Program-made: the position numbers and the translations under genes | Virus record (IMG/VR): IMGVR_UViG_3300001846_000239 | Span: 14,281 to 78,280 of that record | Strand: one strand, 5' to 3' | DNA length: 64,000 bases | Source of the DNA: a virus | Part shown: one piece after another, positions 1-64,000 of the stretch | Layout: the number at the start of each line of letters is the position of its first letter | Position numbering within the stretch: the stretch's first letter is position 1 | The notes under the pieces: generated by a model | Told to the model about the DNA's origin: nothing | The model's database searches: none | What the model saw: only the letters and a program-made list of their open reading frames with translations

Positions 1-2
1 CG

Positions 3-221
3 AAAGGCTGGGATTACGATCCTTTGAATGGCCTTACTGTATTAAAAGGTGATATGGATAAATGGTATGATTCAGATCCTATCATTCAGGCGCATCAGGC
101 CAAGATGCATTATACTCAAGAACTAATTGATACATTGAAAGAGATTTTAGATAATATCAAATGGCGACATCAGAATATCAAAAATATTATTGAGTGGAAT
201 AAGTTTACTAGTGGGATGTAA
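3..221 (+). CDS. uvsY: Recombination mediator UvsY, 5'-truncated by window edge
   Basis: Frame is open from base 3 (KGWDYDPLNGLTVLKGDMDKWYDSDP...IKNIIEWNKFTSG), resembling UvsY C-terminus; abuts uvsW. Confidence 0.85.
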   Translation, partial: KGWDYDPLNGLTVLKGDMDKWYDSDPIIQAHQAKMHYTQELIDTLKEILDNIKWRHQNIKNIIEWNKFTSGM

Positions 222-1729
222 TGGAAAAAATAATCGTTAAAAGTAAGAACGAAGTATTTTTAAGCGTAGTCACAGAGCCAGGTATAGAAATGGAGTTATC
301 AGAACATTTCTGTTTTTATGTCCCTGGTTATAAATTCATGCCTGCATATAAGAATCGTATGTGGGATGGTAAGATTAGATTATATGATTTACGCAAAAAG
401 CAAATATACGGTGGCCTCTTTAAGTATTTGAAAGAGTTTGCTGAGGCTCGTGAATATGAACTTATAGTAGAGGATAACGCTAATTTTGGTCGACCCGATG
501 CTGAAGAGATTCACGATATAGATGAGTACCTTAAAACTTTAACTCTTACTGCAGGTGGTGAATTAATTAAGCCGCGGGATTATCAGCTCGAGGCACTTTC
601 CCACGCCCTAGAAAATAAAAAGTCTTTATTGCTGAGTCCGACCGCGTCGGGTAAGAGTCTTATTATTTACTTGGCTGTTCGATATTATTTAGAGAATAAT
701 GATGGCAATGTGCTACTTATCGTTCCGACTACTTCTTTGGTAGAACAAATGTATTCTGATTTTGCGGATTATTCCAAAAGTGATATGTGGAATGTAGATG
801 AAAATTGTCATAAGATTTATGCAGGTAAAGAAAAGTACCACATAAAGCAGCGTGTTATTATTACTACATGGCAATCGATTTATAAATTACAGTCAAACTG
901 GTTTAGTGATTATGGAATGGTGATTGGTGATGAAGCGCATAACTTTAAGGCTAAATCACTTACTGCTATTCTCGAAAAATGTGTCAATGCTAAATATCGT
1001 ATGGGTACTACAGGTACATTAGATGGTACACAAACTCATCAGTTAGTATTAGAAGGATTGTTTGGTCCAGTATATAAAGTGACAACTACTAAAAAGTTGA
1101 TTGAAGAGAAGTCGTTATCTCAGTTGGATATATATGTACTACTACTAAAATACAAACCTGAATTTTGTCAAACTGTTTCGAAAATGAAATATCAAGATGA
1201 GGTGGATTTTATAGTTAAATATGGACCGCGGAATAACTTCATTTCTAATTTGGCTATGGATCAGAGTGGTAATACATTGATACTTTTTCAATTCGTGGAT
1301 AAGCATGGTAAACCACTACATGACTTATTGAGAAAGAAATTTGATGAATTACCAAGGAATACTAGGAGGTTATTTTATGTCTCAGGTGAAACCGATGTGG
1401 ATACGCGGGAGGAGATTCGCGCGATTACAGAAAAACAGGATGATGCGATTATTGTCGCCAGTATGGGCACTTTTTCTACTGGTATTAATATTAAGCGTCT
1501 GCACAATATTATTTTCGCTTCTCCATCTAAGTCACAAATTAGGGTTCTTCAGAGTATCGGACGAGGTTTAAGAAAATCTGACGATGGAATAAATACTAAG
1601 GTATATGATATTGCAGATGATTTACATTGGAAGAATAAGAAGAACTATACATTAGAACATGCAGCTGAAAGGATTAGGATTTATAGTCGCGAAAAATTTG
1701 ACTATAAGATTCATGATATAAATATATAA
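221..1729 (+). CDS. uvsW: SF2 DNA/RNA helicase UvsW
   Basis: Walker A SPTASGKS, DEAH, GTTGT, QSIGRGLR; T4 synteny. Confidence 0.95.
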   Translation: MEKIIVKSKNEVFLSVVTEPGIEMELSEHFCFYVPGYKFMPAYKNRMWDGKIRLYDLRKKQIYGGLFKYLKEFAEAREYELIVEDNANFGRPDAEEIHDIDEYLKTLTLTAGGELIKPRDYQLEALSHALENKKSLLLSPTASGKSLIIYLAVRYYLENNDGNVLLIVPTTSLVEQMYSDFADYSKSDMWNVDENCHKIYAGKEKYHIKQRVIITTWQSIYKLQSNWFSDYGMVIGDEAHNFKAKSLTAILEKCVNAKYRMGTTGTLDGTQTHQLVLEGLFGPVYKVTTTKKLIEEKSLSQLDIYVLLLKYKPEFCQTVSKMKYQDEVDFIVKYGPRNNFISNLAMDQSGNTLILFQFVDKHGKPLHDLLRKKFDELPRNTRRLFYVSGETDVDTREEIRAITEKQDDAIIVASMGTFSTGINIKRLHNIIFASPSKSQIRVLQSIGRGLRKSDDGINTKVYDIADDLHWKNKKNYTLEHAAERIRIYSREKFDYKIHDINI

Positions 1730-1730
1730 T

Positions 1731-2123
1731 ATGGAAGATATAAATAATATAAACGACATAAACATTCGACACTTTAAGCTGACGAATGGTGAAGATCTTA
1801 TTTGTTACGTGCAGGATATGAATACTGACGCATTTATTGTTGAACGGCCTGCGGCCGTGCAGGTTTCACCTGCTGGACAATGGACATTTCAAGATTGGTT
1901 TCCATTTTCAGATAAGAAAGTGTTTAAGATTATGAAGAGATTTGTGATCAACCATACAGAGGTTGTTGAAGAGACTAAGGAGTCATATATTAAGTATTCG
2001 TTACAATACGAACTTAAACAACTAATTGGACCAGAATTTGAATTTAGTGATGATTATACAGAAGATGATGAACTTAATCAAACGACGCTCAATACAGATA
2101 AAAAAGAGCCCACAATACATTAG
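1731..2123 (+). CDS. Conserved T4-like hypothetical protein (Sm-like fold suspected)
   Basis: FKLTNGEDLIC N-terminus, acidic tail; TATAAATA at 1717-1724. Confidence 0.6.
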   Translation: MEDINNINDINIRHFKLTNGEDLICYVQDMNTDAFIVERPAAVQVSPAGQWTFQDWFPFSDKKVFKIMKRFVINHTEVVEETKESYIKYSLQYELKQLIGPEFEFSDDYTEDDELNQTTLNTDKKEPTIH

Positions 2124-2154
2124 GTATACCCCTACCTCCCCGGTGTACTTCTAT

Positions 2155-2183
2155 ATTATATCACGCTTTTTATGATTTGTACA
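2155..2183 (-). promoter_or_regulatory. Early-type promoter on minus strand, divergent from gene 55 promoter
   Basis: Minus strand reads TGTACA-17 nt-(GTGA)TATAAT, same consensus as the plus-strand copies. Confidence 0.75.
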
Positions 2184-2227
2184 TACTTTTTTAAATTATT
2201 TTTAAATTATTTTATTGAAAATAACTG

Positions 2228-2256
2228 TTTACTTTTTGTGTAAACCATGTTATAAT
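2228..2256 (+). promoter_or_regulatory. Early promoter for gene 55
   Basis: TTTACT-17 nt-TATAAT with TG extension. Confidence 0.8.
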
Positions 2257-2279
2257 ATACCATTATCAGGAGATTTTAT

Positions 2280-2855
2280 ATGACTAAAAGACTAAAAGCG
2301 AAAGCGAAACCACATTACGTTAATAATAAAGAGTTCTCACTCGCGGTAGTTGACTATGTTAAAAGTGTTAATACTGCCAAGGAGAAAGGTGAAAGTATTC
2401 CAATTGTTCCTGATTACGTAGCTTCCTGTTTCATGAAAATATCAGAAGGCCTGTCTCACAGACCGAACTTCGTTCGGTACACCTATCGTGAAGAGATGGT
2501 TATGGATGGTGTTGAAAATTGTTTAAGAGCAATTGGTAACTATAATATTGATACTGCGACAAGAACTGGTAATCCGAACGCATTTAGTTATTTTACGCAA
2601 ATATGTTATTTTGCATTTATTCGTAGAATTACTAAAGAGAAAAAACAACAAGATATCAAGTTTAAATTCATTGAAAAAATGGGTGTTGAAGACTTTGTTG
2701 CTATGGGTATGGATAATACAGCTGCAGCAGAAACTATGAATTATGTTGATACCTTGAGAAGCAGGATTGATCAGATCAGAACTAAAGATCAAAAGATCAA
2801 AGAATTTGCTAAGATTGAAAAAGAGAAAGAAAAACTTGAATTGTTTATGGTATAA
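2280..2855 (+). CDS. 55: Late-transcription sigma factor gp55
   Basis: HYVNNKEF, YTYREEMVMDGVENCL, NPNAFSYFTQICYFAFIRRI. Confidence 0.95.
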   Translation: MTKRLKAKAKPHYVNNKEFSLAVVDYVKSVNTAKEKGESIPIVPDYVASCFMKISEGLSHRPNFVRYTYREEMVMDGVENCLRAIGNYNIDTATRTGNPNAFSYFTQICYFAFIRRITKEKKQQDIKFKFIEKMGVEDFVAMGMDNTAAAETMNYVDTLRSRIDQIRTKDQKIKEFAKIEKEKEKLELFMV

Positions 2856-2858
2856 TAT

Positions 2859-3080
2859 ATGATTAAAAAAGCTGAAGAGAAACCTTATATTACATTAGTA
2901 TGCGAACCGTATGAGTGTGTGTCATCTGTGAATACACGTGTTACTATTGAAGTTATGGAAAAGGATTTAGATCGTGATGCAATAGTAAGCGTATTTGAAG
3001 ACTTTATGAAAGCAATGGGTTATCATTTTGATCCTAATGAACATCTTGATATAGTTAACGATTGGGGTGGTAGTGAATGA
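2859..3080 (+). CDS. Hypothetical protein
   Basis: 73-aa ORF tightly packed between 55 and 47. Confidence 0.6.
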   Translation: MIKKAEEKPYITLVCEPYECVSSVNTRVTIEVMEKDLDRDAIVSVFEDFMKAMGYHFDPNEHLDIVNDWGGSE

Positions 3081-4138
3081 AAATAGCTATATTAAATGAC
3101 ACACACGCAGGGGTAAGAAACTCATCGGATATATTTCTAAATTACCAAGAAAGGTTTTATACAGAAATATTTTTCCCTTATTTGAAAGAGCATAATATCA
3201 AAAATATTTTGCATCTAGGTGATTATTATGAACACAGAAAATTCGTCAATTTTAAAGCTCTTAATGCTAATAGGAAACATTTTCTTGAACCTATGCGGGA
3301 TGCTGGTATTACTATGGATATCATTCCTGGTAATCATGATGTGTATTTCAAAAATACTAATGAGCTGTGTAGCCTCAAAGAATTGCTCGGATACTTTACT
3401 TCAAATGTTAATATTATCATGAAACCGACAGTCCTAGATTATGATGGTCTAGGAGTTGCTGTTATTCCATGGATTAATAATACTAACTATAAAGAGTATG
3501 TCGACTTTGCTTTGAAGTGTAAAGCTCCATTCTTAGGTGCTCATTTGGAATTAGCTGGTTTTGAAATGATGGCTGGTATTACTAATCCACATGGCATGAA
3601 CGCTGAGATTTTCTCGCGATTTGAAAAAGTATTATCTGGACATTTTCATACTAGATCAAGTCAAGGTAATGTCGATTATTTAGGATCACAATTTGAATTT
3701 ACATGGGCCGATGTTGATGATCCAAAATATTTCCACATTCTAGATACTGAAACACGTGAAGTAACTCCAGTACGTAATCCTATTACTATGTTTAAAAAGA
3801 TTGTATATGATGATTCTAAGAATGATTATAGTAATTTCGACTTTACGGATTGTGAAAAGAAATTTATTAAGCTAATTGTTTTGAATAAAAATGATTTGTA
3901 TATGTTTGATAAATTCGTTGATAAGTTACAAAGTATTGAAACCTACGAATTAAAAATCGCTGAGAGCTTTGAGGAATATCTAGGTGAAAGCGTAGAAGAT
4001 GAAAAAGTATCTTTGGAAGATACGACTGAATTATTAGATTCTTATGTAGATGCTGTTGAAACAGAATTAGATAAAGATCATTTAAAAATTGAATTGAGAA
4101 AGCTTTATACCGAAGCTCAAAACCTAGAGGTTATATGA
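3077..4138 (+). CDS. 47: Mre11/SbcD-like recombination nuclease gp47
   Basis: DTH, LGD, GNHD, GHFH metallophosphoesterase motifs. Confidence 0.95.
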   Translation: MKIAILNDTHAGVRNSSDIFLNYQERFYTEIFFPYLKEHNIKNILHLGDYYEHRKFVNFKALNANRKHFLEPMRDAGITMDIIPGNHDVYFKNTNELCSLKELLGYFTSNVNIIMKPTVLDYDGLGVAVIPWINNTNYKEYVDFALKCKAPFLGAHLELAGFEMMAGITNPHGMNAEIFSRFEKVLSGHFHTRSSQGNVDYLGSQFEFTWADVDDPKYFHILDTETREVTPVRNPITMFKKIVYDDSKNDYSNFDFTDCEKKFIKLIVLNKNDLYMFDKFVDKLQSIETYELKIAESFEEYLGESVEDEKVSLEDTTELLDSYVDAVETELDKDHLKIELRKLYTEAQNLEVI

Positions 4139-5850
4139 TACATTTTAAAAGCGTCAGTTGGAAGAATTTTCTTTCGACTGGCAACGATACTATTAAAGTA
4201 CAATTAGATAGAACTCCATCAACTCTTATTGTTGGTTCTAATGGTGCAGGTAAGTCTACAATGCTAGATGCTTTATCGTTTGGTCTATTTGGTAAACCGC
4301 ATCGCGATATTAAGAAAGATCAAATGATCAATAGTATTAATAAGAAAGGCGCTGTAGTTGAAGTAGAGTTCAATATTGGTAACTCGGAATTTAGGATTCT
4401 TCGTGGCATCAAACCAAATAAGTTCGAAATATATCAAAATGGAAATATGATCAATCAATCTAGTAATGCTAGAGATTATCAAAAGTTCCTAGAACAAAAT
4501 ATTCTAAAACTTAATCACAAATCGTTTCACCAAGTAGTCGTATTGGGAAGTAGTTCATTTATTCCATTTATGCAATTACCTGCATGGTCTCGTAGAGATG
4601 TTATTGAAGATCTATTGGATATTAATATTTTCTCAAAGATGAACATGTTACTGAAAGAACGTAACGCAAAGATCAGAGACGAGTTATCAGAAATCAACCA
4701 TTCTTTGGATTTGTATAAAGCCAAGATGGATACTCAAACAAAATATATTAAAGATCTACAAGCTATCAATAAGGATATGATCGAATCTAAACAAGCTTCT
4801 ATTGAGACGTATGAAGGCGATGTTAAATCTTTGGTTAGTGAATCATCAGAGCTAGGCAAAAATTTAGAATCGTTAACTGAGCTTGAGAACGCAAAGCATG
4901 AAGAGTTAACACAAAAAGTTTCTGATATCAAATCTGAAGACCGAGTCTTTAAGTCTAAAATCAAAGACCTTGTGAGTCAGGCTAAATTCTTCGAGGAAAA
5001 TGAAGTTTGTCCTACATGTGATCAAGATATTGATAGTAGTATTAAAGATAGTAAGTTGACTAGTATTAAAGAGTCTGCTGCTAATATCCAAAAAGGTATG
5101 TCTGAACTGGCCGAAGATAATGCTGCATGCGCTACTCAATTAGCTGAATGTCAAACTAATATGAAGGAGTTATTGAATAAGCAAAGAAAGATCAATTCTA
5201 ATAATGATAAGATTAATTTGATTCAAAAAGAAATCGAAAAGATTCAGAAAGAAATTGCTACACTATTACAATCGTCAGGTGATATTAAATCTGCTAAGGA
5301 TGAACTAAACACATTGCGCGATGGTAAAGAGACAATGACTGAGAAAAAGCTTCAATATGTAGAAGAGCGCACATACAATGAAGTTATAGGCGAGATGTTG
5401 AAAGATACGGGCATTAAAACGAAGGTAATTAAGCAATACCTTCCTGTGATGAATAGACTGATCAATCAGTATCTACAAGTCTTAGATTTCTTTGTTGCAT
5501 TCCATTTGGATGAGAACTTTACTGAAACTATTAGATCTCGACATCGCGATGCATTTAACTATGCTTCGTTCTCTGAAGGTGAAAAGCAAAGAATTGACTT
5601 AAGTCTACTTTTCACGTGGAGACAAATCGCTAAGATGAAAAACTCAGCTTCGACAAATCTACTAGTTCTAGACGAAACCTTTGATTCTTCACTAGATCAC
5701 GACGGAATTGATAATCTGACTAAGATTCTAAATACTCTAGAAGATGGAACAAACGTCTTCATTATATCACACAAAGGTGATATCCTAGAGAATAAGTTTA
5801 GATCTAAGATCGAATTCATTAAAGAGAGGAATTTCTCTAAAATTAAATAA
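4135..5850 (+). CDS. 46: Rad50/SbcC-like ATPase gp46
   Basis: GSNGAGKST, CPTC zinc hook, FSEGE signature, LDE Walker B. Confidence 0.95.
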   Translation: MIHFKSVSWKNFLSTGNDTIKVQLDRTPSTLIVGSNGAGKSTMLDALSFGLFGKPHRDIKKDQMINSINKKGAVVEVEFNIGNSEFRILRGIKPNKFEIYQNGNMINQSSNARDYQKFLEQNILKLNHKSFHQVVVLGSSSFIPFMQLPAWSRRDVIEDLLDINIFSKMNMLLKERNAKIRDELSEINHSLDLYKAKMDTQTKYIKDLQAINKDMIESKQASIETYEGDVKSLVSESSELGKNLESLTELENAKHEELTQKVSDIKSEDRVFKSKIKDLVSQAKFFEENEVCPTCDQDIDSSIKDSKLTSIKESAANIQKGMSELAEDNAACATQLAECQTNMKELLNKQRKINSNNDKINLIQKEIEKIQKEIATLLQSSGDIKSAKDELNTLRDGKETMTEKKLQYVEERTYNEVIGEMLKDTGIKTKVIKQYLPVMNRLINQYLQVLDFFVAFHLDENFTETIRSRHRDAFNYASFSEGEKQRIDLSLLFTWRQIAKMKNSASTNLLVLDETFDSSLDHDGIDNLTKILNTLEDGTNVFIISHKGDILENKFRSKIEFIKERNFSKIK

Positions 5851-5882
5851 TTCGAGTCCTTATTCCGGAAAGTTATAAGCTT

Positions 5883-5956
5883 ATAACAAATACGTCTAAA
5901 AAATATATACTTTTTTTCAAAAAAGTGTGTACAAGTACGCTGAAACATCGTATAAT
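5883..5956 (+). promoter_or_regulatory. Early promoter with upstream A-tract/T-tract stem-loop
   Basis: TGTACA 5928-33, 17 nt, TATAAT 5951-56; upstream 52 nt match 31613-31664 at 45/52. Confidence 0.8.
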
Positions 5957-5984
5957 ATACCTATATTAAAGATAAGGAGTTAAT

Positions 5985-8120
5985 ATGTACGATAATTCAA
6001 GTTTACCTAAACTGTTGGCGAAAGAGAACATCTCTATTCGTCACGGTAATTATCAGACCCCATGGTTTGATATCAAAAACCGTGTTCTCGGTCTTCCGCT
6101 CTGGAAGGATATGGGTAAAGACGTTTATGATCTATTTGTTGGTCATGAAGTTGGTCACGCGTTAGAAACTCCTTATGAAGGATGGCACGACAGCCCTGAA
6201 AAACTTCAAGGCTGTCCTCGCTCTTATATCAACGTAATCGAAGATGCAAGGATCGAAAGAAAAGTTAAAGCTAGATATCCTGGTCTAGTCGGTCCTTTCG
6301 CACGTGCATACGCAAAACTCTTTGATGATAACTTTTTCGGTACTAACAATCTTGATCATACAGAACTTAAGTTAATCGATAAAATCAATCTTCAAGCGAA
6401 GGTTGGTGATCACTTAAATCTTGAGTTTAATGACGAAGAACAAGTCTTTATGGATCGAGCTATGAAAACTGAAGATTTCCAAGAAGTCTTACAGTTAGTA
6501 AAAGACATTGTCGCGTATGACAAGACTCAACAAGATGACGAGGAAGAGCCTAATACTCCTGAGAATAACGACGAAAATGATTCTACTGATGAGTCACAAG
6601 ATAGCATGCAAGATTCTATGTCAGGTGGTGATGAAGAATCTGAAGAAGAAAACAATGATCAATCGGATCAAGCTGGTGACGAAGATCAAGGTAGCGAAGA
6701 AAACGAAGATCAAAAACGTGAAGTTTCAAATGGTAAAGAAGCTCCGGAAGGTCCTACTTCAATTACTGATGAAGCTTTCAGATCAAACGAACATAAGTTC
6801 TTAGATACAAATGAAGATGGTACACAGACGTTAACTGTAAGTGACATCAATAAAGAGATTAGAAAAAAGATTGTGATCAGCTACGATCAACTAGCAGAAG
6901 AAAGACTTAAGCAAAACGAATTTATTAACAGTTATCAACAAAGCATTATTGACAAAGCTTTAGAAAACTACGGTCCTTTCATGAAGTCTGTCAAGAGAAG
7001 TGTTGGTATTGCTGTGAAAGAATTTGAAATGAGAAAAGCAGCTACGCAATGGGCCAAAGCGACAACCGCAAAAACTGGTGTGATTGATGTAAACAAGTTG
7101 TTCTCGTACAAAACTAACGAAGATATTTTCAAGCAAACTACACGACTTTATGATTCAAAAAATCATGGTATGATGTTGCTCATTGACTATTCAGGTTCTA
7201 TGTGTGATTCTCTACCTAAAGTGCTTGAGCAAGTAATTCACTTAGTGTTGTTCTGTAAGCAAGTAAATATTCCTTTCGAAGTTTACGCGTTTACTACAAC
7301 AAACAGAGCTTTAGATACATACGATCTACGTCATCAAGGTCTTCTATTTGATGGTGATATGGATTTAGATAACGTAGCTATGCCGCTATTAACTTCTTCG
7401 AAGCTCAAGAAAAAAGACTTCGAAGAGTCTATTAAGAATCTTTACGTTAGATCACAAGTTGATGGATGGACTTCTAGAGATATTATATCTCCTCATGAAG
7501 ATTACGGTTCAACTCCGTTGAATCAAGCTTTAGTTATGTCACATCACTTGATCAAAGACTTCAAAATGAAGAATGCGATTGAGAAAATGAATCTAGTCGT
7601 ATTTTCTGATGGTGAAGCGAATAGTCTACGTGCATTTTCTGACAATAAACTACGTAAGAAAAAGATCGAAACTCAGGCTTCTTGGAGAGATGTTAATATT
7701 GTTGTTGATGGTAAGTTAGTCAAGTCAGAAGGTGGAAGAAGCCAAGTAACTCAAGCTTTACTTGAGAATCTAAGAAACAGATACGGAATCAACTGTATCG
7801 GATTCTTCATGGCTGATAACAATCGTGCGTTTAACTTTAAAGTTGATCAGATTGTGAATACGACTTGGGCTGAAGATGCTAGGAAAGCCGCTCAACAAGA
7901 ATATAGAAAAAACAAGTGTGTTGTAAAAGTAAATGCTTTAGGTTACAACGAATTTTACTTGATCAAAGGTGGCAATAACCTTTCTACTGAAGATGATGAT
8001 TTCGAAGTTTCTTCAGAGCAGTCTAGAGGTCAAATGGCAAATGCTTTCAAAAAGTACTCTAAGAGTAAGAAAGCAAATAAAGTGCTTATGACCCAATTCG
8101 GTAGATGTGTCGCTCAATAA
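5985..8120 (+). CDS. Metallopeptidase-motif plus vWA-domain protein (CobT-like partner of MoxR ATPase)
   Basis: HEVGH (HExxH), long acidic linker, DYSGS MIDAS, TPL and FSDG motifs. Confidence 0.8.
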   Translation: MYDNSSLPKLLAKENISIRHGNYQTPWFDIKNRVLGLPLWKDMGKDVYDLFVGHEVGHALETPYEGWHDSPEKLQGCPRSYINVIEDARIERKVKARYPGLVGPFARAYAKLFDDNFFGTNNLDHTELKLIDKINLQAKVGDHLNLEFNDEEQVFMDRAMKTEDFQEVLQLVKDIVAYDKTQQDDEEEPNTPENNDENDSTDESQDSMQDSMSGGDEESEEENNDQSDQAGDEDQGSEENEDQKREVSNGKEAPEGPTSITDEAFRSNEHKFLDTNEDGTQTLTVSDINKEIRKKIVISYDQLAEERLKQNEFINSYQQSIIDKALENYGPFMKSVKRSVGIAVKEFEMRKAATQWAKATTAKTGVIDVNKLFSYKTNEDIFKQTTRLYDSKNHGMMLLIDYSGSMCDSLPKVLEQVIHLVLFCKQVNIPFEVYAFTTTNRALDTYDLRHQGLLFDGDMDLDNVAMPLLTSSKLKKKDFEESIKNLYVRSQVDGWTSRDIISPHEDYGSTPLNQALVMSHHLIKDFKMKNAIEKMNLVVFSDGEANSLRAFSDNKLRKKKIETQASWRDVNIVVDGKLVKSEGGRSQVTQALLENLRNRYGINCIGFFMADNNRAFNFKVDQIVNTTWAEDARKAAQQEYRKNKCVVKVNALGYNEFYLIKGGNNLSTEDDDFEVSSEQSRGQMANAFKKYSKSKKANKVLMTQFGRCVAQ

Positions 8121-8154
8121 GTGTAAAAAAATTAAACTTTTTTGCAAAAAAGTG

Positions 8155-8183
8155 TGTACAAGACCTAAAAAACTTGGTATAAT
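8155..8183 (+). promoter_or_regulatory. Early promoter
   Basis: TGTACA-17 nt-TATAAT. Confidence 0.8.
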
Positions 8184-8218
8184 ATACACATATTGAAAAA
8201 TTGATAAGGAATTACATT

Positions 8219-9349
8219 ATGAAAAACATTAAAATATCAACCCAAAACATTCTTAAGGAACTGAAAAAGAACTATCCAGATCAGACTCAATTCCGTAAGA
8301 ATGTTATCGAATCCACAGCAAAAGCTATGGGTTATACTGGTAAAGACTTTTATCCAATGCTTACAGCAGAAAATAGAGTCAAGATTGGTACTTATGATTT
8401 AAGTGCTTTACTTCAAACAGTAGAAATTGACACGAGTGTTGTGGATATTTCTCCAAAGGCGAAAATGCAATCAATTGTTAACGACGAGAAGACTTTTGCA
8501 AAGGCTGATCCTACGTTTGTACCTTGGGGTGCATTCCACGATCTAGTAAAGATTATAAAGTCAGAGATGTTCTATCCTGTTTACGTTTCAGGTTTGTCTG
8601 GTAACGGTAAGACCTTTATGGTAGAACAAGCTTGTTCGAAACTGAATAAGGAGTTTATACGTGTTCAAATCAATCCTGAAACAGACGAAGACGATTTGCT
8701 TGGTGGCTTTAGGCTCATCAACGGAGAAACTGTCTTCTCTAAAGGACCAGTTCTTAAAGCAATGGAAAACGGTGCAATATTATTGCTCGACGAAATTGAT
8801 AGAGCTACAAATAAAATTATGTGTCTTCAAGGTATATTGGAAGGTAAGCCTGTTCTGGTTAAGAAAACGGGCGAAACGATTACTCCGGCGCCTGGATTCA
8901 ATGTTATAGCAACAGCTAACACAAAAGGTAAAGGTTCTGAAGACGGTAGGTTTACTGCTGCTTCTATTATCGATGAAGCTTTCCTTGAAAGGTTTACTGT
9001 TGCGATTGATCAGAAGTTTCCATCGCCTTCAATCGAAACAAAAATTCTTAACAACCACATGTCTAAGTTTGGTACTGAAGACGAAGATTTCGTCGAAAAG
9101 CTAATCACTTGGGCCGATATTATTAGGAAGACTTTCTATGATGATGGTGTCGACGAAGTTATTTCAACTCGTAGGTTATGTCACATAGCTCAAACTTACT
9201 CTATCTTTAAGAATAGAGCAAAAGCGATCGATCTATGTATCGCAAGGTTTGATGAAGATACCAAGTCAGCTTTCTTAGATCTCTACAGCAAAGTTGATGC
9301 CGGAGTAGAAACTCTCGAAGAAACAGAGGATAACGATGGCGAAATCTAA
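8219..9349 (+). CDS. cobS: MoxR-family AAA+ ATPase (phage CobS-like)
   Basis: GLSGNGKT, LLLDEIDR, ANTKGKG, FLERF; ATG 8219 follows AAGGA. Confidence 0.85.
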   Translation: MKNIKISTQNILKELKKNYPDQTQFRKNVIESTAKAMGYTGKDFYPMLTAENRVKIGTYDLSALLQTVEIDTSVVDISPKAKMQSIVNDEKTFAKADPTFVPWGAFHDLVKIIKSEMFYPVYVSGLSGNGKTFMVEQACSKLNKEFIRVQINPETDEDDLLGGFRLINGETVFSKGPVLKAMENGAILLLDEIDRATNKIMCLQGILEGKPVLVKKTGETITPAPGFNVIATANTKGKGSEDGRFTAASIIDEAFLERFTVAIDQKFPSPSIETKILNNHMSKFGTEDEDFVEKLITWADIIRKTFYDDGVDEVISTRRLCHIAQTYSIFKNRAKAIDLCIARFDEDTKSAFLDLYSKVDAGVETLEETEDNDGEI

Positions 9350-9629
9350 AAAGCCCGATTATAAATTTAACGAAGGAGCTCTTATTGAAGAGCTCCAAAA
9401 GTATATTGATTCTACATACGGTGCACATTACGGTCAAGGTGGTTTACAATCATCAGAAGTAATTATTGATCGTGGACATGGCCTAGGATTTTTTCTAGGA
9501 AATGTTGATAAGTATAATGCGCGGTACGGTAAAAAAGGAACTCCAGAAGATCATAGGAAAGATCTGATGAAGGTCTTACACTATGGATTGCTTGCGCTCT
9601 ATGAGCACGATCGATTAAACTCAAATTAA
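9336..9629 (+). CDS. DUF3310-like protein (T7 gp1.7-like nucleotide kinase family)
   Basis: HY...GF.LGNV.KY.ARYGKK...DL.K.LHY pattern. Confidence 0.55.
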   Translation: MAKSKKPDYKFNEGALIEELQKYIDSTYGAHYGQGGLQSSEVIIDRGHGLGFFLGNVDKYNARYGKKGTPEDHRKDLMKVLHYGLLALYEHDRLNSN

Positions 9630-9632
9630 GTA

Positions 9633-9661
9633 TGTACAATCATTGTAAAATGTGTTATAAT
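9633..9661 (+). promoter_or_regulatory. Early promoter for gene 45
   Basis: TGTACA-17 nt-TATAAT (TGTGT extension). Confidence 0.8.
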
Positions 9662-9690
9662 ACTGGTATCAAAATTAAAAAAGGTAAATT

Positions 9691-10356
9691 ATGAAAATAT
9701 CAAGTGAAACTATTAGTATCCTCAAAAACTTTGCGGGTATCAATTCGAATCTAGTCTTTAAACCTGGAAAGGAACTCAAGACTATTTCCGAAGCAAAAAC
9801 AATTATGGCAAAAGCCTCTATCCTAGAAGATTTTCCAGGTGAGTTCGGTGTATACGATCTCAACGAGTTTTTGTCATTGTATAATCTTATGAATGATCCG
9901 GATCTTACATTTACAGATCACTATTTGATCATGTCCGACGGATCTCAAAAGATTAAGTATTTCTATTCTGAGGTAGACATTCTTACACAACCAAGTAAGG
10001 ATATCAATATGCCAGAGTGTGAAGTTGTATTGGATCTGACTATGGAAAACCTACAGAAGATTCAAAAAGCGGCCGCTGTTCTTGGTCACTCGGAATTGAG
10101 TTTTAGTAGTAAAGGTGGTGACGTTGTAGCATCTGTCTTTAATGAAAAAGATGCGACTGCGAATACTTTTGATATCGATCTAGGTACTACATCTACTGAA
10201 ACATTCAACTACGTCTTTAGCATCGCTAACCTTAAGATGCTTCAAGGTGATTATAAAGTATCGATTTCATCTAAGCTAATTTCTAATTGGCGCAACGCGG
10301 ATAATCCTTTAGATTATTATATCGCTTTAGAGAAATCATCAAGTTTCGGTGTATAA
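9691..10356 (+). CDS. 45: Sliding clamp gp45
   Basis: LKNFAGINSNL, FGVYDLNEFL, YYIALEK. Confidence 0.93.
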   Translation: MKISSETISILKNFAGINSNLVFKPGKELKTISEAKTIMAKASILEDFPGEFGVYDLNEFLSLYNLMNDPDLTFTDHYLIMSDGSQKIKYFYSEVDILTQPSKDINMPECEVVLDLTMENLQKIQKAAAVLGHSELSFSSKGGDVVASVFNEKDATANTFDIDLGTTSTETFNYVFSIANLKMLQGDYKVSISSKLISNWRNADNPLDYYIALEKSSSFGV

Positions 10357-10359
10357 ATA
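10352..10359 (+). promoter_or_regulatory. T4-type late promoter
   Basis: TATAAATA at end of gene 45. Confidence 0.6.
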
Positions 10360-10402
10360 AATGTGCACAGAAAAATTCTCATATACATTATGAGGATAAT
10401 GC

Positions 10403-10428
10403 GAGAAATGCCGACGGTCGGGTTTCTC
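10403..10428 (+). promoter_or_regulatory. Structured 5' leader hairpin (copy 1)
   Basis: GAGAAA-TG-CCGA-CGG-TCGG-G-TTTCTC; same architecture as 15194-15219. Confidence 0.65.
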
Positions 10429-10463
10429 AAAATTAGTCTATAAACTTTGCAAAGGAGAAGAAA

Positions 10464-10739
10464 ATGACTGAAGAAGTAAACGCAGCTGTAGATGCTGCAC
10501 CAGAGGAGCAAGTTGCTCCACAACTTTCACTACAAGATATCGCTACAGTAGTACAAGTAATTGATATTTGTTCTAAGCGTGGCGCTTTCGAAGGTAGTGA
10601 ACTAGAAGCAGTTGGCGCTGTAAGAACTCGTATTGTAGCATTCCTACAAGCGGCAGCCCCTGCTCAAGGTGAAGAAGTTTCAGAAGGTGAAGTACCTGCT
10701 GGCGACGATCTTCCTACCGAAGAAGCTGAAGTAGCTTAA
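10464..10739 (+). CDS. Conserved T4-like hypothetical protein
   Basis: SD AAGGAG; LSLQDI...IDICSKRGAF.G.EL..VG core. Confidence 0.7.
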   Translation: MTEEVNAAVDAAPEEQVAPQLSLQDIATVVQVIDICSKRGAFEGSELEAVGAVRTRIVAFLQAAAPAQGEEVSEGEVPAGDDLPTEEAEVA

Positions 10740-10754
10740 TCGAAGTAGCTTAAT

Positions 10755-10780
10755 GCGAGGGTAGCTCCCTCGCGTTTTAT
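10755..10780 (+). terminator. Intrinsic terminator
   Basis: GCGAGGG-TAGCT-CCCTCGC followed by GTTTTATT. Confidence 0.8.
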
Positions 10781-10805
10781 TAATTTTTATTATGAAGGAT
10801 ATATT

Positions 10806-11063
10806 ATGGATCGCAATGAATGTTCACGCTTAATTGAAGCGCTTCGAAAAGGTACAGTTACTGTTACCTTTCAAAAAATTGACTCTGACGAAATACGAGT
10901 CATGCCTTGTTCTCTCAACCCTGCTGTTTTAGAAGCAAATGGTGTTAAAGCCACAATTGATTCTATTAGTCCAGATTCAGACCATTTAGCGGTTTGGTCT
11001 TTGGATAAAGATGCATGGAGATCTTTCCGCGTATCAACGGTTCTTGGTTGGGAGGTACTATAA
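10806..11063 (+). CDS. WYL-like/SH3-barrel protein (DUF2693-like)
   Basis: VTVTFQKID...R.M.C...VWSLDKDAWRSFR. Confidence 0.6.
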   Translation: MDRNECSRLIEALRKGTVTVTFQKIDSDEIRVMPCSLNPAVLEANGVKATIDSISPDSDHLAVWSLDKDAWRSFRVSTVLGWEVL

Positions 11064-11998
11064 TGTCAGAATTTCTTTGGGTTGAAAAATATCGTCCACA
11101 AAAAATTCAAGATTGTATTTTACCAAAATCAATCAAGAAAACCTTTGAAGATATTGTTAGAGGAGGTGACCTACACAATATGCTTCTGACCGGAACAGCC
11201 GGCCTGGGTAAAACTACAGTTGCGAAAGCTTTGTGCAACGAACTTGAACTAGATTATCTTCTTATCAATGGATCCGAAGAATCTGGCATCGATACATTAC
11301 GTAACAAGATAAAACAATTCGCGTCTACTGTATCACTTCAAGGTGGCTATAAAGTAGTCATCTTAGATGAGGCTGATTACCTCAATGCACAATCAACACA
11401 ACCTGCTTTGCGTGGTTTCATCGAAGAGTTTTCTAACAATTGCCGTTTTATTTTGACGTGTAATTTTAAGAATCGAATCATTGATCCATTGCATTCTCGT
11501 TGTACAACAATCGAGTTTAATGTTTCTAAGAAAGATTCAGCTCCACTTTGTGGACAATTCCTTCATAGAGTTTGTGATATTCTTGAAAATGAGAATATTA
11601 CTTATGATAAAAAAGTAGTTGCTGAATTAATTATGAAACACATGCCAGATTGGCGTAAAGTTCTTAATGAACTTCAACGTTACAGTAGTAGCGGCGTTAT
11701 CGATTCAGGCATTTTAGTATCTTTATCGGAAGTATCTCTTAATGATCTTATGCTCCATCTTAAGGGAAAAAACTTTAAAGGTATGCGTCAGTGGGTGAGC
11801 AACAATATTGACTCTGAACCTGCGGCAATTTATCGTAAAATTTATGATAATATGAATGACTATATTGAACCACAAAGTATACCTCAATTGGTACTTATTT
11901 TGGCGGACTATCAATATAAAAATTCATTTGTTGCAGATCACGAACTTAATACTGTTGCTTGTCTTACTGAGGTAATGGCGGGGGTTCAATTTAAATGA
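11063..11998 (+). CDS. 44: Clamp loader large subunit gp44
   Basis: LWVEKYRP, GTAGLGKTT, DEAD, SRC; start moved to ATG 11063 (SD GGAGG). Confidence 0.95.
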   Translation: MSEFLWVEKYRPQKIQDCILPKSIKKTFEDIVRGGDLHNMLLTGTAGLGKTTVAKALCNELELDYLLINGSEESGIDTLRNKIKQFASTVSLQGGYKVVILDEADYLNAQSTQPALRGFIEEFSNNCRFILTCNFKNRIIDPLHSRCTTIEFNVSKKDSAPLCGQFLHRVCDILENENITYDKKVVAELIMKHMPDWRKVLNELQRYSSSGVIDSGILVSLSEVSLNDLMLHLKGKNFKGMRQWVSNNIDSEPAAIYRKIYDNMNDYIEPQSIPQLVLILADYQYKNSFVADHELNTVACLTEVMAGVQFK

Positions 11999-12375
11999 GC
12001 CCCTTCGATTACTTAAACGCAATCAACACAACTAAAAAGGATATTATGGTTGACGATATTGCTGAAAAGGCATATCCGGCTTTTATGGTAAATCGTGGGC
12101 TTTCGTATTTTCCAGACACTATTCTTTTTGCTAATGAAATGAATGTTAATCATCATATTGATAATAGGCTTCAGTTTGATTTTTTTATAAATATAATCAG
12201 TAAGAAGAAAAGATTCTCTAAATGGGCAAAACCTATTGATATAGATAATCTTGAACTGGTAAAAGAATATTATGGATATAGTACTGAAAAAGCTAAATCC
12301 ATTTTGCCATTACTAAATGATGCACAAATTAACGAATTGAAATTAAGGATTTACAAAGGTGGAAAACGAAAATAA
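11995..12375 (+). CDS. 62: Clamp loader small subunit gp62
   Basis: FMVNRGLSYFPDT, KKRFSKW, VKEYYGYS. Confidence 0.93.
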   Translation: MSPFDYLNAINTTKKDIMVDDIAEKAYPAFMVNRGLSYFPDTILFANEMNVNHHIDNRLQFDFFINIISKKKRFSKWAKPIDIDNLELVKEYYGYSTEKAKSILPLLNDAQINELKLRIYKGGKRK

Positions 12376-12784
12376 TACTGAAGTAAAGTGGTCTCCAGCT
12401 TCGATGCTAGAAATCACTTTAAACGAGCCCGACGATTTTTTAAAAATCAGAGAAACCCTGACACGTATTGGAGTAGCTTCTCGTAAAGATCAAAAGCTAT
12501 ACCAATCATGTCATATATTGCACAAGCAAGGTCGATATTTTATCGTACATTTTAAAGAATTGTTTTTACTAGATGGGAAACCTTCTAATTTATTGTTGAA
12601 TGATGTTCAACGTAGAAATACTATTGCCACACTGTTGGCTGACTGGGGACTAATTACTTTTGTTTCTGCGGATCAGGCTAAAGATATTGCACCACTCCGA
12701 CAAATCAAAGTAATTCCTTATAAAGAAAAAAGTCAATGGCAATTATGCCCTAAGTATAATATTGGTAATAGCAATAAGGAGTAA
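12359..12784 (+). CDS. regA: Translational repressor RegA
   Basis: DDFLKIRETLTRIG, QSCHILHKQGRYFIVHFKELF. Confidence 0.95.
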   Translation: MENENNTEVKWSPASMLEITLNEPDDFLKIRETLTRIGVASRKDQKLYQSCHILHKQGRYFIVHFKELFLLDGKPSNLLLNDVQRRNTIATLLADWGLITFVSADQAKDIAPLRQIKVIPYKEKSQWQLCPKYNIGNSNKE

Positions 12785-12791
12785 ATAGTTT

Positions 12792-13478
12792 ATGGCTATT
12801 GGTTCAACTGGAGCTGTATCATTATCCACTGTTCAAACTGAATTTGGTGGAAGTAACCCAATTGGGATTAACGAATATTATGGAGTAAACTCAGATCCAT
12901 ATAAAGTTGTGCCTAGATCTGGAACAATCTCACTGGATGATTTTTATGATACTTCAAAGCGAACTGCAGAGCTAACATTAAAAACTTCTTATGACACAAA
13001 TGCTCGTTTCGGTTGGAGTGTTTATAAAGGTTCGAGCTATATTGTATCAGAAAGCGGTCAGTCAGATTCGGGTTTTGGTAGTATCTCTCGTATCGATGGT
13101 CTTTTTAACTATGGTCCAATAACCTGTATAGTTGGAGAAGATACTTCTGAATTAAATCCTTTTAATCCAAGGTACAATATTGTAATAGGTACTCGCGGCG
13201 GTTATAATAGCGGATGGACTAGAATCGATTTTAGATATACGGCCAATTCGTATACGCACGATCATGCTAACGCCGGCACCGTTTACCAGAAAAGTATATA
13301 TAGAACTGGAGCTGATTCGTTCGTTCAAATGTCTAATACTGCGGTAAACGGGACTTACGCTTATGCTTGGATATATGGTAATGGTAGTTGGACTAGTGAC
13401 GAACTAGCTATTTTTTACTTGCTTCGAAGCGCACTAAATACTGGGTCGACCCACTATTGTTCGATAAGAGTTTATTAG
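12792..13478 (+). CDS. Virion fibre/decoration-type protein
   Basis: N-terminal SLSTVQTEFGGSNPIGINEYY...SGTISLDDFY module typical of marine phage tail-associated proteins; Gly/Ser/Tyr-rich body. Confidence 0.55.
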   Translation: MAIGSTGAVSLSTVQTEFGGSNPIGINEYYGVNSDPYKVVPRSGTISLDDFYDTSKRTAELTLKTSYDTNARFGWSVYKGSSYIVSESGQSDSGFGSISRIDGLFNYGPITCIVGEDTSELNPFNPRYNIVIGTRGGYNSGWTRIDFRYTANSYTHDHANAGTVYQKSIYRTGADSFVQMSNTAVNGTYAYAWIYGNGSWTSDELAIFYLLRSALNTGSTHYCSIRVY

Positions 13479-13488
13479 GAATTAAAAA

Positions 13489-14028
13489 ATGTATAACAGA
13501 TATGAAATTATAAGAATTGATGCGGTTGAGAATGTAATAAAAGTAAAGTTTGAAAGTGATACTTTACCTACTTATTATGATCAACAATACTATGATCCAG
13601 TTATTGGATTGTCTGAAGAAATACTAGCAGAAATTATATTTAATTTGCAAATGAAAGCAGTAAAATACGCCAGCAAATTAGAAGAAGCAGTAGAGTTTAC
13701 TCCTGAGTCAATGACAGGAGATTTAAAAGAACTTACACTAGTCGATTTGCCGGAGTTTAATCCGTTATATCAAAGAGTCGTAGAAACTTGGGAAGAAACA
13801 GAAACTACTAAAACCCAAGTATTAACCGTAACTGATTTAACGGATAGCGATAAGGCTGCATTCATTCGACAAAAGCGTAATATATTATTGGCTGATACCG
13901 ATATTGAAGCACTAGGTGATAGAACTATGAGCACTGAAATGCAAGACTATCGCGCAGCACTAAGAAATATTACTGATCAAGAAACATTTCCACAATCAGT
14001 TATCTGGCCAATTTTACCTATTGGATAA
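13489..14028 (+). CDS. Tail fibre assembly chaperone-like protein
   Basis: C-terminal R.KRN.LL..TD....D......YR.ALR.IT.Q..FP..V.WP. Confidence 0.65.
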   Translation: MYNRYEIIRIDAVENVIKVKFESDTLPTYYDQQYYDPVIGLSEEILAEIIFNLQMKAVKYASKLEEAVEFTPESMTGDLKELTLVDLPEFNPLYQRVVETWEETETTKTQVLTVTDLTDSDKAAFIRQKRNILLADTDIEALGDRTMSTEMQDYRAALRNITDQETFPQSVIWPILPIG

Positions 14029-14031
14029 GTT

Positions 14032-15063
14032 ATGGCTAAACTTAAATATTATGCGTTATGCAGTAAAAACATAAATGCTGCTAAAAGACACCTAGCTCGT
14101 ATTCCAAAAGAAGATCTAGTAATAGTTATAAACACATTGTTAGATACTGATGAAAGATGGGCATTTCATAACCAAACAGTTGCTTGGTGTGAAGCCGAAG
14201 GAATCGAGCATTACGTTACTGAAAGTGACGGAACTCCTTCTACTGGAAAAAATTCAGTATTTGATTTGTTCCTAGCTTCAGATAACGACTATATGGTACT
14301 AGTTGATGGTGATGATTTTATTACTCCCCATGGACTAGTAGTATATGACATGATAGCGCAATCGGATAATCCACCCGATGCAGTTGCCTTGGAATATCAG
14401 TATGGACTTGTTCCAAATGAAGGATATCATCCTGGTGAAGCTTGGATGCATCTTCATGGAGAAAATGTAGGTAAAGCAAATGCCGCTGATATTACAAATC
14501 CGGATCATATTCATGGGTTTGGACTAAGAATATTCCAACACCCGTATGACTGGTGGCAAAAAGCATTAGCCGGAGAATCTGTAAAGGTTTGGGATGAGTT
14601 TACTCAAGAATGTTCTGATGCGCATCAAAAATTATATACGTACGAGTATAATAATATTAATGGCTGGGAAAGTCACTTAAGAATTACTTTTTATTCTAGG
14701 CATGGTGCCACGTACAGGTTTGATCCTGAACTTTTAGTTGGTGAAGACACAATGCAATATTTTAGAATGAAGTACGATATGTCATTAGGAACTTTTGATC
14801 TAAGACATCTAAATGAAATATATCCAACATACGTATATGATCAAAGAATTGAAGGAATTGTTCGATTCGCAAATGAAAGAGATGATGGTCGCGGTTGGTT
14901 AAACTGGATGAATAAGCTCAACGATGAATTTGACAAGTGGGATGCTGCTGGTAAATTTGTCGATGTAGAAGTACCTTCAGTTGATTTACCTGATTTCGCG
15001 GATGATTATCGACCTGACACTCTTGGATTAGTTAACTATCCGCATAAAAACCCAAGATATTAA
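14032..15063 (+). CDS. Putative GT-A glycosyltransferase
   Basis: YMVLVDGDDF DxD motif, GED motif. Confidence 0.5.
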   Translation: MAKLKYYALCSKNINAAKRHLARIPKEDLVIVINTLLDTDERWAFHNQTVAWCEAEGIEHYVTESDGTPSTGKNSVFDLFLASDNDYMVLVDGDDFITPHGLVVYDMIAQSDNPPDAVALEYQYGLVPNEGYHPGEAWMHLHGENVGKANAADITNPDHIHGFGLRIFQHPYDWWQKALAGESVKVWDEFTQECSDAHQKLYTYEYNNINGWESHLRITFYSRHGATYRFDPELLVGEDTMQYFRMKYDMSLGTFDLRHLNEIYPTYVYDQRIEGIVRFANERDDGRGWLNWMNKLNDEFDKWDAAGKFVDVEVPSVDLPDFADDYRPDTLGLVNYPHKNPRY

Positions 15064-15064
15064 T

Positions 15065-15166
15065 ATGATACAAAAGATAAAAGACAAATTAAAACAGTTT
15101 CATAAGCTTATGAAATCTGGTAGACTTAGTAAAATAATAAACAAAAGTTTACAAAAAAATATTTAA
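15065..15166 (+). CDS. Small basic hypothetical peptide (33 aa)
   Basis: Read by hand: MIQKIKDKLKQFHKLMKSGRLSKIINKSLQKNI. Confidence 0.35.
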   Translation: MIQKIKDKLKQFHKLMKSGRLSKIINKSLQKNI

Positions 15167-15183
15167 ACTGGCAAGATTGCTGG

Positions 15184-15219
15184 TATAAATATATTCGGAT
15201 GCCGATGGTCGGGTCCGAA
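15184..15219 (+). promoter_or_regulatory. Late promoter plus structured leader hairpin (copy 2) of hsp20
   Basis: TATAAATA 15184-91 then TTCGGA-TG-CCGA-TGG-TCGG-G-TCCGAA 15194-219. Confidence 0.7.
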
Positions 15220-15253
15220 AAATTAACCTTGCTATATATAGGAGGAAACTAAA

Positions 15254-15709
15254 ATGGTAAGAAGTACTATGAACGTACCACGTTCACTATTCATTGGTTT
15301 TGAACCAATACTAAACGAACTCGAAAGAATCCACTCAGCTGGAAGAGCTCAAGATAATTATCCACCCCATAACGTTGTAAAGGTCGATGATGAAAACTTC
15401 ATTATTGAACTAGCGGTTGCTGGGTTCTCGGAAGAGGACATTTCAATCGAAGTCAAAGACGGAATTCTTTTAGTTCAAGGTCAAAAAGCTTTTGATGACG
15501 AACGCGAATACGCACACAAAGGTATCTCATCCCGCAAGTTTGAAAAGTCCTTCCGACTTTCTGAATTTGTCGTAATAGATGGTGCCGATCTTGTGAATGG
15601 CATACTCGTGGTGAATGCCAGGGTTGAAGTTCCAGAAGAAAGGCGTCCTAGGAAGATCGAAATCGGATCTGCTGGGGCATCAAAGAAGAAGGAATTTATT
15701 CAAGACTAA
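15254..15709 (+). CDS. hsp20: Small heat-shock protein Hsp20 (IbpA-like)
   Basis: NYPPHN, IELAVAGF, HKGISSRKF, NGIL; SD AGGAGG. Confidence 0.93.
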   Translation: MVRSTMNVPRSLFIGFEPILNELERIHSAGRAQDNYPPHNVVKVDDENFIIELAVAGFSEEDISIEVKDGILLVQGQKAFDDEREYAHKGISSRKFEKSFRLSEFVVIDGADLVNGILVVNARVEVPEERRPRKIEIGSAGASKKKEFIQD

Positions 15710-15768
15710 ATTCCGGTGAGCAGCGAATACCCAGTGGATTGTAATAATCAATTTACTGGAGTCTAACT

Positions 15769-15888
15769 ATGGGTTACATACGTAAACACAAAGAAGGCAT
15801 TAGATCTGGATTCGAAGTAGTATTATTAATGGGTGGAGTCTTAGGAATTTCTCCGTTAATTATTTACGCAGCTTCGAATACATTCTAA
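15769..15888 (+). CDS. Small membrane peptide (39 aa)
   Basis: Read by hand: MGYIRKHKEGIRSGFEVVLLMGGVLGISPLIIYAASNTF; SD GGAG; followed by terminator. Confidence 0.55.
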   Translation: MGYIRKHKEGIRSGFEVVLLMGGVLGISPLIIYAASNTF

Positions 15889-15900
15889 TTGTTGAATAAA

Positions 15901-15927
15901 ATGAGGGGGGAAACTCCCTCATTTTTG
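15901..15927 (+). terminator. Intrinsic terminator
   Basis: ATGAGGG..GAAA..CCCTCAT stem then T-run. Confidence 0.8.
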
Positions 15928-15929
15928 TG

Positions 15930-15958
15930 TGTACAATACGTTTAAAATGTGATATAAT
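15930..15958 (+). promoter_or_regulatory. Early promoter for gene 43
   Basis: TGTACA-17 nt-TATAAT. Confidence 0.8.
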
Positions 15959-15988
15959 ATGTACATATAAAATTGAAATGGCTATACT

Positions 15989-18505
15989 ATGAACACAAAA
16001 TTCTACACTAACGTTTCTCGATACGGCAACTCGCTCATGTATCGGGGTTATAAAAACGGCAAAAAGATTCAAACTAAAATAAAATACCAACCTACGTATT
16101 TTGTTAGTACCGCTAAACCTTCCGCATGGAAATCCCTAGACGGGTATAATGTAGCACCTATCAAATTTGAATCAATGCGTGAAGCTAAAGAATGGCTTCA
16201 TGTCAATAAGCAAGTTGTTGGCCGTAATATTTACGGTAACGATAAACATATTCCAGCCTTTATCAATGATGAATTTCCAGGAGAAATCAAATTTGATCGA
16301 AACTTGATTAACGTTACTACTATCGATATCGAGGTTCAATCTGATGCTGGATTCCCTGATCCAGAACATGCGGCACATGAAGTTACCGCTATCTGTATGA
16401 AAAATAATATTGATAATACCTTCTATGTTTGGGGTCTAAAAGACTATGATGTGGAAAGTAGTATCATGCAAGAAAATCGAGTTGTATACAAAAAGTGTGC
16501 AACCGAATCAGAACTCTTACTCGAATTTATTGCGCATTGGTCATTACCTTCACAATGTCCCGATGTAATTACCGGATGGAACTCTCGATTCTTTGATATG
16601 CCTTATATCATCAATCGTATTATCAAAATACATGGTGAAGAGTTTGTTCGTAGATTATCCCCTTGGGGTTTGATCGATCGTCGTGATGTGACTACAATGC
16701 AACGTAAACAAATCGCATACGATATTCAAGGTATTGCTCAAATGGATTACCTAGATTTGTTCCGTAAATTCGGTTATTCTTATGGTCCACAAGAATCTTA
16801 CAAACTTGATCATATTGCATCTGTTGTCCTTGGTGAGAAAAAACTAAGTTACGAAGAACATGGTAACTTGCATACACTTTACAAACATGATCATCAAAAG
16901 TTCATTGACTATAATATCAAAGACGTAGATTTGGTAGATCGCTTCGAGGATAAGATGGGTCTTATTACTCTAGCATTGACTATGGCCTATCGTGGTGGTG
17001 TGAACTACAGCGATGTTATGGGAACAACTGCTATTTGGGATGCGATCATATTTCGTAATCTATATGCTAATAACGTCATCATTCCATTCGGTGAAGAAAA
17101 GTTTAAAACCCCATATCCTGGTGGTTTTGTAAAAGATCCTCATGTTGGAATGCACGAATGGGTTGTATCTTTCGATCTAAACTCACTATATCCGTCTATT
17201 ATTATGCAGTACAATATGTCACCAGAAACTATTATTCCTGGTAAAGTTGCTAATATCAATGTTGAAAGTTTGCTTAGTGGCGAAGTACGACCAGTTATCG
17301 AAGATGGCGAATGCGCATCTGCTTCCGGACAATATTTCAAAACTGACAAACAAGGTATTCTTCCAAAGATTATCGATCAGATGTATAGTGAACGTGTTGT
17401 TATTAAAAAGCAAATGATCAATGCTCAACGCGAACTTGAAAAGATTGACAAAAGCGATAAACAAGAATTGTATCGAGTACAACGTGATATTGCTATTGCT
17501 GAAAACCAACAAATGTCTATTAAGATTCTACTTAATAGTCTTTATGGTGCGCTAGGTAATAAATACTTCCGATTCTTCGATCAACGTATCGCAGAAGGTA
17601 TTACGCTAACTGGTCAGTTGACAATTCGTTGGGCTGAAAAAGCAATCAATGATTATTTGAACAAGATCTTAAAAACTAACAAAGATTATGTACTAGCGAT
17701 CGACACTGATTCTGTTTATGTTTCACTAGATACACTTGTTAATGCGGTAAAACCTAAAAACCCACTTGAGTTTGTAAATACGGTTTGTCAAGAAAAACTA
17801 GAAACTGTACTTGCAGATAGCTATACTAATCTATTCGAAAGTATGGGTGGTATCGAAAACCGTATGGTAATGAAACGAGAAGCAATTGCTGACCGTGGTA
17901 TCTGGACTGCTAAGAAACGTTACATTCTAAATGTCCTTGATAACGAAGGTGTTCGATACGCAGAACCTAAACTCAAGATTATGGGCATCGAAGCTATTAA
18001 ATCTTCGACACCAGCTCCATGTCGAGAAGCACTTAAAGAAATATTCAAAACAATTATTGGCGGAACCGAACGTGATGTTCAAAAGAATATCGACTCGTTC
18101 CGAACGTATTTTAAAACACTTCCGCCACACGAAATCGCATTCCCTCGTGGAATTACAAACTTGACTCAATTCAGAGACAAGCAAACAATATACAAAAAGG
18201 GAACACCAATCCATGCTCGCGGTGGCATTTTGTATAATAAAATGTTGAAAGATTTATCATTAGATAAACAATACAACAAAATTCAAAATGGCGAGAAGAT
18301 TAAGTTCATCTATCTTCGAACACCAAATCATCTCAAGGAAAATGTAATCTCTTTCTTGGATTACCTACCTGAAGAGTTTGGTCTACATCGTTATATTGAT
18401 TATGATACTCAGTTCAATAAAACATTCTTAGATGTTATTGATCCGATACTATCAGCTGTTGGATGGAACTCAAAAGAGATTGCAACCCTTGATGAATTTT
18501 TTTAA
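15989..18505 (+). CDS. 43: Family B DNA polymerase gp43
   Basis: DIEV exonuclease I, YNIKD, FDLNSLYPSII, KILLNSLYGALG, IDTDS; uninterrupted. Confidence 0.97.
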   Translation: MNTKFYTNVSRYGNSLMYRGYKNGKKIQTKIKYQPTYFVSTAKPSAWKSLDGYNVAPIKFESMREAKEWLHVNKQVVGRNIYGNDKHIPAFINDEFPGEIKFDRNLINVTTIDIEVQSDAGFPDPEHAAHEVTAICMKNNIDNTFYVWGLKDYDVESSIMQENRVVYKKCATESELLLEFIAHWSLPSQCPDVITGWNSRFFDMPYIINRIIKIHGEEFVRRLSPWGLIDRRDVTTMQRKQIAYDIQGIAQMDYLDLFRKFGYSYGPQESYKLDHIASVVLGEKKLSYEEHGNLHTLYKHDHQKFIDYNIKDVDLVDRFEDKMGLITLALTMAYRGGVNYSDVMGTTAIWDAIIFRNLYANNVIIPFGEEKFKTPYPGGFVKDPHVGMHEWVVSFDLNSLYPSIIMQYNMSPETIIPGKVANINVESLLSGEVRPVIEDGECASASGQYFKTDKQGILPKIIDQMYSERVVIKKQMINAQRELEKIDKSDKQELYRVQRDIAIAENQQMSIKILLNSLYGALGNKYFRFFDQRIAEGITLTGQLTIRWAEKAINDYLNKILKTNKDYVLAIDTDSVYVSLDTLVNAVKPKNPLEFVNTVCQEKLETVLADSYTNLFESMGGIENRMVMKREAIADRGIWTAKKRYILNVLDNEGVRYAEPKLKIMGIEAIKSSTPAPCREALKEIFKTIIGGTERDVQKNIDSFRTYFKTLPPHEIAFPRGITNLTQFRDKQTIYKKGTPIHARGGILYNKMLKDLSLDKQYNKIQNGEKIKFIYLRTPNHLKENVISFLDYLPEEFGLHRYIDYDTQFNKTFLDVIDPILSAVGWNSKEIATLDEFF

Positions 18506-18513
18506 AATAACTA

Positions 18514-18542
18514 TGTACAATACGCAAAAAGCGTGTTATAAT
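18514..18542 (+). promoter_or_regulatory. Early promoter
   Basis: TGTACA-17 nt-TATAAT. Confidence 0.8.
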
Positions 18543-18565
18543 ATACCAATTATAGGAGAAATAAA

Positions 18566-18844
18566 ATGAAATTAATACGATTAACCTCAGGTGAGGAAAT
18601 CATTGGAAAAGTAGCAGTGTCAGATACGACTGTAACTATTAGCGATGCATTTAATATGGTTTCGACTGAACCCGGTAAAATTGGGTTTATTCCATTTATG
18701 GCATACTCTAGTGATACACAGTTCGAAGTTGACAAAAGCCATGTACTTATGATCTGTACGCCAGTCGATGAATTGGTTGATCAAATCAGAAGTATGACGT
18801 CTGGAATCGTAACACCACCAAAACAAGGAATCATTACATCATGA
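18566..18844 (+). CDS. Conserved hypothetical protein (Sm-like fold suspected)
   Basis: MKLIRLTSGEEIIGKV, similar start to 1731 ORF; SD AGGAG. Confidence 0.6.
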   Translation: MKLIRLTSGEEIIGKVAVSDTTVTISDAFNMVSTEPGKIGFIPFMAYSSDTQFEVDKSHVLMICTPVDELVDQIRSMTSGIVTPPKQGIITS

Positions 18845-19251
18845 GCCAGAACTGGGTAAAAGACATCGAACAGATGCAAGATAAGTTCGGAACCCTTGAT
18901 TGGGTTTTCGAAAATAAAAATAATCCTGAAAAGCTAAGAAAGTTTTTGGAATTTCGTATTGCGTTTCTACAAGAAGAACTTGATGAAACTAAAAAGGCTT
19001 TTGAAACTATGGACGGTGAAGAAATCGTCGATGGTTTGATTGACCTATGTGTTGTAGCAATCGGAACTCTAGATGCTTTCAGTGTAGATGCATATAAGGC
19101 TTGGGACGAAGTCCTTAAAGCTAATATGGCAAAGGAAGTAGGGGTTAAAGCAGAACGACCCAATCCTCTAGGTTTGCCTGATTTGGTAAAACCAAAAGGT
19201 TGGACAAATCCATCACATAGTGGCAACCATGGTATCTTGGGAGATATTTAA
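18841..19251 (+). CDS. MazG-like/all-alpha NTP pyrophosphohydrolase
   Basis: FLQEELDE...EEIVDGLIDLCVV ExxE..ExxD pattern, ANM.K. Confidence 0.8.
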   Translation: MSQNWVKDIEQMQDKFGTLDWVFENKNNPEKLRKFLEFRIAFLQEELDETKKAFETMDGEEIVDGLIDLCVVAIGTLDAFSVDAYKAWDEVLKANMAKEVGVKAERPNPLGLPDLVKPKGWTNPSHSGNHGILGDI

Positions 19252-19266
19252 AAAAAGAGTTAAATA

Positions 19267-20187
19267 ATGACAGTATCTTTGACGATATTTGATAGTATCT
19301 ATGATAACAAGACGACTAAACGAGTCGATTATAACTCGTTTGATGATTTTGAGAAAGTACTATATAAACTAGCAGGAAGTGAGAAGTATCAGAAAAAAGC
19401 TGATGCTCCATTAATATCACCTGCGGTATATCAAGCCGAAACGACCCGCGCAAATGCTAACGTAGTTGAGTGGGGAGGTTTCGGTATCGTCGATGTTGAT
19501 GACTATGAAGGATCAATTGAAGATATCCATGAGAAATACTCTAAGTACAAATACGTTTGTTATTCGACAGCAAGTTCAACTAAAGAGCATCCAAAGTTTA
19601 GATTAGTATTTCCACTTACATCATCAGTTCCTGCTGATAAGATTAAACACTTTTGGTTTGCACTTAATAAAGAAATAGGAGACATCGCAGATGCCCAAAC
19701 AAAAGACCTTAGCCGAATGTACTACGTCCCAAGTAAGTACAGAGGGGCTTACAATTTCATATTCACCCACGACGGAGAGCTCATGGATGCAAACGTACTC
19801 ATGGCCAAACACAGATATGTCGTACCAAATGAATCGTTTTTCGATAAGTTACCCGAATCTATCAGAAACGGTATCATTGAACACAGAAAATCCCAACTCA
19901 ATAACACTGACTTTACATGGACCGGATATCGCGACTGTCCTTTTGTAAATCAAAAACAAGTTAATGAATATAAATCAATTACTGGTTCTGGTTGGTATTT
20001 ACAGATGTACAAAATTATGGTATCAACTGCTGGTAATGCGATGCAACGTGGTTATCCAATCACTGCTCGCGAAATAGCATGGATCTGTTCTGATCTAGAT
20101 AATGATACAGGCAATTGGTACGGGAAAAGAGATATGGTAAAAGAAGCAGAGAGAGCAATTGATTTCGTTTTTCGGAATAATATGTAA
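19267..20187 (+). CDS. Archaeo-eukaryotic primase (PrimPol-like) with C-terminal helical domain
   Basis: IVDVDD (DxD), YSTASS..HPKFRLVFPL, DLSRMYYVP. Confidence 0.7.
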   Translation: MTVSLTIFDSIYDNKTTKRVDYNSFDDFEKVLYKLAGSEKYQKKADAPLISPAVYQAETTRANANVVEWGGFGIVDVDDYEGSIEDIHEKYSKYKYVCYSTASSTKEHPKFRLVFPLTSSVPADKIKHFWFALNKEIGDIADAQTKDLSRMYYVPSKYRGAYNFIFTHDGELMDANVLMAKHRYVVPNESFFDKLPESIRNGIIEHRKSQLNNTDFTWTGYRDCPFVNQKQVNEYKSITGSGWYLQMYKIMVSTAGNAMQRGYPITAREIAWICSDLDNDTGNWYGKRDMVKEAERAIDFVFRNNM

Positions 20188-20567
20188 TGAGAAGATCTAA
20201 TTTTAAAGGCAAATTTGTGCCAAAGAATGTATCGAAATATAAAGGTAATGAAAAGCAAATCATTTATCGCAGTAGTTGGGAAAGACTTTTTATGGTCTAC
20301 TGTGATAAGAAAGAAGAAATACTGTCATGGTCAAGTGAGGAAGTAAAGATTCCTTATGAGTTTGATGGTAAACATAGAACATACTATCCTGACTTTTACA
20401 TTCGTATGATTAATGAAAAAGGCAATATAGTAGAGAAGCTGATAGAAATCAAGCCACATCATCAACGCAAGATGAGAGTGAATGTAGCTAAATGGCAAGC
20501 TGCGGAACAATGGTGTTCAGCTTCTAATATGCAGTTTCTTGTATTAACTGAAAGGGAGTTATTTTAA
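20187..20567 (+). CDS. gp4-like (TnsA-type PD-(D/E)XK) nuclease
   Basis: GKFVPKN.SKYKG, YRSSWE, WSSE..IPY, YYPDF, IEIKP recall T4 gp4. Confidence 0.8.
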   Translation: MRRSNFKGKFVPKNVSKYKGNEKQIIYRSSWERLFMVYCDKKEEILSWSSEEVKIPYEFDGKHRTYYPDFYIRMINEKGNIVEKLIEIKPHHQRKMRVNVAKWQAAEQWCSASNMQFLVLTERELF

Positions 20568-20776
20568 TGCGTTTCTTTTATAGACTCAAAGGGAAACTGT
20601 TTAGAAAAATAGTAAATATCGCTGATAGAATCGATATTTGGTTTAATAATAAATTTAATGTAAATTTAAAACAAAAAGCGCTTGAGGTTGCTCAAGATAA
20701 AATACCACTAAGTCATTTAGATAAGACTATTGGTTCACATTTAAAGATTAAAACTGGAGAAAAAAATGGCAATTAA
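20567..20776 (+). CDS. Hypothetical protein
   Basis: 69-aa ORF coupled to neighbours. Confidence 0.5.
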   Translation: MRFFYRLKGKLFRKIVNIADRIDIWFNNKFNVNLKQKALEVAQDKIPLSHLDKTIGSHLKIKTGEKNGN

Positions 20777-21029
20777 AATGTTACATAATCAAGTCCTGGT
20801 AACTCAGGCCGAAAAAGAAGAAACAACTGCTGGTGGTATTATCCTTACAGCAGATACTACAAAGGGATCTAAGCCTGGTGTAGTACTAGCTGCTAGTACT
20901 GATGCACTTAGTTTTGTTGAACCTGGTAATCGTGTATTTCTCGATTGGAATAAAGCGATGCCAGTAGATGTTGATGGAAGTGCGGCTGCTATTATTGATG
21001 TGGAATTTGTTAAAGCGGTTATTTCATAA
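20766..21029 (+). CDS. groES: GroES-like co-chaperonin
   Basis: LHNQVLV, EETTAGGIIL mobile loop. Confidence 0.85.
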   Translation: MAIKMLHNQVLVTQAEKEETTAGGIILTADTTKGSKPGVVLAASTDALSFVEPGNRVFLDWNKAMPVDVDGSAAAIIDVEFVKAVIS

Positions 21030-21526
21030 TGAAGCTTTATAAATCGGATATCATTACGGACTTTAATGGAGTATATACAGGTACACCAACCGCTGATTTT
21101 ATCAAGAAAAGAGACGCGCATGTAGCACAGACTCGTGATAAAAGTGAGCTAAATAAGTATCGTAGATGGGATTCCGAGTTTCCGGAACATGATATTATTA
21201 ATCATAGAAATGATCTCAAGCTATATGAAGGAATTGCATATGATAATATTCATGAAGAATACGGAAATATTGATTTTAAGATGTTTGCAAAAATCGGGGT
21301 AAAAGTTAATTACTTTCCACAAGAACAAGTTTTATTGGGTAATATTAATTACTTTATGATATGGAAATGGGTTGAACCTTGGTCAGAACCTCTTCGCGAA
21401 GGACAAGAATATTCTTACCAAATCTTAGGATTGGTCGATGCACATAAAGCATTAAACGCTTTGAAGGTAGGTAAGAGTTTTCCAGGTAAAGATCCAGATT
21501 ATAGATTTGCATTTCCGCTAAAATAA
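21029..21526 (+). CDS. Hypothetical protein, possible PD-(D/E)XK nuclease
   Basis: E...YD.......IDFK spacing; weak. Confidence 0.45.
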   Translation: MKLYKSDIITDFNGVYTGTPTADFIKKRDAHVAQTRDKSELNKYRRWDSEFPEHDIINHRNDLKLYEGIAYDNIHEEYGNIDFKMFAKIGVKVNYFPQEQVLLGNINYFMIWKWVEPWSEPLREGQEYSYQILGLVDAHKALNALKVGKSFPGKDPDYRFAFPLK

Positions 21527-21539
21527 ATGAAAAAAAGTA

Positions 21540-21568
21540 TGTACAAATCCAATTCATCGTGTTATAAT
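21540..21568 (+). promoter_or_regulatory. Early promoter heading the hmC operon
   Basis: TGTACA-17 nt-TATAAT. Confidence 0.8.
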
Positions 21569-21599
21569 ATACAAGTAAATTTGAAAAGGCTCTATTATT

Positions 21600-21902
21600 A
21601 TGAAGTTTGACGAAGGTAAAGCTCCATTAGCTTTAATTCCACCAGAAGCATTACTCGAAATCGCTGAAGTGTTTGGCTTCGGTGCTGAAAAGTATGGCGT
21701 AAACAATTGGCGTATCGATGGCGATACAAGTAAGTTGCGCACATATTCATCTATTCAGCGACATCTTAATGCATGGCATAGTGGCGAAGATCTAGATCCA
21801 GAATCTGGTATGAGTCACTTGGCACACGCCGCAACACAATTAATGATTCTAATGATTCATACATTAGAACATCCAGAAGTAGACGATAGGTATGGCAAAT
21901 GA
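21600..21902 (+). CDS. dNTP diphosphohydrolase-like protein (DUF5664)
   Basis: KFDEGK, FGAEKYGVNNW, RHL..W..GE..D.ESG..HLAHA. Confidence 0.8.
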   Translation: MKFDEGKAPLALIPPEALLEIAEVFGFGAEKYGVNNWRIDGDTSKLRTYSSIQRHLNAWHSGEDLDPESGMSHLAHAATQLMILMIHTLEHPEVDDRYGK

Positions 21903-22549
21903 ATATACGTGATATAAGAAACCACTTTAGACAAGAACTCTTAAACAAGAATTTTACTGTTGATCGGAATGGCAGTAAGACGATTGAATTGTTGGGTGCG
22001 TCCTTTCATGCAACCGAACCGGCTATTTTTGGTACACCTAATCAAGAATATATTGATGCTGAAATTGCATGGTATGAATCGCAATCGACAAATATCTATG
22101 ATATCTTTATTGACAAAGATCCACCAAAGGCATGGCAAATGACCGCCAATCGTCATGGTGAGATTAACTCGAATTATGGCCATCTTATTTTTAGCGATAA
22201 GTATAATAACCAGTTTGAACAAGTAGTTAACGAGCTACGTAAAAACAAAGATTCACGTCGAGCTTCTATGATCTATACTCGTCCATCTATTTGGCTTGAG
22301 TATAATGATCAAAACAAGAATGACTATATTTGTACAAATTCTGTTACATATTATATCCGCGACAATGAATTACATTGTGTGGTACAGATGCGTTCTAATG
22401 ATGTTATCTTCGGATATCGTAATGATTATGCATGGCAAGAATATGTACTATGCACATTGGCTGATGAACTTGGAGTCGATGACGGTGAAATTTATTGGCA
22501 AGTTCAAAATTTACATGTCTATGAACGACACTTTGATTTGGTAGAATAA
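21899..22549 (+). CDS. 42: dCMP hydroxymethylase (T4 gp42-like, thymidylate synthase fold)
   Basis: KTIELLGASF, GEINSNYG, DSRRASMIYTRPS, CTN, MRSNDVIFGYRNDYAWQ, LHVYERHF closely track T4 gp42; Asp at the pyrimidine-specificity position. Confidence 0.9.
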   Translation: MNIRDIRNHFRQELLNKNFTVDRNGSKTIELLGASFHATEPAIFGTPNQEYIDAEIAWYESQSTNIYDIFIDKDPPKAWQMTANRHGEINSNYGHLIFSDKYNNQFEQVVNELRKNKDSRRASMIYTRPSIWLEYNDQNKNDYICTNSVTYYIRDNELHCVVQMRSNDVIFGYRNDYAWQEYVLCTLADELGVDDGEIYWQVQNLHVYERHFDLVE

Positions 22550-23037
22550 TGGAAAATTATAACAAACGGCCTGGCGGCCAATGGGCAGTCGCAAACATAT
22601 ACAAGTGGGATAAACGCTATTTAGATTTAGCGGAACATATTTCCACTTGGTCTAAAGATCCTTCACGTAAAGTAGGAGCTGTCGCTGTTGGTTCTAAAGG
22701 TCAAGTTTTAGCACAAGGTTATAATGGTTTTCCTCGTGGAATCTCAGATGATGATTCCATGTATGAAAATAAAGTAACTAAATATCAGTATGTCGTTCAT
22801 GCTGAAATGAATTGTATTTACAATGCTACATATAACGGCACATCACTTGATGGAGCAACTATGTACATTTATGGATTACCAGTTTGTTCCGAATGCGCAA
22901 AAGGCATTATTCAAGTCGGAATTAAACGAGTGGTAACACGCGAGCTCGATGATACAATGCCAGAACGCTGGGTTGAATCGACTCAATTGACTAAACGAAT
23001 GTTTGAAGAGGCTAATATAGTTTATGAGTTCATCTAA
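22549..23037 (+). CDS. cd: dCMP deaminase
   Basis: GYNGFP, HAEMN, PVCSECAK. Confidence 0.92.
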   Translation: MENYNKRPGGQWAVANIYKWDKRYLDLAEHISTWSKDPSRKVGAVAVGSKGQVLAQGYNGFPRGISDDDSMYENKVTKYQYVVHAEMNCIYNATYNGTSLDGATMYIYGLPVCSECAKGIIQVGIKRVVTRELDDTMPERWVESTQLTKRMFEEANIVYEFI

Positions 23038-23329
23038 AGCATTAGATCGCTTTGATCTAGAAGAACAAATTATGAAATGTTGGAATGTTACTGAAGATTT
23101 GGATATGGTACTAGAACGAGTACTTGATAGTCCATCATTTGAAGGTATGCCACCAGAACTAGCAGATAAAATTGCTAATATTTTAATTGGTATGAAAGAG
23201 TTGTACGAAATGAGGTTTGAAAAACTTTGGGACACGTTTGAAACAATGGTAGAACAAGGTCAATTCAAATTTGATTACTCAGAGATTAACCAGTATAAGT
23301 ATCTAGCGGATAATGGCAACTGCGGGTAA
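23024..23329 (+). CDS. Hypothetical protein
   Basis: RFDLEEQIMKCW...F.KLW.TFE. Confidence 0.6.
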   Translation: MSSSKALDRFDLEEQIMKCWNVTEDLDMVLERVLDSPSFEGMPPELADKIANILIGMKELYEMRFEKLWDTFETMVEQGQFKFDYSEINQYKYLADNGNCG

Positions 23330-23347
23330 AGAGGATTAAAAGTTTTT

Positions 23348-23423
23348 GCGCCCGTAGTTCAGTGGATAGAACAACGGTCTTCTAAACCGTAGGTCACAGG
23401 TTCGAATCCTGTCGGGCGCGCCA
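23348..23423 (+). tRNA. tRNA-Arg(TCT)
   Basis: 76-nt cloverleaf: acceptor GCGCCCG/CGGGCGC, anticodon arm ACGGT-CTTCTAA-ACCGT, GGTTCGAATCC, encoded CCA. Confidence 0.95.
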
Positions 23424-23427
23424 ATTA

Positions 23428-23504
23428 CGGAACATAGCACAGTCTGGTAGTGCACTGCCTTTGGGAGGCAGGGGTCGTAGGTTCGAATCCTACTGTTCCG
23501 ACCA
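23428..23504 (+). tRNA. tRNA-Pro(TGG)
   Basis: 77-nt cloverleaf: acceptor CGGAACA/TGTTCCG, anticodon arm CTGCC-TTTGGGA-GGCAG, GGTTCGAATCC, encoded CCA. Confidence 0.95.
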
Positions 23505-23521
23505 ATGAGGAGAAAAGTAAA

Positions 23522-23731
23522 ATGTTATATTCAGGATATATGTTTAAAATCACGGAAGATGGTTTACTTATGGTTGATAGTCAACCAGATGAAATGATCA
23601 TGATAGAAAGTACTCCATTTAGTGTTGGAGATACCTTCGTATTAACACAAACAACAGAAGGTAATATGTTTTTTAGGAAAACACAACAACCGCAACAAAT
23701 ACCTTTAGAAATTGAGGGATGGGAATGGTAA
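23522..23731 (+). CDS. Hypothetical protein
   Basis: ATG 23522 after SD GAGGAG; upstream extension of the ORF-track call overlaps tRNA-Pro. Confidence 0.6.
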   Translation: MLYSGYMFKITEDGLLMVDSQPDEMIMIESTPFSVGDTFVLTQTTEGNMFFRKTQQPQQIPLEIEGWEW

Positions 23732-23910
23732 GTAAAAATGATATTACAGGAGATTCAATTAAATCCAAAACGTTATCACAACAAGGAAGAGATAACTGGG
23801 ATCGAATCTTCGGTAAAAAAGATAAACCAAGTGCAGTAGACGACTGCGCAACAAGCAAGGAAGAAAGTGCAATTAATGAAATTGAAAAAAGAACTGAAAA
23901 GAATGGCTGA
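23719..23910 (+). CDS. Hypothetical protein
   Basis: KNDITGDSIKSK......NWDRIFGK, a small-ORF pattern common in phages. Confidence 0.55.
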   Translation: MGMVSKNDITGDSIKSKTLSQQGRDNWDRIFGKKDKPSAVDDCATSKEESAINEIEKRTEKNG

Positions 23911-24154
23911 GTTTACAACACCAAAACAGACTTTAGACTGGTATGTAAAGTGGGTTGCATCTATTTTTGTACTGGCTGCAATGTCATTGCGAGGAATTGA
24001 AGGATTACAATTATGGGACCTTTTATTGTCCTCTATTGGTATTCTATTATGGTTATGGGTTTCTATTTTATGGAAAGACCGCGCATTAATTCTACTTAAT
24101 GGGGTAGGATTAATCTTTTTGGCTAAGAACTTTTTTGCGACACTTATGATATGA
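23903..24154 (+). CDS. Small three-TM membrane protein
   Basis: WYVKWVAS...W..VS.LW.DRALI.LN hydrophobic segments. Confidence 0.65.
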   Translation: MAEFTTPKQTLDWYVKWVASIFVLAAMSLRGIEGLQLWDLLLSSIGILLWLWVSILWKDRALILLNGVGLIFLAKNFFATLMI

Positions 24155-24564
24155 GAGTAGGAATAACTTTTTCTAGTTTTGATTTATTACATGCAGGTCA
24201 TGTACAAATGCTACGTGAAGCAAAGAGTCAATGTGATTATCTAATATGCGGATTACAATATGATCCATCAATAGATAGACTAGAAAAAAATCAACCAGTA
24301 CAATCGATGGTTGAAAGATATACACAATTGAATGCTATTAAATATGTAGATGAAATTATTCCTTATATGTTTGAGCACGAAGTTGTAGATATTCTGAGTC
24401 TATATAAACCAGACGTAAGAATTTTAGGTGACGAATACAGACACCAAGATTTTACTGGAAAAGAATTATGTCAACAATATAATATAGAATTATATTTTAA
24501 TAGTAGACGTCATAGATTCAGTACAACTAACTTGAGACAAGATATACAAAATGCAAAAAACTAA
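24151..24564 (+). CDS. Glycerol-3-phosphate cytidylyltransferase-like (TagD family)
   Basis: FDLLHAGH, ER...L...KYVD, RRHRFSTT. Confidence 0.85.
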   Translation: MRVGITFSSFDLLHAGHVQMLREAKSQCDYLICGLQYDPSIDRLEKNQPVQSMVERYTQLNAIKYVDEIIPYMFEHEVVDILSLYKPDVRILGDEYRHQDFTGKELCQQYNIELYFNSRRHRFSTTNLRQDIQNAKN

Positions 24565-25699
24565 ATATTATTATGACTTTTTGAAGTACTTCCAGTTGGC
24601 CAAAGATCAACAAGAAAAGTGTAATGTTCCTAATTTTATGCCTCATACTGAAAGTGGCATGAATGATGATCTTATGGAACAAGTTGAACTATATGATGTA
24701 GTCGAAAGAAAATATGCAGGTTTTTCACAAATCGTAAATGACATATTTTATGGTTGGACTGATAAACATCCTTATTGGGATCGAATGCAAGCTGGTAAAG
24801 CAACTTCTCAAAGAGAACTCGTTGCACAAAATTGGACTGGACGTCAACATACACTAGAAACCTGGTTGTATCTTTTTATTCTACATAGAGTAACCGGTTC
24901 AGCAATTAACTATGGAACTAAACCTTCCGGATATCATAACACATTATTATTCAAGCTTCATTTAGCCGATGATATTGAAGCTATGAAAAAGATTATCAAA
25001 GCTGAAGGTAAGATGGGTAAACCTTTCTATACCTCTATCGGATATCAATTCCCAGCATTTCCAAAACCGACAAATGATTTTAAGAAAGGTGGTGATTACT
25101 ATCTCTGTGAATATGCTCCTAGATTAGCATGTGATCTTGCACGATATTTAGAAACACCTGGTAAAAAAGATCTACGTCAGATCGGTGAATTTATGCTCAA
25201 CTGGAATGTTGAAAATGGACTAAGACAATACAAGTTTCAATACGCGGCTGTTGTCGCAGATGTTGCTGATTGGTTTCCAGAATATGTGAATAAAGAAAGT
25301 CTATTTTATTATGGAACAAACGCAGTTGAGTGTATTTCATATCTTGCTGAAAATGATCAACGATTAAAGAAGGAAGCTTTCCTTGATGAAGTAATGATGA
25401 ACATTTATAAAGATACAGGAAGTGTACCATATAATGCAGAAGATGTATGTTGTGATTATATTAGATGGGTAGAAAATTATATTAAACCCGGTGACGATTA
25501 TGCGCATCTTGATTTTGACAAAGTATGGTCTAGCAGTGATATTAAAGATCATCCACGTGGACGTCAAAAAGCAATGTTGGATTTAGGACTTGTAGAAACA
25601 TTTAACGGCATGACTTCACATCCTTCGGATTTTAAAATACTAAATGATAATGGTCTAACTGTTGAACAATATCAAAGCATGGTGAATAATGGCTCATAA
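24551..25699 (+). CDS. Putative DNA base-modification enzyme, aGPT-Pplase/HhH-glycosylase-like
   Basis: N-terminal D.LM.....YDVV.R, A.V.AD, C-terminal AEDVCCDYIRW resemble the E..LCE..KY end of aGPT-Pplase family; context next to gp42 and PLP enzyme. Confidence 0.5.
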   Translation: MQKTKYYYDFLKYFQLAKDQQEKCNVPNFMPHTESGMNDDLMEQVELYDVVERKYAGFSQIVNDIFYGWTDKHPYWDRMQAGKATSQRELVAQNWTGRQHTLETWLYLFILHRVTGSAINYGTKPSGYHNTLLFKLHLADDIEAMKKIIKAEGKMGKPFYTSIGYQFPAFPKPTNDFKKGGDYYLCEYAPRLACDLARYLETPGKKDLRQIGEFMLNWNVENGLRQYKFQYAAVVADVADWFPEYVNKESLFYYGTNAVECISYLAENDQRLKKEAFLDEVMMNIYKDTGSVPYNAEDVCCDYIRWVENYIKPGDDYAHLDFDKVWSSSDIKDHPRGRQKAMLDLGLVETFNGMTSHPSDFKILNDNGLTVEQYQSMVNNGS

Positions 25700-26564
25700 T
25701 AAACACGTAGAAGATGGATTTAATAAAGATATTGGGTTAATGCAACCTGATGAAGCAAAGCAATATTACCTAGATCTAGCTAAAGATTGGGAAGATCCGA
25801 ATCCAGCTCCAGTTGAAGTAATTCATGATGGAGTTCGTGTTATTAGAGATGATATGATCGTCGGATCTAAAACACGTGGTGGTGATTGTCTAATTAGTAC
25901 AATTAAAGAAGATACAATTGCGTATGTTCAACCACGTACAGGTTTGGCCGGTGTGAGTATTTTAGATGTAGCAAAACGTCATGGTAAAAAAGTACGACTG
26001 TATATGCCATCAAGTAAAAAGATTTCTCATCATCAAGCATGTTGTATTGAACAAGGCGCTGAAGCAAGTTTTCATCGAATCGCAGCAATGCCTAATCTAA
26101 ACAAAATCGCATTAGAAGATTCTAAGAAGAACGGATATTACTTTGTTCCTCTTGGTCTAAAACATGAAATGGTAACTGCGGGTTTAGTAAAGGTTGCGAG
26201 TGCAATTAAAGAACCCGATGAAGTTTATGTGGCTACATCAACTGGCGTTCTAACACGAGCACTTCAAATAGCATGGCCTAATGCGAAGTTTGTTTCAGTA
26301 GCAGTATCTAGAAATATGAAAGCAGGTGAGTTGGGTAGAGCTGAAGTGATTAGTGAACCTAAAGCTTTTACCGCATCAGAGAGTAAAGAAAACTTACCAC
26401 CATTTCCATGCATTGATACTTATGACGGAAAAGTATGGAAATTTATTCCAAAGAATAGCGACAAAGATATTCTATTTTGGAACGTAGGTCCCGAACCTAC
26501 ATTACATGATGAAACACTATATGAAACTGTTGACTCTTATAGAGATTGGGATAAGAATTTATGA
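25689..26564 (+). CDS. PLP-dependent fold-type II enzyme (cysteine synthase/Trp synthase beta-like)
   Basis: RDD...GSKTR Schiff-base Lys, VATSTG loop, WNVG. Confidence 0.75.
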   Translation: MAHNKHVEDGFNKDIGLMQPDEAKQYYLDLAKDWEDPNPAPVEVIHDGVRVIRDDMIVGSKTRGGDCLISTIKEDTIAYVQPRTGLAGVSILDVAKRHGKKVRLYMPSSKKISHHQACCIEQGAEASFHRIAAMPNLNKIALEDSKKNGYYFVPLGLKHEMVTAGLVKVASAIKEPDEVYVATSTGVLTRALQIAWPNAKFVSVAVSRNMKAGELGRAEVISEPKAFTASESKENLPPFPCIDTYDGKVWKFIPKNSDKDILFWNVGPEPTLHDETLYETVDSYRDWDKNL

Positions 26565-26800
26565 ACCAAGAAGCCTTGATTATAACAATGGAAGAATGTG
26601 GTGAGTTGATCCAAGCATGTAGTAAAGTTATAAGATCAAAAGGTGATACAAAGTATATACATAATCTGCAAGATGAAATCGGTGATGTGATGTGTATGAT
26701 CGAAATCCTTAAGAAACATAACTTTGTAACTGATGAACAAATTGAAAATCGCATAGAAGTAAAAATGAACAAATTGAAAAAGTGGAGCACTTTATTATGA
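26561..26800 (+). CDS. Small MazG-like pyrophosphohydrolase
   Basis: EECGELIQACSK...LQDEIGDV. Confidence 0.8.
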   Translation: MNQEALIITMEECGELIQACSKVIRSKGDTKYIHNLQDEIGDVMCMIEILKKHNFVTDEQIENRIEVKMNKLKKWSTLL

Positions 26801-27750
26801 TAACCGGAACTTTTAGTAAAATACCTAAAAAGAAAAATAGTCATGGTTATGGTTGGGCAAGAACCTGGTCAGAAAATCTAGGAGTCGGTATTAATCATGA
26901 AGGTGATTTTACCGAAGTTTTATATTTAGATCATGGAGTTAATTTTGGAGGATCTCTAAACTTATTCGGAGGTTTTACTCCAGACCTTGAACGTAGAATT
27001 AACAACTTTCTAAAAGCACGATACGTATATTCACTAGATATTGATATGCCAGATTATGGTGAAATGTTAAAGAAAAGAAAGGATGTAGTAGACAAAGGAT
27101 GGTGTGATCTAGTTTCAGCCAAATGTAAATCAGCAAAGACTCTAAAATCTACCGATATCTCTGAACTGAGATGGTTAACTATCGGTGATTCTCATACTGC
27201 CGCATACGCAAAAGATAGATCTATGGTAATAAAAACTAATGGATTGACACTCAATGGTCAAATCAGAACTGCATTTGATTATGTCACGGACCACATTCAA
27301 CAATGTATGCCTTCAGGTGTTACAATGTCATTTGGTAATATAGATATTAGGCATCACGTTTGCAGACTCGGTGTAGATATCGAAGGAATGCTAATTGCTT
27401 GGAAAAAGTATGGTGATAGACTAGAAGATCGTGGTATTATTGTCGAATATGCAACACCATGGCCAATCGAATACGAAGAGAGAAAACTACCTAAAACTGG
27501 TTATTATAAAGGTCAACCGTTTTGGGGAACTCGCGATGAAAGAATCAACGTCTTAAATAAATGGATTTCAATTATGGATGATCTAGGTATGAAAAGGGTT
27601 GAATATCCATCGGAATGGCTCACTATGGATGGTGAGAAATATGCCAAGGATATTATGGAAAGCGTGTCATCTGTACACTTATCTCCTGAATGTTATAGAA
27701 GAAAAAATTGGGGAATTAACTGTGTACAATTAACAGATTTCATGTTATAA
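26797..27750 (+). CDS. SGNH/GDSL-like hydrolase or acyltransferase
   Basis: IGDSH (block I), FGNID (block III), SVHL (block V variant). Confidence 0.6.
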   Translation: MITGTFSKIPKKKNSHGYGWARTWSENLGVGINHEGDFTEVLYLDHGVNFGGSLNLFGGFTPDLERRINNFLKARYVYSLDIDMPDYGEMLKKRKDVVDKGWCDLVSAKCKSAKTLKSTDISELRWLTIGDSHTAAYAKDRSMVIKTNGLTLNGQIRTAFDYVTDHIQQCMPSGVTMSFGNIDIRHHVCRLGVDIEGMLIAWKKYGDRLEDRGIIVEYATPWPIEYEERKLPKTGYYKGQPFWGTRDERINVLNKWISIMDDLGMKRVEYPSEWLTMDGEKYAKDIMESVSSVHLSPECYRRKNWGINCVQLTDFML

Positions 27751-27751
27751 T
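27723..27751 (+). promoter_or_regulatory. Early promoter for rpsU-uvsX-41
   Basis: TGTACA-17 nt-TATAAT. Confidence 0.8.
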
Positions 27752-27782
27752 ATACACATTAAATTAATAAAAGAAGGAAAAT

Positions 27783-28052
27783 ATGCCAAGTATAAATTTG
27801 AAAGCACAACCACGGAAGTTTCGTAAAGGTAAGAAAAACAACCGGCCTCCACAGGATATGCCGTTTGATGTTGCATTACGAAAGTTCAAAAAGGCTGTAG
27901 AAGCTGCAGGTATTCTACAAGATGTTCGTAGAAAAGAATATTATGAAAAACCAACAGCAAAACGTAAGCGCAAAAAAGCCGAAGCAATCGCGCGCCATAA
28001 GAGACAATTAAGAGCTCAAGAGCAAACACAGTTCGGCAGGAGAAAACGATAA
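27783..28052 (+). CDS. rpsU: Ribosomal protein bS21 with basic insertion
   Basis: [11 protein letters not shown]...[22 protein letters not shown]. Confidence 0.9.
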
Positions 28053-29107
28053 TGTCAGTAATGGACAAACTAAAAAAGAACTCTAAGATTAAAACCTCGG
28101 AGGTTCTTAAGGAATCCGTTTTCTTTAGTGATAAAGAAATGATTCCTACAGATGTACCAATGATCAATGTTGCATTATCAGGCGATCCCGATGGTGGATT
28201 AACACCTGGTTTGACAGTATTGGCTGGTCCATCTAAGCACTTCAAAACGTCATTCGCTTTATTGATGGCGAGTGCGTATATGAAAAAACATGATGATGCA
28301 GTATTACTATTTTATGATTCAGAATTTGGTTCACCACAATCATACTTTGAATCTTTTGATATCGATACTGGTAGAGTATTACACACTCCGATTACGGATG
28401 TGGAACAATTGAAATTTGATTTAGTTAATCAATTAGAAAATATTGAACGTAGTGATAAAGTAATTGTTGTTATCGATTCTATTGGTAACCTAGCTTCTAA
28501 GAAAGAACTAGAAGATGCATTGAATGAAAAATCAGTGGCTGATATGTCTCGAGCTAAAGCACTTAAAGGATTGTTTAGAATGGTAACTCCATATCTAGCA
28601 ATGAAAAATATTCCTTTGCTTGCAGTAAACCATACGTATCAAGAGATCGGTTTATTCCCTAAAGCTATCGTATCAGGTGGTACAGGGATTTATTATTCAG
28701 CAGATAATATCTGGATTCTTGGTCGTCAACAACAAAAACAAGGTACCGAAGTAAAAGGTTACAACTTTGTTATTAACGTAGAAAAATCAAGATTTGTAAA
28801 AGAGAAATCTAAAATCCCAATTAGTGTAACATGGGAAGGTGGTATCGAAACTTATTCGGGTCTACTTGATGTTGCATTGGCTGGTGGTTATGTACAAAAA
28901 CCAAGTAATGGTTGGTATTGTAGAGTTGATCAAGACACAAGAGAATTGATTGAACCCAAAGTTCGTGAAAAAGATACATTGACTGCTGCATTCTGGAATC
29001 CAATCTTTGAAGAAACTAATTTCAAAGAGTTCTTGATCGGTCATTATCAGATCGGACATAAACCATTGTTTGACGTAGAAATCGATTTGGAGCAAGAGGA
29101 TGGATAG
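28052..29107 (+). CDS. uvsX: RecA-like recombinase UvsX
   Basis: GPSKHFKT, YDSEFG, IDSIGN, SGGTGIYYSAD. Confidence 0.95.
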   Translation: MSVMDKLKKNSKIKTSEVLKESVFFSDKEMIPTDVPMINVALSGDPDGGLTPGLTVLAGPSKHFKTSFALLMASAYMKKHDDAVLLFYDSEFGSPQSYFESFDIDTGRVLHTPITDVEQLKFDLVNQLENIERSDKVIVVIDSIGNLASKKELEDALNEKSVADMSRAKALKGLFRMVTPYLAMKNIPLLAVNHTYQEIGLFPKAIVSGGTGIYYSADNIWILGRQQQKQGTEVKGYNFVINVEKSRFVKEKSKIPISVTWEGGIETYSGLLDVALAGGYVQKPSNGWYCRVDQDTRELIEPKVREKDTLTAAFWNPIFEETNFKEFLIGHYQIGHKPLFDVEIDLEQEDG

Positions 29108-29402
29108 TCATTTTATTGTACAAGAACATCCCGGTTCTGATTTTTACGCGATACATTTGACTGAAGATTCACCATATCCTGGGGTAAGATTTATTTATGG
29201 AACCGTTTCTATTAAAGAAGATCCCAACCTAGGATTTGCGACATTGTCATTTTCATATAATATCAATGATCCAGGTGAATATGAACATGATTTATTGAAA
29301 GACGACGAGGATTTTAACAATTACCTCGGAGAGTTATTAACCCATATTATTGAACAAGGAACAATAGAACGTGCAGAACGAGATACCGACACACGTACTT
29401 AG
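29100..29402 (+). CDS. Hypothetical protein at the T4 gp40 position
   Basis: Between uvsX and 41; identity to gp40 not verified. Confidence 0.5.
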   Translation: MDSHFIVQEHPGSDFYAIHLTEDSPYPGVRFIYGTVSIKEDPNLGFATLSFSYNINDPGEYEHDLLKDDEDFNNYLGELLTHIIEQGTIERAERDTDTRT

Positions 29403-30759
29403 TCATCTACTGAATAACGAAGAATACTGTAGACGCGTAATCCCATATATTCAAAAAGAATATTTTGAGGGTTCGCATAAAATAGTATTCGATCTTATTG
29501 TAGACTTTGTAGCTAAACATAATAAACTACCAACAGGTAGAGTATTAGATATTGAGCTACAAAAAGTATCTGCGCCAGAAGATGTTCTAAATCAGTCATC
29601 GATATTGATTAGTGAAATCAATAGTAAGACTGATCTAGATACTGACTATTTGATTAATGAAACTGAGAAATGGTGTAAAGATAGAGCTGTATATCTTGCT
29701 ATTATGGATTCTATCAACATTATTGACGGTAAAGATAAAGAAAGAACTGAGGGAGCAATTCCTGACATTCTATCTAATGCGTTAGGTGTATCTTTTGATC
29801 AAGCTATTGGTCATGACTATATTGATGATTCGGATAGTCGTTTTGATTTTTATACTAAAGTGGAAGAAAGACTACCATGGGATTTGGAATACTTTAATAA
29901 AATTACAAAAGGTGGCATCCCAAATAAAACACTCAATGTTTGTTTGGCAGGTACGGGTGTAGGTAAATCTTTGTTTATGTGTCACAATGCGGCATCTGTG
30001 TTACAACAAGGGAAAAATGTTCTTTACATCACTATGGAAATGGCTGAAGAGAGAATTGCTGAACGTATCGACGCTAATCTAATGGATTTGCCAATTCAGC
30101 AACTTGAGTCATTACCTAAAGATGTATTTTCTGAAAAGATTCAGAAGATTGCTAAAGGCACAATCGGTAAACTATTAATTAAAGAATATCCAACGGGTGC
30201 TGCGCATTCTGGTCACTTTAGAGCTTTACTAAATGAATTAAAATTGAAGAAGAAATTTAAGCCTGATATCATTTATGTAGATTATCTTAATATATGTTCG
30301 TCTTCTCGTATGAAGGCAATGGGTGGAAGTATAAATAGTTACACTTACGTAAAAGCAATCGCAGAAGAATTACGTGGTTTAGCAATTGAGTTTAATGTCC
30401 CAATCATGACAGCAACTCAAACAACAAGATCGGGTTATAGTAATACTGATGTTGGTTTGGAAGATACATCCGAATCCTTCGGTTTGCCTGCAACGGCTGA
30501 TTTGATGTTTGCTTTGATTGCTACAGAAGAACTAGATGAGTTAAATCAGGTAATGGTAAAACAATTAAAAAACCGTTACAACGATCCCACAAAATATAAA
30601 CGTTTTGTGATAGGAATAGATCGTGCAAGAATGAAGTTGTACGATGTTGAAGAGTCGGCTCAATCGGATATTATGTCTGATATGAGCATCCCCGATAAAC
30701 CAATTGCAACGTGGGGGGATAATGAAAAGAAAGACACGTTTGCAGATTTTCAAGTATAG
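29371..30759 (+). CDS. 41: Replicative helicase gp41
   Basis: AGTGVGKS, TMEMAEE, VDYLNI, TATQTTR, SESFGLPATAD, KQLKNRY. Confidence 0.96.
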   Translation: MQNEIPTHVLSHLLNNEEYCRRVIPYIQKEYFEGSHKIVFDLIVDFVAKHNKLPTGRVLDIELQKVSAPEDVLNQSSILISEINSKTDLDTDYLINETEKWCKDRAVYLAIMDSINIIDGKDKERTEGAIPDILSNALGVSFDQAIGHDYIDDSDSRFDFYTKVEERLPWDLEYFNKITKGGIPNKTLNVCLAGTGVGKSLFMCHNAASVLQQGKNVLYITMEMAEERIAERIDANLMDLPIQQLESLPKDVFSEKIQKIAKGTIGKLLIKEYPTGAAHSGHFRALLNELKLKKKFKPDIIYVDYLNICSSSRMKAMGGSINSYTYVKAIAEELRGLAIEFNVPIMTATQTTRSGYSNTDVGLEDTSESFGLPATADLMFALIATEELDELNQVMVKQLKNRYNDPTKYKRFVIGIDRARMKLYDVEESAQSDIMSDMSIPDKPIATWGDNEKKDTFADFQV

Positions 30760-30768
30760 GAGATGATT

Positions 30769-30933
30769 ATGTTAGATTGGATTAAAGCAAGAATCGCAGA
30801 AAGAACATCACTAGATGGACTTTCACTTATTGTAATTTGTGGTTCAGTAATCTTATTTGGCGGTATTGCCAAATTATTGGCTTGGGCTGGATTAGCCTGG
30901 GGTGTTTATACATTAGTAAAAGAAGAGGGCTAA
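30769..30933 (+). CDS. Small two-TM membrane protein (54 aa)
   Basis: Read by hand: MLDWIKARIAERTSLDGLSLIVICG...AWAGLAWGVYTLVKEEG; SD AGGAG. Confidence 0.65.
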   Translation: MLDWIKARIAERTSLDGLSLIVICGSVILFGGIAKLLAWAGLAWGVYTLVKEEG

Positions 30934-30940
30934 TAATACC

Positions 30941-31600
30941 ATGTTTAATGTGCGAGTTGTTTCACACAGTAAACCGGCAATCGGTGTGGAGTTAAAAGAT
31001 GATTTGTTACAAATGGTTGCGTATTGCGCAAGAGTATCAAATCCAGGAAATCAAAGCAACGAAGAAACTGCCGAAAAATTAGTCAAGTATTTGATTAAAC
31101 ATCAGCACTGGTCTCCACTAGAGATGGCCAGTGTCTGCATGGAAATCGAGACCACAAGGGATATTGCTAGACAAATTCTTAGACATCGATCTTTTTCGTT
31201 TCAAGAATTTAGTCAGCGATATGCCGATCCAACACAAGATCTAAGCTTTGTTACACGTGAAGCCAGATTACAAGACAATAAGAATAGACAAAACTCATTG
31301 TCAATCCCTATTGAAGATTCAATTCATCATATTTGGGAATCATACCAGGAAGTTATCATTGAGCGATGCAAACACGCTTATGAATGGGCTATCAATGCTG
31401 GTATTGCTAAAGAACAGGCTAGAGCAATTCTGCCTGAGGGACTAACAATGTCTCGTATGTACGTTAATGGAACATTGCGTTCTTGGATTCATTATATCCA
31501 ATTGAGAGCAGGTAATGGTACTCAGAAGGAACATCAGGAGATTGCTAAAGCTTGTGCAGAGGCAATTTATCAGATATTCCCGCTTGATGACGTTATATAA
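30941..31600 (+). CDS. thyX: Flavin-dependent thymidylate synthase
   Basis: HWSPLE, RHRSFSFQEFSQRY, AKEQAR.ILP, Q.EH. Confidence 0.93.
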   Translation: MFNVRVVSHSKPAIGVELKDDLLQMVAYCARVSNPGNQSNEETAEKLVKYLIKHQHWSPLEMASVCMEIETTRDIARQILRHRSFSFQEFSQRYADPTQDLSFVTREARLQDNKNRQNSLSIPIEDSIHHIWESYQEVIIERCKHAYEWAINAGIAKEQARAILPEGLTMSRMYVNGTLRSWIHYIQLRAGNGTQKEHQEIAKACAEAIYQIFPLDDVI

Positions 31601-31612
31601 AATACTTTACAT

Positions 31613-31686
31613 ATAACAAATATATCTAAAAAATGTATACTTTTTTTACAAAAACTGTTTACAACAGGTGAAAACTGTGGTATAAT
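31613..31686 (+). promoter_or_regulatory. Early promoter with upstream A-tract/T-tract stem-loop
   Basis: TTTACA 31658-63, 17 nt, TGTGG-TATAAT 31681-86; repeat of 5883-5934. Confidence 0.8.
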
Positions 31687-31716
31687 ATAACTATAAATTG
31701 ACGAGGTACTTATAAT

Positions 31717-31890
31717 ATGAAATATAGTTTAGAAGACGTAATTAAAGGAATAGTTAAGGTCGACCTGACCGAAGCGCAAGTCAGGAGTCTTGTAGGTGCT
31801 CCTTCTCAAGAAGAGTCGGAGACCTGCATGTGCGGAAAGAAACTAAACGAATGTGACGAGTCATACGAACACATGACTCATGGAGTATAA
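31717..31890 (+). CDS. Small hypothetical protein (57 aa, CxC..C..H..H)
   Basis: Read by hand; SD GAGG; first gene after the early promoter. Confidence 0.55.
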   Translation: MKYSLEDVIKGIVKVDLTEAQVRSLVGAPSQEESETCMCGKKLNECDESYEHMTHGV

Positions 31891-31892
31891 TT

Positions 31893-32195
31893 ATGAGATA
31901 TAGTGACAGTTACGTAATGACAGCTCACTGCGCTTCTGCAGGTGATATGTTAGAGGTTGAAACAATTAGAAAGACTGTATCGATCATCAATAAGCACAAT
32001 AAAGCAAAAGAGATGATGAGAAACAGGATTAATCCGATGAATCCCATAGATCTTCCTAGATATAGAGTAAAGCTACAAGGAAGAGGTCCTAGGACTTCAG
32101 CGGCACTTTCGGATGGAAAATATCCTAGAAAGTATGATCAATCTTTACCATTAAAACACGCAGAGAGAGTCGATGTCTATATTTACGAAATCTAA
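31893..32195 (+). CDS. Hypothetical protein
   Basis: RVKLQGRGPR motif; early cluster. Confidence 0.6.
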   Translation: MRYSDSYVMTAHCASAGDMLEVETIRKTVSIINKHNKAKEMMRNRINPMNPIDLPRYRVKLQGRGPRTSAALSDGKYPRKYDQSLPLKHAERVDVYIYEI

Positions 32196-32403
32196 GTTAA
32201 GAGCTTTTAAAGAAATTACGAAGTGGGAAGATAACACACCAAATCATACCTATATTCTAAATGAACAAGGTCATTGCGTTGGTTATCGGAAAACTAGTAC
32301 AAAGGAATATATCCAATTTAAAAATCCTATGAAACAATTTTCAAAATCTCGTAGGAAATTTATTGAACTCAAACCCGTTGAAAAATATATGGTGAATGCA
32401 TGA
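32173..32403 (+). CDS. Hypothetical protein
   Basis: EIT.W....PNHTY.L......FSKSRRKF. Confidence 0.6.
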   Translation: MSIFTKSKLRAFKEITKWEDNTPNHTYILNEQGHCVGYRKTSTKEYIQFKNPMKQFSKSRRKFIELKPVEKYMVNA

Positions 32404-32549
32404 ATTACAGCTTTAAAGTTTTCGCAATAAACCCTAAGGATAAAAGGTGCGTAGCTGAGTATATATTTGAACAATTGCAAGAAGCAATGAAGTTCGAACT
32501 TGGTATGCGCAAAAAAGGTTACGAAACTAGAATAGAGCGGTTCATTTAA
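32400..32549 (+). CDS. Small hypothetical protein (49 aa)
   Basis: Read by hand; ATGA overlap with upstream stop. Confidence 0.45.
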   Translation: MNYSFKVFAINPKDKRCVAEYIFEQLQEAMKFELGMRKKGYETRIERFI

Positions 32550-32550
32550 T

Positions 32551-32739
32551 ATGCATGAATTTATTATATTTACCGTCTGTTGTATCGGATCCGGAATTAT
32601 GTCGTATCGTATTGGACGTGAAGAAGGTGCCGCAAATACGGTTGATCTATTAGAGGATCTCGGAATAATTAATGTAGACGAAGATGGCGAAATAACGCCA
32701 AATAAGTTGTACGTGCCTAAATATCAAGTTAAAAAATAG
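32551..32739 (+). CDS. Small membrane-anchored hypothetical protein
   Basis: N-terminal hydrophobic stretch. Confidence 0.55.
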   Translation: MHEFIIFTVCCIGSGIMSYRIGREEGAANTVDLLEDLGIINVDEDGEITPNKLYVPKYQVKK

Positions 32740-32779
32740 TATAAATAGTATTGTACAAATTCTACTGGAGTGTTATAAT
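32740..32779 (+). promoter_or_regulatory. Tandem late promoter and early-type promoter
   Basis: TATAAATA 32740-47; TTGTACA 32751-57 and TGT-TATAAT 32774-79. Confidence 0.7.
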
Positions 32780-32785
32780 ACTACT

Positions 32786-34150
32786 ATGAAAAGTTTTTTA
32801 TCTTTTGAACCGTTAAACGAGGCGTCTAAGTTACAACCTAGTCAGCTAAAGAAACCGAATGCTGCAACTGGTGAAGCTCGGATCGATATCCTAGCAAGAC
32901 TTATTCGAGATGGAAAGCCTCTTGAATTAGCTAAAGGCGGAACCTTTACTGTAACTGAAGTTGAAGATGCCTTGGCGCAAATTGAAATCTTTAAAAAACT
33001 TGGTAAAGCATTTAATCTCCACGGAGACGGTAAAACAATTTCTACTTCCGAACTAGCCAAATCATCAGTATTTGGTGGCGGAAGTGGTGCAGGCGGTGGT
33101 ACATTAAATACAAAAATCACCGAATCACATCAGTGTGTTATATGTCAAGCAGTACTAGATCATGGTGTTCAGTCTAAGGAATACTTCGAAGATCCAAACG
33201 TGCTTAAAGATGCATATAAAAAAGTTGAAGTAGATGCATCCCTTGATGAAATTATGTCAGTTGATGAGACGTGGTTTCATTCGTCATATGAATCCGCTAT
33301 ATTACTTCTTAAAGAAGGTTATATTAACAAAAACCAAGTATTCCACAGAAATAGTAAACTGATGAATTTAGTCTATGCACAGAAAAATATCGCATATAAA
33401 AATTCTGATCAGAAACCTGTTAAAGATGATAAGTGGAATCCAGGTGATATATGGGCAATTGAAAAAGGATTTAATGTAAAAGATCTAAACATAGATTCTA
33501 TTGCCGGTTATAACAAATCATTATTACAAGCTTTCGTTGATAGAAAACTAGTTGGTATATCACTCAAGCTTGTGAAAAAGAAAGCAAAAGCTAAAGTATA
33601 TAATACACAAATTCCCCCCGATACAGATGATCATAAGTTAGAAAGAATCACATTCCAAGGCGATAAGCGTGGAACTTTCTGGTCAAATAAAACAGGAACA
33701 GTTTTCTTCGATTCTGGAAAAATGGATTTCAGAGCCGGAACGCTAGGCGGTGCAATCAAAGCAGAAATTATTCTGAAAACAGCACGCGGTGGTGGTGCAG
33801 GTTATGGTGTAATGCTAGATGCGGCTAAGCAAGTATTTAGAAAAACTATACCTACAAATAAAGCTATAAATAGAACAGCAAAAGATATTACTAAAAATAA
33901 TAAAAGAGCACTTAGTGTCTTTTGGAAGCTATATAGTCATTTTTATAAAAACGACACTTATGAAAACTTTGAGAAAGAAATCAGTAAGAAAGATGTCTAT
34001 TGGATCGGAGCCAAAATGCAAAGCTTGTATGTTTTGTATTATGTAGATACAAATACTGGCCCGAAAGCAAATAGATTTATTACTAAACTTGTTAATTACG
34101 CTGGATCTAAATTAGAAGATTCTAGTGTATATGTTAAGGTGTATGAATAA
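32786..34150 (+). CDS. Putative internal head protein with PD-(D/E)XK-like nuclease motifs
   Basis: Leader MKSFLSFEPLNEA; TESHQC, KWNPGDIW, GISLK. Confidence 0.5.
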   Translation: MKSFLSFEPLNEASKLQPSQLKKPNAATGEARIDILARLIRDGKPLELAKGGTFTVTEVEDALAQIEIFKKLGKAFNLHGDGKTISTSELAKSSVFGGGSGAGGGTLNTKITESHQCVICQAVLDHGVQSKEYFEDPNVLKDAYKKVEVDASLDEIMSVDETWFHSSYESAILLLKEGYINKNQVFHRNSKLMNLVYAQKNIAYKNSDQKPVKDDKWNPGDIWAIEKGFNVKDLNIDSIAGYNKSLLQAFVDRKLVGISLKLVKKKAKAKVYNTQIPPDTDDHKLERITFQGDKRGTFWSNKTGTVFFDSGKMDFRAGTLGGAIKAEIILKTARGGGAGYGVMLDAAKQVFRKTIPTNKAINRTAKDITKNNKRALSVFWKLYSHFYKNDTYENFEKEISKKDVYWIGAKMQSLYVLYYVDTNTGPKANRFITKLVNYAGSKLEDSSVYVKVYE

Positions 34151-35394
34151 TGAGATCATTTAAAAATTACGTACCGTTACAAGAAGCAGCAAAAAATACT
34201 CATATGACTCATATCGAGGATTTGATTCTTGACGGTGGTGTTAAGGGGGCGCGCCAAGCTATCATCGCACTCAGGTCGTTGCGAGATATGTTACAAGGTA
34301 ACGCAAAATCTGCAGTAGACGTTACAGTCAAGTGGGACGGTGCCCCCGCCGTATTTGCGGGTGAAGATCCAGAAACTGGAGAATTCTTCGTTGCGAAAAA
34401 AGGAATCTTTGCAAAGAATCCTAAGATTTATAAATCCCATGCTGATATTGATGCAGATACAAGTGGCGATCTAGCTAAAAAATTAAAGCTTGCATTTGAT
34501 AACCTAAAGGATTTAGGTATTAAAGGAGTTATTCAAGGTGATTTTATGTTCGACTCCTCAGATTTAAAAAAGGAGAAGATAAATGGAGTTACTCATATTG
34601 TGTTTCATCCTAACACTATTGCCTATGCAATACCTGTTGACAGTCCTCTTGCTAAGGAGATTAGATCAGCTAAGGTCGGAATTGTTTGGCATACTACATA
34701 CTCAGGAGCAACATTCGAAACGATGAGAGCTGAGTTTGGAAGAGAAATCGTTCCAAAATTAAGAAAATCTAAAAGCGTATGGATGCAAGATGCAACATTA
34801 CCCGATCTATCTGGTACTGCTACATTGACAAAAGCTGAAACTGACGAACTCAATAAGAACCTATCTAATGCTGGTAAAATGTTTAAGAAGATTGCAGCTA
34901 GCACATTGAAAGATATTGAATCGAATAAAGAGCTCAATATGATTATTAATATATACAATAATCGTAAGGTAAGAGAAGGTCAAAGAATCACGGATACAAA
35001 GAAACATGCAACCGGCCTTATTATGTTTGTGCAAGATCGTTATCAAAAAGAAATCGATAAAAGATCAAGTCAAGCTGGTAAAGATGTACAAATTGCAAAA
35101 AGAGACGAATTACTTAAGTTTTTTGATAAAAAGAATCTAAAAAACTTGCAAAATGTGTTCGATTTGCAAAATTTTGTTATTGATAGCAAATTAATTATTA
35201 TAAATAAACTAAACAAACTGAACAAAATTGGGACGTTTGTCAAAACTAAGTCCGGATTTAAGGTAACCAACCCAGAGGGTTTTGTTGCCATAGATCGTAT
35301 GGAAGGTGGAGCAGTTAAGCTTGTTGATAGATTAGAATTTTCTACTAACAACTTTAGCAAAGATATTATAAAAGGTTGGGACAATCCTAACTAA
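34150..35394 (+). CDS. Putative internal head protein, ligase-superfamily nucleotidyltransferase (DUF6267-like)
   Basis: Leader MRSFKNYVPLQEA; K61WDG, QGDFMF, E376GFVA, K390. Confidence 0.6.
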   Translation: MRSFKNYVPLQEAAKNTHMTHIEDLILDGGVKGARQAIIALRSLRDMLQGNAKSAVDVTVKWDGAPAVFAGEDPETGEFFVAKKGIFAKNPKIYKSHADIDADTSGDLAKKLKLAFDNLKDLGIKGVIQGDFMFDSSDLKKEKINGVTHIVFHPNTIAYAIPVDSPLAKEIRSAKVGIVWHTTYSGATFETMRAEFGREIVPKLRKSKSVWMQDATLPDLSGTATLTKAETDELNKNLSNAGKMFKKIAASTLKDIESNKELNMIINIYNNRKVREGQRITDTKKHATGLIMFVQDRYQKEIDKRSSQAGKDVQIAKRDELLKFFDKKNLKNLQNVFDLQNFVIDSKLIIINKLNKLNKIGTFVKTKSGFKVTNPEGFVAIDRMEGGAVKLVDRLEFSTNNFSKDIIKGWDNPN

Positions 35395-35411
35395 TGGGAA
35401 CCGAGGATCAG

Positions 35412-35795
35412 ATGAAATCTTTTAAAGAGCACAGCGCAGAACTATCTGAAGAAAGCGTAGACTTCTCTGAAGCTATGTCTTTGCAGCATAGAATGAAAAT
35501 GAAAGCTGCATTCAGAAAAAATAAAGCAAAGATTGCGCTAGGTAAAAAGAAAGCCGAACGTAAATTAGCGACTCCAGAAAAGCTTCAAAAACGAGCCGAG
35601 AGACACGCTCGTGATTTACTAGTTAAGAAAATCCTTAAGGATAAAGATAAGAGTGATCTATCTTATGCAGGCCGTGAAGGTATCGAAAAGAAATTAAAGA
35701 ATAAAAAAGCAGCAATCAAAAAGATTGCTAGAAAACTATTACCTCAAATTAAGAAGGCTGATAGAGCTAAATTAAAACAAAAAGGTGGTGAATAA
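35412..35795 (+). CDS. Lys/Ala-rich basic putative internal protein
   Basis: Leader MKSFKEHSAELSEE; SD GAGG. Confidence 0.6.
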   Translation: MKSFKEHSAELSEESVDFSEAMSLQHRMKMKAAFRKNKAKIALGKKKAERKLATPEKLQKRAERHARDLLVKKILKDKDKSDLSYAGREGIEKKLKNKKAAIKKIARKLLPQIKKADRAKLKQKGGE

Positions 35796-35799
35796 TATT

Positions 35800-37113
35800 A
35801 TGGAATTTAAGAGTTTTAGTGACTATTTGACGGAACAAAAGGGTGAAATTACTTTTGTATTTGGCCGATTTAATCCACCTACGACAGGACATGAAAAGCT
35901 TTTCGAGAAACTAAAGAAAGTTTCTGGAGGGTCATATCGAATATACGCGTCAAAATCGCAAGATCCAAAAAAGAACCCACTACCATTTAAAGTAAAAATT
36001 AAGTTTATGCGCAAAATGTTTCCTAAGCATGCGCGAAACATTATGGCTGATGCAGATGTAAGAACTGTATTGGATATTGCAGTAAAGCTTTATGATCAAG
36101 GGTTTACTAAAGTCCAAATGGTTGCTGGTAGTGATAGAGTAAAAGAATTTGATACACTATTAAACAAATATAATGGTGTAAAAGCAAGACACGGTTTCTA
36201 TAATTTTGAAGAAGGTGTTAAAGTTATTTCAGCTGGCGAAAGAGATCCAGACGCTGAAGGTGTTGCTGGTATGTCGGCCTCAAAATTGAGAGCCTTTGTT
36301 GCCGCAGGTGATCTACAAGGATTTGCTGATAATTCATTAGAAATTCCAGGTGATGGAATACAAACCTTATACTATGCCTTAAGAAAAGGCATGGGCCTCA
36401 AAAAAGAATCAACGAGAAAGCACATAGAATTACAACCAGTTTCTGAACATAGAGAAAAGTTTGTAGAAGGTTCTCTATTTAAAGCCGGTGATGAAGTTGT
36501 GTTAAAAGAAACAAATCAAGTTGGTATTATCGAAAGATGCGGAACAAACTTTCTTGTAGTTGAGTTCGGTCAATGGAAAAAGAGAGTCTGGTTAGATCAA
36601 GTCGAACTTGTAGAAAAGTGCGGTAGTGATCATAAGAAGCCGGCTAAAGAAGATAAAGAACCACAAAAGCGCAAAGCTGCATATCATAAAGATTTAAGTA
36701 AATCTACTCAAGATAAGCGTCAAGCTCATTTCAATAAGCAAGCAAAAAAAGATGACGATGATCCTAGTGCGTATAAACCTGCACCAGGTGATGCTCAAGC
36801 AAAAACAAAGCCATCTAAACATACTAAAAAATATCAACAAATGTTTGGTGAAGAAACTCTTTCACTGGCTGACTTTTTACTTGATGAAGGCCAGGCTGAT
36901 GCAGCATTAAAGAAAAAAGCTGAAAAGACTGGTATGCCATTAGGTATTCTAAGAAAGGTATTTGATAGAGGTGTTGCTGCATGGAGAACAGGTCATAGAC
37001 CTGGAACAAATTCAATTCAATGGGGATTAGCGAGAGTTAATTCTTTTGTTACTAAATCAAAAGGTACCTGGGGCGGGGCTGATAAAGACCTTGCTGCTAA
37101 AGTAAGGAGTTAA
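35800..37113 (+). CDS. HIGH-motif nucleotidyltransferase (phage cytidyltransferase-like) with C-terminal accessory domains
   Basis: Leader MEFKSFSDYLTEQ; FGRFNPPTTGH, VAGSDR, MSASK; C-terminal RG.AAW.TGHRPG...W..ARVNSF domain. Confidence 0.75.
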   Translation: MEFKSFSDYLTEQKGEITFVFGRFNPPTTGHEKLFEKLKKVSGGSYRIYASKSQDPKKNPLPFKVKIKFMRKMFPKHARNIMADADVRTVLDIAVKLYDQGFTKVQMVAGSDRVKEFDTLLNKYNGVKARHGFYNFEEGVKVISAGERDPDAEGVAGMSASKLRAFVAAGDLQGFADNSLEIPGDGIQTLYYALRKGMGLKKESTRKHIELQPVSEHREKFVEGSLFKAGDEVVLKETNQVGIIERCGTNFLVVEFGQWKKRVWLDQVELVEKCGSDHKKPAKEDKEPQKRKAAYHKDLSKSTQDKRQAHFNKQAKKDDDDPSAYKPAPGDAQAKTKPSKHTKKYQQMFGEETLSLADFLLDEGQADAALKKKAEKTGMPLGILRKVFDRGVAAWRTGHRPGTNSIQWGLARVNSFVTKSKGTWGGADKDLAAKVRS

Positions 37114-37114
37114 A

Positions 37115-37732
37115 ATGCAAAGGTTTAAAGATATTAAAGAATTAAAAGGTATAGTTGAAAATTACGACTATATCAACGAAATGACTGATACTCAACTTGA
37201 CGAGTATGTTAGAGGTTTAAGCGAAGAACAGCTTGACGAATTAATCGGTAGGTTGGTAAAAGGCGTTGGTAGACTAGCGGCTAAAGGTGCTAAAGCTGGT
37301 GGTAGCCTAGCAGTTAAGGGAGCCAAGGCCGGAGCCAAAAGAATGTCTGCTGACGGTAGAGCCGCTGCTGCTGAAAAGAAAGCTGCTAAACTAGAAAAGA
37401 AAAGAAAAGCTTTAGAGCGAATCCAAGCTGCGCGTGATAAAATCAGAGCAGAAAAAGAAGCTATTAAAAAGAAAAAAGATTCAATGCCACCAAATACTTT
37501 GGCTAAACTAAGAGCGAAACTAAAGCAAAAAGTTTCTAAAGTAAATGATGCAGAAAATAAACTAAAAGAATATAAAGAAGAAGACGAGGAAGAAGTAGAA
37601 GAGTCTTCAGCTTCATGGGCTAAGTCTTTAGAGAAGATCGCTAAGCAGAGACAGCTAGATAAAATCTCTGATAAAGATAAAGAAACCTTAATGAAGATTG
37701 CTGCAATGATGGCTAAAGAAAAGAAGAAGTAA
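37115..37732 (+). CDS. Lys/Ala-rich putative internal/core protein
   Basis: Leader MQRFKDIKE; repeated LxE sites. Confidence 0.6.
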   Translation: MQRFKDIKELKGIVENYDYINEMTDTQLDEYVRGLSEEQLDELIGRLVKGVGRLAAKGAKAGGSLAVKGAKAGAKRMSADGRAAAAEKKAAKLEKKRKALERIQAARDKIRAEKEAIKKKKDSMPPNTLAKLRAKLKQKVSKVNDAENKLKEYKEEDEEEVEESSASWAKSLEKIAKQRQLDKISDKDKETLMKIAAMMAKEKKK

Positions 37733-37733
37733 T

Positions 37734-37970
37734 ATGAAATCTTTTAAAGAACAAGCTAATTTAGATGAAGCTCCATTAGTCATGAAAGACTTAGATATGG
37801 TTAAGACTTTATTTCATAAAATTGAATCAGACTTAGCAAAAAATGTAAGATCCAATAAAAGTGAAAAGAACTGGCCTATTCTAAAGCAATTAGCTAGTAT
37901 TGCAGGTTATGGTATTACTAAAAAAGGCCAGACTTCAGGCAAGTCTTACAGATATGATTTAAAAAAATGA
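37734..37970 (+). CDS. Small putative internal protein
   Basis: Leader MKSFKEQANLDEA. Confidence 0.6.
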   Translation: MKSFKEQANLDEAPLVMKDLDMVKTLFHKIESDLAKNVRSNKSEKNWPILKQLASIAGYGITKKGQTSGKSYRYDLKK

Positions 37971-38485
37971 TTACGTTTAAAGACTACATTACTGAGCAAA
38001 AAAAGATTAAGTGGCTTAAAAAGCCCGATGGCTATATTGGTAATAATAAAAAAGTATTTAAACACGTTTCTTCAGATGGTAAGTTTGAGATTCGTTTATC
38101 TGGTATGGATAGTTCTCGTAAGAACAAAGATGGTAGTCAGAAAGTAATGCCTACATTGTTTGATATGAGTGGCCATACACCAAGGCATCCAGTTACAGCA
38201 TATAAAAATGTAGCTGCAGCTAAGAAAGATGCTCAAATATGGGCAGATAGACATTGGACTATTACTGAAGGCGAAGGTAAATATAAAGGCGAAACATGGG
38301 AAGATGGTTATAAAAGGCGAGTTGTAAAAACAACCGATCCTGAGCATAAAGAAAAAGGATATAATTGGAGAATCAAAGGCAAAGAAAGACCTGAGATTTC
38401 AATTAAATTATATAAACAAAAACCAGATTTTGCTGAATTTAAAAAGCAAATGAAGCGAGTTGCGGGGCACGAATTCGGTGGATAG
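37967..38485 (+). CDS. Putative internal protein, two ITE-delimited modules
   Basis: Leader MITFKDYITEQ; second ITEGEG site. Confidence 0.6.
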   Translation: MITFKDYITEQKKIKWLKKPDGYIGNNKKVFKHVSSDGKFEIRLSGMDSSRKNKDGSQKVMPTLFDMSGHTPRHPVTAYKNVAAAKKDAQIWADRHWTITEGEGKYKGETWEDGYKRRVVKTTDPEHKEKGYNWRIKGKERPEISIKLYKQKPDFAEFKKQMKRVAGHEFGG

Positions 38486-39146
38486 TTTTAAAGAACATTA
38501 TGATATAATGGAAGGTGTTAATGATCCTGCTATATTTAAAGCAATATTTTTAGCAGGTGGCCCAGGAAGCGGTAAATCGTTTGTTGTGGGTAAAACATCT
38601 TTGATGGCATTAGGATTTAAATTAATTAATTCCGATGATGCCTTTGAAAAAGGTTTGAAAAAAGCTGGATTGACAATGAATCCAGAAGATATATTTTCAG
38701 TTCAAGGCCAGGAAGTAAGAGCTAAAGCGAAAGCGCTTACTGGTAAAAAAATGAATATGGCTTTGAGAGGAAGAAACGGCATTGTAATCGATGGTACTGG
38801 TAAAGACTATGCTAAGATTAAAAAGCAAGTTGATATGCTAAGAAATATCGGTTATGCTGTTCATATGATTTTTGTAAATACAGATTTAGAAACAGCTTTA
38901 GACAGAAATCAGTCTAGACCAAGAAGTCTACCTGATGCGGAAGTCGAAAAGATGTGGAAAAATGTACAAAAGAATATCGGTAAATTCCAAGGGCTATTTA
39001 GGAATAGACTGATTATTGTTGATAACTCTAAGGGAGCAGATATTGAAACTGCAACTTTAGAAGCTTATAAAGATATTATGGCATGGTCAAAAAGACCACC
39101 CGAAAACGCAATAGCAATTAAATGGATAAAGAGTCAAACAAAATGA
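38478..39146 (+). CDS. P-loop kinase (PNK/zeta-toxin-like)
   Basis: GTG start, leader MDSFKEHYDIMEG; GGPGSGKS, NSDD, IDGTG, RN.SR.R lid. Confidence 0.75.
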   Translation: MDSFKEHYDIMEGVNDPAIFKAIFLAGGPGSGKSFVVGKTSLMALGFKLINSDDAFEKGLKKAGLTMNPEDIFSVQGQEVRAKAKALTGKKMNMALRGRNGIVIDGTGKDYAKIKKQVDMLRNIGYAVHMIFVNTDLETALDRNQSRPRSLPDAEVEKMWKNVQKNIGKFQGLFRNRLIIVDNSKGADIETATLEAYKDIMAWSKRPPENAIAIKWIKSQTK

Positions 39147-39352
39147 AAAATTTTAAAACAATAAGAGAAGCCTTGAAGAATCCTTACAAAGGAAAACCAG
39201 AACGTGATCTAAAGCGCAAGCTCGATTCCTTTGAATCGCAACTTCAAGACTTAATTAAAAAGAGTCGAGGACGTCAGCGAAGAGAAATCGAAGGTGAAAT
39301 CCGAGATATGGAAACAAAAGTGCAACAGGTTAGAGCTGCACTAAAGGATTAA
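39143..39352 (+). CDS. Small coiled-coil putative internal protein
   Basis: Leader MKNFKTIREA. Confidence 0.55.
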   Translation: MKNFKTIREALKNPYKGKPERDLKRKLDSFESQLQDLIKKSRGRQRREIEGEIRDMETKVQQVRAALKD

Positions 39353-39356
39353 TATA

Positions 39357-39725
39357 ATGCATTCTTTTTTAGAACATATAGAAGAGAGGTTTGGTCTATA
39401 TGAAGGTGTTCATGTACCATTGGAACAACCAATGATTGAAATCGAAGAGCAAGAGCTGAATAAGCCAAAACGCTCTAGCGGTAAAAAGAAGTATGTAGTA
39501 TATGTTAAAAATCCTAAAACAGGGAATATTAAGAAAATAGAATTTGGGGACGAAAAAGGTGGTCTTACTTCAAAAATTAACGATAGAGAAGCAGCTAGAA
39601 ACTTCGCATCACGACATAACTGCGATACGAAGACAGATAAATTATCTCCAGGATATTGGGCTTGCAGATTGCCTAAATATGCGAAAGACTTGGGACTTAA
39701 AGGCGGTGGAAACTATTTTTGGTAA
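39357..39725 (+). CDS. Basic putative internal protein
   Basis: Leader MHSFLEHIEE; KKIEFG...NFASRHNC...YWAC. Confidence 0.6.
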   Translation: MHSFLEHIEERFGLYEGVHVPLEQPMIEIEEQELNKPKRSSGKKKYVVYVKNPKTGNIKKIEFGDEKGGLTSKINDREAARNFASRHNCDTKTDKLSPGYWACRLPKYAKDLGLKGGGNYFW

Positions 39726-39996
39726 GCCATATTGGGAAAACGGAGAAATTCGTATCTTCGACCCTACGGTTGAGGATAGCGAATTTGTTTGGCATAGAGA
39801 TGATGAAAACAGAGAAATAGAGATTTTAGAAGGCGAGGGTTGGCAATTCCAACTTCAAGGTTGTTTACCTTGGCTTTTAAAAAAGGGTATGGTATTTAGA
39901 ATTACTAAATTAGAATATCATCGATTAATAAAAGGCGTTACGCCACTAAAATGTAGGGTGTGTAGATATGACCACAGCAGCACAACAACGGGCTGA
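39706..39996 (+). CDS. Small cupin-like protein
   Basis: Probable GTG start 39706; WHRD...IEILEG.GW.F...YHRLIKG. Confidence 0.5.
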   Translation: METIFGKPYWENGEIRIFDPTVEDSEFVWHRDDENREIEILEGEGWQFQLQGCLPWLLKKGMVFRITKLEYHRLIKGVTPLKCRVCRYDHSSTTTG

Positions 39997-40267
39997 ACAA
40001 GCGGCAAGACTTGACAGAATCGAAGAAAAAATCGATAAAATGTCAGACGTTATTATTTCTTTAGCAAGAGCTGAAGAAAGAATTGCTACTATGGCCGAAT
40101 TTGGTAAACAACAAGGAGAGCAGATTCTAACTCTTATAAATAGAGTTGATAGGCTTGAAATATTGGTGAGGGAGAATGCCCAAACCGTAAACGTAATTAA
40201 TAAATTATTCTGGATAGTAATTGCTGGCGCCGCCACAGCTATCACAGGAATGCTTTTCATACAATAG
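39968..40267 (+). CDS. Coiled-coil protein with C-terminal TM
   Basis: RLDRIEEKIDK...LARAEERI; hydrophobic C-terminus. Confidence 0.6.
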   Translation: MTTAAQQRAEQAARLDRIEEKIDKMSDVIISLARAEERIATMAEFGKQQGEQILTLINRVDRLEILVRENAQTVNVINKLFWIVIAGAATAITGMLFIQ

Positions 40268-40277
40268 GAGAACTAAT

Positions 40278-40988
40278 ATGAAACTTAAAGATGCAAAAAC
40301 TTTGAGCATTGCTGAGGCCGTTAGCGATGTACTCGAAGGTAAAGTAAAAAAGGAAGAAGTAAAATATCCACACGATATGTTTCATCCAGAAACTGGTGAG
40401 AAAGAAGTAGCCAAAAACGAAGCAGAGCATAAAGCCCTTGCTAAGAAAGGTTACACTCACGAGAAACCAGAAGTTGACGAAGTAGCAGAGCCTAAAGCTA
40501 AAGGTGAAAAAGACTTTAAAGACGCTCATGTTGCAGCTGTGTCTGGTGAAAAAGAAGATGGTACAGTTGTTAAAGAAGCTGAAGAAAAAGAAGAAGAAGA
40601 AGAAGAAGAAGTTGAAGAAGCTAAATCTAAGTTTTCAAAGTCGCTTCTTAAGAAAGCAAGTGACATCGCTCTTTCAATGAGTGGTAACATGACTGGTGCT
40701 GTTAAGAAAATCGAAAAAATTAAAAAAGGTTTGTCTGACGACCCAGAAGTTAAAGCTGCATTGCAACTAGCTAACGAAGAAGTAACTAAAGAAATTATGG
40801 ATGAAGCTTATGCAATGAATGAAGCCAAAGATAAAGTTGCAGAAGATAAAGAAAGATATCAAAAATTCTTCCAAAAAGCACTGAAAAAGTTTGGTGTTGA
40901 TTCACCTGCTCAACTCAAAGGTGATAAAAAGAAAGAGTTTTTTGATTACGTAGATGCAAACTACGAGGCTGATGACGAAGAAGACTAA
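40278..40988 (+). CDS. Acidic prohead-core/scaffold-like protein
   Basis: SD AGGAG; Glu/Lys-rich with many xxE sites; C-terminal YQKFF..ALKKFGV.SP..L...KKEFF. Confidence 0.55.
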   Translation: MKLKDAKTLSIAEAVSDVLEGKVKKEEVKYPHDMFHPETGEKEVAKNEAEHKALAKKGYTHEKPEVDEVAEPKAKGEKDFKDAHVAAVSGEKEDGTVVKEAEEKEEEEEEEVEEAKSKFSKSLLKKASDIALSMSGNMTGAVKKIEKIKKGLSDDPEVKAALQLANEEVTKEIMDEAYAMNEAKDKVAEDKERYQKFFQKALKKFGVDSPAQLKGDKKKEFFDYVDANYEADDEED

Positions 40989-41010
40989 AATTATCTGATA
41001 TAGATAATAT

Positions 41011-41382
41011 ATGATGAAAATATTTGACGAGTTGACAAACAGGAACTTTGAGCTCTATGCGTCACAGCATTACAATAACCCGGAATGCTGTGACGTTGAA
41101 GAGTTCAAGGAAGATTTAACCAGGTTTAAGTATCTAAAAAGATTACTTAGACGCTATGAGCAATCTGGTGATCTGCAAGAGCGATTAATACTAAATCACA
41201 TTATTGTTATTTTTAATGTATTTGGTATTAAAGCAGCAAATAGAATGATTTGGTTCAAAGTAGAACCTGAACATTATTCTACGCTAAAAACATTTTTAGT
41301 GTTCTTGCATTATATGCCAGAGGATTATAAAGTAGAAATCCCTCTAGATAAAAACGTTATTGAGAGGTTAAGGAAAATTTAA
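41011..41382 (+). CDS. Conserved T4-like hypothetical protein
   Basis: YASQHY.NP.C...EF.EDL.RFKY.KRLL, ERLILNHII. Confidence 0.7.
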   Translation: MMKIFDELTNRNFELYASQHYNNPECCDVEEFKEDLTRFKYLKRLLRRYEQSGDLQERLILNHIIVIFNVFGIKAANRMIWFKVEPEHYSTLKTFLVFLHYMPEDYKVEIPLDKNVIERLRKI

Positions 41383-41975
41383 TGAGTATAGTATCAAGAA
41401 CAGCTGATTTATTCTATGCGTTTAGATTCCTAAAGCTATTAGTAACGCCTTGGGAAAAAACTACTGCATTTGAATTAGGCATTATCGATAAAGATGGTAA
41501 CACCTTAAAGAAAAGCAAAGATAGAACTACTTCTCAAGAAAGGTCTGCATATACTGTTTTTCATAGATTAGTATTTAATCTGAAAAGACTATTGGGCAAA
41601 GTGCCAGGTGGTTCATCAAGATTAGCTACTTATGCTTCGGCTTTGTTTTTAATTAAAGAACATGCTAATCTAACTGAAGATGAAATCAGAGATGTACTAA
41701 ACAATATATTTGAAGATCTTGAAGAAACAATTGATCTATCAGAAAGTAGTGCATGGTTTGAAAAGAATAATAAACTTGCGCCAGGAACTTATAAGCTGGT
41801 TCAAGAAGTAGCATCACCACAAACTGGTGAAGTTATTGCGCATATAAATACTAATGTTAAGGCATTAGATTTTGTAGAACCTCACGGTTCTATATTTGGT
41901 TTAAATGTATACCAAGTGGAACATACATTAACAAAACAAAAAATACTTATTACGAGTATGGATATAAAAAGATGA
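41382..41975 (+). CDS. Conserved T4-like hypothetical protein
   Basis: FRFLKLL.TPWEK..AF.LGIID..G. Confidence 0.7.
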   Translation: MSIVSRTADLFYAFRFLKLLVTPWEKTTAFELGIIDKDGNTLKKSKDRTTSQERSAYTVFHRLVFNLKRLLGKVPGGSSRLATYASALFLIKEHANLTEDEIRDVLNNIFEDLEETIDLSESSAWFEKNNKLAPGTYKLVQEVASPQTGEVIAHINTNVKALDFVEPHGSIFGLNVYQVEHTLTKQKILITSMDIKR

Positions 41976-42184
41976 AGACATTTAAAGACATGTGGGAAGA
42001 CGCGGCAGCTACATCAGTAGCGTCAGGTGACATTGCTTTACCTGCCGATGCAGTTCATGATAAAAAGAAAAAGAAAAAAGATTTGTATGACGGGAGAACG
42101 AAAGCCGGTCGTGCGTTCATAGAAAGGATATTGGCTAGAAGAAAAGCCGCTGAACAGAAAAGGATCGATAATGAAGAAGTTTAA
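41972..42184 (+). CDS. Small putative internal protein
   Basis: Leader MKTFKDMWEDA; DGRTK motif. Confidence 0.6.
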   Translation: MKTFKDMWEDAAATSVASGDIALPADAVHDKKKKKKDLYDGRTKAGRAFIERILARRKAAEQKRIDNEEV

Positions 42185-42401
42185 TGATATTAGAGAAGAC
42201 GCTTTTGATAAATCAAAAGAAAAGAATGTTGACCAACTGAATAAAAAGCTTCAGAGTATGTCTCAGCATATTAACAACTTAGAAAAGTTGGACAAGCAAG
42301 GTGAAGGCAAAGGCGAAATGGCTAAAGAGATTAAAGTCTTCAAATCTAAATTCTTTGAACTGAATAAGGCTTTAGCAAAATTAGAAAATAGATTAGTGTA
42401 A
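42171..42401 (+). CDS. Small coiled-coil putative internal protein
   Basis: Leader MKKFNDIREDA. Confidence 0.55.
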   Translation: MKKFNDIREDAFDKSKEKNVDQLNKKLQSMSQHINNLEKLDKQGEGKGEMAKEIKVFKSKFFELNKALAKLENRLV

Positions 42402-42405
42402 AATT

Positions 42406-42798
42406 ATGTCAAAAATATTGATTGGAATTATTGTTGCTATGGGTTTGTCAGGTATATTATATTACCAATTCTCCGTAGTACCTATGAAAAATAAAATCGA
42501 AGAACAGGGTAAGGTTATCCTTGCCCAAGATCTTCGTAATCAAGAACAAATTGCTACAATCGAAGCAATTCAGACTCGGATGGAGCAAACTACAATTGCT
42601 CTGACCGACATGCAAAACGAAAATCAAAGAATTGAAGCAGAAATGTCAGAATATCTTGATATATTCAGACGACATAATACTACTAAATTAGCAAGTGCTA
42701 AACCTGGATTGATGGAAAAACGAATTAATAATGCAACCAAGGGGGTATTCGATGCAATTGAAAATGATAGCAAGCGCATTTCTAGTCTTAATGATTAG
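42406..42798 (+). CDS. i-spanin-like protein
   Basis: N-terminal TM plus coiled coil; overlaps downstream lipoprotein. Confidence 0.65.
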   Translation: MSKILIGIIVAMGLSGILYYQFSVVPMKNKIEEQGKVILAQDLRNQEQIATIEAIQTRMEQTTIALTDMQNENQRIEAEMSEYLDIFRRHNTTKLASAKPGLMEKRINNATKGVFDAIENDSKRISSLND

Positions 42799-43249
42799 TG
42801 GATGTAGCTTACTCCAACAACCTCCAAGAGAAGTAGAAATAATCACAAAACCGGTTCAAATTGAAATTGTTCAACCGGTAATGCCAAGACCATTAGATTT
42901 AAAAGAACCAAAATGGTATGTAGTTTCTGACTCTGTAATCATTGAAGAATGTATTAGGAATCAAGAAACTAAAGAAAGAGATTGTAAACTGGGTAAGGAA
43001 GATTTGTATCCTGAGGGATACACATATCTAGACCGGTTTATTGATAGTATAAAAAAGAAGCACGGAGGCGATATTGTATTTGTCGCAATGACTGTTGATG
43101 ATTATGAATTAATGTCCTATAATACTCAGGAAATTAAAAGATATATAAATCAATTAGGTGAAGTTATAGTGTATTACAGGAATGTAACAATAGGTGATGA
43201 AGATGCTGGAGCAGTTGAAATTAAAGTGGAGAAAAAGGAAGATGAGTAG
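42764..43249 (+). CDS. o-spanin-like lipoprotein
   Basis: Signal MIASAFLVLMISGC lipobox, Pro-rich segment. Confidence 0.65.
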   Translation: MIASAFLVLMISGCSLLQQPPREVEIITKPVQIEIVQPVMPRPLDLKEPKWYVVSDSVIIEECIRNQETKERDCKLGKEDLYPEGYTYLDRFIDSIKKKHGGDIVFVAMTVDDYELMSYNTQEIKRYINQLGEVIVYYRNVTIGDEDAGAVEIKVEKKEDE

Positions 43250-43997
43250 AATGAAAGATAAATTAACGGTATGGCAAAGGGCAGAGATAGCAGCTAAGTT
43301 ATCAGCCATTGCTTATATGAACCCAAAACCAGCTGAAACTGCATGTAAGAAATTAGGATTTGCGTCAGGAAAGATTATTAGTAGAGACGGTGCAGAGGTA
43401 CTAATCGCAAAGGATAGAAACGATTTGTGGTTTGCTTTTAGAGGAACAGAACCATCAAAACTAAATGATGTGATGGCCGATCTAAAAGTAATTAAAAATA
43501 CTGCCAAAGCTGGTGGTAAAGTCCATGGCGGATTTCAAGAAGAAGTCAACGACCTATGGATGGATATTGTAAAAGAACTAGAACATAACGATCAACTTAA
43601 GGTAAGAAAAGATGTATACTTTACTGGTCATAGTCTTGGTGCTGCTATGGCTACCATTAGCGCAACGCGTTATCAACCGGAAGAATTGTTTACGTTCGGA
43701 TCCCCGAGGGTCGGAGGTAAATACTTCATCAAGAATATAAAGTGTGATCATTATAGGTTTATGAACAATAATGATATTGTTTGTAGAATCCCACCGGCTT
43801 GGTTGGGTTTTAAGCATCATGGAGAAATGATTTATTTCGATAGAAATGGAAGTAGAGCTTTAAAACCAACTTGGGCTGATATGTTTTACGGTATTTTAAA
43901 TAGCTGGAAAAGATTTAAATTCTTTGACGGAATTGTAGATCACGGAATGCCTAATTATGTAAAGGCTATTAAGAAATTTGCTAAGGAAGCAGAATAA
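43242..43997 (+). CDS. Class 3 lipase (alpha/beta hydrolase)
   Basis: AFRGTE, VHGGF, GHSLG, FGSPRVG, DIV..IPP, DH. Confidence 0.88.
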   Translation: MSRMKDKLTVWQRAEIAAKLSAIAYMNPKPAETACKKLGFASGKIISRDGAEVLIAKDRNDLWFAFRGTEPSKLNDVMADLKVIKNTAKAGGKVHGGFQEEVNDLWMDIVKELEHNDQLKVRKDVYFTGHSLGAAMATISATRYQPEELFTFGSPRVGGKYFIKNIKCDHYRFMNNNDIVCRIPPAWLGFKHHGEMIYFDRNGSRALKPTWADMFYGILNSWKRFKFFDGIVDHGMPNYVKAIKKFAKEAE

Positions 43998-44113
43998 TGG
44001 ATCCCGTAAATGCTTGGAATAGTCTAACATATGTCGACGGTGTATTATTCACCGTTTGGCTTGGTATACTTTATTACGGAAAATGCTGGATAGACAGCAA
44101 ATTTAAGGATTAA
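43997..44113 (+). CDS. Small membrane peptide (38 aa)
   Basis: Read by hand: MDPVNAWNSLTYVDGVLFTVWLGILYYGKCWIDSKFKD; TAATG coupling. Confidence 0.5.
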   Translation: MDPVNAWNSLTYVDGVLFTVWLGILYYGKCWIDSKFKD

Positions 44114-44115
44114 CA

Positions 44116-44415
44116 ATGAGCTGGCTTATAACACTTACACTAAAATCAATTTTGTCTTCTATTATTGGTAGTTCTTTTTACGCTTGGTTTCAAGGCACAA
44201 CACTTGGCATCTGGTTTCAAAAGCAAGTAGATAAATTTATGCAGTACTTTGCAGAGAAGTATGAACTAGAATTAATGAAAAAAGATGCAAAGTTTAGAAA
44301 ACAGTATCCACTTCAGGCTGAAAGATTAGATCATCTTGAAGCTGATGTGCAGACCTTCTTTGAACTTCCAATAGTTCAAAAGGCCCTTCAGGCTGAATTA
44401 AAAAAGAAAAAATAA
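44116..44415 (+). CDS. Membrane protein with N-terminal TM
   Basis: Hydrophobic first 30 aa, charged C-terminus. Confidence 0.55.
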   Translation: MSWLITLTLKSILSSIIGSSFYAWFQGTTLGIWFQKQVDKFMQYFAEKYELELMKKDAKFRKQYPLQAERLDHLEADVQTFFELPIVQKALQAELKKKK

Positions 44416-44418
44416 CTA

Positions 44419-44447
44419 TGTACAAAATTTAGCTTTCGTGTTATAAT
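44419..44447 (+). promoter_or_regulatory. Early promoter for nrdA operon
   Basis: TGTACA-17 nt-TATAAT. Confidence 0.8.
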
Positions 44448-44476
44448 ATATAATATTATTATTTAACTAACTGACA

Positions 44477-46795
44477 ATGAATGACGGACTAAAACTTATG
44501 ACGATGCACGTAACTAAGCGTGACGGCTCGACGCAGGACTTTGACTTAGAAAAAGTACACAAGGTCTTAGAATGGGCTACCGCTGACATTTCTGGAGTTT
44601 CGATTTCTGAGATCGAACTCAAGGCAAACATACAACTATATGACAAGATTCCAGCTTATGATATTCATGAGCTTCTTATTAAATCTGCCGCAGAACTAAT
44701 TTCTGAGCATACTCCAAATTACCAATTTGTAGCAGCTCGATTAGTTTCTTATAAACTTCGAAAAGAAGTATACGGAGATTATAAACCTTGGCCACTAAAG
44801 CAAATCATTATTGAGAATGTAAGTAATAATATTTACGATGGTGGTATTATGGAATCTTATAATCCAGATGAAATCGACGAACTAGACGCTTACATCAAAC
44901 ACGATCGTGACGATAATTTTACCTATGCTGGTATGGAACAGTTTAGAGGTAAATATCTAGTACAAGATCGAAGAACAAAACAACATTTTGAAACTCCTCA
45001 AGTGTTGTATATGATGATTGCGGCTACGTTATTTTCTAACTATCCAAAAGAAACTCGTATGAAATACGTAAAGGACTACTACGATGCAATTTCTCAATTT
45101 TATATTTCATTACCTACACCAATTATGGCAGGAGTTCGAACTCCAACAAGACAATTCTCAAGTTGTGTACTCATTGAATCTGGTGATAGCCTCGATTCTA
45201 TTAATTCTACTGCTACGAGTATTGTCAAATATATAAGTAAAAAAGCAGGTATTGGTATTGGCGCGGGTTCTATTCGAGCAGAAGGTGCACGAGTTGGTGA
45301 TGGATCAGTTGTCCATACCGGTTTGATTCCGTTTCTAAAATATTTTCAGGCTGCAGTTAAGTCATGTTCACAAGGTGGTGTTCGAGGTGGTGCTGCTACG
45401 GTATATCTACCTATTTGGCACTATGAATTTGAAGATCTAGTAGTACTTAAAAATAATAAAGGTATTGAAGAGAATCGGGTTCGTCACATGGATTATGCAT
45501 TCCAGTTGAACAAACTGATGTATGAACGACTTCTTACTGGTGGTAATATAACTTTCTTTGATCCGAATGATGTCCCAGGGTTATATGACGCATTCTTTGA
45601 TGATCAAGATAAGTTTAAAGAATTGTATGAAAAATACGAACGAGCATATTCGATTCGTAAGAAAACATTACCAGCTACAGAAGTATTTTCTCAACTTATT
45701 CAACAAAGAAAAGATACTGGTAGAATCTATATAATGAATGTAGATCACGCAAACGAACATGGTGCATTTGATCCTAAACAAGCACCAATTAAGATGAGTA
45801 ATCTATGTTGTGAAATTGATCTACCTACAAGTCCATTGTCAGACAATCCGGATGAAGGTGAGATTTCATTATGTACACTATCAGCAATTAATTGGGGATT
45901 AATTAATGAACCATCAGAATTTGAAAAATATTGCAACCTGTCTGTTCGTGCTCTCGATGAGTTGCTTGACTATCAGTCTTATCCTGTACGTGCGGCAGAA
46001 CGTGGGACTATGAATCGTAGACCGCTGGGTATTGGTATTATTAACCTAGCATATTTCTTAGCTAAACGTGGTCTTAAATATGATGAATCAGCCTTTGAAA
46101 TTGTTGATGAGTACGCAGAAGCATGGTCATATTACTTAATTAAGGCTTCTCAGCAATTAGCTGAAGAAAAAGGTGAAATAAATTTAAAAAATCATACAAA
46201 ATATGCCGGTGGAGTTCTCCCAATTGATACATATAAACGAGAGCTAGATAATTTAATAGAGCATAAAGAAAGACTACCGTGGAACGAGCTTAGAGAAAAA
46301 CTCCTAGAAACGGGAACTCGCAATTCTACTCTAATGGCATTAATGCCTGCTGAAACAAGCGCTCAAATTTCTAATAGCACGAATGGTATTGAACCACCTC
46401 GAGCATTAGTTAGTTACAAACAGAGTAAAGATGGAGTTATGGCTCAGGTTGTACCTGGTTATCACCATCTAAAAAATAAATATGATCTTCTGTGGGATCA
46501 AAAATCTCCAGATGGATATTTAAAAATTTGTGGAATTTTACAAAAATATATTGATCAGGGGATCAGTGTAAATACCTCTTATAACCCTGAACATTATGAA
46601 GATAATAAAATTCCGATGTCTGTAATGTTGACTGATCTTGTTACAGCATATAAGTATGGCCTAAAACAGCTCTACTACTTTAATACGTACGACGGAGCCG
46701 GTGAAATAACTGACAATGAAACGCATCACGCGTATGATGGTGAAAGTGAACAACCAACATATGACAACGAAGAATGCGATAGTTGTACTATCTAA
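44477..46795 (+). CDS. nrdA: Class Ia ribonucleotide reductase alpha subunit with ATP cone
   Basis: VTKRDG, QFSSC, SNLCCEI, MPAETS, C-terminal CDSC; uninterrupted. Confidence 0.97.
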   Translation: MNDGLKLMTMHVTKRDGSTQDFDLEKVHKVLEWATADISGVSISEIELKANIQLYDKIPAYDIHELLIKSAAELISEHTPNYQFVAARLVSYKLRKEVYGDYKPWPLKQIIIENVSNNIYDGGIMESYNPDEIDELDAYIKHDRDDNFTYAGMEQFRGKYLVQDRRTKQHFETPQVLYMMIAATLFSNYPKETRMKYVKDYYDAISQFYISLPTPIMAGVRTPTRQFSSCVLIESGDSLDSINSTATSIVKYISKKAGIGIGAGSIRAEGARVGDGSVVHTGLIPFLKYFQAAVKSCSQGGVRGGAATVYLPIWHYEFEDLVVLKNNKGIEENRVRHMDYAFQLNKLMYERLLTGGNITFFDPNDVPGLYDAFFDDQDKFKELYEKYERAYSIRKKTLPATEVFSQLIQQRKDTGRIYIMNVDHANEHGAFDPKQAPIKMSNLCCEIDLPTSPLSDNPDEGEISLCTLSAINWGLINEPSEFEKYCNLSVRALDELLDYQSYPVRAAERGTMNRRPLGIGIINLAYFLAKRGLKYDESAFEIVDEYAEAWSYYLIKASQQLAEEKGEINLKNHTKYAGGVLPIDTYKRELDNLIEHKERLPWNELREKLLETGTRNSTLMALMPAETSAQISNSTNGIEPPRALVSYKQSKDGVMAQVVPGYHHLKNKYDLLWDQKSPDGYLKICGILQKYIDQGISVNTSYNPEHYEDNKIPMSVMLTDLVTAYKYGLKQLYYFNTYDGAGEITDNETHHAYDGESEQPTYDNEECDSCTI

Positions 46796-46809
46796 CAAGA
46801 GGTAATATT

Positions 46810-46977
46810 ATGAAGAAACGACCAAAGATTAAATTTAAGAGTAGTGGCGAATGGGATGCATTAACTTCTGCCAAGAAATTTTACTGCTATCTTACAAAAC
46901 CAGGTATTTCTAAGCGAATAAAAAGGATATATAATAAACGCTTTAGAAAACTGGGCAAAGATGAGTGTGTCTCGTGA
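46810..46977 (+). CDS. Small basic hypothetical protein
   Basis: EWDALT.....YCYL..PG..K.IKR.YNKRFR. Confidence 0.55.
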   Translation: MKKRPKIKFKSSGEWDALTSAKKFYCYLTKPGISKRIKRIYNKRFRKLGKDECVS

Positions 46978-47366
46978 AATGGTTAGCCGTAACACTAGCG
47001 TGTTTACTGTCGGGCACAGTAATGGCAAACGAAGCCCAAGAATTAGTCTTACCTGAAACATCCGAATGGTTACCTTTAACTGCATCATGTAGCTTTACAG
47101 ATCAAGGTCCAATGTTGGAAGAACGGCATGGTGAAATCGCATTAGTTGGCGGCCGAATGGTCGTCGTTATACCAGATGAAAAACGACTTCCTGGTAGACT
47201 TAGATTTTATATTAATACAGAAACAGGCTCTTTCACTATAGTATTTGTAGTTGAGGGACAAAGAAATATTCACTGTATTATTGCCTCAGGTCTAGAACTA
47301 GAGCCACTAAAGTATAAAAGCACATTAAACATATTAAAAAAGAAATTAAAAGGAACATTAACGTAA
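46965..47366 (+). CDS. Exported hypothetical protein
   Basis: Signal-peptide-like N-terminus; inserted between nrdA and nrdB. Confidence 0.55.
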   Translation: MCLVKWLAVTLACLLSGTVMANEAQELVLPETSEWLPLTASCSFTDQGPMLEERHGEIALVGGRMVVVIPDEKRLPGRLRFYINTETGSFTIVFVVEGQRNIHCIIASGLELEPLKYKSTLNILKKKLKGTLT

Positions 47367-48440
47367 ATGGCAGTATTGAAAAAGAATAGAAAATCTCATC
47401 TAACAAAGAATATGTTTTTAGATGAAGCGGTTGATATTCAACGTTATGATGAAGTAAAATACCCACAAATGGATAAAATCACAGATAGACAACTTGGTTT
47501 CTTTTGGAGACCTGAAGAAGTTGATGTATCTAAAGACAAAAAGGATTTTAACGCTCTTACAGAGAATGAACAACACATCTTTACTAGTAATCTGAAAAGA
47601 CAGATTCTACTTGATAGTGTACAAGGCCGAGCTCCTAACTTGGCATTTCTTCCAATCGTATCTTTACCTGAAGTAGAGAATTGGATTGAAACATGGTCAT
47701 TTTCTGAAACGATTCATAGTAGATCATATACACATATTATTCGTAATATCTATCCAGATCCATCATTTGTATTTGATGGCTTACTAGAAGAAAAGAATAT
47801 TATGGATTGTGGTAAATCAATCGCAAAATATTACGACGATCTAATCATATGTAATAATGGTCCGACAAATAAAATAGATCATAAGAGAGCGATTTGGATG
47901 GCATTGATGAGTGCTAATGCTTTAGAAGGTGTTAGATTCTATGTATCATTTGCTTGTTCATGGGCTTTTGCTGAATTGAAGAAGATGGAAGGGAACGCAA
48001 AAATTATTAAGTTGATTGCACGTGATGAGAATGTTCATCTAGCATCAACTACAACTATGCTCAAGCTTCTTAAAAAAGAAGATAAAGATTTCGAAAAGAT
48101 CGCGAAAGAAATGGAGCAAAAATGTATTGATCTATATGTTGAAGTTATTGATCAAGAAAAAGAATGGGCTAAATACCTATTCAAAAACGGTTCAATGATC
48201 GGACTAAATGAAAAGATTTTGGCTGATTATATCGAATGGATCGGATGTAAGAGAATGAGGGCAATCGGGTTACCATGTCCTTATGTAGTACCACAAGCAA
48301 ATCCACTACCATGGACTGAAAAATGGATCGGAGGCGGTAACGTACAAGTTGCTCCTCAAGAGACTGAAATCAGTTCTTATATTATTGGTGGTGTTAAACA
48401 AGATATTGATAACGACGCATTAAAAGGATTAAGTTTATGA
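47367..48440 (+). CDS. nrdB: Ribonucleotide reductase beta subunit
   Basis: FFWRPEE, LDSVQG, ETIHSRSY, EGVRFYVSF, RDENVH. Confidence 0.97.
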   Translation: MAVLKKNRKSHLTKNMFLDEAVDIQRYDEVKYPQMDKITDRQLGFFWRPEEVDVSKDKKDFNALTENEQHIFTSNLKRQILLDSVQGRAPNLAFLPIVSLPEVENWIETWSFSETIHSRSYTHIIRNIYPDPSFVFDGLLEEKNIMDCGKSIAKYYDDLIICNNGPTNKIDHKRAIWMALMSANALEGVRFYVSFACSWAFAELKKMEGNAKIIKLIARDENVHLASTTTMLKLLKKEDKDFEKIAKEMEQKCIDLYVEVIDQEKEWAKYLFKNGSMIGLNEKILADYIEWIGCKRMRAIGLPCPYVVPQANPLPWTEKWIGGGNVQVAPQETEISSYIIGGVKQDIDNDALKGLSL

Positions 48441-48664
48441 ACATAGAAATTTATAGTAAGGATGGTTGCCCCAGCTGTGTTGTAGCAGAAGCAAAAGCTT
48501 CGATGCTTAAAAGAGCATCGTACAAAGTCTACAAATTAGGTGTAGATTTCACTCGAGAAGAATTGTTAGCAAAATTTCCAACGGCTAGAACATTCCCTCA
48601 AATCACAATCGATGGTAAATCAATCGGTGGTGCACAAGAATTTCTAGAAATGGAGATTGTGTAA
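48437..48664 (+). CDS. Glutaredoxin
   Basis: CPSC, TFPQI, IGG. Confidence 0.88.
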   Translation: MNIEIYSKDGCPSCVVAEAKASMLKRASYKVYKLGVDFTREELLAKFPTARTFPQITIDGKSIGGAQEFLEMEIV

Positions 48665-48804
48665 TGAAACGAACGGTTGTAGATTGTGATTATTGCTATA
48701 ATAAATCTATAATTGCTCATAGTGAGGATGATGTAGTATTATTCTGTCCTCACTGTGGAGAGGCCCAAGGAGATGATCTAGAAGAACTAGATTTTGATGA
48801 GTAA
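48664..48804 (+). CDS. Small zinc-ribbon protein (46 aa)
   Basis: Read by hand: CDYC...FCPHCG, acidic tail. Confidence 0.65.
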   Translation: MKRTVVDCDYCYNKSIIAHSEDDVVLFCPHCGEAQGDDLEELDFDE

Positions 48805-49227
48805 ATGACATGGCACTACAAAGGCAAAGAATGGCAGCCGCCAGAAGAGTTCAATCCCAAAGACGCTTATGGCTTTGTTTACATGATAACGAACAGAGCG
48901 ACCAACCGCAAGTATATCGGAAAGAAGTTCTTTTGGAACCAGAAAACTCTTCCTATAACGAAAACTCGGAAGAGGCGAAAAAGAACGTTAGTTGAATCTG
49001 ATTGGAGAGAATACTACGGATCTAATAAACATCTTAATGAAGATGTAAACAAACAAGGCGAAGATTTCTTTTATAGAGAGATACTTCACTTTTGTAAAAC
49101 TAAAGGAGAATGTTCTTACATGGAAGCAAAAGAACAATTCGATCGAGGTGTACTTTTAACGGATGATTACTATAATGGAATCATTCAAATAAGACTTGGC
49201 GGAAACGCTATTAAGAAAATTAAGTAA
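48805..49227 (+). CDS. GIY-YIG endonuclease
   Basis: YGFVY.ITN.....YIGKK, Y.GS, E..EQF, YYN. Confidence 0.85.
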   Translation: MTWHYKGKEWQPPEEFNPKDAYGFVYMITNRATNRKYIGKKFFWNQKTLPITKTRKRRKRTLVESDWREYYGSNKHLNEDVNKQGEDFFYREILHFCKTKGECSYMEAKEQFDRGVLLTDDYYNGIIQIRLGGNAIKKIK

Positions 49228-49236
49228 GGATTTATA

Positions 49237-49842
49237 ATGCTAGAAACAATTTGTGAAGTGATGAAACATTCATACGATAAAGGTATGATTAGTACAAGGG
49301 ATGGTAATGTATCGATTCGACATAAAGATAGAGATTATTTTCATGTAACACCATCGGGTGTAAGAAAGCAAGTCATTCAATATGACATGTTTAAAAAATT
49401 AAAAGCGGTAGACTGTGAAGAAATGTATTTTACAGATATCGCATCGGGATTGAAACCAACAGGAGAATTGCCACTTCATTGGGGACTACAGAAAAATATA
49501 CCGACTGATACAAGAGTTGTATTACATACTCATCCGACGTATATTGTAGCAGCAATGCATGCGGGAATACAACTAAACGAATTAGTTGATAAATTTCCAG
49601 AGCTTGGTCGCTATTCAAAAGTGGCAGCGAATGTTCCAGACGTTCCACCTATTTCACAAGAGTTGGCTGATAAATGTTTTGAAAACCTTGGACTACAAGA
49701 AGATGGAAGTTGCTATTTTGATATTGTAGGAATTAAAGGCCACGGAGTAGTAGCTATTGACGAAACTCCATGGAGAGCATTTGAACATATTGAAAGGCTT
49801 GAGCACATTTGTAAGATTGTGTTGATGTCTGGAAATTACTAA
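49237..49842 (+). CDS. Class II aldolase/adducin-family protein
   Basis: DGNVS, TPSG, E...H, HTHP, HG. Confidence 0.88.
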   Translation: MLETICEVMKHSYDKGMISTRDGNVSIRHKDRDYFHVTPSGVRKQVIQYDMFKKLKAVDCEEMYFTDIASGLKPTGELPLHWGLQKNIPTDTRVVLHTHPTYIVAAMHAGIQLNELVDKFPELGRYSKVAANVPDVPPISQELADKCFENLGLQEDGSCYFDIVGIKGHGVVAIDETPWRAFEHIERLEHICKIVLMSGNY

Positions 49843-49850
49843 AATAACTG

Positions 49851-49879
49851 TGTACATTTATAGAAAGGTGTGTTATAAT
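49851..49879 (+). promoter_or_regulatory. Early promoter
   Basis: TGTACA-17 nt-TATAAT. Confidence 0.8.
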
Positions 49880-49888
49880 ATATAGATT

Positions 49889-50218
49889 ATGGATAACAAT
49901 ATAATTGAATTTCCTATAAAAAGGAGAATGCAAGAAATTGCAGATGAACGTGAAGAGCTTCAAATTGAATTTGAGTTCTTCGCTGATGAATGTAGAGAAG
50001 CGGCACAATTAGTGCTGATGATGATGGAAGAATTTTTCGCGAATGACGCGAGCTCTTTTGACGAACTGGATTTTAGAGATAGTCTAATGCCAGAATCTCG
50101 AGACGCTTTCGTTATTGTAAATTTGATTTCATCTATGCTACTCAGGTATGGTGGTGCAAAACATTTCCTACAAGAATACTTAGATGTGATATACGAAAAA
50201 TTGATGGATGCAAAATAA
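49889..50218 (+). CDS. Acidic hypothetical protein
   Basis: NIIEFP start; coupled to rnh. Confidence 0.6.
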   Translation: MDNNIIEFPIKRRMQEIADEREELQIEFEFFADECREAAQLVLMMMEEFFANDASSFDELDFRDSLMPESRDAFVIVNLISSMLLRYGGAKHFLQEYLDVIYEKLMDAK

Positions 50219-51072
50219 TGATTTTACTTGATTATAGTCAGATTGCGCTAAGCAATATTATAGTGCAAAAACTGAATGATGAAAATATGATACGACATAT
50301 GATACTAAACAGTATACGTATGTACAATAAGAAATACCGTGATGAGTATGGCCAAATGGTAATTTGTGCAGACGGTATTAATACTTGGAGAAAAGAATAT
50401 TTTCCATTGTATAAAGCGCATCGTAAAAAGAGCAGGGATAACTCTGATCAGGATTGGACAGAAATATTTAGGATTCTTAATTTGGTACGAGAAGAAATAA
50501 AAGAGAACTTGCCATATAAAGTTATACACCTTGAAGGTTGTGAAGCTGATGATATTATTGGCACTCTTACAGCTCAAACGCAAGAGTTTGGTCAACATGA
50601 ACCAGTGATGATTATTTCTTCGGATAAAGATTTTATACAACTACACAAGTATAAAAATGTCAAGCAATATTCACCTATTCAAAAGAAAATGCTCGTAGAT
50701 AAAAATCCAAGAAGCTATTGTTTTGAACATATTTGTAGAGGTGATAAAGGAGATGGTATACCTAACGTACTATCACCGGATAACGCAATCGTTGAAGGTT
50801 TGCGTCAAACTGCAATGACTAAAAAGAAAATAGAACATTGGGCCGAAAATGTAGATAAGCTAAAAGAGATAATGTCCCATGAGGAATATAGGAATTATCA
50901 AAGAAATAAGAAGCTAATCGATTTAGGTGAAATCCCAGAGGCTATACAATCGACTATTATAAATACTTTTGTGGAACAAAAACCAGCAATGAAAATGAAG
51001 GTTTTAAATTACTTAATTAAGAAACGATGCAATCTATTGATTGAATGTGCGGAGGAATTTTACAATGGATAA
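50218..51072 (+). CDS. rnh: T4 RNase H / 5'-3' exonuclease (FEN-like)
   Basis: EADDII, SSDKDF.QL, GDKGDGIPN. Confidence 0.93.
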   Translation: MILLDYSQIALSNIIVQKLNDENMIRHMILNSIRMYNKKYRDEYGQMVICADGINTWRKEYFPLYKAHRKKSRDNSDQDWTEIFRILNLVREEIKENLPYKVIHLEGCEADDIIGTLTAQTQEFGQHEPVMIISSDKDFIQLHKYKNVKQYSPIQKKMLVDKNPRSYCFEHICRGDKGDGIPNVLSPDNAIVEGLRQTAMTKKKIEHWAENVDKLKEIMSHEEYRNYQRNKKLIDLGEIPEAIQSTIINTFVEQKPAMKMKVLNYLIKKRCNLLIECAEEFYNG

Positions 51073-51490
51073 ACCATTAATATCTGAAATTTTAGCGCAA
51101 GCTAATAAATTAGGATCTAAAGATAAAAGGATCGAGTATTTAAGAGAACAGTCATGTACTGCTCTTAAAGACATTTTACGTATCGGTTTAGACGATACTA
51201 TTCAACTATCACTTCCAGAAGGTGCACCACCTTTTAAGAAGTTCGATGTCGAAGGCAACAAGAAACCTAAAGAGCTTAGGTTTGTATATACCGAATTTGC
51301 CAAGTTTGTTAAAGCAGCAACACCAAATTTAAATCAATTTAAGCGTGAAACCGCTTTTATTGAATTGCTAGAATCTATTCACCCGGATGATGCCAAGCTT
51401 TTTTGTGACGCCAAAGATAAAAATCTTAAATACAAATATATCACAAAGACGTTAGTTAAAGCCGCATTTCCAAATTTGATTAAAAAATAG
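51065..51490 (+). CDS. Conserved T4-like hypothetical protein
   Basis: LP.G.PP...RET.FI.LLE..HP.DA.L. Confidence 0.65.
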   Translation: MDKPLISEILAQANKLGSKDKRIEYLREQSCTALKDILRIGLDDTIQLSLPEGAPPFKKFDVEGNKKPKELRFVYTEFAKFVKAATPNLNQFKRETAFIELLESIHPDDAKLFCDAKDKNLKYKYITKTLVKAAFPNLIKK

Positions 51491-51556
51491 GAGATTAATT
51501 ACGATACACTCTATATAATGATAGTTTTTCAATTCACTTTAACCCGGAGATTGCTT

Positions 51557-51727
51557 ATGAGTTATATTCAAATTGAACGCCTTAAAAAAGACAGAAACGA
51601 GGCACTATACTATCAAAGAAAACTGTTAAAAAAAGGTAAGTCAGTGTTAGCATATAAGATGGAAAAAAAGATTGCGCATTTAAATCATTACCTGCAGGAT
51701 ATGGAGGAAGTAACTAAAACCCATTAG
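51557..51727 (+). CDS. Small basic hypothetical protein
   Basis: ATG 51557 after GGAG. Confidence 0.5.
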   Translation: MSYIQIERLKKDRNEALYYQRKLLKKGKSVLAYKMEKKIAHLNHYLQDMEEVTKTH

Positions 51728-51739
51728 ATAAGCAAACTG

Positions 51740-51798
51740 CCCCTCGGTAAAACTTTTTTTACTGAGGGGTTTACTTTTGATTGAAAGCATGTTATAAT
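51740..51798 (+). promoter_or_regulatory. Stem-loop (terminator-like) fused to early promoter
   Basis: CCCCTCGGTAAAA/TTTTACTGAGGGG 13-bp stem, then TTTACT-17 nt-TATAAT. Confidence 0.75.
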
Positions 51799-51805
51799 AT
51801 AGATT

Positions 51806-52375
51806 ATGAATATATTTGTTTTAGATGATGATCCAACAATTGCAGCCCAACTCCAGTGCGACAAACACGTCGTAAAAATGATAGTTGAGTCTGCGCAAAT
51901 GTTATCAACAGTACATCGTATGGTTGATGGAGTAATGGAACGTAGACCTTCAAAGTCTGGTTCAATGCTTCAGTATTACAAGCTAGATGATGAAAGAGAA
52001 AATCTTCTCTATAAAGCTTGTCATTATAATCATCCGTCTACAGTATGGACTCGTGAGAGCTGTTGTAATTATAGTTGGCACTATGAGCACTTCAAAGCAT
52101 TATGTGACGAGTATACATATCGTTATGGAAAAGTTCATGCGACAGATATTAAATTAAGAGAAGTATTAAAAGCTTTACCGGTTAACATTAATAGAATGGC
52201 CGGTAAAACGCCATTTAAATTGGCTATGAGCTCTAATCCAGAGTGTGTAGTTCATGATTTAGGTGGAACTAATGCTGTAGAATCGTATCGTAATTTTTAT
52301 AAAACTAAACAAAAAAGGTTCAAAATGGTTTGGACCAAACGTAAAATACCGGAGTGGTTTAATGCCATTATATGA
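51806..52375 (+). CDS. Pyrimidine-dimer DNA glycosylase-related protein
   Basis: MNIF.LD.DP..AA...CDKHVVKMI.ESAQML.T, H.NHP, Y..RYGK.H. Confidence 0.75.
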   Translation: MNIFVLDDDPTIAAQLQCDKHVVKMIVESAQMLSTVHRMVDGVMERRPSKSGSMLQYYKLDDERENLLYKACHYNHPSTVWTRESCCNYSWHYEHFKALCDEYTYRYGKVHATDIKLREVLKALPVNINRMAGKTPFKLAMSSNPECVVHDLGGTNAVESYRNFYKTKQKRFKMVWTKRKIPEWFNAII

Positions 52376-52607
52376 TTTTGAAAATAAAGAGACAGGCGAA
52401 GTCGTGACAAAGATGATGTCTATTGCTGACAAAGCTACGTATCTTGAAGAAAATCCAAATATGAGACAGGTTATTAGTGCGCCAAATCTTATTGGTGAGA
52501 CTGGTGGATCTGTATTAAAAAAGGCTGGTGACGGCTGGAAAGAAGTACAAGACCGAATTAAACGTGGATTACCACCATCACTTAAGGATAATATCAATAC
52601 AAAATGA
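52362..52607 (+). CDS. FmdB-like small regulatory protein
   Basis: MPLYDF.N..TGE, D.GW.EV pattern. Confidence 0.6.
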   Translation: MPLYDFENKETGEVVTKMMSIADKATYLEENPNMRQVISAPNLIGETGGSVLKKAGDGWKEVQDRIKRGLPPSLKDNINTK

Positions 52608-53287
52608 AGAAACCTAACGTTTTAAAGCTCGAACATTTAGTTAAATTAGATCCATTAACAGAAAACCAGAAACTAGCATTTGACGCATTCGAATCGGGCA
52701 GTCACATGTGTCTTGATGGATCGGCGGGTACGGGTAAGACTTTTATATCTTTATATTTGGCACTTGAAGCCGTATTGAAAAAAGATTATGAAAAAGTCGT
52801 GATTGTAAGATCTGCGGTACCGACAAGGGATATGGGCTTTCTTCCAGGAACTCAAGAAGAAAAGGAAGATGCTTATACTCAACCTTATAAAGCTATCGTA
52901 AGTGATTTATTTGATGATAGTGAAGCTTGGGATAAGCTGACCCGATTAAATAAAAAAGTTGAATTTTTAACCACATCATTTATTCGTGGTTTAACTATTA
53001 AGAATGCAGTTGTTATTGTGGACGAATCACAAAACTGCAATTATCATGAGTTGTGTTCTGTTATTACAAGGCTTGGTGAAGATTGTAGATTCATTATGGC
53101 AGGTGATTATTATCAATCTGATTTTACTCGTAAGGGAGATCAAGATGGTATAAAAGACTTTATCAATATCATTAAACATATGAATCAATTTGAACACATT
53201 GAATTTAAATGGGAAGATATTGTCAGAAGCGGTTTTGTGAGAGACTTTATTATGACAAAGGAACTATATGAAAATGGGAAACTTTAA
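52604..53287 (+). CDS. phoH: PhoH-like ATPase
   Basis: GSAGTGKT, GFLPG, FIRG, DESQN, AGDYYQSD, DIVRSG. Confidence 0.93.
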   Translation: MKKPNVLKLEHLVKLDPLTENQKLAFDAFESGSHMCLDGSAGTGKTFISLYLALEAVLKKDYEKVVIVRSAVPTRDMGFLPGTQEEKEDAYTQPYKAIVSDLFDDSEAWDKLTRLNKKVEFLTTSFIRGLTIKNAVVIVDESQNCNYHELCSVITRLGEDCRFIMAGDYYQSDFTRKGDQDGIKDFINIIKHMNQFEHIEFKWEDIVRSGFVRDFIMTKELYENGKL

Positions 53288-53951
53288 ACATGAAAAGATT
53301 GATCTTGGATACGAAGACATGGATGCTAACACTACTCCCGATGGGAGAAAGTATTCTGCTCCTAATGGTAGGAAGTATCCTTCTATTACTACCGTACTTT
53401 CAATTTTAAGTGAAGATGCAATAAGAGAATGGCGCGCACGCGTCGGAGAAGAAGAGGCTAATAGAGTATCTCATAGAGCCTCAACTCGTGGTACCGCAGT
53501 TCACGAAGTTTTAGAAAGATACGTTGATAATGAGGAGGATTACTACAAAGATTGTAACCTCGTAGTCAAATCTAACTTCATGGAAGTGAAAGATATTCTT
53601 GATAAAAACCTTACAACAGTTTATGCTCAAGAAGCTCCACTTTATTCGGAGCATCTAGGTGTAGCCGGAAGAGTAGATTGTGTCGGTATTTGGAATGGTA
53701 AACCTTCTATTATCGATTACAAGACATCGGCTAAACCTAAAAAGAAAAGCTATTGTGAAAATTACTTTATTCAAGAAACCGCGTATGCTATTATGTGGGA
53801 AGAAAGAACAGGTATGCCAATTACACAGTTGGTAACACTCATTGCTGGTGATCAAGGCGCTCAAGTTTTTATTGAGCATCGTGATAACTGGACAGAAAAA
53901 TTATTGGATACTATATCAGAGTTCAATATGAGAAAATTATTTGGGAGATAA
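53268..53951 (+). CDS. PD-(D/E)XK exonuclease (Cas4/RecB-like)
   Basis: YPSITTVL, RGTAVH, AGRVDC, IIDYKTS, Q..AY. Confidence 0.88.
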   Translation: MKMGNFKHEKIDLGYEDMDANTTPDGRKYSAPNGRKYPSITTVLSILSEDAIREWRARVGEEEANRVSHRASTRGTAVHEVLERYVDNEEDYYKDCNLVVKSNFMEVKDILDKNLTTVYAQEAPLYSEHLGVAGRVDCVGIWNGKPSIIDYKTSAKPKKKSYCENYFIQETAYAIMWEERTGMPITQLVTLIAGDQGAQVFIEHRDNWTEKLLDTISEFNMRKLFGR

Positions 53952-53952
53952 T

Positions 53953-54162
53953 ATGAAAAATCTAAGGGACCAATTGGTCAAAACATCAATTCATTATTTG
54001 CAAGGACAAGCAGAGAAACATAGAATGAATATTGAACTTATTCTAAGTAATCCTGTCGCAGTTCCGGAACATCCGAATATCATGGAAACACTTGAGGGTG
54101 AACTTGGTAAGATGGCTGAGTACCATGATAAGATTGAAATGATGCAAAAATATTTTAAATAA
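53953..54162 (+). CDS. Hypothetical protein
   Basis: L.NP..V.EH.......E.EL..MAEY.DK. Confidence 0.6.
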   Translation: MKNLRDQLVKTSIHYLQGQAEKHRMNIELILSNPVAVPEHPNIMETLEGELGKMAEYHDKIEMMQKYFK

Positions 54163-54176
54163 TTTACAAAAAAGTG

Positions 54177-54205
54177 TTTACAAACCCTTCAAAGTGTGGT
54201 ATAAT
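54177..54205 (+). promoter_or_regulatory. Early promoter
   Basis: TTTACA-17 nt-TATAAT with TGTGG extension. Confidence 0.8.
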
Positions 54206-54234
54206 ACCACTATAGATTGATGAAGGAGTTTATT

Positions 54235-54456
54235 ATGGAAAGTAAAATTGTGGGAAGACCAGTGCATAATCCTGTACTGGCAGTTATGGAAATCCCACTG
54301 AATAGTAAAGAGCTAGTAGAGCTAGCCATATCAAAAGAGATCGATGCGTGGGATATCCTTTGCGAAAAACTTAAAGATCAAGGTTACATGGATCCAAGAG
54401 GTAATATGCACATAGATTATTTAGTAATTAATGGTATAAGGAAGGTGTTTCACTAA
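54235..54456 (+). CDS. Hypothetical protein
   Basis: ATG 54235 after AAGGAG. Confidence 0.55.
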   Translation: MESKIVGRPVHNPVLAVMEIPLNSKELVELAISKEIDAWDILCEKLKDQGYMDPRGNMHIDYLVINGIRKVFH

Positions 54457-55049
54457 TGAAAAAGAATATGAAAGATAACATAATTTTAGTAGATTGTGAT
54501 GGAGTTTTATGTGATTGGGAATACTCATTTACCCAATACATGAATCATAAAGGATATCCAACAGTTGATGATCAACAATATAATGTTGCGAAAAGGTTCG
54601 GTCTAACTCTAGAACAAGGTAAAGCCTTTGTTGCGGAGTTTAATGATTCGGCTGCTATTGCGTTTTTGCCTCCTTTGAGGGACGCGGTATATTATATGAA
54701 AAGATTGAATATGTTGCATGGATATAGGTTCCATTGTATCACATCTTTGTCTACAAATAAGTATGCACAAAAGCTAAGAATCCAAAATTTAGAATTACTA
54801 TTTGGTAAAGAATTATGGGATGATTTTATCTTCCTCGGATGTGGTGAAGATAAAGATGAAGAACTGGCTAAGTACAAAGATACTAATTGCTGGTGGATTG
54901 AAGATAAGCCTGTGAATGCTGAAGTTGGTGAAATGTTTGGTTTAGATCCAATCATTGTTGCGCATGATCATAATGCTTATTACAAAGGCGATATTCCTAG
55001 ATACTGGAAGTGGAAGGATATATATAAACATATAACTGGAGAAATCTAA
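54456..55049 (+). CDS. HAD-superfamily nucleotidase-like protein
   Basis: DCDGVL, IT, K, IEDK. Confidence 0.82.
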   Translation: MKKNMKDNIILVDCDGVLCDWEYSFTQYMNHKGYPTVDDQQYNVAKRFGLTLEQGKAFVAEFNDSAAIAFLPPLRDAVYYMKRLNMLHGYRFHCITSLSTNKYAQKLRIQNLELLFGKELWDDFIFLGCGEDKDEELAKYKDTNCWWIEDKPVNAEVGEMFGLDPIIVAHDHNAYYKGDIPRYWKWKDIYKHITGEI

Positions 55050-55219
55050 TGCCTGTAAAATTTAAAGAAACTGTAAAAAATAGAGACGGATCCGTACAAA
55101 ACTATTATATGAGATCTACACCAACTGATGAGTTAATTGAGGCATTGGAAAATCACAACACTCCAAAAAAGAAGAAGCAAAAAATTCGTAATGAATTAAT
55201 TAAACGTGGCCATGCTTAA
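55049..55219 (+). CDS. Small basic hypothetical protein (56 aa)
   Basis: Read by hand; TAATG coupling; KIRNEL.KRG end. Confidence 0.55.
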   Translation: MPVKFKETVKNRDGSVQNYYMRSTPTDELIEALENHNTPKKKKQKIRNELIKRGHA

Positions 55220-55394
55220 AAAATGGTGGAGAATATGGGCTAAGAGCCTGGGCGAGAAAGTCGGAGAAACTGATAAACAAGCAAATACCATTGCTGCTAT
55301 ACGAACAGTATGGTGGATTACACACATGGCAACTTGCTTGTTTATTATATTAAATGCCATAGCCAATCATGGTTGGGCATTATTTGGATTATGA
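55212..55394 (+). CDS. Small membrane protein
   Basis: W..WAK.LGEK....D..A...A.IRT + TM. Confidence 0.6.
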   Translation: MLKKWWRIWAKSLGEKVGETDKQANTIAAIRTVWWITHMATCLFIILNAIANHGWALFGL

Positions 55395-55504
55395 AAATAA
55401 ATATTAATATTGAAATAGATACGGAAAATTCCCAAGACATATCAACAATAGAAGAACTGATTGAAGCGCTAAAACAATTAAAGCTTCAATCAGAATCAGA
55501 GTAA
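55391..55504 (+). CDS. Small hypothetical protein
   Basis: MKININIEIDTE; ATGA overlap. Confidence 0.45.
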   Translation: MKININIEIDTENSQDISTIEELIEALKQLKLQSESE

Positions 55505-55528
55505 TTTGAAAATTAGCTTTTCTTTATG

Positions 55529-55536
55529 TATAAATA
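55529..55536 (+). promoter_or_regulatory. T4-type late promoter
   Basis: TATAAATA then SD AAGGAG. Confidence 0.75.
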
Positions 55537-55554
55537 ACAGTAAAGGAGAGTTAT

Positions 55555-55818
55555 ATGAGCGAATTATTAGACTTTGATTTCGGCTTTACGGCTGTCGATG
55601 AAGACGAGCTGGAGGCTGTACAATCCGTAAAAAATGAAGCTTCAGATGCTTCTGCAACCGCACAAGAATTAGAGGATAAGTTAAATAGACTTTATAACTC
55701 AATTCTTCCTTTACTTACAAATTTAAAAAAGAATCCAGAAAAAGAATATATTCTTTGGCCGAATAGAGTCGAGAAGATAGAACAATTTGAAGATTTAATA
55801 TCGGGGATAATAAAGTAA
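55555..55818 (+). CDS. Conserved late hypothetical protein
   Basis: DFDFGFTAV, I.PLL.NL.KNPEK.YI.WPNR. Confidence 0.65.
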   Translation: MSELLDFDFGFTAVDEDELEAVQSVKNEASDASATAQELEDKLNRLYNSILPLLTNLKKNPEKEYILWPNRVEKIEQFEDLISGIIK

Positions 55819-57968
55819 TGGCATATATGAATGCATCAGGTGCTATTGGCCTGAAAGACGCTGGGTATGACTATACATCTGATTGGGAAGCCTTAAGCAC
55901 GACGATAACTAGTGGTTCTAGAAGTATTGAAATGAACGTAGCAGTTTATTACTCATGTATACCACAAAGTAGTGGATATACAGCTATTCATCGTGGAGCG
56001 GCTGGAGCAATGTATGGTTATGCGTTATCTTTGGATACAAGTCATGCTGATATCCAACTTGGATATTCGGTTCATAGAGGCGCCGTAGCCGCTGGTTCTG
56101 GTACATTTTACTCGTCAGATCTAGGAACTAATATTTACGGTTCAGATTACCGAAGCAGCGCTGGATATACTACTAGTAATTGGACGCACCGATCATGGCC
56201 CGAATCTACAAATGCCAATGAAGCTATTTGTCCGGCAAATATTTCATGTTTTTCTTCTATATCTGGATTATATTCTAGTTCGGGTTCTGCAATAGGTTCT
56301 CTTGGTTCAGGATGGAATGGAACATATACATCTGAAAATGGTACAGGATGGAAAGTAACTCAAATATTATGGCATCAAGATACTGTTACATCAGCAGGTA
56401 CAAATAAGACATGGGAAAATATAAGTGGTGGCACTTTATATGGAGGAACCCATAATACTTCTACAGATGCTGGTAACTTTTTTACAATATCAATGAAAAG
56501 AACAGATGGTGGAACAATTACCAGTTCGGATATCGCGGCTGAAGATACATTTAAAAAAATTCTAATGGGTAACCAATATTTTTATCATTATAATTGTGAT
56601 AGTATTATCTACAGTGGTTCTTACATTAATTTCAGATGGAAGATAACTGATGCCGTAAGAGCTTCGATCGGTAGTACAGGTAGTAAAACATTTAAAATAT
56701 ATGGTAATACTCAGACACCTAAAAATGGAATTGCTGAACTTCATGGCGGTAATGATACAACCAACATTGCTCTTTCAGAGTATTATAGCGGTGGAGCATA
56801 TACGCATAGTTCTAATACTAGTGTACCAACTAGTGGCGCGATATCTATGGGTGATTTTTATGATACTATACACGGCGATCCAACTTACATGAATACATCT
56901 AACATTAATATAACCGCTGGGTTTAATGAGATTCATGGTGGTGGATCAACAACACAACGTGCTGGAACCAGAGCTGACGTTACGTTTAAGCCAACTGGCA
57001 TAGATATAAATTTTAGGGATTATGATACAACCTCTAGCTATCTCGATTATACTGCCAATATATTATTTAGTGGTGGACGGGATTCAATGCCTGGAACAAT
57101 AACTCCGGAAGATGGTACTTATATTACTTCAATAAGAATGCGTTGGAGACTTCATAATTATGGAGTAGATCATACTGGAACAAGCGGCGGTGGTACTAGG
57201 ACGACCTATATGTATGGTCATGATTCGGGTACAGGATATACATGGATCGACTCTGATTGGTCCGAGTCTTTATCTGCTCATACACCAAATAATACAAGTG
57301 TATATAGTTCTTGGAGAACATATAGCTTTCCTAATGGAATTACTAGTAACCAAAATCGTACTATAGGCTTAGAATGCCGGGCAAACGCAGGCGGTCCTAA
57401 TGGTGTAAATGTTGCGGTCTCACAATTATATGCTAATAGCGGAGGATATTTCCGATTAGAAATTGAGGTATTTAGTGAAGGTACTTCTGATACAATAACT
57501 TATACAAGAAATTATGTTGATAGTAATACTCCTAAGCTTTCTGCACAATCGACTGATTCTAATTTCTCATGTATTTTACCTGATACAATTGTTGAAGAAT
57601 GTACAAAAGGATTTATCCCAGCAAGCGAGGTTGAACAAGGAGACAAAATAAAAGCTAAAGGCGATTTAAATGATCCAACAGTTGAAGACCAATATGTTCG
57701 TGTGTTAGGTATAGAAGAGCATCCTAGATCAGGTTATTATGATCTTATGGGAGTTGGTATTACAGGAGATCACCCGATTAGATTACTAAATGCTAATGAA
57801 TGGATTAAAGTCGAAGACTTAAATGATGATGTTGACTGTGAATATGTAGAAGAATCTTGTACTCCTTTGTATATAAGAACTGCCCCGGGTTGGTTCTACG
57901 TATATCATCCAGGTGATGATTATATGAAAACAACTGTGAGCGGCGATTATGCGCAAGGATCTGATTAA
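55818..57968 (+). CDS. Ser/Thr/Gly-rich fibre-like virion protein with C-terminal Hint domain
   Basis: EYY...VP.SG.IS..DFY module at aa ~305-350; from Cys585 CILPDTIV....G......V..GD Hint block A. Confidence 0.6.
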   Translation: MAYMNASGAIGLKDAGYDYTSDWEALSTTITSGSRSIEMNVAVYYSCIPQSSGYTAIHRGAAGAMYGYALSLDTSHADIQLGYSVHRGAVAAGSGTFYSSDLGTNIYGSDYRSSAGYTTSNWTHRSWPESTNANEAICPANISCFSSISGLYSSSGSAIGSLGSGWNGTYTSENGTGWKVTQILWHQDTVTSAGTNKTWENISGGTLYGGTHNTSTDAGNFFTISMKRTDGGTITSSDIAAEDTFKKILMGNQYFYHYNCDSIIYSGSYINFRWKITDAVRASIGSTGSKTFKIYGNTQTPKNGIAELHGGNDTTNIALSEYYSGGAYTHSSNTSVPTSGAISMGDFYDTIHGDPTYMNTSNINITAGFNEIHGGGSTTQRAGTRADVTFKPTGIDINFRDYDTTSSYLDYTANILFSGGRDSMPGTITPEDGTYITSIRMRWRLHNYGVDHTGTSGGGTRTTYMYGHDSGTGYTWIDSDWSESLSAHTPNNTSVYSSWRTYSFPNGITSNQNRTIGLECRANAGGPNGVNVAVSQLYANSGGYFRLEIEVFSEGTSDTITYTRNYVDSNTPKLSAQSTDSNFSCILPDTIVEECTKGFIPASEVEQGDKIKAKGDLNDPTVEDQYVRVLGIEEHPRSGYYDLMGVGITGDHPIRLLNANEWIKVEDLNDDVDCEYVEESCTPLYIRTAPGWFYVYHPGDDYMKTTVSGDYAQGSD

Positions 57969-58404
57969 ATATTTAATAGAAGATTGTAATCTCATTGAGA
58001 GGTTCCCTGGACATAAAATCTATAAATGGGGAACCTACGGTGAACCAGGAGCCAGTGATTTAGATATAGTTTTTGTGGGAGAGATATCTAAAAACGTCGC
58101 TCTTGATATACGTGACATTTGGCTAAATGCCGATGTCGGATTAGATTTAGATATAACAATATTGCCGGATCATACATTGTTTAATCATATAGATCGATTT
58201 AATGAATGTAAAGATGATCTATATTTTTTTAATGAAACGATTATAAGATATAAATTATGGCCATTATCTAATAATGATGTTCATGGAAGAATAATTGAAG
58301 ATAAAGGTGTTTATTGGAAAGTGACTCAAATGTTTGCAAATAAAGCATTTAAGTATAAAGATAAAGGATGGCCAAAACCGATATTATTGAAAGATTATGT
58401 TTGA
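57949..58404 (+). CDS. Pol beta-type minimal nucleotidyltransferase-like protein
   Basis: WGTYGEPGASDLDIV (GS..SDxD) and later DLDI. Confidence 0.55.
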   Translation: MRKDLIKYLIEDCNLIERFPGHKIYKWGTYGEPGASDLDIVFVGEISKNVALDIRDIWLNADVGLDLDITILPDHTLFNHIDRFNECKDDLYFFNETIIRYKLWPLSNNDVHGRIIEDKGVYWKVTQMFANKAFKYKDKGWPKPILLKDYV

Positions 58405-59011
58405 TATAGATTATTTAAGAAAGAATATTATTAGTGAGAAATGGCCAGTAGAAACTGGAATAGGATCTCCGCCTCAACCATATTATCATGGTTTAGGTTG
58501 TATAAGATTAGCAATGAAGGATAAAAGTTTTATTAATTTTTATTCTAAGGACATAGAGGCTGAGACTAAATTTTTACATACTCATAGAGAGAATTTTTGG
58601 TCTAAAAGCTTACATGGAAGCTATAAGAATATATTATACGACGTAGTTCCAACGAATTATGATACAGGTTGGAAACAAGTCAATATAGTATGTCAGTCAG
58701 GTAAAAATCCAACTGATGTATTTAGTAATGTAAAAGTTACTAAAATGGATGAATTTGTATTAGAAGAAGGAAAAGAGCTATTTCATAATTATAGTGATTT
58801 TCATGATATTGAATTATTGACAGATCATGTGATAACTCAAGTAAAATTTGATTTTTCACCACCATATCCTGTCAACTATAGATTTAATATTCTTCCAAAA
58901 TTGGTTGTGCCAAATGAGGCACAAAATATTAACGCTTTGAATAATTATGGAAATGAAGAAAATAACTGGGAAATCATTTCTGGAATTTTAAATAGCATAA
59001 ATAAAACATAA
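58397..59011 (+). CDS. Cupin-like metalloprotein
   Basis: LHTH....S..L.G...N, later FHDI; HxH...H spacing. Confidence 0.45.
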   Translation: MFDIDYLRKNIISEKWPVETGIGSPPQPYYHGLGCIRLAMKDKSFINFYSKDIEAETKFLHTHRENFWSKSLHGSYKNILYDVVPTNYDTGWKQVNIVCQSGKNPTDVFSNVKVTKMDEFVLEEGKELFHNYSDFHDIELLTDHVITQVKFDFSPPYPVNYRFNILPKLVVPNEAQNINALNNYGNEENNWEIISGILNSINKT

Positions 59012-59021
59012 AGGAGAAAAT

Positions 59022-59486
59022 ATGTTTTTCGGTAGAGACAAAGAAATTGATGTGGATCAGTTGAGGGAACAATTGATTATAGATGAGGGACAAGTAAATG
59101 AAATTTATCATGACCATTTGGGTTATGCTACTTTTGGTATTGGACACTTGGTCATTGAAGGAGACCCAGAATATGGGTTACCGGTCGGTACTCCAGTGGC
59201 AGAGGATAGAGTTATTACATGCTTTGAAAAGGATGTAGAAACTGTTATTGATGATTGTAAAAAATTACATGAAGGCTGGGAAGATTATCCTCAAGAAGTA
59301 AAACAGATCATTGCGAACATGATGTTCAACATGGGACTCACGCGCTTGAGTAAATTTAAAAAGCACAACGCAGCGCTGCAATGTGGTGATTGGAAGGAGG
59401 CTGCTGTAGAAGGCAGAGATTCAAGATGGTACAAACAAGTGACGAACAGAGCAGAGAGACTTATGTCGAGACTCGAGGCGGTGTAG
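59022..59486 (+). CDS. T4-type lysozyme (GH24)
   Basis: DEG....Y.D.LGY.TFGIGH, SRWY.QV.NRA.R; CATAAATA at 58996. Confidence 0.9.
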   Translation: MFFGRDKEIDVDQLREQLIIDEGQVNEIYHDHLGYATFGIGHLVIEGDPEYGLPVGTPVAEDRVITCFEKDVETVIDDCKKLHEGWEDYPQEVKQIIANMMFNMGLTRLSKFKKHNAALQCGDWKEAAVEGRDSRWYKQVTNRAERLMSRLEAV

Positions 59487-59606
59487 ATTATTATCACACT
59501 AATAAGCCACAAGAAACTAAAGGCTGGTTTTGGTGTTGTGAAAAACGAGGGTATTTTAGATACTCTGACTGGAATAAAAGTTTAGAAGAAATTTTAGGAG
59601 AAAAAA

Positions 59607-59846
59607 ATGAAAATTAGATTACAAGGTAGTCAAGGAGATCTGACTGCAGCCTCAAATGTAGGCTTTGCAACTGCTGTAAGAGTTTACAATAGCGGCGGAA
59701 CAGATCTAGTATTGACGCAAAAAGAAGGTGCTGCTGTTGTCGGCACAATCACTATTGCTAAATATACCTCTGAAGTAATTGTTAAACAACCTGCTGATAC
59801 CTTAGAAGGCGGCGCGGCATTAAAAGTTGTGTCTATTGCTCAATAA
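59607..59846 (+). CDS. Small beta-rich hypothetical protein
   Basis: SD AGGAG; AT.VR.YN, I.K...D.L. Confidence 0.55.
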   Translation: MKIRLQGSQGDLTAASNVGFATAVRVYNSGGTDLVLTQKEGAAVVGTITIAKYTSEVIVKQPADTLEGGAALKVVSIAQ

Positions 59847-59855
59847 ACATAAGTT

Positions 59856-60152
59856 ATGACTGATGTTTTTGGTATTATAAATGATGTAGGATTACCTATT
59901 GCTGGTGCGATGGCATCCGGCTTTTTTATATTTACCATTATTAAACAAATGTTAGCTGGTGTTCTTGAGCAAATAGACACATTAAATATGTTTACTAAAA
60001 GCTTAGAGAATCGAGCTCGCACTATGAACAACGAGATTATAAAAATCGATATGTTAGTTTCTAGTGCATTGGAATTAACTCCACCTACAGATAGGATAGC
60101 GAGGGCGGAAAACTTTGTCGAAGACGGCAAAATAGATACTAGACGGGATTAA
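59856..60152 (+). CDS. Single-TM coiled-coil membrane protein (paralog A)
   Basis: GLPIAGAMASGFFIFTIIK TM then amphipathic helix. Confidence 0.65.
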   Translation: MTDVFGIINDVGLPIAGAMASGFFIFTIIKQMLAGVLEQIDTLNMFTKSLENRARTMNNEIIKIDMLVSSALELTPPTDRIARAENFVEDGKIDTRRD

Positions 60153-60154
60153 TT

Positions 60155-60436
60155 ATGGAATCCTTAAATCCCGTTGAGTTGATAGAACAATATGGTTTTA
60201 CTACTGTAGCTATTGTAGCTATGGGGTATTTTGTGTATTTCGTTTGGAAATATGTTAATGAACAATTGAATCCCAAACTAGAAGAAATGCACATGGGCCT
60301 TATTCGACTAATAGATCAAATTAGGATGCTTGATCAAGATATGATTAGACTACAAGAAAAAGTGAAAGTAGTTTTGGAGTATAGGGAAAGACAAAAACAA
60401 ATGAGTGAAAATAAAAATGAAGAGAGTAAAAAATAG
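60155..60436 (+). CDS. Single-TM coiled-coil membrane protein (paralog B)
   Basis: GFTTVAIVAMGYFVYFVWK TM; LIDQIRMLDQD.IRL. Confidence 0.65.
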   Translation: MESLNPVELIEQYGFTTVAIVAMGYFVYFVWKYVNEQLNPKLEEMHMGLIRLIDQIRMLDQDMIRLQEKVKVVLEYRERQKQMSENKNEESKK

Positions 60437-60911
60437 TATAGTATTATCATGCGCGTTTATCATGATATCTGGGATAGTTCATTCCCAAGAAATCGTACAC
60501 GAGTTTAAAAATCCATCTTTTAGTGGTATAGGAACTGGTGCACATTATCTTACAATTGAAAACCAAGAACATAGTAGGAAAAAAGCTATTGAGGATGCTT
60601 TGGAAGCCGCAAGAAAAGCTGCTGAAAGAGCTGAAGAAAATACAACACTAGCTAAGTTTATTCGTAACTTAGAAAGTAGAATATATGCTCAAATGGCTAA
60701 GCAATTAGTTGAATCTATGTTTTCTAATGATAATGCTGTAAGGTTTGGTTCATTTACATTGGAAGGATCAATCATTACTTATGAAGTAATCACCAATGAT
60801 GATGGTACAGAATTTATTAAAATGACCATTACAGGTGAAGATGGATCGGAAACAATAATCGAAATACCAGTAGGATCTGGCAATTTCGGCCAGGATCCAG
60901 ACAATGGCTAG
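60417..60911 (+). CDS. csgF: Curli assembly protein CsgF-like
   Basis: Signal peptide then EIVHEFKNPSFSG; F..NLESRIYAQ...QL. Confidence 0.75.
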   Translation: MKRVKNSIVLSCAFIMISGIVHSQEIVHEFKNPSFSGIGTGAHYLTIENQEHSRKKAIEDALEAARKAAERAEENTTLAKFIRNLESRIYAQMAKQLVESMFSNDNAVRFGSFTLEGSIITYEVITNDDGTEFIKMTITGEDGSETIIEIPVGSGNFGQDPDNG

Positions 60912-61845
60912 AATTTTACTATTAGTTTTATTTTTGAGCGGATGTTCATCAATGCCTCAGTGGAGTCCTAATCCACAGGATTGTACACCTCCAGAAATAA
61001 AAGATGTTGTAACATTAGCACAACAAGTAAAACGTAAATATATTTGTGTTGATATGCCTGAAGTAGTTAAACTACCAGCATACGTAGAATTATTAAATGT
61101 ACCGCCGGCAAAAGAAATGCCAGTTGTTGCGGTATACGGTTTTACCGATAAAACGGGACAAAGAAAAGCTCGTGATGGTATTGCAGATTTTTCAACTGCA
61201 GTAACTCAAGGTGGAACCGAAATGTTAATTGATGCTTTGAAGACTGCCGGTGGTGGTACGTGGTTCAGAGTTGTTGAAAGACAAGGAATCGATAATCTTA
61301 TAAGAGAAAGACAAATAGTAAGGTCTACTCGAGAAGATGTCGCTAAAGCCCAGGGGACTGAGGCAAAAGGAGTTGGACCACTTCTATTCGCAGGAATGAT
61401 AATAGAAGGTGGAATAATTGGTTATGATTCTAATATCGAAACTGGAGGTCGAGGCGCAAGAACTCTAGGAATCGGTTTTAGTAAACAATATCGTAAGGAC
61501 GTTGTAACAGTTTCTATAAGAGCGGTTTCTGTTTTAACGGGTGAAGTATTATTGAATGTCCAAAGTAGGAAATCGGTATTATCCTACGGATCAGGCGGGG
61601 ATGTGTTTAGGTTTATTGAACAGGGAACACAGCTTGTCGAATACGAGGACGGGGTGGGTAATAATGAGTCGGTGACATACGCGGTACGAACAGCTATTGA
61701 AGCTGGCGTGCTGGAACTAATATACCAGGGTCATGACCGTAAATTCTGGGATTTAACAGAGGGCCACCGTCATCCACACCAAAGGGATGGTAAGAATGAT
61801 AGGCACTCACAAAATGAGGAAAACAAAAATGAAGAAACTAATTAG
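60904..61845 (+). CDS. csgG: Curli secretion channel CsgG-like lipoprotein
   Basis: Lipobox FLSGC; VAVYGF.DKTGQ, STAVTQG, WFRVVER.G..NL..ERQI, GGIIGYD. Confidence 0.9.
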   Translation: MARILLLVLFLSGCSSMPQWSPNPQDCTPPEIKDVVTLAQQVKRKYICVDMPEVVKLPAYVELLNVPPAKEMPVVAVYGFTDKTGQRKARDGIADFSTAVTQGGTEMLIDALKTAGGGTWFRVVERQGIDNLIRERQIVRSTREDVAKAQGTEAKGVGPLLFAGMIIEGGIIGYDSNIETGGRGARTLGIGFSKQYRKDVVTVSIRAVSVLTGEVLLNVQSRKSVLSYGSGGDVFRFIEQGTQLVEYEDGVGNNESVTYAVRTAIEAGVLELIYQGHDRKFWDLTEGHRHPHQRDGKNDRHSQNEENKNEETN

Positions 61846-62563
61846 TATAGTTTTACTATTGTCGACATCATTCGTTTTTGCACAAGCCACAGATGATAAT
61901 GAAATCATGATCGAACAAAGTGGTGACACTTTGACATTATATATTGATCAAATTGGATATGGTAACAAAATTGGACTTGACGATTTTTCATCTTCAGGTT
62001 CTGATATGACTATCACAGGTTCAGGTTTAACATTTGACCTTGATATGATTGGTAATCAAAATTTAATTTATGGCCCAGTTGTCATGGATTCATCTTCTTT
62101 GACTTTCTCTTTAACGGGAGATTCAAATGAGGTGGACTGGAATATCGGCTATATCGGTAGTTCAGACGATTCTGATTATAATTTTGACATAACTGGCGAT
62201 TCAAATACATTTGATATCGATCAGGGATATGTTTACAGTGCGGAAAGATTAGATGCTGACTTAATATTAGTTGGTAGTTCTAATGTATTTGATTTAGATT
62301 TTGAATCTGATGATAGTACATGGAATTTTGATATTACTGGTTCAAGCAATAATATTAATACACTTCAAAACGATGGAGCTCAATCACTTACAGTTGTATA
62401 TGATGGAGATTCTGGTGATATTGATATTAATCAAATCAGTGGTACTTGTGCTACTGGTGCAAGTGTTGCTTGTTCAAGTCCAAATGCAACTATTAATTTA
62501 GATATTACATCTGACAATGCAACAATACAAATCAATCAAAAAGATTCTGCAGGCGATTCATAA
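61829..62563 (+). CDS. Secreted curlin-like beta-solenoid repeat protein
   Basis: Signal peptide; I.Q.G...L.I.Q.G.GN start; GxxN repeats every ~22-26 aa. Confidence 0.6.
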   Translation: MKKLISIVLLLSTSFVFAQATDDNEIMIEQSGDTLTLYIDQIGYGNKIGLDDFSSSGSDMTITGSGLTFDLDMIGNQNLIYGPVVMDSSSLTFSLTGDSNEVDWNIGYIGSSDDSDYNFDITGDSNTFDIDQGYVYSAERLDADLILVGSSNVFDLDFESDDSTWNFDITGSSNNINTLQNDGAQSLTVVYDGDSGDIDINQISGTCATGASVACSSPNATINLDITSDNATIQINQKDSAGDS

Positions 62564-63668
62564 TACGCGTCTAACGGCGACGATTAGGAATACTCTGTTA
62601 CTTTTATTGGTTTACACCAATGGGGTCAAAGCTGACTCCATTGGTGACATTGTTGAATCAACTGGTATAGGTTCTATTCTTAGGAACAATATAGAAATAC
62701 CGCACGAAACAAATACATCAATTGAGCTAAACGATGAAGCTCGAACTGGTAATGGCCGTATGTTAATTATGTTTTTGGATAAAGCAGAATTAGCATTAAG
62801 AGAACATTCTGAAGTAATAATTGATGAGATATATTACGACCCAGATCCTTCATTATCAAAAATGAGTATGAAGTTTACGATGGGTACAGCAAGATTTGCT
62901 TCGGGTAGATTAGGATTAGTTAATAAAGCTAATATTGATATTACCACACCTACAGCATCAATTGCTGTAAGAGGAACAGACTTTACTACAACAGTAGATG
63001 AGATAGGTCGGTCACTTATAATTTTATTGCCAGATGACAAAGGTAATCCATCTGGTGAAATTACTGTTACAAATAAAGGTGGAACAGTAACGCTAAATCA
63101 AGCATATCAAGCAACAATGGTATCTTCTTTAGATAGTAGACCAACACAAGCAGTTAAAGTAAATGGTATTACCCCAGCTTTAATTGATAATATGTTTATT
63201 GTATCTCCACCAAAAGAAGTGGAAGATAAAATAAAAGAAGAAATGGCCGAGGAAAGAGATGAAGATAGAGGTCTATTAGATGTAGACTATTTGGCCTTTG
63301 AAGAATTAGAAAAAGACGAATTAGAAGAAACAACTGAAGATTTAGAGTTTAGTGAATTAGATATCGATGAGCTAGATGTAGAATATTTAGTTGATGTATT
63401 GGATATAATTGATTCCTCTGACCTTTTTGATACTCTTGGAGAGTTTGATATTAAAGGTGCAGCACGAGGATTCAATGACGAATCACAATACAATGTTTAT
63501 TTACAAGACGGAGATTTAGTATTATATAGAAATGTAAATGGACTAATAAGAATTAAATTTGCGGCAGGAGGTAACTTTACTCTTGACACAAATACGCCAA
63601 CATGGAGTGGTGCAATAACAGGTAATGATGCCGAGGATGTATACATTTATATAAATCAACAGAACTGA
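62517..63668 (+). CDS. FecR-domain exported protein
   Basis: D...TG.G...I.F.D, I.TPTA.I.VRGTDF; true start uncertain. Confidence 0.78.
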   Translation: MQQYKSIKKILQAIHNTRLTATIRNTLLLLLVYTNGVKADSIGDIVESTGIGSILRNNIEIPHETNTSIELNDEARTGNGRMLIMFLDKAELALREHSEVIIDEIYYDPDPSLSKMSMKFTMGTARFASGRLGLVNKANIDITTPTASIAVRGTDFTTTVDEIGRSLIILLPDDKGNPSGEITVTNKGGTVTLNQAYQATMVSSLDSRPTQAVKVNGITPALIDNMFIVSPPKEVEDKIKEEMAEERDEDRGLLDVDYLAFEELEKDELEETTEDLEFSELDIDELDVEYLVDVLDIIDSSDLFDTLGEFDIKGAARGFNDESQYNVYLQDGDLVLYRNVNGLIRIKFAAGGNFTLDTNTPTWSGAITGNDAEDVYIYINQQN

Positions 63669-63675
63669 GGTGATT

Positions 63676-64000
63676 ATGAAAAACTTAATAGTAAGCTTAT
63701 TTTTATTTTCTAGCATAGCAATTGCTCAAGATGATAACCAAATTACTATAAAACAATCTGGAGATAACTTCTATTTAGAAGTAGAACAAGTCGGATATGG
63801 TAATATTATTAAACAATGGAGCTCTACTGAAGGAATTGATGGTGCTGATAATATGGTTATTATAAAACAAGCCAATGATAGAGGTAATTCAAACGACGAA
63901 AATATAGTAGAAATCCGTAGAATTTGGGGAGACAGAAATACTCTTAAACTTGGCCAAGGGTATCAAGTTGGAACTAACGGAACTTTTTCTATGGATTATC
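63676..64000 (+). CDS. Second secreted curlin-like protein, truncated by window edge
   Basis: Read by hand: MKNLIVSLFLFSSIAIAQDDNQITIKQSGDNFYLEVEQVGYGNII; SD GAGG. Confidence 0.6.
   Translation, partial: MKNLIVSLFLFSSIAIAQDDNQITIKQSGDNFYLEVEQVGYGNIIKQWSSTEGIDGADNMVIIKQANDRGNSNDENIVEIRRIWGDRNTLKLGQGYQVGTNGTFSMDY

Follow-up and report, generated by a model that had tools for sequence, protein, structure and literature searches.

Among bacterial RNA thermometers, ROSE elements form the most common class, and they are known as chromosomal leaders driven by heat-shock promoters. Their temperature-sensing hairpin is defined by a U(U/C)GCU strand that pairs imperfectly with the Shine-Dalgarno (SD) sequence and leaves a bulged G (PMC3669281, PMC11182007). 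Short ROSE-like thermometers were described for Pseudomonas ibpA (Krajewski, Nagel and Narberhaus 2013, PMC3669281) and correspond to the Rfam family ROSE_3 (RF02523), whose consensus positions fit the published Pseudomonas leader (loop G15, CCGC at 23-26). Hairpin I of this leader does not melt, its disruption derepresses translation, and its authors suggested that it stabilises the mRNA, a role for which the ompA 5' UTR is also cited (PMC3669281). Classical ROSE (RF00435, rhizobia) and ROSE_2 (RF01832, enterobacterial ibpA) likewise carry a U(U/C)GCU/bulged-G/SD hairpin before small heat-shock genes, whereas their leaders are longer and contain three to four hairpins.

We analysed a window of 64,000 nucleotides from the record of an uncultured marine T4-like phage (IMGVR_UViG_3300001846_000239), in which an initial annotation had noticed a hairpin occurring in two gene leaders. 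The letters and positions agree with our analysis: GAGAAATGCCGACGGTCGGGTTTCTC lies at 10403-10428 and TTCGGATGCCGATGGTCGGGTCCGAA at 15194-15219, both on the + strand. Their lower stems are wholly unlike (GAGAAA/TTTCTC and TTCGGA/TCCGAA, respectively), yet each is base-paired, and above them follows the same core of a U.G pair, a bulged G and C-G pairing, at hsp20 with CCGA/TCGG and the loop TGG. What had been read as a 'UG/G internal loop' is indeed conserved, but the Rfam drawing resolves it into the U.G pair and the bulged G. The two hairpins do precede hsp20 and an ORF of 91 aa; however, the order is reversed from that first given, as the 10403 copy belongs to the 91-aa ORF and the 15194 copy to hsp20. 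The core TGCCGANGGTCGGG was found twice in the window, both times on the + strand, against 0.19 expected, a count reached by 1 of 100 shuffled windows, and these remain its only occurrences in the entire 112,994-base viral record. A structure-aware scan of this record (any lower stem, UGC, upper stem, GG hairpin) yielded the two hairpins and two coding-region matches without leader context, with a mean of 0.9 in shuffles. Both hairpins are part of the minimum-energy folds of their leaders.

Both leaders could be aligned end-to-end with ROSE_3, at 32.8 bits for hsp20 and 24.6 bits for the 91-aa ORF, and the two hairpin copies occupy positions 1-27 of the model with high posterior probability. 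They also display its hairpin I layout (GAUGCCGA..GUCGGGUC, eight lower pairs, bulged G, three upper pairs). Judged from sequence alignment, the repeated hairpin is the hairpin I of a ROSE-type leader, and both leaders are homologous to ROSE_3. The gathering cut-off is 43 bits, and neither leader attains it; the top score was 32.3 bits among 20 more phage hsp20 loci, so that none came up to 43, and 28.9 bits among 20 loci with homologues of the 91-aa ORF. Because these scores fall under the Rfam cut-off, the leader is overlooked by routine annotation. The Infernal/Rfam search proposed earlier thus returns ROSE_3 below its cut-off, but at gathering thresholds only two tRNAs in the window. The ROSE (RF00435) and ROSE_2 (RF01832) models gave no window match even at E <= 10. 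The 91-aa leader also had a weak 'freshwater-2' match of similar layout (15.2 bits, E 3.8), which was discarded since it was absent from 20 homologous leaders. The suspicion that such leaders might already be described for cyanophage hsp20/psbA found no backing either, as no Rfam family reaches its cut-off and the phage thermometer literature lists other elements (PMC11182007).

In the hsp20 leader, the resemblance to the Pseudomonas ibpA element extends over two hairpins. The gene (15254-15709, + strand) encodes a 151-aa IbpA-like small heat-shock protein (PF00011, E 3.3e-16; phrog_432, E 1.6e-33), and hairpin I is located 35 nt upstream of it, so that it sits in the 5' leader of a small heat-shock gene. 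Hairpin II (15227-15245, + strand) was located by ROSE_3 alignment and isolated-hairpin folding; it places UUGCU (15229-15233) opposite the SD AGGAGG (15240-15245) with G15231 bulged, and this imperfect U(U/C)GCU pairing is kept in the family. A stable 5' hairpin ahead of the sensing hairpin, in a leader of two hairpins, corresponds to the ROSE layout with its two to four hairpins. Hairpin I is nearly identical to the Pseudomonas GAUGCCGA-loop-GUCGGGUC with its U.G pair and bulged G, and in both leaders the U(U/C)GCU strand of hairpin II is paired with the SD. In contrast to ROSE_3 of Pseudomonas, the phage leaders are virus-borne, stand behind a T4-type late promoter rather than a sigma-32 promoter, are A+U-rich, and have a hairpin II of about half the predicted stability.

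The late-promoter box TATAAATA, of which the window contains 13, each on the + strand, precedes both hairpins as had been noted, but at very different distances: the hsp20 box (15184-15191, + strand) ends 2 nt before hairpin I, whereas 43 nt intervene at the 91-aa ORF. T4-type late transcription is expected to begin about 5 nt after this box. Among 70 distinct hsp20 leaders, 64 contain the box with at most one mismatch, and the distance from it to the U of the UGC core is 8-9 nt in 46 of these 64. The first paired nucleotide comes 4-5 nt past the box in 39 of the 64, and pairing conservation drops sharply about 5 nt after the box. From this spacing, the helix of hairpin I would begin at the predicted 5' end of the late transcript, similar to the Pseudomonas hairpin I, which lies within a few nucleotides of its transcript start. 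We also note that the promoter of the hsp20 leader is of the late phage type and not a heat-shock promoter, which counts against a thermometer.

A search with the covariance model R1 showed how widely the leader occurs. Of 80 viral hsp20 loci, 77 had an R1 match directly upstream of the gene, as did 78 of 80 loci with homologues of the 91-aa ORF, a near-universal linkage to two gene families, and R1 also matched upstream of hsp20 in the cultured cyanophages S-SM1, S-SSM4, MED4-213 and C48C1. Of 97 distinct IMG/VR cases, 87 have the late box and then the hairpin ahead of hsp20, and 10 lack the lower stem. A first IMG/VR scan with a 14-base core had been far less specific; about 32 of its 121 matches were real, the others mostly G+C-rich chance matches. 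Blastn with the 82-nt leader returned only A/T-rich chance matches from cultured phages, since none of the conserved blocks is as long as the search word; a covariance model is needed to find the leader. A genome-contig scan with the core plus YTYGCT found one real bacterial ROSE element (L324) among the 120 matches listed, the rest being chance matches; this alphaproteobacterial element starts with the same hairpin, GGAUGCCGA..UCGGGUCC.

Both leader families covary strongly, which bears out the initial annotation in regarding the hairpin as a cis-acting RNA structure common to the two leaders. For hsp20, 76 distinct leaders show compensatory changes in 10 of the 11 pairs of hairpin I; 91.4% of cells are paired, compared with 72.4% in shuffles and 40-55% with slid partners, and 252 double-change cells stand against 86. 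RNAalifold recovered the same helices. The pairs of hairpin II are conserved as well (U.G 69/76, C-G 74/76), and its extension pair alternates between UA (34) and AU (27). In 48 leaders of the 91-aa family aligned by plain MAFFT, 9 of 11 hairpin I pairs have compensatory changes, and in this unfitted alignment 95.9% of cells are paired, with 108 double-change cells versus 30. Only the U.G pair, the bulged G and the C-G pair of hairpin I are fixed (U.G 64/72 and C-G 72/74 at hsp20, 48/48 each at the 91-aa ORF), while the rest covaries freely.

One could read a perfect inverted repeat 2 nt past the hsp20 late box as a DNA-level or transcriptional element, i.e., a promoter-proximal palindrome, operator or terminator. 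The conserved U.G pairs point to an RNA element rather than a DNA palindrome, as these pairs, like other G.U pairs here, would become mismatches when read on the opposite strand or as part of a symmetric operator, and the 91-aa hairpin lies 43 nt away from its box; we therefore deem a DNA element highly improbable. As to a terminator, hairpin I has no T-run on either strand, and neither copy appeared in the terminator scan.

The hsp20 leader thus combines homology to ROSE_3, covariation in two hairpins, near-universal gene linkage and a fixed late-promoter spacing, and we consider it probable that hairpin I acts as a stable clamp at the 5' end of a ROSE-like leader for translational control, of the short, two-hairpin Pseudomonas ibpA type. 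The T4-type late promoter would start the hsp20 mRNA at the foot of hairpin I. Being G+C-rich and stable, hairpin I itself would sense nothing; it may cap the 5' end, protect the mRNA and keep its own strands off the weak downstream hairpin. The earlier idea of a stabilising element fits in here, by analogy with the Pseudomonas hairpin I proposal (PMC3669281) and with the predicted position at the hsp20 5' end. As hairpin II, with its bulged G, pairs UUGCU with the SD, we propose that Hsp20 translation is held back and might be released when the helix opens on warming. Its predicted stability of about half that of the Pseudomonas hairpin would suit cooler sea water. The 5'-terminal stabiliser hairpins of bacterial mRNAs, such as that of the ompA 5' UTR, are stable stem-loops at or near the 5' end, a position that is predicted for hairpin I in the phage hsp20 transcript; hairpin I of the 91-aa leader, in contrast, would be internal. 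The initial annotation missed that the hairpin is one half of a ROSE-like leader, with the regulatory half for hsp20 in hairpin II.

Folding calculations are less clear-cut about temperature. Isolated hairpin II of the hsp20 leader adopts the bulged-G register with -3.5 kcal/mol at 37 C and -6.0 kcal/mol at 20 C, and it weakens on warming, with -7.6 kcal/mol at 10 C and -2.4 kcal/mol at 45 C; the ROSE_3 consensus hairpin II has -7.8 kcal/mol at 37 C. In the minimum-energy fold of the window's hsp20 leader, CUUGCUAU pairs with AUGGUAAG of the start codon region at -8.1 kcal/mol, compared with -3.4 kcal/mol for the SD hairpin, and the bulged-G register was seen in only 7 of 75 minimum-energy folds of hsp20 leaders. 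Unlike in Pseudomonas ROSE_3, the UUGCU strand of the phage clade can also pair with the start codon region. The prediction that hsp20 leaders mask their SD more than control genes failed: in nearest-neighbour folding, the SD of 75 hsp20 leaders was not less accessible than that of 130 same-locus controls (median unpaired 0.67-0.71 versus 0.41-0.50). Whole-leader folding of both window leaders from 5 to 50 C revealed little change in SD or AUG accessibility and no temperature-dependent opening.

These results would suit a constitutive brake and stabiliser, in which hairpin I would make two late mRNAs longer-lived, while the helices behind it fix translation at a low rate or postpone it in the course of the infection cycle, whatever the temperature. 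With an SD that is not unusually masked in silico and barely shifts in accessibility in either leader, with a 91-aa leader that has no ROSE motif, and with both genes behind late promoters of an ocean phage that rarely meets heat shock, such a brake deserves consideration. However, the U(U/C)GCU/bulged-G/SD arrangement is kept in nearly all hsp20 leaders, and a plain brake does not need this imperfect geometry. Moreover, ROSE helices contain non-canonical pairs that lie outside the reach of nearest-neighbour models. We hence hold a temperature-independent brake to be unlikely and favour the ROSE-like control leader.

The leader of the 91-aa ORF (10464-10739, + strand) is built differently. Its late box TATAAATA (10352-10359, + strand) recurs in most of 48 homologous leaders and is followed by hairpin 0 (10375-10397, + strand), which is found in this leader only and was seen in the minimum-energy fold. 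Its 3' arm enters the sequence GGATAAT (GATAAT at 10395-10400), which is invariant between late box and hairpin I in all 48 leaders; 96.7% of hairpin 0 cells are paired, U.G pairs are frequent, and two of five pairs have compensatory changes. Downstream of hairpin I, an invariant UUAGUC box (10433-10438, + strand) is complementary to GACUGA in codons 1-3 (10466-10471). This helix appears in the minimum-energy fold and the RNAalifold consensus, and its six pairs are all kept in 48 of 48 leaders; as they hardly vary, they offer no covariation proof, whereas covariation backs the other two of the three helices. The SD GGAG (10454-10457, + strand) lies inside a weak CUUUGCAAAGGAG hairpin (-0.2 kcal/mol at 37 C); folding predicts this SD about 90% unpaired, and CUUUGC takes the place of the ROSE U(U/C)GCU. 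With this motif missing and the SD predicted open, 'thermometer' would be mere analogy for this gene, which encodes an uncharacterised 91-aa protein. Here hairpin I is internal to the predicted late transcript, barring RNA processing or a second transcription start behind the invariant GATAAT. The hairpin I module was probably recruited to a longer leader with a non-ROSE 3' half, between an extra hairpin and another mask, UUAGUC on the first codons.

The product of this gene is a conserved acidic protein (phrog_13789); its structural model (pLDDT 78.9) has a helix-loop-helix core (residues 23-64) with disordered acidic tails. Its family counts 887 representatives at E <= 0.001. No match came from Pfam, a PDB sequence profile, or Foldseek against PDB or the ESM Atlas, and BFVD yielded uncharacterised phage proteins only. 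Homologues of the gene in jumbo phages stand behind sigma-70-like promoters without hairpin I, and their neighbours are unrelated to those in the window and have no Pfam domains.

The initial annotation further suggested protein binding and co-regulation of both genes. Co-regulation finds support in the common hairpin I and late-type promoters, but only in these, as the 3' halves of the leaders differ. Hairpin I could be a specific site for a phage or host protein or the ribosome, tying both genes into one regulon, given that its U.G, bulged G and C-G are near-invariant in both families amid free covariation, that the module is kept while the downstream half of the leader differs, and that the core repeats the SD/anti-SD helix geometry. 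Nothing in our analysis points to a protein partner, however, and no candidate emerged; since Pseudomonas and the alphaproteobacterial ROSE element have this core as well, any partner would need to be universal. Pseudomonas hairpin II alone still thermoregulates (PMC3669281), and jumbo-phage homologues of the 91-aa gene dispense with the hairpin. A binding site is therefore rather improbable. An equally doubtful extension would make hairpin I an autonomous, sequence-specific module copying the SD/anti-SD geometry and read by a common factor (ribosome, RNase or phage protein), with a small regulon of hsp20 and the acidic helix-loop-helix protein, the latter being a hitherto overlooked partner of the viral Hsp20 or its regulator.

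A clamp within a ROSE-like leader would have no close counterpart among listed phage RNA thermometers, i.e., lambda cIII, SPbeta blyA and a Caudoviricetes sigma-70 leader (PMC11182007). These are likewise phage-encoded and control ribosome access by folding, but they are fourU-type or alternative-structure switches, none ROSE-like or on hsp20. Cyanobacterial hsp17 and related thermometers also act on the translation of small heat-shock genes, in what is probably the host group of related phages, but they are described as single short hairpins without hairpin I or U(U/C)GCU (PMC4477652, PMC4152365). We found no paper describing a ROSE-like leader on phage hsp20; it stands behind a phage late promoter on nearly every sampled viral hsp20, cultured cyanophages included. 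Should the leader respond to temperature, ocean phages would adjust how much of their own chaperone they make during infection to the warmth of the water, which is directly testable in S-SM1 and S-SSM4. The reuse of hairpin I on the 91-aa gene by an uncultured marine T4-like phage is a new detail; this second copy indicates that hairpin I is separable from the sensing hairpin and reusable on another gene, which bears on the role of ROSE 5' hairpins. The second copy also draws attention to an abundant family of viral proteins with a possible link to Hsp20. Finally, the terminator scan placed terminator-like hairpins 3' of both genes, at 10752-10776 behind the 91-aa ORF and at 15905-15919 behind hsp20 (both + strand).

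The two 26-nt hairpins lie, in position and in sequence, exactly where the initial annotation had put them (10403-10428 and 15194-15219), and the repeat is real. The window contains two copies of the core they share, TGCCGANGGTCGGG, compared with 0.19 expected, and the whole 112,994-base viral record containing the window likewise holds two copies. Scanning this record for the architecture of lower stem, UGC, upper stem and GG returned only these two hairpins in a leader context. The genes, however, had been assigned the wrong way round: the copy at 10403 precedes the 91-aa ORF (10464-10739), and the copy at 15194 precedes hsp20. Both hairpins had also been described as following TATAAATA, the T4-type late-promoter box. 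At hsp20 the box is indeed adjacent, whereas at the 10403 copy it is found 43 nt upstream, with another hairpin in between.

In IMG/VR, a scan with the exact core yielded about 32 A+T-rich phage leaders amid many chance matches, and in these leaders the lower stem is free to vary while pairing is retained. When R1, the covariance model built from them, was applied to 80 further viral hsp20 loci, it located the element directly 5' of the gene in 77. An alignment of 76 distinct hsp20 leader sequences fitted to R1 had 91.4% paired cells; shuffles reached 72.4%, and slid partners 40-55%. Compensatory changes were found at 10 of the 11 hairpin I pairs, whereas the U.G pair (64/72), the bulged G and the next C-G pair (72/74) are nearly fixed. 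The covarying RNA structure that had been proposed, together with a covariance model as its check, is borne out by 252 cells changed on both sides versus 86 in shuffles, and by RNAalifold, which recovers the same helices from its own prediction without the model. Structure at the RNA level is strongly supported. Among cultured cyanophages, the leader precedes hsp20 in S-SM1, S-SSM4 and MED4-213, as it also does in phage C48C1. In S-SSM4 (locus L204, HQ316583.1), the leader match at 269-334 runs up to an AUG that precedes the annotated hsp20 start (CDS from 377) by about 45 nt, and the true start codon may therefore lie further upstream than the one deposited.

The repeated motif is the first hairpin (hairpin I) in a leader of the ROSE-like type. 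In a permissive Rfam search, both leaders aligned end to end with ROSE_3 (RF02523), with 32.8 bits for hsp20 (E 2e-5) and 24.6 bits for the 91-aa ORF (E 2.5e-3) against a cut-off of 43. The first hairpin of the ROSE_3 consensus reads GAUGCCGAA.GUCGGGUC, i.e., the motif noted initially. ROSE_3 corresponds to the short ibpA thermometer of Pseudomonas, which has two hairpins; the positions that Krajewski et al. gave for loop G15 and for the CCGC 23-26 mutation match the consensus (PMC3669281). Hairpin I of ibpA is G+C-rich and does not melt, its disruption derepresses translation, and the authors suggested that it helps folding and stabilises the mRNA; hairpin II is the sensor, in which U(U/C)GCU pairs with the SD (PMC3669281). 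Hairpin I of the phage leaders probably has a stabilising and folding role. Like the ibpA leader, the phage hsp20 leader contains a second hairpin with a bulged G opposite the SD: CCUUGCUA (15227-15234) is paired with UAGGAGG (15239-15245), and G15231 bulges out. The two hairpins also have a local geometry in common, at 15199-15202/15212-15214 and at 15229-15232/15241-15243, in which a Watson-Crick pair is followed by U.G, a bulged G (G15201 in hairpin I, G15231 in the SD hairpin) and C-G. Hairpin I is in effect a G+C-clamped copy of the sensing core of the SD hairpin, a likeness of which we found no mention in the passages of PMC3669281 consulted.

None of 20 phage hsp20 loci reached the ROSE_3 cut-off, and Rfam-based annotation therefore misses these leaders. 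In full-text literature searches, no paper turned up that describes phage hsp20 as having a ROSE-like leader, and the cyanophage sHSP paper makes no mention of leaders. A 2024 paper recognises just three phage RNA thermometers, namely lambda cIII, SPbeta blyA and a single sigma-70 leader (PMC11182007). Judged by its sequence, the hsp20 leader has the structure that defines a ROSE-like thermometer, although it stays below the Rfam threshold, and is a putative thermometer.

Calculations with nearest-neighbour energies showed no extra SD masking in 75 hsp20 leaders compared with 130 control genes taken from these loci. The SD of the hsp20 leaders was, if anything, more accessible, and the bulged-G register appeared in only 7 of the 75 minimum-energy folds. 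ROSE helices need non-canonical pairs that such energy models ignore, and this negative result hence weakens the thermometer reading without excluding it. Folded alone, hairpin II takes up the ROSE register. Its predicted stability at 37 °C is about half that of the consensus hairpin of ROSE_3 (-3.5 versus -7.8 kcal mol−1), which would be consistent with a lower working temperature. In the minimum-energy fold of the window hsp20 leader, CUUGCUAU (15228-15235) instead pairs with the start codon region AUGGUAAG (15254-15261), at -8.1 kcal mol−1 versus -3.4 kcal mol−1 for the SD hairpin. Throughout the hsp20 family (viral loci L123-L202), the UUGC strand has a median pairing energy of -6.9 kcal mol−1 with its own start region and of -2.3 kcal mol−1 with control starts (Wilcoxon p = 0.007 over 20 distinct coding starts), although a swap between the two largest hsp20 clades was only partly discriminating. 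Pairing of the UUGCU strand with the start codon may thus be an alternative or additional mask of the AUG, a lead that these predicted energies provide.

A TATAAATA-like box lies just 5' of the hairpin in 64 of 70 distinct hsp20 leaders, and in 46 of these 64 it is separated from the U of the core by 8-9 nt. Below the U.G pair, pairing is completely conserved for three pairs and then falls outward to 84%, 66% and 47%. At T4-type late promoters, transcription starts about 6 nt past the box, and the transcript would hence have the hairpin I helix at its very 5' end. With the 5' end placed in this way from promoter spacing, hairpin I of hsp20 would be arranged like a stabiliser hairpin. In IMG/VR, the combination of a late box and this hairpin downstream of it gave 97 distinct cases. 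In 82, hsp20 is the next gene, and in five the contig ends within an hsp20 leader; ten were discarded as chance matches without the lower stem.

What distinguishes the window is that hairpin I is reused on the 91-aa gene with what appears to be a different mask over the start site. Homologs of this ORF are abundant in marine viral contigs, and the leader is present at 78 of 80 loci. The layout common to 48 distinct leaders opens with TATAAATA, a covarying hairpin 0, an invariant GGATAAT and hairpin I, followed by an invariant AAUUAGUCU, a weak CUUUGCAAAGGAG hairpin and AUGACUGAA. Hairpin I has the same U.G, bulged G and C-G core as in the hsp20 leaders. In a plain MAFFT alignment of the 48 leaders, 95.9% of cells are paired, both sides change in 108 cells (30 in the shuffles), and compensatory changes are seen at 9 of the 11 pairs in hairpin I. 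The U(U/C)GCU motif is absent from these leaders. Instead, RNAalifold and single-sequence folding both predict a helix between UUAGUC (10433-10438) and GACUGA, which spans codons 1-3. Its six pairs are intact in all sequences but scarcely vary, which makes this helix plausible, not proven.

Hairpin 0 (10375-10400 including GATAAT) is particular to the 91-aa leader and always ends in the invariant GGATAAT; its covarying arms include CUCAUA/UAUGAG, CUCCCAU/AUGGGG and CCUUGUUAU/AUAAUAAGG. GATAAT is spaced 8 nt from the hairpin I core, as is TATAAATA at hsp20. From this equal spacing we may speculate that transcription starts a second time, or that the RNA is processed, at the foot of hairpin I; GGATAAT may serve as a second promoter's -10 element or as a processing site.

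The 91-aa protein is predicted to have a helix-loop-helix core with acidic tails. It belongs to a large viral family (887 representatives), some members of which carry two copies of the domain, and neither Pfam nor the PDB nor fold comparison gave a relative whose function is known. Among jumbo phages, homologs are found in Atu_ph07, Phosso, SCTP-2 and PA5oct (PA5oct group), where the gene has sigma-70-like promoters and hairpin I was not found; in the phage collection searched, cultured cyanophages had no homolog. The 'IF-2-like' annotation of the PA5oct homolog is probably spurious.

The window belongs to an uncultured marine T4-like myovirus whose DNA polymerase shares 47-52% identity with the polymerases of T4-like cyanophages; the 113-kb viral record contains no psbA. 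The local gene order is gp45 clamp, 91-aa ORF, WYL_2-like ORF, gp44, further ORFs, hsp20 and gp43. hsp20 and the 91-aa ORF each have a TATAAATA box, leader, gene and terminator-like hairpin and look like single-gene late units; the 13 TATAAATA late boxes of the window are all on the plus strand. Both units are surrounded by replication genes with a different, strongly over-represented promoter-like motif. This motif, TGTACA-N16-18-TATAMT, mostly TGTACAA...TGnTATAAT, occurs 12 times in the window versus 0.17 expected, at 5928, 8155, 9633, 15930, 15960, 18514, 21540, 27723, 32752, 44419 and 49851 on the plus strand and at 2155 on the minus strand, and stands directly 5' of a cobS-like gene, gp45 and gp43, among others. 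Its sequence suggests a class of early or middle promoters specific to the phage, in which an unusual TGTACA box resembles a -35 element and which differs from TATAAATA. Between the two late units, a 228-aa ORF (12792-13478) without PHROG match shows a weak, sub-threshold Pfam Piwi similarity (E 0.002, residues 155-225). Further downstream, 23348-23420 and 23428-23501 are an adjoining pair of tRNA genes (Rfam tRNA, 76.8 and 69.5 bits).

What the first reader, a model, noticed from the sequence alone, without database searches (positions are those of the whole stretch)
21540..27750. Hydroxymethylcytosine operon with a non-glucosyl hypermodification cassette (TagD-like + aGPT-Pplase-like + PLP + SGNH)
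Seen: after one early promoter come a DUF5664 hydrolase, a gp42-like enzyme carrying the dCMP-specifying Asp (RND), dCMP deaminase, then four translationally linked enzymes (CDP-glycerol synthase-like, 382-aa HhH/aGPT-Pplase-like, PLP fold-II, SGNH) with a MazG inside. No T4-type alpha/beta glucosyltransferase is recognisable here. Established: aGPT-Pplase-family kinases/transferases and PLP enzymes hypermodify 5-hydroxymethyluracil in phages such as ViI, M6 and phiW-14, and T4 gp42 makes hmdCMP. Inference: the thymidine-hypermodification chemistry may have been redirected to cytosine, possibly with a CDP-polyol donor and an acyl or amino tailoring step, giving an undescribed base. The aGPT-Pplase assignment is by-eye only.
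Basis: partly seen in the sequence, partly recalled or inferred. Interest (0 to 1): 0.85.

Follow-up and report, generated by a model that had tools for sequence, protein, structure and literature searches.

The report
Phage hydroxymethylcytosine hypermodification gene cassette
An uncultured marine T4-like phage carries T4's enzyme for making 5-hydroxymethylcytosine, but where T4 has sugar-adding enzymes it has a conserved enzyme trio distantly related to the thymine-decorating enzymes of other phages, so its DNA probably carries an undescribed cytosine modification.

Summary
One early-promoter operon (21540-27750) encodes these genes in order:
- a DUF5664 NTP pyrophosphohydrolase;
- a T4 gp42 orthologue with the full 5-hydroxymethyl-dCMP signature, not the RB69-type 5-hydroxy-C signature;
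- dCMP deaminase and four small ORFs;
- a translationally coupled run of a CDP-alcohol-type cytidylyltransferase, a 382-aa protein, a fold-II PLP enzyme, a short MazG and an SGNH-fold protein.

**The 382-aa protein.** It misses every Pfam aGPT-Pplase/ADDT model. Its nearest solved structure is PaMx11 gp46, a proven amino-acid:DNA transferase.

**The PLP enzyme.** It is a homologue of the M6 gp52 DNA-linked amino-acid decarboxylase, and the PLP lysine aligns.

**The core module.** In 80 related viral loci the conserved core is transferase-like + PLP + SGNH-like. It usually sits just downstream of a dCMP-type hydroxymethylase. The SGNH-like and transferase-like proteins are fused in some phages.

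**What is not core.** The cytidylyltransferase (1 of 80 loci) and the short MazG (4 of 80) are lineage-specific extras. No 5-hmdU-type DNA kinase, gp1 kinase or T4 glucosyltransferase was found.

**Best reading (about 0.6).** The module hypermodifies 5-hmC in DNA after replication, with a group probably derived from an amino acid. The chemistry is not shown.

This scan has noted the same trio in several other genomes; I found no publication on it.

The parts
21540..21568 (+). Early promoter (TGTACA-N14-TGN-TATAAT) that heads the operon
   Evidence: 12 copies in the window against 0.02 expected; none between 21568 and 27723.
21600..21902 (+). All-alpha NTP pyrophosphohydrolase (PF18909 dGTP_diPhyd_N, former DUF5664). 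Candidate dNTP-pool editor; substrate unknown.
   Evidence: E 8e-32; phrog_801, 2.5e-40. The family is widespread in phages without known modification. Overlaps the next gene by 4 nt.
21899..22549 (+). T4 gp42-type dCMP hydroxymethylase (5hm-dCMP synthase)
   Evidence: PDB 1b49, E 6.6e-66; signature D142 / C145 / D168 / D176, equivalent to E. coli ThyA L143D, C146, D169, N177D. Criteria are from PMC13326640.
22549..23037 (+). dCMP deaminase
   Evidence: PF00383 4e-20; phrog_174 1.7e-45.
23024..24154 (+). Four small ORFs: 23024-23329, 23450-23731, 23719-23910, and 23867-24154 (DUF6552). Function unknown.
   Evidence: Conserved in order only in the closest relatives L006-L016.
24151..24564 (+). 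CDP-alcohol-type cytidylyltransferase (GCT/ECT/CCT family, 'TagD-like'). Lineage-specific accessory gene.
   Evidence: PF01467, 2.5e-15. (3elb 4e-22, 1coz 8e-14; HxGH 'LHAGH' and '..FSTT' motifs align). Present in only 1 of 80 related loci, L048. Homologues are common in unrelated phages.
24551..25699 (+). Divergent amino-acid:DNA-transferase-like protein (HhH-glycosylase-like fold). Core module member.
   Evidence: AF2 pLDDT 78. Best solved chain is 8z2m, PaMx11 gp46/PUGT, Z 8.9. BFVD and AFDB hits to ADDT/HMUDK_hel proteins. ESM features 0.98. No Pfam or HMM hit. More than 900 metagenomic homologues.
25689..26564 (+). Fold-II PLP enzyme, homologue of the M6 gp52 decarboxylase of DNA-linked amino acids. 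Core module member.
   Evidence: BLASTP 4e-9 over the full length. K61 in 'GSKTRG' aligns with gp52 K36. Shared C-terminal PFPC...FWNxG; phrog_7093, 8e-35. The function of gp52 is from PMC8989533.
26561..26800 (+). Short MazG-type NTP pyrophosphohydrolase (79 aa). Accessory gene.
   Evidence: Found in 4 of 80 related loci.
26797..27750 (+). Two-domain protein: N-terminal alpha/beta domain plus C-terminal SGNH-fold domain. Core module member. Fused to the transferase-like domain in other phages.
   Evidence: AF2 pLDDT 86. SGNH fold Z 11.4, with all top 50 chains SGNH. Invariant GDSH 135-138, GNID 185-188 and H299. Fusion proteins P0308, P0265 and P0350.
27723..27751 (+). Next early promoter (S21-uvsX-41 operon). 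Marks the downstream boundary.
30941..31600 (+). ThyX thymidylate synthase (context). dTMP is made separately, as with T4 td.
   Evidence: PF02511, 1e-43.

Best explanation
The operon is a T4-style cytosine-replacement pathway joined to a non-glycosyl DNA hypermodification module.

**Step 1 (well supported by sequence).** The gp42 orthologue converts dCMP to 5-hydroxymethyl-dCMP. dCMP deaminase and ThyX supply dTMP separately, as in T4. The MazG-like and DUF5664 pyrophosphohydrolases probably bias the dNTP pool; this part is inferred.

**Step 2 (inferred).** 5-hmC enters DNA during replication.

**Step 3 (inferred from homology, gene fusion and co-occurrence).** A conserved trio then acts on 5-hmC in DNA.
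- The 382-aa HhH-fold protein, whose nearest solved relative is the 5-PmdU glycinyltransferase of PaMx11, would flip out the base and exchange or attach a group at the 5-methylene carbon.
- The SGNH-fold protein is fused to it in other phages. It would perform the acyl/ester-transfer or activation step that the missing 5-hmdU DNA kinase performs in thymine pathways.
- The M6 gp52-like PLP enzyme would then decarboxylate, or otherwise tailor, an amino-acid-derived adduct.

**Product.** Probably an amine-bearing 5-substituted cytosine.

**Accessory genes.** The CDP-alcohol cytidylyltransferase and the 79-aa MazG are specific to this lineage. They may supply or alter a donor, or may be unrelated.
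For: **The hydroxymethylase.** gp42 orthology: PDB 1b49 at 6.6e-66. The D/C/D/D signature marks the 5hm type rather than the 5ho type in the window, in 38 related loci and in one complete 256-kb genome (criteria).

**Transcription unit.** One early-promoter unit with start/stop overlaps.

**The transferase-like protein.** Nearest PDB fold is the AADT 8z2m, Z 8.9. Its viral and AFDB neighbours are annotated ADDT or HMUDK_hel.

**The PLP enzyme.** BLASTP 4e-9 to M6 gp52 with the PLP lysine aligned. gp52 and ViI gp226 decarboxylate amino acids tethered to DNA (PMC8989533).

**The SGNH-like protein.** SGNH fold with the catalytic motifs invariant.

**Gene fusions.** SGNH-like + transferase-like fusion proteins exist, E 1e-33 to 8e-39.

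**Co-occurrence in 80 loci.** PLP is present in 65 and SGNH-like in 63. gp42 lies upstream in 24 of the 32 loci with a full flank.

**Paralogue.** Most relatives carry a second distant transferase-like paralogue, hhalign 72%. Known thymine systems show the same paralogous pairing.

**Setting.** The neighbours are replication and nucleotide-metabolism genes. A PLP homologue is embedded in a phage 'DNA modification methylase'. Cultured Aeromonas phages 44RR/31/25 have a T4-type gp42, no glucosyltransferase and an SGNH-like fusion protein (PMC2993671).
Against: **No chemistry.** There are no chemical data for any member.

**Weak sequence link for the 382-aa protein.** It fails all Pfam aGPT-Pplase/ADDT/HMUDK_hel models. 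HMM and hhalign comparisons with M6 gp51 and gp55 are insignificant. The structural link is of moderate strength for a helical protein: Z 8.9, Foldseek E 0.02-0.2.

**Missing kinases.** No activating 5-HMUDK kinase was found. No gp1-type dNMP kinase was found either, in this record or in three 91-100% complete relatives. How hm-dCMP becomes hm-dCTP is therefore open.

**Role of the SGNH domain.** The proposed role has no precedent.

**Incomplete record.** The record is 63% complete, so a glucosyltransferase or a kinase could lie elsewhere.

**Complex prediction.** It gave no answer.
Confidence: 0.6

Rival explanations
1. The trio works on 5-hydroxymethyluracil, not cytosine. hm-dCMP made by the gp42 homologue is deaminated by the adjacent dCMP deaminase to hm-dUMP. 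5-hmU enters DNA and a thymidine-type hypermodification follows, as in M6 and ViI.
For: All characterised AADT and PLP homologues act on 5-hmU derivatives. dCMP deaminase is coupled directly to gp42, here and in 34 of 80 loci. From memory, unchecked: T-even dCMP deaminase can deaminate hm-dCMP in vitro.
Against: ThyX is present, so dTMP is made normally, which is the T4 layout. Many loci have gp42 and the trio without an adjacent deaminase. No 5-HMUDK was found. No dUMP-type hydroxymethylase occurs in any locus.
Confidence: 0.1
2. The trio does not modify DNA. It acts on free nucleotides or on another small molecule or polymer. One example would be a CDP-alcohol / O-acyl cell-surface pathway. 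In that case 5-hmC, or plain C, is the final base.
For: TagD-like cytidylyltransferases and SGNH O-acetyl enzymes are typical of surface-polymer synthesis. TagD-like genes are common stand-alone phage auxiliary genes. Some distant loci place GT2 and UDP-galactopyranose mutase after the trio. There is no HMM-level link to AADTs.
Against: The cytidylyltransferase is absent from 79 of 80 loci, so it cannot define the module. The trio sits among replication and nucleotide genes under an early promoter. Its nearest structural and sequence relatives are DNA-base-modifying enzymes. It tracks dCMP hydroxymethylases.
Confidence: 0.15
3. The HhH-fold protein is a DNA glycosylase-like repair or anti-defence factor, not a transferase. 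It might, for example, excise or protect hmC, or salvage a base as QNG1 does. The SGNH and PLP proteins would process a released product.
For: Fold neighbours just below PUGT are the queuine-salvage hydrolase DUF2419 (Z 8.2) and the AGOG/HhH glycosylases (Z 7.3). A UDG-superfamily ORF sits next to the gene in many relatives.
Against: The top hit and the viral neighbours are AADT or HMUDK_hel proteins. The partnership with an M6 gp52-like PLP enzyme mirrors the modification pathways.
Confidence: 0.08

Closest known systems
Thymidine hypermodification pathways of phages M6, ViI, PaMx11 and PhiW-14: 5-hmdU DNA kinase + amino-acid:DNA transferase (aGPT-Pplase2) + PLP decarboxylase (PMC8989533, PMC11472151)
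   Same: An HhH-glycosylase-like transferase fold, with PaMx11 gp46 as the nearest solved chain. A homologous fold-II PLP enzyme with the lysine aligned. Linkage to a ThyA-family hydroxymethylase. Paralogous transferase pairs in most relatives.
   Different: The hydroxymethylase is dCMP-specific. No P-loop 5-HMUDK was found. A conserved SGNH-fold partner, sometimes fused, is present instead. The transferase is too divergent for any Pfam model.
Phage T4 hydroxymethylcytosine pathway (gp56, gp42, gp1, alpha- and beta-glucosyltransferases)
   Same: A gp42 orthologue with all diagnostic residues. dCMP deaminase plus a separate thymidylate synthase. A T4-like replication module.
   Different: No glucosyltransferase and no gp1-type dNMP kinase were detected. 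ThyX replaces Td.
RB69/DLP3 arabinosyl-5-hydroxycytosine pathway (PMC13326640)
   Same: A gp42-like ThyA homologue in a T4-like phage that lacks glucosyltransferases.
   Different: RB69-type enzymes carry D169N and make 5-hydroxy-dCMP. This enzyme keeps Asp at that position, in 'RSND'. No arabinosyltransferase or NDP-sugar genes are present.
TET/C5-methyltransferase metavirome clusters with a P-loop kinase and aG/PT-PPlase (Burke et al. 2021, PMC8256090)
   Same: A proposed, unproven use of thymine-type kinase/PPlase chemistry on 5hmC.
   Different: There, 5hmC is made after replication by a methyltransferase plus TET, and a P-loop kinase is present. Here, 5hmC is made before replication by gp42, there is no such kinase, and there is an SGNH partner.
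Aeromonas T4-like phages 44RR2.8t, 31 and 25 (ORF233c, 795 aa)
   Same: A T4-type gp42, 49% identical with the same signature. No glucosyltransferase. The N-terminal domain is homologous to the SGNH-like protein (tblastn E 6e-18 to 3e-20).
   Different: The C-terminal 456 aa give only a faint HMUDK_hel hit (E 0.0036), and hhalign is negative. No PLP homologue was found.

Membership tests
T4 gp42-type 5-hydroxymethyl-dCMP synthase | Full-length sequence similarity to the solved T4 enzyme | tested here: met
   1b49, E 6.6e-66, residues 1-215.
T4 gp42-type 5-hydroxymethyl-dCMP synthase | Catalytic Cys (E. coli C146) and Asp at the N177 position (dCMP specificity) | tested here: met
   C145 and D176 ('YRND').
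T4 gp42-type 5-hydroxymethyl-dCMP synthase | Acidic residue at the L143 position (water access, giving hydroxymethyl) and Asp, not Asn, at D169 (Asn would mark a 5-hydroxy-dCMP synthase) | tested here: met
   D142 and D168 ('RSND'). Criteria are from PMC13326640.
T4 gp42-type 5-hydroxymethyl-dCMP synthase | Formation of 5hm-dCMP from dCMP and methylene-THF | not testable with these tools
   Needs an enzyme assay.
Amino-acid:DNA transferase / aGPT-Pplase (PF18724, PF18746, with HMUDK_hel PF18723) | Match to a family HMM | tested here: not met
   no hit at E 10; 1 of 26 diverse homologues hits ADDT at E 0.001; profile comparisons with M6 gp51/gp55 and with PDB sequences are insignificant.
Amino-acid:DNA transferase / aGPT-Pplase (PF18724, PF18746, with HMUDK_hel PF18723) | Two-helical-bundle, HhH-glycosylase-like fold of PaMx11 gp46 (PUGT) | tested here: met
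   8z2m is the best of 48,161 chains (Z 8.9, 209 residues, rmsd 4.2); probability 0.9-1.0 to ADDT/HMUDK_hel models at E 0.02-0.2.
Amino-acid:DNA transferase / aGPT-Pplase (PF18724, PF18746, with HMUDK_hel PF18723) | Partner P-loop 5-hmdU DNA kinase that makes the phosphorylated substrate | tested here: not met
   neither HMUDK_hel nor an M6 gp54-like kinase in this record or in relatives 99%, 91% and 100% complete. These were single-sequence searches, so a divergent kinase is not excluded.
Amino-acid:DNA transferase / aGPT-Pplase (PF18724, PF18746, with HMUDK_hel PF18723) | Transfer of an amino acid or amine to an activated 5-hydroxymethylpyrimidine in DNA | not testable with these tools
   Needs biochemistry.
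M6 gp52 / ViI gp226 PLP-dependent decarboxylase of DNA-linked amino acids | Sequence homology over the full length, with the PLP lysine conserved | tested here: met
   E 4e-9, 25% identity. K61 aligns with gp52 K36; phrog_7093, 8e-35. The Pfam PALP score is below its cut-off (24.8 against 35 bits).
M6 gp52 / ViI gp226 PLP-dependent decarboxylase of DNA-linked amino acids | Decarboxylation of a base-tethered amino acid | not testable with these tools
   Needs biochemistry.
SGNH/GDSL hydrolase-acyltransferase superfamily | SGNH fold with block I GDS(H), block III GxND and a block V His | tested here: met
   (Z 11.4). G135-D-S-H138, G185-N-I-D188 and H299 are invariant in 25 sequences. The usual block V Asp is Ser. 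The Pfam Lipase_GDSL model is not met for this protein.
GCT/ECT/CCT cytidylyltransferases (TagD-like) | PF01467 match, HxGH motif and C-terminal ..STT motif | tested here: met
   (2.5e-15); alignment to 1coz and 3elb; 'LHAGH' and 'RFSTT' align with TagD 'LHWGH' and 'GISTT'. The substrate (glycerol-P, ethanolamine-P or other) is not determinable.
T4 alpha/beta-glucosyltransferases | Match to PF11440 or PF09198 | tested here: not met
   none in the 113-kb record, which is 63% complete. There is a faint PF09198 hit (E 0.078) only in the N-terminus of one fusion homologue, and in 0 of 25 family members.

The most novel reading that the evidence does not exclude
An SGNH-fold enzyme replaces the DNA kinase of the thymine pathways. 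It activates or acylates 5-hydroxymethylcytosine in DNA. A divergent amino-acid:DNA-transferase and a PLP decarboxylase then install an amine-bearing group. In this lineage a CDP-alcohol-derived moiety might be added. The result would be an undescribed hypermodified cytosine, common in abundant ocean pelagimyophage-like viruses and perhaps in cultured Aeromonas phages.
Probability: 0.3. Interest if true: 0.85.

Novelty: new variant of a known kind. Interest (0 to 1): 0.72.

Why it matters
- All proven non-glycosyl pyrimidine hypermodifications of this enzyme family are on thymine. A cytosine version would be a new DNA base.
- A version built without the DNA kinase, around an SGNH-fold partner, would be a new enzymatic route to it.
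- The module is abundant: more than 900 homologues at 90% clustering and over 588 IMG/VR loci.
- It sits in phages resembling those of SAR11. Published work assumed that their thymidylate-synthase homologue occurs without an aG/PT-PPlase and serves thymidylate synthesis only (PMC9599517).
- A modified cytosine would affect how marine viromes are sequenced and restricted.
- It also suggests an answer to what modifies hmC in gp42-positive, glucosyltransferase-negative Aeromonas phages 44RR/31/25. That question has been open since 2010 (PMC2993671) and can be tested in cultured phages.

Tried and rejected
- **Pfam at E 10 and PDB sequence search for the 382-aa protein:** nothing.
- **tblastn of the 382-aa protein against 50,697 phage records:** no match.
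- **Profile tests:** the profile of 26 diverse homologues found nothing in the M6 or 44RR genomes or in PDB sequences. hhalign against M6 gp51 and gp55 gave low probability. It aligned only the shared E-x3-C motif.
- **Foldseek against PDB:** only weak AGOG/Ogg hits. The exhaustive VIA search was needed to find 8z2m.
- **PDB sequence search for the PLP protein:** spurious EvgA hits.
- **Complex prediction of the transferase-like and SGNH-like proteins:** no answer, score 0.00. This counts neither for nor against binding.
- **'BGT-like' N-terminal domain of the SGNH-like protein (a lead from earlier scan notes):** one faint PF09198 hit in a fusion homologue (E 0.078). None in 25 members and none in the fold searches. 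Not supported, but the N-terminal domain was not folded alone.
- **44RR ORF233c C-terminal domain against the family profile:** negative.
- **T4 gp1 and M6 gp54 kinase searches:** negative.
- **Sequencing runs:** all holders are kept as assembled contigs, so no read-level signal of modification could be examined.
- **RB69-type 5-hydroxycytosine chemistry:** considered and rejected on the D169 residue.

Full report
**Setting.** The window is part of a 112,994-bp IMG/VR viral record that CheckV rates 63% complete. GC content is about 35% and nearly all genes are on the + strand. Around the finding lie a family-B polymerase region, a primase-polymerase, UvsX, a gp41-type helicase, ThyX and ribosomal protein S21. 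Earlier scan notes place CsgF/CsgG genes at the window's end. S21 and the curli genes are hallmarks of pelagimyophages (PMC7029224). Near-identical DNA occurs in marine, estuarine and aquatic metagenomes from 11 studies.

**The observation.**
- A promoter-like site, TGTACA-N14-TGN-TATAAT, lies at 21540-21568.
- The motif occurs 12 times in the window against 0.02 expected. The next copy is at 27723, just before the S21 gene. So 21.6-27.75 kb is one early transcription unit.
- Gene order is: PF18909/DUF5664 pyrophosphohydrolase; gp42 homologue; dCMP deaminase; four small ORFs (one is DUF6552); cytidylyltransferase; a 382-aa protein; a PLP enzyme; a 79-aa MazG; an SGNH-like protein.
- From 23867 onward each start overlaps the previous stop.
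- The last gene probably starts at ATG 26797, which gives the 317-aa length of its homologues.

**The hydroxymethylase.** The 216-aa protein matches the solved T4 dCMP hydroxymethylase at E 6.6e-66 over its whole length.

A 2026 paper showed that RB69-type 'gp42' proteins make 5-hydroxy-dCMP, not 5-hydroxymethyl-dCMP. The diagnostic change is D169N in E. coli ThyA numbering. N177D sets dCMP specificity, and L143D/E goes with hydroxymethylation (PMC13326640).

The window's enzyme reads D142 / C145 / D168 / D176, which is the T4 type. The same four residues occur in all 38 gp42-like ORFs of the related loci. They also occur in the ThyA homologue of a complete 256-kb relative. With dCMP deaminase and ThyX, this reproduces the T4 layout.

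**The 382-aa protein.**
- Sequence methods fail: no Pfam hit at E 10, no PDB sequence hit and no cultured-phage tblastn hit.
- An AlphaFold model from 26 homologues (pLDDT 78) is all-helical.
- An exhaustive structural search of 48,161 PDB chains ranks first 8z2m, the 5-PmdU glycinyltransferase gp46 of phage PaMx11 and a proven amino-acid:DNA transferase (Z 8.9, 209 residues). Queuine-salvage DUF2419 and the AGOG/HhH DNA glycosylases follow.
- In BFVD, a 62%-identical protein is named 'Amino acid:DNA transferase domain-containing'. Weaker hits are the SP10 5-hmdU DNA kinase, Pplase1 and PhiW-14 HMUDK_hel proteins.
- AFDB clusters give a run of HMUDK_hel proteins at probability 0.9-1.0.
- The language-model search points the same way.
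- One of 26 diverse homologues reaches Pfam ADDT, at E 0.001.

I read this as a divergent clade of the aGPT-Pplase/AADT superfamily. It works like that family but is not a member of any defined family.

**The PLP enzyme.** It aligns with M6 gp52 over its full length (BLASTP 4e-9). K61 in GSKTRG falls on gp52 K36, the lysine proposed to bind PLP, and the two share a C-terminal PFPC...FWNxG motif. gp52 and ViI gp226 are fold-II PLP decarboxylases that act on glycine or serine already attached to thymine in DNA (PMC8989533). Other homologues lie inside the 'DNA modification methylase' gp1 of Erythrobacter phage R6L, and beside ParB genes in a Microcystis phage.

**The SGNH-like protein.** The model (pLDDT 86) has an N-terminal alpha/beta domain. 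Residues about 127-312 match SGNH esterases and O-acetyltransferases, and all top 50 chains are SGNH (Z up to 11.4). GDSH, GNID and a late His are invariant in 25 sequences.

**What is conserved.** A scan of IMG/VR found more than 588 loci encoding relatives of the 382-aa protein, and I examined the best 80. Within 10 kb of the gene:

| Gene | Loci of 80 |
|---|---|
| PLP enzyme | 65 |
| SGNH-like protein | 63 |
| gp42 | 39 |
| dCMP deaminase | 34 |
| 79-aa MazG | 4 |
| Cytidylyltransferase | 1 |

- Many of the 80 contigs are truncated.
- Of the 32 loci with a full upstream flank, 24 have gp42 upstream. The other 8 share one architecture, with the SGNH-like gene first. Their one complete genome has a dCMP-type hydroxymethylase 90 kb away.
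- Most loci carry a further 320-350-aa gene after the transferase-like gene. hhalign shows it is a distant paralogue (72%, E 3e-5). The window and its closest kin lack it.
- Several metagenomic proteins of 680-790 aa are fusions: an SGNH-like N-terminus (27-33% identity, E 2e-25 to 8e-39) joined to a transferase-like C-terminus.

The conserved functional unit is therefore transferase-like + SGNH-like + PLP. It is tied to dCMP hydroxymethylation and embedded among replication genes.

**What is missing.**
- No HMUDK_hel or M6 gp54-type DNA kinase, either here or in relatives 99%, 91% and 100% complete.
- No T4 gp1-type dNMP kinase.
- No T4 glucosyltransferase in the record.

**Mechanism.** *Shown by sequence:* a T4-type 5hm-dCMP synthase, and a trio whose nearest characterised relatives modify hydroxymethylpyrimidines in DNA. 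*Inferred:*
- 5-hmC is incorporated into DNA.
- The HhH-fold protein flips it out and exchanges a group at the 5-methylene carbon.
- The SGNH partner provides the activation or acyl-transfer step done by the kinase elsewhere.
- The PLP enzyme tailors an amino-acid-derived adduct.

The role of the cytidylyltransferase is the weakest point. Its nearest solved relatives make CDP-ethanolamine and CDP-glycerol, and it is coupled on both sides. But it is nearly unique to this lineage, and similar genes are common stand-alone phage genes. Earlier scan notes describe inositol-synthesis genes at the same position in another genome. That suggests a variable donor-supply slot. I did not test this lead.

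**Cultured relatives.** Aeromonas phages 44RR2.8t, 31 and 25 encode a T4-type gp42 (49% identity, same signature) and lack glucosyltransferases. What, if anything, modifies their hmC has been an open question (PMC2993671). Their 795-aa ORF233c begins with a homologue of the SGNH-like protein. Its C-terminal half gives only a faint HMUDK_hel hit (E 0.0036) and fails hhalign. No PLP homologue was found. This link is suggestive, not established.

**Prior knowledge.**
- I found no paper describing this module.
- PMC9599517 states that in myoviruses of Pelagibacter and of marine cyanobacteria the thymidylate-synthase homologue occurs without an aG/PT-PPlase.
- PMC8256090 speculated about kinase/PPlase chemistry on TET-made 5hmC.
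- This scan has flagged the same trio on several other genomes, with similar conclusions. Those notes are not independent evidence.

**Verdict.** It is a new variant of a known kind of system. The DNA-hypermodification reading has good support, and the chemistry is unknown.

Noticed in passing
window 2155-54205 (12 sites, e.g. 8155, 9633, 15930, 18514, 21540, 27723, 44419, 49851): A phage early-promoter motif, TGTACA-N14-TGN-TATAAT, occurs 12 times against 0.02 expected. Eleven copies are on the + strand and one on the - strand, at 2183-2155.
   Followed up: partly
L024:1365-1778, L036:2350-2772 and the equivalent ~134-147-aa ORFs in many related loci: A small UDG-superfamily protein (Pfam UDG, 3e-5 and 2e-4) sits directly upstream of the transferase-like gene in many relatives. 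The window has the cytidylyltransferase in that slot instead.
   Followed up: partly
L048:14354-15562 (ORFs of similar size, ~398-402 aa, stand at the same position in L029 and L044 but were not scanned): A C-5 cytosine DNA methylase-like protein (PF00145, 4.6e-16) follows the SGNH-like gene in this relative, which also has gp42.
   Followed up: no
L081:13137-15417 (256-kb complete phage genome G001): A GT2 glycosyltransferase and a UDP-galactopyranose mutase follow the trio directly, just before the DNA polymerase. They hint at added glycosylation in that lineage.
   Followed up: no
L001 (Erythrobacter phage vB_EliS_R6L gp1) and L002:5992-6702 (Microcystis phage Mae-JY30): Homologues of the PLP enzyme (about 30% identity). 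One lies inside a large protein annotated 'DNA modification methylase'. The other lies next to two ParB/sulfiredoxin genes.
   Followed up: partly
L003:4399-8379 (Aeromonas phage 44RR2.8t): The 795-aa SGNH-like fusion ORF233c lies next to a phage-encoded sodium:solute symporter gene.
   Followed up: no
G006, G007, G001 (relatives 99%, 91% and 100% complete) and the window's own record: No T4 gp1-type dNMP kinase was detected, although a T4-type dCMP hydroxymethylase is present. The route from hm-dCMP to hm-dCTP is unexplained.
   Followed up: partly
window 26782-26800: The ORF finder starts the SGNH-like gene at GTG 26782. Homologues and the Atlas record start at the ATG at 26797, which overlaps the MazG stop by 4 nt.
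   Followed up: yes
window 18841-19251, 21600-21902, 26561-26800: Three separate all-alpha NTP pyrophosphohydrolase genes (PRA-PH/MazG-like, DUF5664, short MazG) lie within 8 kb. Their substrates are unknown. Any of them could be the dCTPase needed to exclude dC.
   Followed up: no

Follow-up and report, generated by a model that had tools for sequence, protein, structure and literature searches.

Leader-bearing genes and their proposed role

The phage from which this DNA derives is an uncultured marine T4-like virus. Between positions 32786 and 42401 of the window (the whole stretch of 64,000 nucleotides analysed) it carries 12 gene starts that read M-x-(S/T)-F-(K/L)-(D/E)...(L/I)-x-E, and the block that they mark probably encodes internal head proteins of the T4 style, which would be packed, relieved of their leader and ejected. 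That packaging proceeds via a T4-type leader is well supported; N-terminal cleavage and injection of these proteins we infer by analogy with T4, injection from its IPs and Alt. In the mechanism that we propose, the leader would dock each protein to the scaffolding core during prohead assembly, a gp21-type protease would cut after (L/I)-x-Glu and free the leader, and the basic, Lys-rich mature proteins would remain among the packed DNA and be ejected with it into the next host. Some dozen proteins, among them an RNA-ligase-like, an NMNAT-like and a kinase protein, are thus probably packed by the phage and delivered with its DNA.

Composition of the block

All genes of the block lie on the plus strand (in the leaders given below, a slash marks the predicted cut). 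P1 (32786..34150; 454 aa; MKSFLSFEPLNE/A) belongs to the orphan family phrog_1462 and has a predicted mature pI of 9.4, and P2 (34150..35394; 414 aa; MRSFKNYVPLQE/A) is a DUF6267 protein, a putative RNA-ligase-like covalent nucleotidyltransferase. They are followed by P3 (35412..35795; 127 aa; MKSFKEHSAELSE/E), which is Lys/Arg-rich with a predicted mature pI of 10.5 and a net charge of +24, and by P4 (35800..37113; 437 aa; MEFKSFSDYLTE/Q), in which a predicted HxGH (TTGH...SASK) cytidylyltransferase/NMNAT-like domain is joined to DUF5824. Next come the basic, Lys/Ala-rich P5 (37115..37732; 205 aa; MQRFKDIKE/L, with an alternative cut after IVE, residue 15), P6 (37734..37970; 78 aa; MKSFKEQANLDE/A) and P7 (37967..38485; 172 aa; MITFKDYITE/Q). 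P8 (38478..39146; 222 aa; (M)DSFKEHYDIME/G) is a predicted P-loop kinase (AAA_33/zeta/PNK-like); it starts at a GTG, a choice backed by the N-terminus MLSFAEHIKDIDEG of its homologue P0243. P9 (39143..39352; 69 aa; MKNFKTIRE/A) is basic and probably forms a coiled coil, and P10 (39357..39725; 122 aa; MHSFLEHIEE/R) falls in phrog_7595. Other phages have an N-terminal domain that resembles P10, as judged by eye, joined to DUF6267 in one protein (P0242).

These ten genes stand in a row (32786-39725) and are followed by five leaderless ones: the first at about 39679-39996, its start uncertain, the second at 39968-40267, with a C-terminal transmembrane segment, the third at 40278-40988, acidic, the fourth at 41011-41382, a DUF7207 protein, and the fifth at 41382-41975. 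Two further leader genes, P11 (41972..42184; 70 aa; MKTFKDMWE/D) and P12 (42171..42401; 76 aa; MKKFNDIRE/D), close the block. The preliminary description had spoken of about 13 consecutive genes with a shared leader; the 12 N-termini that it quoted are all present at real gene starts and the shared leader stands, but the count comes to 12 in all, ten of them consecutive.

Leader length ranges from 9 to 13 residues, and the 12 bearers come from different, otherwise unrelated families. Phe occupies position 4 in 11 of 12, and 11 of 12 end in (L/I)xE; the exception to this ending is P11, with M-W-E, an atypical cleavage site at which this phage has Met, and its relatives have Val or Met, as the third residue before the cut. 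Residue 7 may be His, Ile, Tyr, Phe, Ser, Gln or Met and is not consistently hydrophobic. Since the copies are unlike one another both in the DNA that precedes them and in their Ser/Thr codons, conservation is at the peptide level and does not reflect a DNA repeat.

The regular expression M.{1,3}F[KLNS].{1,8}[LIM].E was run over the entire record (112,994 bp; 63% complete), on every in-frame ATG, GTG or TTG that lies 40 codons or more ahead of its stop. It matched 17 of 1,666 plus-strand and 2 of 644 minus-strand starts, and 12 of the 17 are exactly the 12 leader-gene starts, all inside 9.6 kb. Of the rest on the plus strand, three are internal to longer ORFs (window positions 3341, 47640 and 62760), one is a 44-aa TTG ORF and one is a possible gene start beyond the window, at record position 109439. 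The leader had been described as not seen elsewhere in the window, and with this expression almost no other gene start in the 113-kb record matched.

Comparison with the T4 capsid targeting sequence

Judged by its sequence, the leader corresponds to the T4 capsid targeting sequence (CTS) and is a putative N-terminal propeptide. The T4 CTS is MKTYQEFIAE (PMC8442874), of which T4 holds two exact copies, and the leader of P7 comes closest to it. Residues 4 and 7 of the T4 sequence, Tyr4 and Phe7, govern its targeting, and residues 8 and 10 its processing (PMC9026906); the present leaders have Phe4 in 11 of 12 cases and a variable residue 7. The consensus M-K-S-F-K-E differs from the M-K-T-Y-Q-E of T4, and its length of 9-13 residues from the fixed ten.

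T4 IPI, IPII, IPIII and Alt (Mullaney & Black 1996; PMC9026906, PMC3012670) likewise carry a short N-terminal propeptide on unrelated proteins. They share with the present set an aromatic residue at position 4, an (L/I)xE end that is a gp21 site, a gp21-type protease and gp22 in the genome, basic and Lys-rich mature proteins, and a cargo that varies among related phages. In contrast, 12 bearers are grouped in one block here, against three IPs and Alt in T4, and this phage belongs to a marine, Kyanoviridae-related branch, whereas T4 is one of the Straboviridae. The ejection (E) proteins of the giant phages SPN3US, phiKZ and 201phi2-1 are also head-internal and cut after Glu by a T4-related prohead protease, and their paralogues have common N-terminal sequences thought to be CTS-like (PMC5694885); E propeptides, however, mostly exceed 100 residues and end in A/S-x-E, while the leaders described here are far shorter and of the T4-type (L/I)-x-E.

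The record encodes an S77 gp21-type prohead protease (PF03420, 149.5 bits), and portal, protease, scaffold (gp22) and gp23 are found in T4 order. In gp23, FIGE/D aligns with the T4 gp23 site FLTE/A, which is cut after Glu65. AlphaFold2 models of P1 and P2 reached pLDDT values of 86.8 and 93.9, with residues 1-11 and 1-10, respectively, below 50; both leaders are thus predicted to be disordered and lie outside the confidently predicted folds.

Leaders in relatives and orthologues in virions

Among 97 diverse DUF6267 proteins, 17 begin at the conserved core and 80 are extended, and 66 of the 80 extensions contain the leader, with Leu (44), Ile (15), Phe (5) or Val (2) three residues before the cut. 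In this family the leader is, from the alignment, an optional N-terminal add-on. A set of 120 cyanophage cytidylyltransferases starts with MKKFSAFLxEA, and their residues 1-11 vary at x only. At loci L008-L010, Melnitz and C48C1, a matching locus with a matching leader holds different cargo, and varying cargo at one locus is the behaviour of T-even IP loci (PMC3012670).

P4 is 41.7% identical over 295 aa (E 6e-62) to SSM1_190 of cyanophage S-SM1, its orthologue, and the two lie in one syntenic block, the gp41-nrdA interval. The S-SM1 and Syn9 orthologues of P4 both carry an MKKFSAFL-x-E leader (MKKFSAFLNE in S-SM1). In the S-SM1 study (Sullivan 2010, PMC3037559), mass spectrometry of purified virions picked up the products of six genes from the syntenic block; the cytidylyltransferase SSM1_190 (T4-GC190) gave 25 peptide counts, more than the portal, and SSM1_192, which starts with MLSFKELQE, gave 7, while the leaderless DUF6267 copy of S-SM1 went undetected in that preparation as there reported. 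The virions of S-CREM2 contain a cytidylyltransferase, ORF154, as well (PMC10665884). Virion detection of cargo found in this phage covers orthologues of one family, that of P4. Both papers speculate that the cytidylyltransferase is delivered, and in the passages searched we found no mechanism for it; nor did we find, in the cyanophage cytidylyltransferase literature, mention of a CTS-like leader or protease site, or in the literature a description of T4-type leaders in marine T4-like phages. In the cyanophages examined, roughly two genes of the block have a clear leader, against 12 here.

The mature form of all 12 leader proteins has a predicted pI of 9.4-10.5, while the five leaderless genes of the block range from 4.9 to 7.0, and a pI of at least 9.3 is reached by 22 of 133 other ORFs (16.5%). 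A role for Lys in the T4 IPs has been described (PMC3012670). Every computational test run (the CTS match, the presence of gp21, gp22 and gp23, disorder, basicity and an orthologue in virions) favours the earlier proposal of a T4-type capsid-targeting, protease-cleaved leader.

Alternative explanations

The leader proteins might instead be parts of the prohead core or scaffold that use the leader to enter and, like T4 gp22, gp67 and gp68, are broken down and expelled at maturation, being neither retained nor injected. T4 core proteins are indeed degraded by the same protease (PMC5694885), and internal (L/I)xE motifs occur in the mature proteins (17 observed against 18.6 expected, with no clear depletion), five of them in P4 and six in P5. 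We regard this as unlikely: P2, P3, P6, P8, P9, P11 and P12 are free of internal (L/I)xE, the cargo consists of basic proteins, predicted folded enzymes among them, whereas the scaffold protein is acidic, and the P4 orthologue is present in mature S-SM1 virions, with a higher peptide count than the portal.

It is very unlikely that the N-terminus is a tag for a modifying enzyme, a chaperone, timed degradation or docking to the tail or baseplate, and not a gp21-cleaved capsid propeptide. The S-SM1 virion proteins SSM1_188, 191, 195 and 197 of the block are without a clear leader, as such a tag would allow, so the leader is not the sole route into the particle; against this, the tag ends in an exact gp21 site of which the middle residue alone is variable, it resembles the T4 CTS residue by residue, every bearer is basic, and no radical-SAM domain was found in the 113-kb record, itself 63% complete.

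It is hardly credible that the likeness reflects mRNA selection on a functionless peptide, with A/U-rich first codons aiding initiation at translationally coupled genes without a Shine-Dalgarno sequence. The first codons are indeed A/T-rich, and many of the leader genes have a weak ribosome-binding site and overlap with the stop codon before them or start right next to it. Against this, the Ser/Thr amino acid is kept while its codons differ, (L/I)xE is conserved at a distance downstream that varies from 7 to 13 codons, some 130 other genes of the genome, which is just as AT-rich, begin otherwise, and the pattern persists in relatives in which the rest of the leader sequence has changed.

Predicted enzymes among the cargo

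Under the preferred reading, that of packed and ejected internal proteins, several of the cargo proteins had been proposed to be enzymes, and this is sustained, at the level of motifs, for three: the RNA-ligase-like P2, the HxGH nucleotidyltransferase P4 and the P-loop kinase P8. Such predicted enzymes set the cargo apart from the T4 IPs, while several other cargo proteins are small and basic like IPII and IPIII.

In P2, the motifs K61-x-D63-G64, E376-G377 and K390 are invariant across the 97 DUF6267 sequences, whose mean column identity is 37%. They correspond to the motif set expected of a covalent nucleotidyltransferase, namely KxDG with a putative adenylylated Lys (motif I), EG (IV) and Lys (V). 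When the P2 model was searched with VIA-align, all matches with more than 160 aligned residues were RNA or tRNA ligases, with Z of 6.7-8.4, where values below 8 are not decisive; Foldseek returned only weak DNA-ligase rows (E 0.1-0.7). Alignments of the model with Naegleria RNA ligase, T4 Rnl2, T4 Rnl1 and Trl1 span 166-215 residues, and at these Z scores the modelled likeness to ligases is safely read as fold similarity alone. P2 also has a large helical insert between motifs III and IV, unlike T4 Rnl1/Rnl2 and Trl1, and no solved ligase matched it at the level of sequence.

P4 contains TTGH and MSASK and hits the PHROG 'cytidyltransferase' families at 5.8e-90; its Pfam CTP_transf_like score of 19.5 bits lies under the cut-off of 21, and its match to the NadR NMNAT model (4.8e-4) is far under the cut-off. 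P8 has the Walker A motif GPGSGKS and scores 49.7 bits with AAA_33 (cut-off 27) and 42 bits with Zeta_toxin (cut-off 22.3). Fusions of a PNK-like kinase with DUF6267 exist in other phages, and since enzymes of the P2, P4 and P8 types are there fused to one another, they probably act together. T4 Pnkp with Rnl1/Rnl2 and fungal Trl1, which combines ligase and kinase, offer a likeness in that a PNK-like kinase is co-encoded here; the HxGH nucleotidyltransferase partner, in contrast, has no counterpart in the T4 Pnkp/Rnl or Trl1 systems.

Promoters of the block

A T4-type late promoter, TATAAATA, lies on the plus strand at 32740..32747, in the intergenic gap 39 nt upstream of the first leader gene. 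Four internal plus-strand copies, at 33865..33872, 35199-35206, 40135-40142 and 41843-41850, are possible late promoters; those at 32740, 35199 and 41843 had been pointed out before and are borne out, and those at 33865 and 40135 are additional. Genome-wide, the plus strand has 27 copies and the minus strand 3, several of which precede head and tail genes. At the plus-strand density of the genome as a whole, about 2.3 copies would be expected in 9.6 kb, against the five observed, an excess that is not significant alone.

An early-type promoter copy, unnoticed in the preliminary description, separates the late promoter from the first ATG (32752..32779, plus strand; TGTACAA, a 16-nt spacer and the extended -10 TGTTATAAT). 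This type, TGTACAA-N14-TGnTATAAT, has 17 plus-strand copies genome-wide. The copy in the block ends 7 nt before the ATG, against about 18-32 nt, mostly about 30, for the other copies measured, and could serve early or leaderless expression or be a degenerate copy. Because an early-type promoter adjoins the late one at the first gene, the cluster may be expressed at other than late times as well.

Occurrence and setting of the leader genes

The 112,994-bp record, of which the window takes up bases 14281-78280, is 63% complete according to CheckV, has a GC content of about 35% and carries almost all of its genes on the plus strand. Among annotated phages the closest are Phage C48C1, OM43 phage Melnitz, Pelagibacter phage HTVC008M and T4-like cyanophages, none of which reaches 60% protein identity; a megablast of the leader block against 50,697 phage records gave no near-identical record, and 8% of the stretch's words occur in only one metatranscriptome. 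Directly upstream of the window lies a T4 head module in T4 order (large terminase, sheath, tube, portal, protease, scaffold and the major head protein gp23), where the prohead protease, at record 10291-10944, is of the S77 gp21 type (PF03420, 149.5 bits) and the scaffold protein is acidic. The leader block sits between uvsX/gp41 and nrdA, the same place as in cyanophages, and no radical-SAM domain was found in the record as it stands.

The preliminary description quoted 12 N-termini of the form M-x-(S/T)-F-(K/L)-(D/E)...(L/I)-x-E, and every one of them is present at a gene start. It also counted about 13 consecutive leader genes; the cluster itself is present in 32786-42401, but it holds 12, of which only ten are consecutive (32786-39725), followed by five leaderless genes (39679-41975) and two further leader genes (41972-42401), all on the plus strand. 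Their products are here called P1 to P12. The start of P8 is a GTG at 38478, assigned because its homologue P0243 begins MLSFAEHIKDIDEG.

When the leader pattern was tried on all in-frame start codons of the whole record that have 40 or more codons before the stop, it matched 17 of 1,666 candidate starts on the plus strand, 12 of these being the leader gene starts, and 2 of 644 on the minus strand. The remaining plus-strand matches comprise starts inside longer ORFs, a tiny ORF and a possible gene that lies outside the window. When the first 50 kb of cyanophage S-SM1 were scanned in a similar way, only two weak matches turned up, both in tiny hypothetical genes.

Leader-like N-termini were also observed in MGNFKHEKIDLGYED (window 53274-53951), MKTFNEATNELLDF (record 80601-80954) and MNEFFSAPKLIASAINE (record 109439-109987), the latter two outside the window. 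MGNFKHEKIDLGYED and MKTFNEATNELLDF are without a proper (L/I)xE site and do not pass the full pattern, while MNEFFSAPKLIASAINE passes it through an I-N-E whose position (residues 15-17) is later than that of the site in the cluster leaders. None of the three was counted as cargo.

Transcription signals

The late promoter TATAAATA described at the start of the cluster lies 39 nt ahead of the first gene, at 32740, and recurs at four positions inside the cluster. In the whole record this sequence occurs 27 times on the plus strand and 3 times on the minus strand, and stands before head and tail genes. A second, sharply conserved consensus of early type, TGTACAA-N14-(G)TGnTATAAT, has 17 plus-strand copies in the record, at window positions 5928, 8155, 9633, 15930, 18514, 21540, 27723, 31658, 32752, 44419, 49851 and 54177 and at five more beyond the window; one copy lies on the minus strand near window 2183. 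The in-window copies stand in front of genes for replication and nucleotide metabolism, and where measured their -10 element ends about 18-32 nt, mostly about 30 nt, before the gene start. The exception is the copy at 32752-32779, overlooked in the preliminary description, where the spacer is 16 nt and only 7 nt separate the end of the copy from the ATG. Putative dual early and late expression would not contradict packaging, but it weakens the argument from a late operon. No published temporal expression class for the cyanophage orthologues was found in the literature.

Comparison with the T4 capsid targeting sequence

The T4 capsid targeting sequence (CTS) is MKTYQEFIAE (PMC8442874), of which residues 4 and 7 chiefly determine targeting, and residues 8 and 10 processing (PMC9026906). 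Phe stands at residue 4 in 11 of the 12 leaders; residues 5-6 are for the most part Lys followed by Asp or Glu, and (L/I)-x-Glu terminates 11 of 12 leaders after 9-13 residues, P11 having M-W-E instead. Two of them, P7 (MITFKDYITE) and P10 (MHSFLEHIEE), match the CTS nearly residue for residue. The maturation site of T4 gp23, FLTE/A (after Glu65), aligned with FIGE/D in the gp23 of this phage, and on this alignment the specificity of the protease appears conserved between the two phages. A complex prediction of the gp21 homologue with P6 residues 1-40 scored 0.00, which speaks neither for nor against an interaction. Internal (L/I)xE sites are not clearly depleted in the mature cargo, with an observed/expected ratio of 0.92 versus 1.18 in other genes.

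The T4 genome contains two exact CTS copies (NC_000866 65689-65718 and 66386-66415, minus strand), whose DNA is identical over all 30 nt. The 12 leaders, in contrast, use differing codons, which argues for a greater age or a greater divergence in the marine set than in the T4 ipII/ipIII pair.

The leader behaves as a module. Among close homologues of P1 and of P2, 120 for each, the N-terminal 12-14 residues vary considerably yet keep the pattern. Among 1.8 billion cluster representatives, 2,670 relatives of DUF6267, the family of P2, were found; in an alignment of 97 diverse members, 17 start right at the conserved N-x-H-h-x-H-h-E-D core, and 66 of the 80 extended proteins carry the leader, with Leu (44), Ile (15), Phe (5) or Val (2) at the L/I position of the site and often a small residue next after the Glu. 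In the AlphaFold2 models of P1 (pLDDT 86.8) and P2 (pLDDT 93.9, pTM 0.91), residues 1-11 and 1-10, respectively, are below 50 and lie outside the fold.

The 12 predicted mature proteins are all basic, with pI 9.4-10.5 and net charges from +4 to +24, while the five leaderless proteins of the block have pI 4.9-7.0 and a pI of at least 9.3 is reached by only 22 of the 133 other ORFs of the record. The T4 internal proteins are highly basic as well, and their lysines touch the packed DNA (PMC8442874; PMC3012670); P3, P5, P6, P9, P11 and P12, small or low-complexity and basic, resemble them.

Virion data from cyanophages and probable packaging of the cargo

In mass spectrometry of purified S-SM1 virions, the 'cytidylyltransferase' T4-GC190 reached 25 peptide counts, above the scaffold (22) and the portal (18) (Sullivan et al. 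2010, PMC3037559). Its gene, SSM1_190, is the orthologue of P4 (41.7% identity over 295 residues), and the virion-detected clusters in these data include six genes of the syntenic block (SSM1_188, 190, 191, 192, 195 and 197). SSM1_190 begins MKKFSAFLNE/A and SSM1_192 begins MLSFKELQE/K; MKKFSAFL-x-E-A starts 120 of the 120 nearest cyanophage homologues of SSM1_190, with variation in the tag at x only. The S-CREM2 virion also holds a cytidylyltransferase, and its authors consider such enzymes frequent in cyanophage virions and possibly travelling into the host (PMC10665884). The DUF6267 copy of S-SM1 is without a leader and was not among the proteins detected in the virions.

Considering the CTS match, the protease, the charge and the orthologues in virions, a T4-type capsid-targeting leader, as first proposed, is the best explanation, and we regard packaging of the 12 cargo proteins through it as likely. 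The leader would bring these proteins into the head, the gp21-type protease would cut it off after the predicted Glu, and the cargo would be ejected into the host, the last two steps by analogy with T4. The leader proteins could instead be core components that are degraded, but this is less likely, as they are basic and the S-SM1 orthologue of P4 is found in virions. Less likely, too, is that the leader tags its bearers for another process, given its closeness to the CTS and its gp21-type site. An mRNA-level effect is a less likely source of the likeness, since the Ser/Thr codons differ between copies. The DNA upstream of the copies is unrelated as well, so that what is conserved is a peptide and not a DNA repeat.

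The leaderless acidic protein at 40278-40988 (pI 4.9) has a poly-Glu run and begins MKLKDAKTLSIAEAVSDVLEGK. Its DVLEGK stretch is kept in two uncultured relatives (L009 18091, L010 17763), and may represent another type of protease site or mark a core component.

The capsid-targeting principle is already known from T4; new are its presence and expansion in a marine branch, the divergent consensus and the enzyme set, including a putative ligase-like family. Metagenomic matches number at least about 8,000 in each of the DUF6267 and cytidylyltransferase searches, and the results suggest that the principle extends across the T4 superfamily to some of the most abundant ocean phages. It would also supply a mechanism for a puzzle, the recurrence of 'cytidylyltransferase'-like enzymes in virions of marine T4-like cyanophages although their genes lie far from the structural genes; no link between these enzymes and a CTS-like leader was found in the literature, including the searched passages of the S-SM1 and S-CREM2 papers. 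Should the leader prove a reliable address tag, the set of proteins packaged and injected could be predicted from sequence, uncultured phages included, and its bearers would be prime candidates for counter-defence factors of the first minute. The leader could also help in filling the heads of marine phages with foreign proteins.

Predicted functions of the cargo proteins

That several cargo proteins are enzymes agrees with motif, profile and model matches, which predict an RNA-ligase-like protein (P2), an HxGH nucleotidyltransferase (P4) and a P-loop kinase (P8). In P2, KxDG, EG and a distal Lys are invariant, and the long structural matches of its model are only to RNA ligases and tRNA ligases, the best being Naegleria RNA ligase (Z 8.4, 188 residues aligned), followed by T4 Rnl2, Trl1 and T4 Rnl1 at Z 6.7-7.8. 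With the motifs in place and moderate fold evidence, we read P2 as an RNA-ligase-like adenylyltransferase that contains a large helical insert, and DUF6267 as a previously unrecognised, predicted ligase-like family. P4 has TTGH and SASK motifs and a strong match to the PHROG 'cytidyltransferase' families, falling slightly under the Pfam cut-off; P8 is of the AAA_33/zeta/PNK type.

In other phages DUF6267 is fused with a P8-like kinase, an HxGH enzyme or a P10-like domain (P0243, P0315, P0328 and P0242), the P10 likeness being judged by eye. By the Rosetta-stone principle such fusions argue that the kinase, the HxGH enzyme, the P10-like protein and DUF6267 probably act together in one pathway.

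T4 Pnkp and Rnl1 heal and seal tRNA/RNA cleaved by the host. A packaged set of ligase-like, HxGH and PNK-like enzymes might form an injected counter-defence kit, which we consider rather improbable. Its task would be to repair host-cleaved tRNA/RNA by healing and sealing, ahead of all phage gene expression, or else to restore NAD+ after abortive-infection defences of the NADase type. Were this true, abundant ocean myophages would bring pre-made enzymes against defences that fire at DNA entry, and through the leader, sequence alone would reveal which proteins are injected by thousands of uncultured T4-like phages.

P1 represents an orphan family of about 450 residues with 478 metagenomic homologues and an invariant D-K-W-N-P-G-D...S-L-K block. 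A sequence search of the PDB found nothing, Foldseek of the model against the PDB found nothing at E <= 0.001, VIA-align gave a best Z of 4.4, and AFDB clusters held uncharacterised proteins only. Weak leads to HpaII/HaeIII-type (CCGG-type) restriction enzymes came from the Atlas (score 0.83) and MspI (Z 3.0); with hints so weak and no convincing structural relative, P1 is not called a nuclease here.

Putative cargo in related phages

At least five to six leader genes are present in Melnitz and C48C1. The same block, with about 8-11 leader genes per contig, also occurs in three uncultured contigs that have a P1 of 49-71% identity. The internal proteins of T-even phages are a diverse set with only the CTS in common (PMC3012670), and the relatives likewise have one locus with differing cargo. 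A PAP2 phosphatase with the leader MKNLKSFLQE occurs in one contig (L009 11374-12006), and in another a leaderless gene for a HAD_PNKP-type phosphatase stands just upstream of the block (L010 9193-9654); both may bear on an end-healing role of the enzyme set. In C48C1 (OQ984149, about 10630-10690) the cytidyltransferase is annotated from MNPPTIGH, within the nucleotide-binding motif. Since the frame upstream is open and reads V-IKNFSQYLLE-EE, the GenBank start seems too far downstream, and the true start is probably a GTG that restores the leader.
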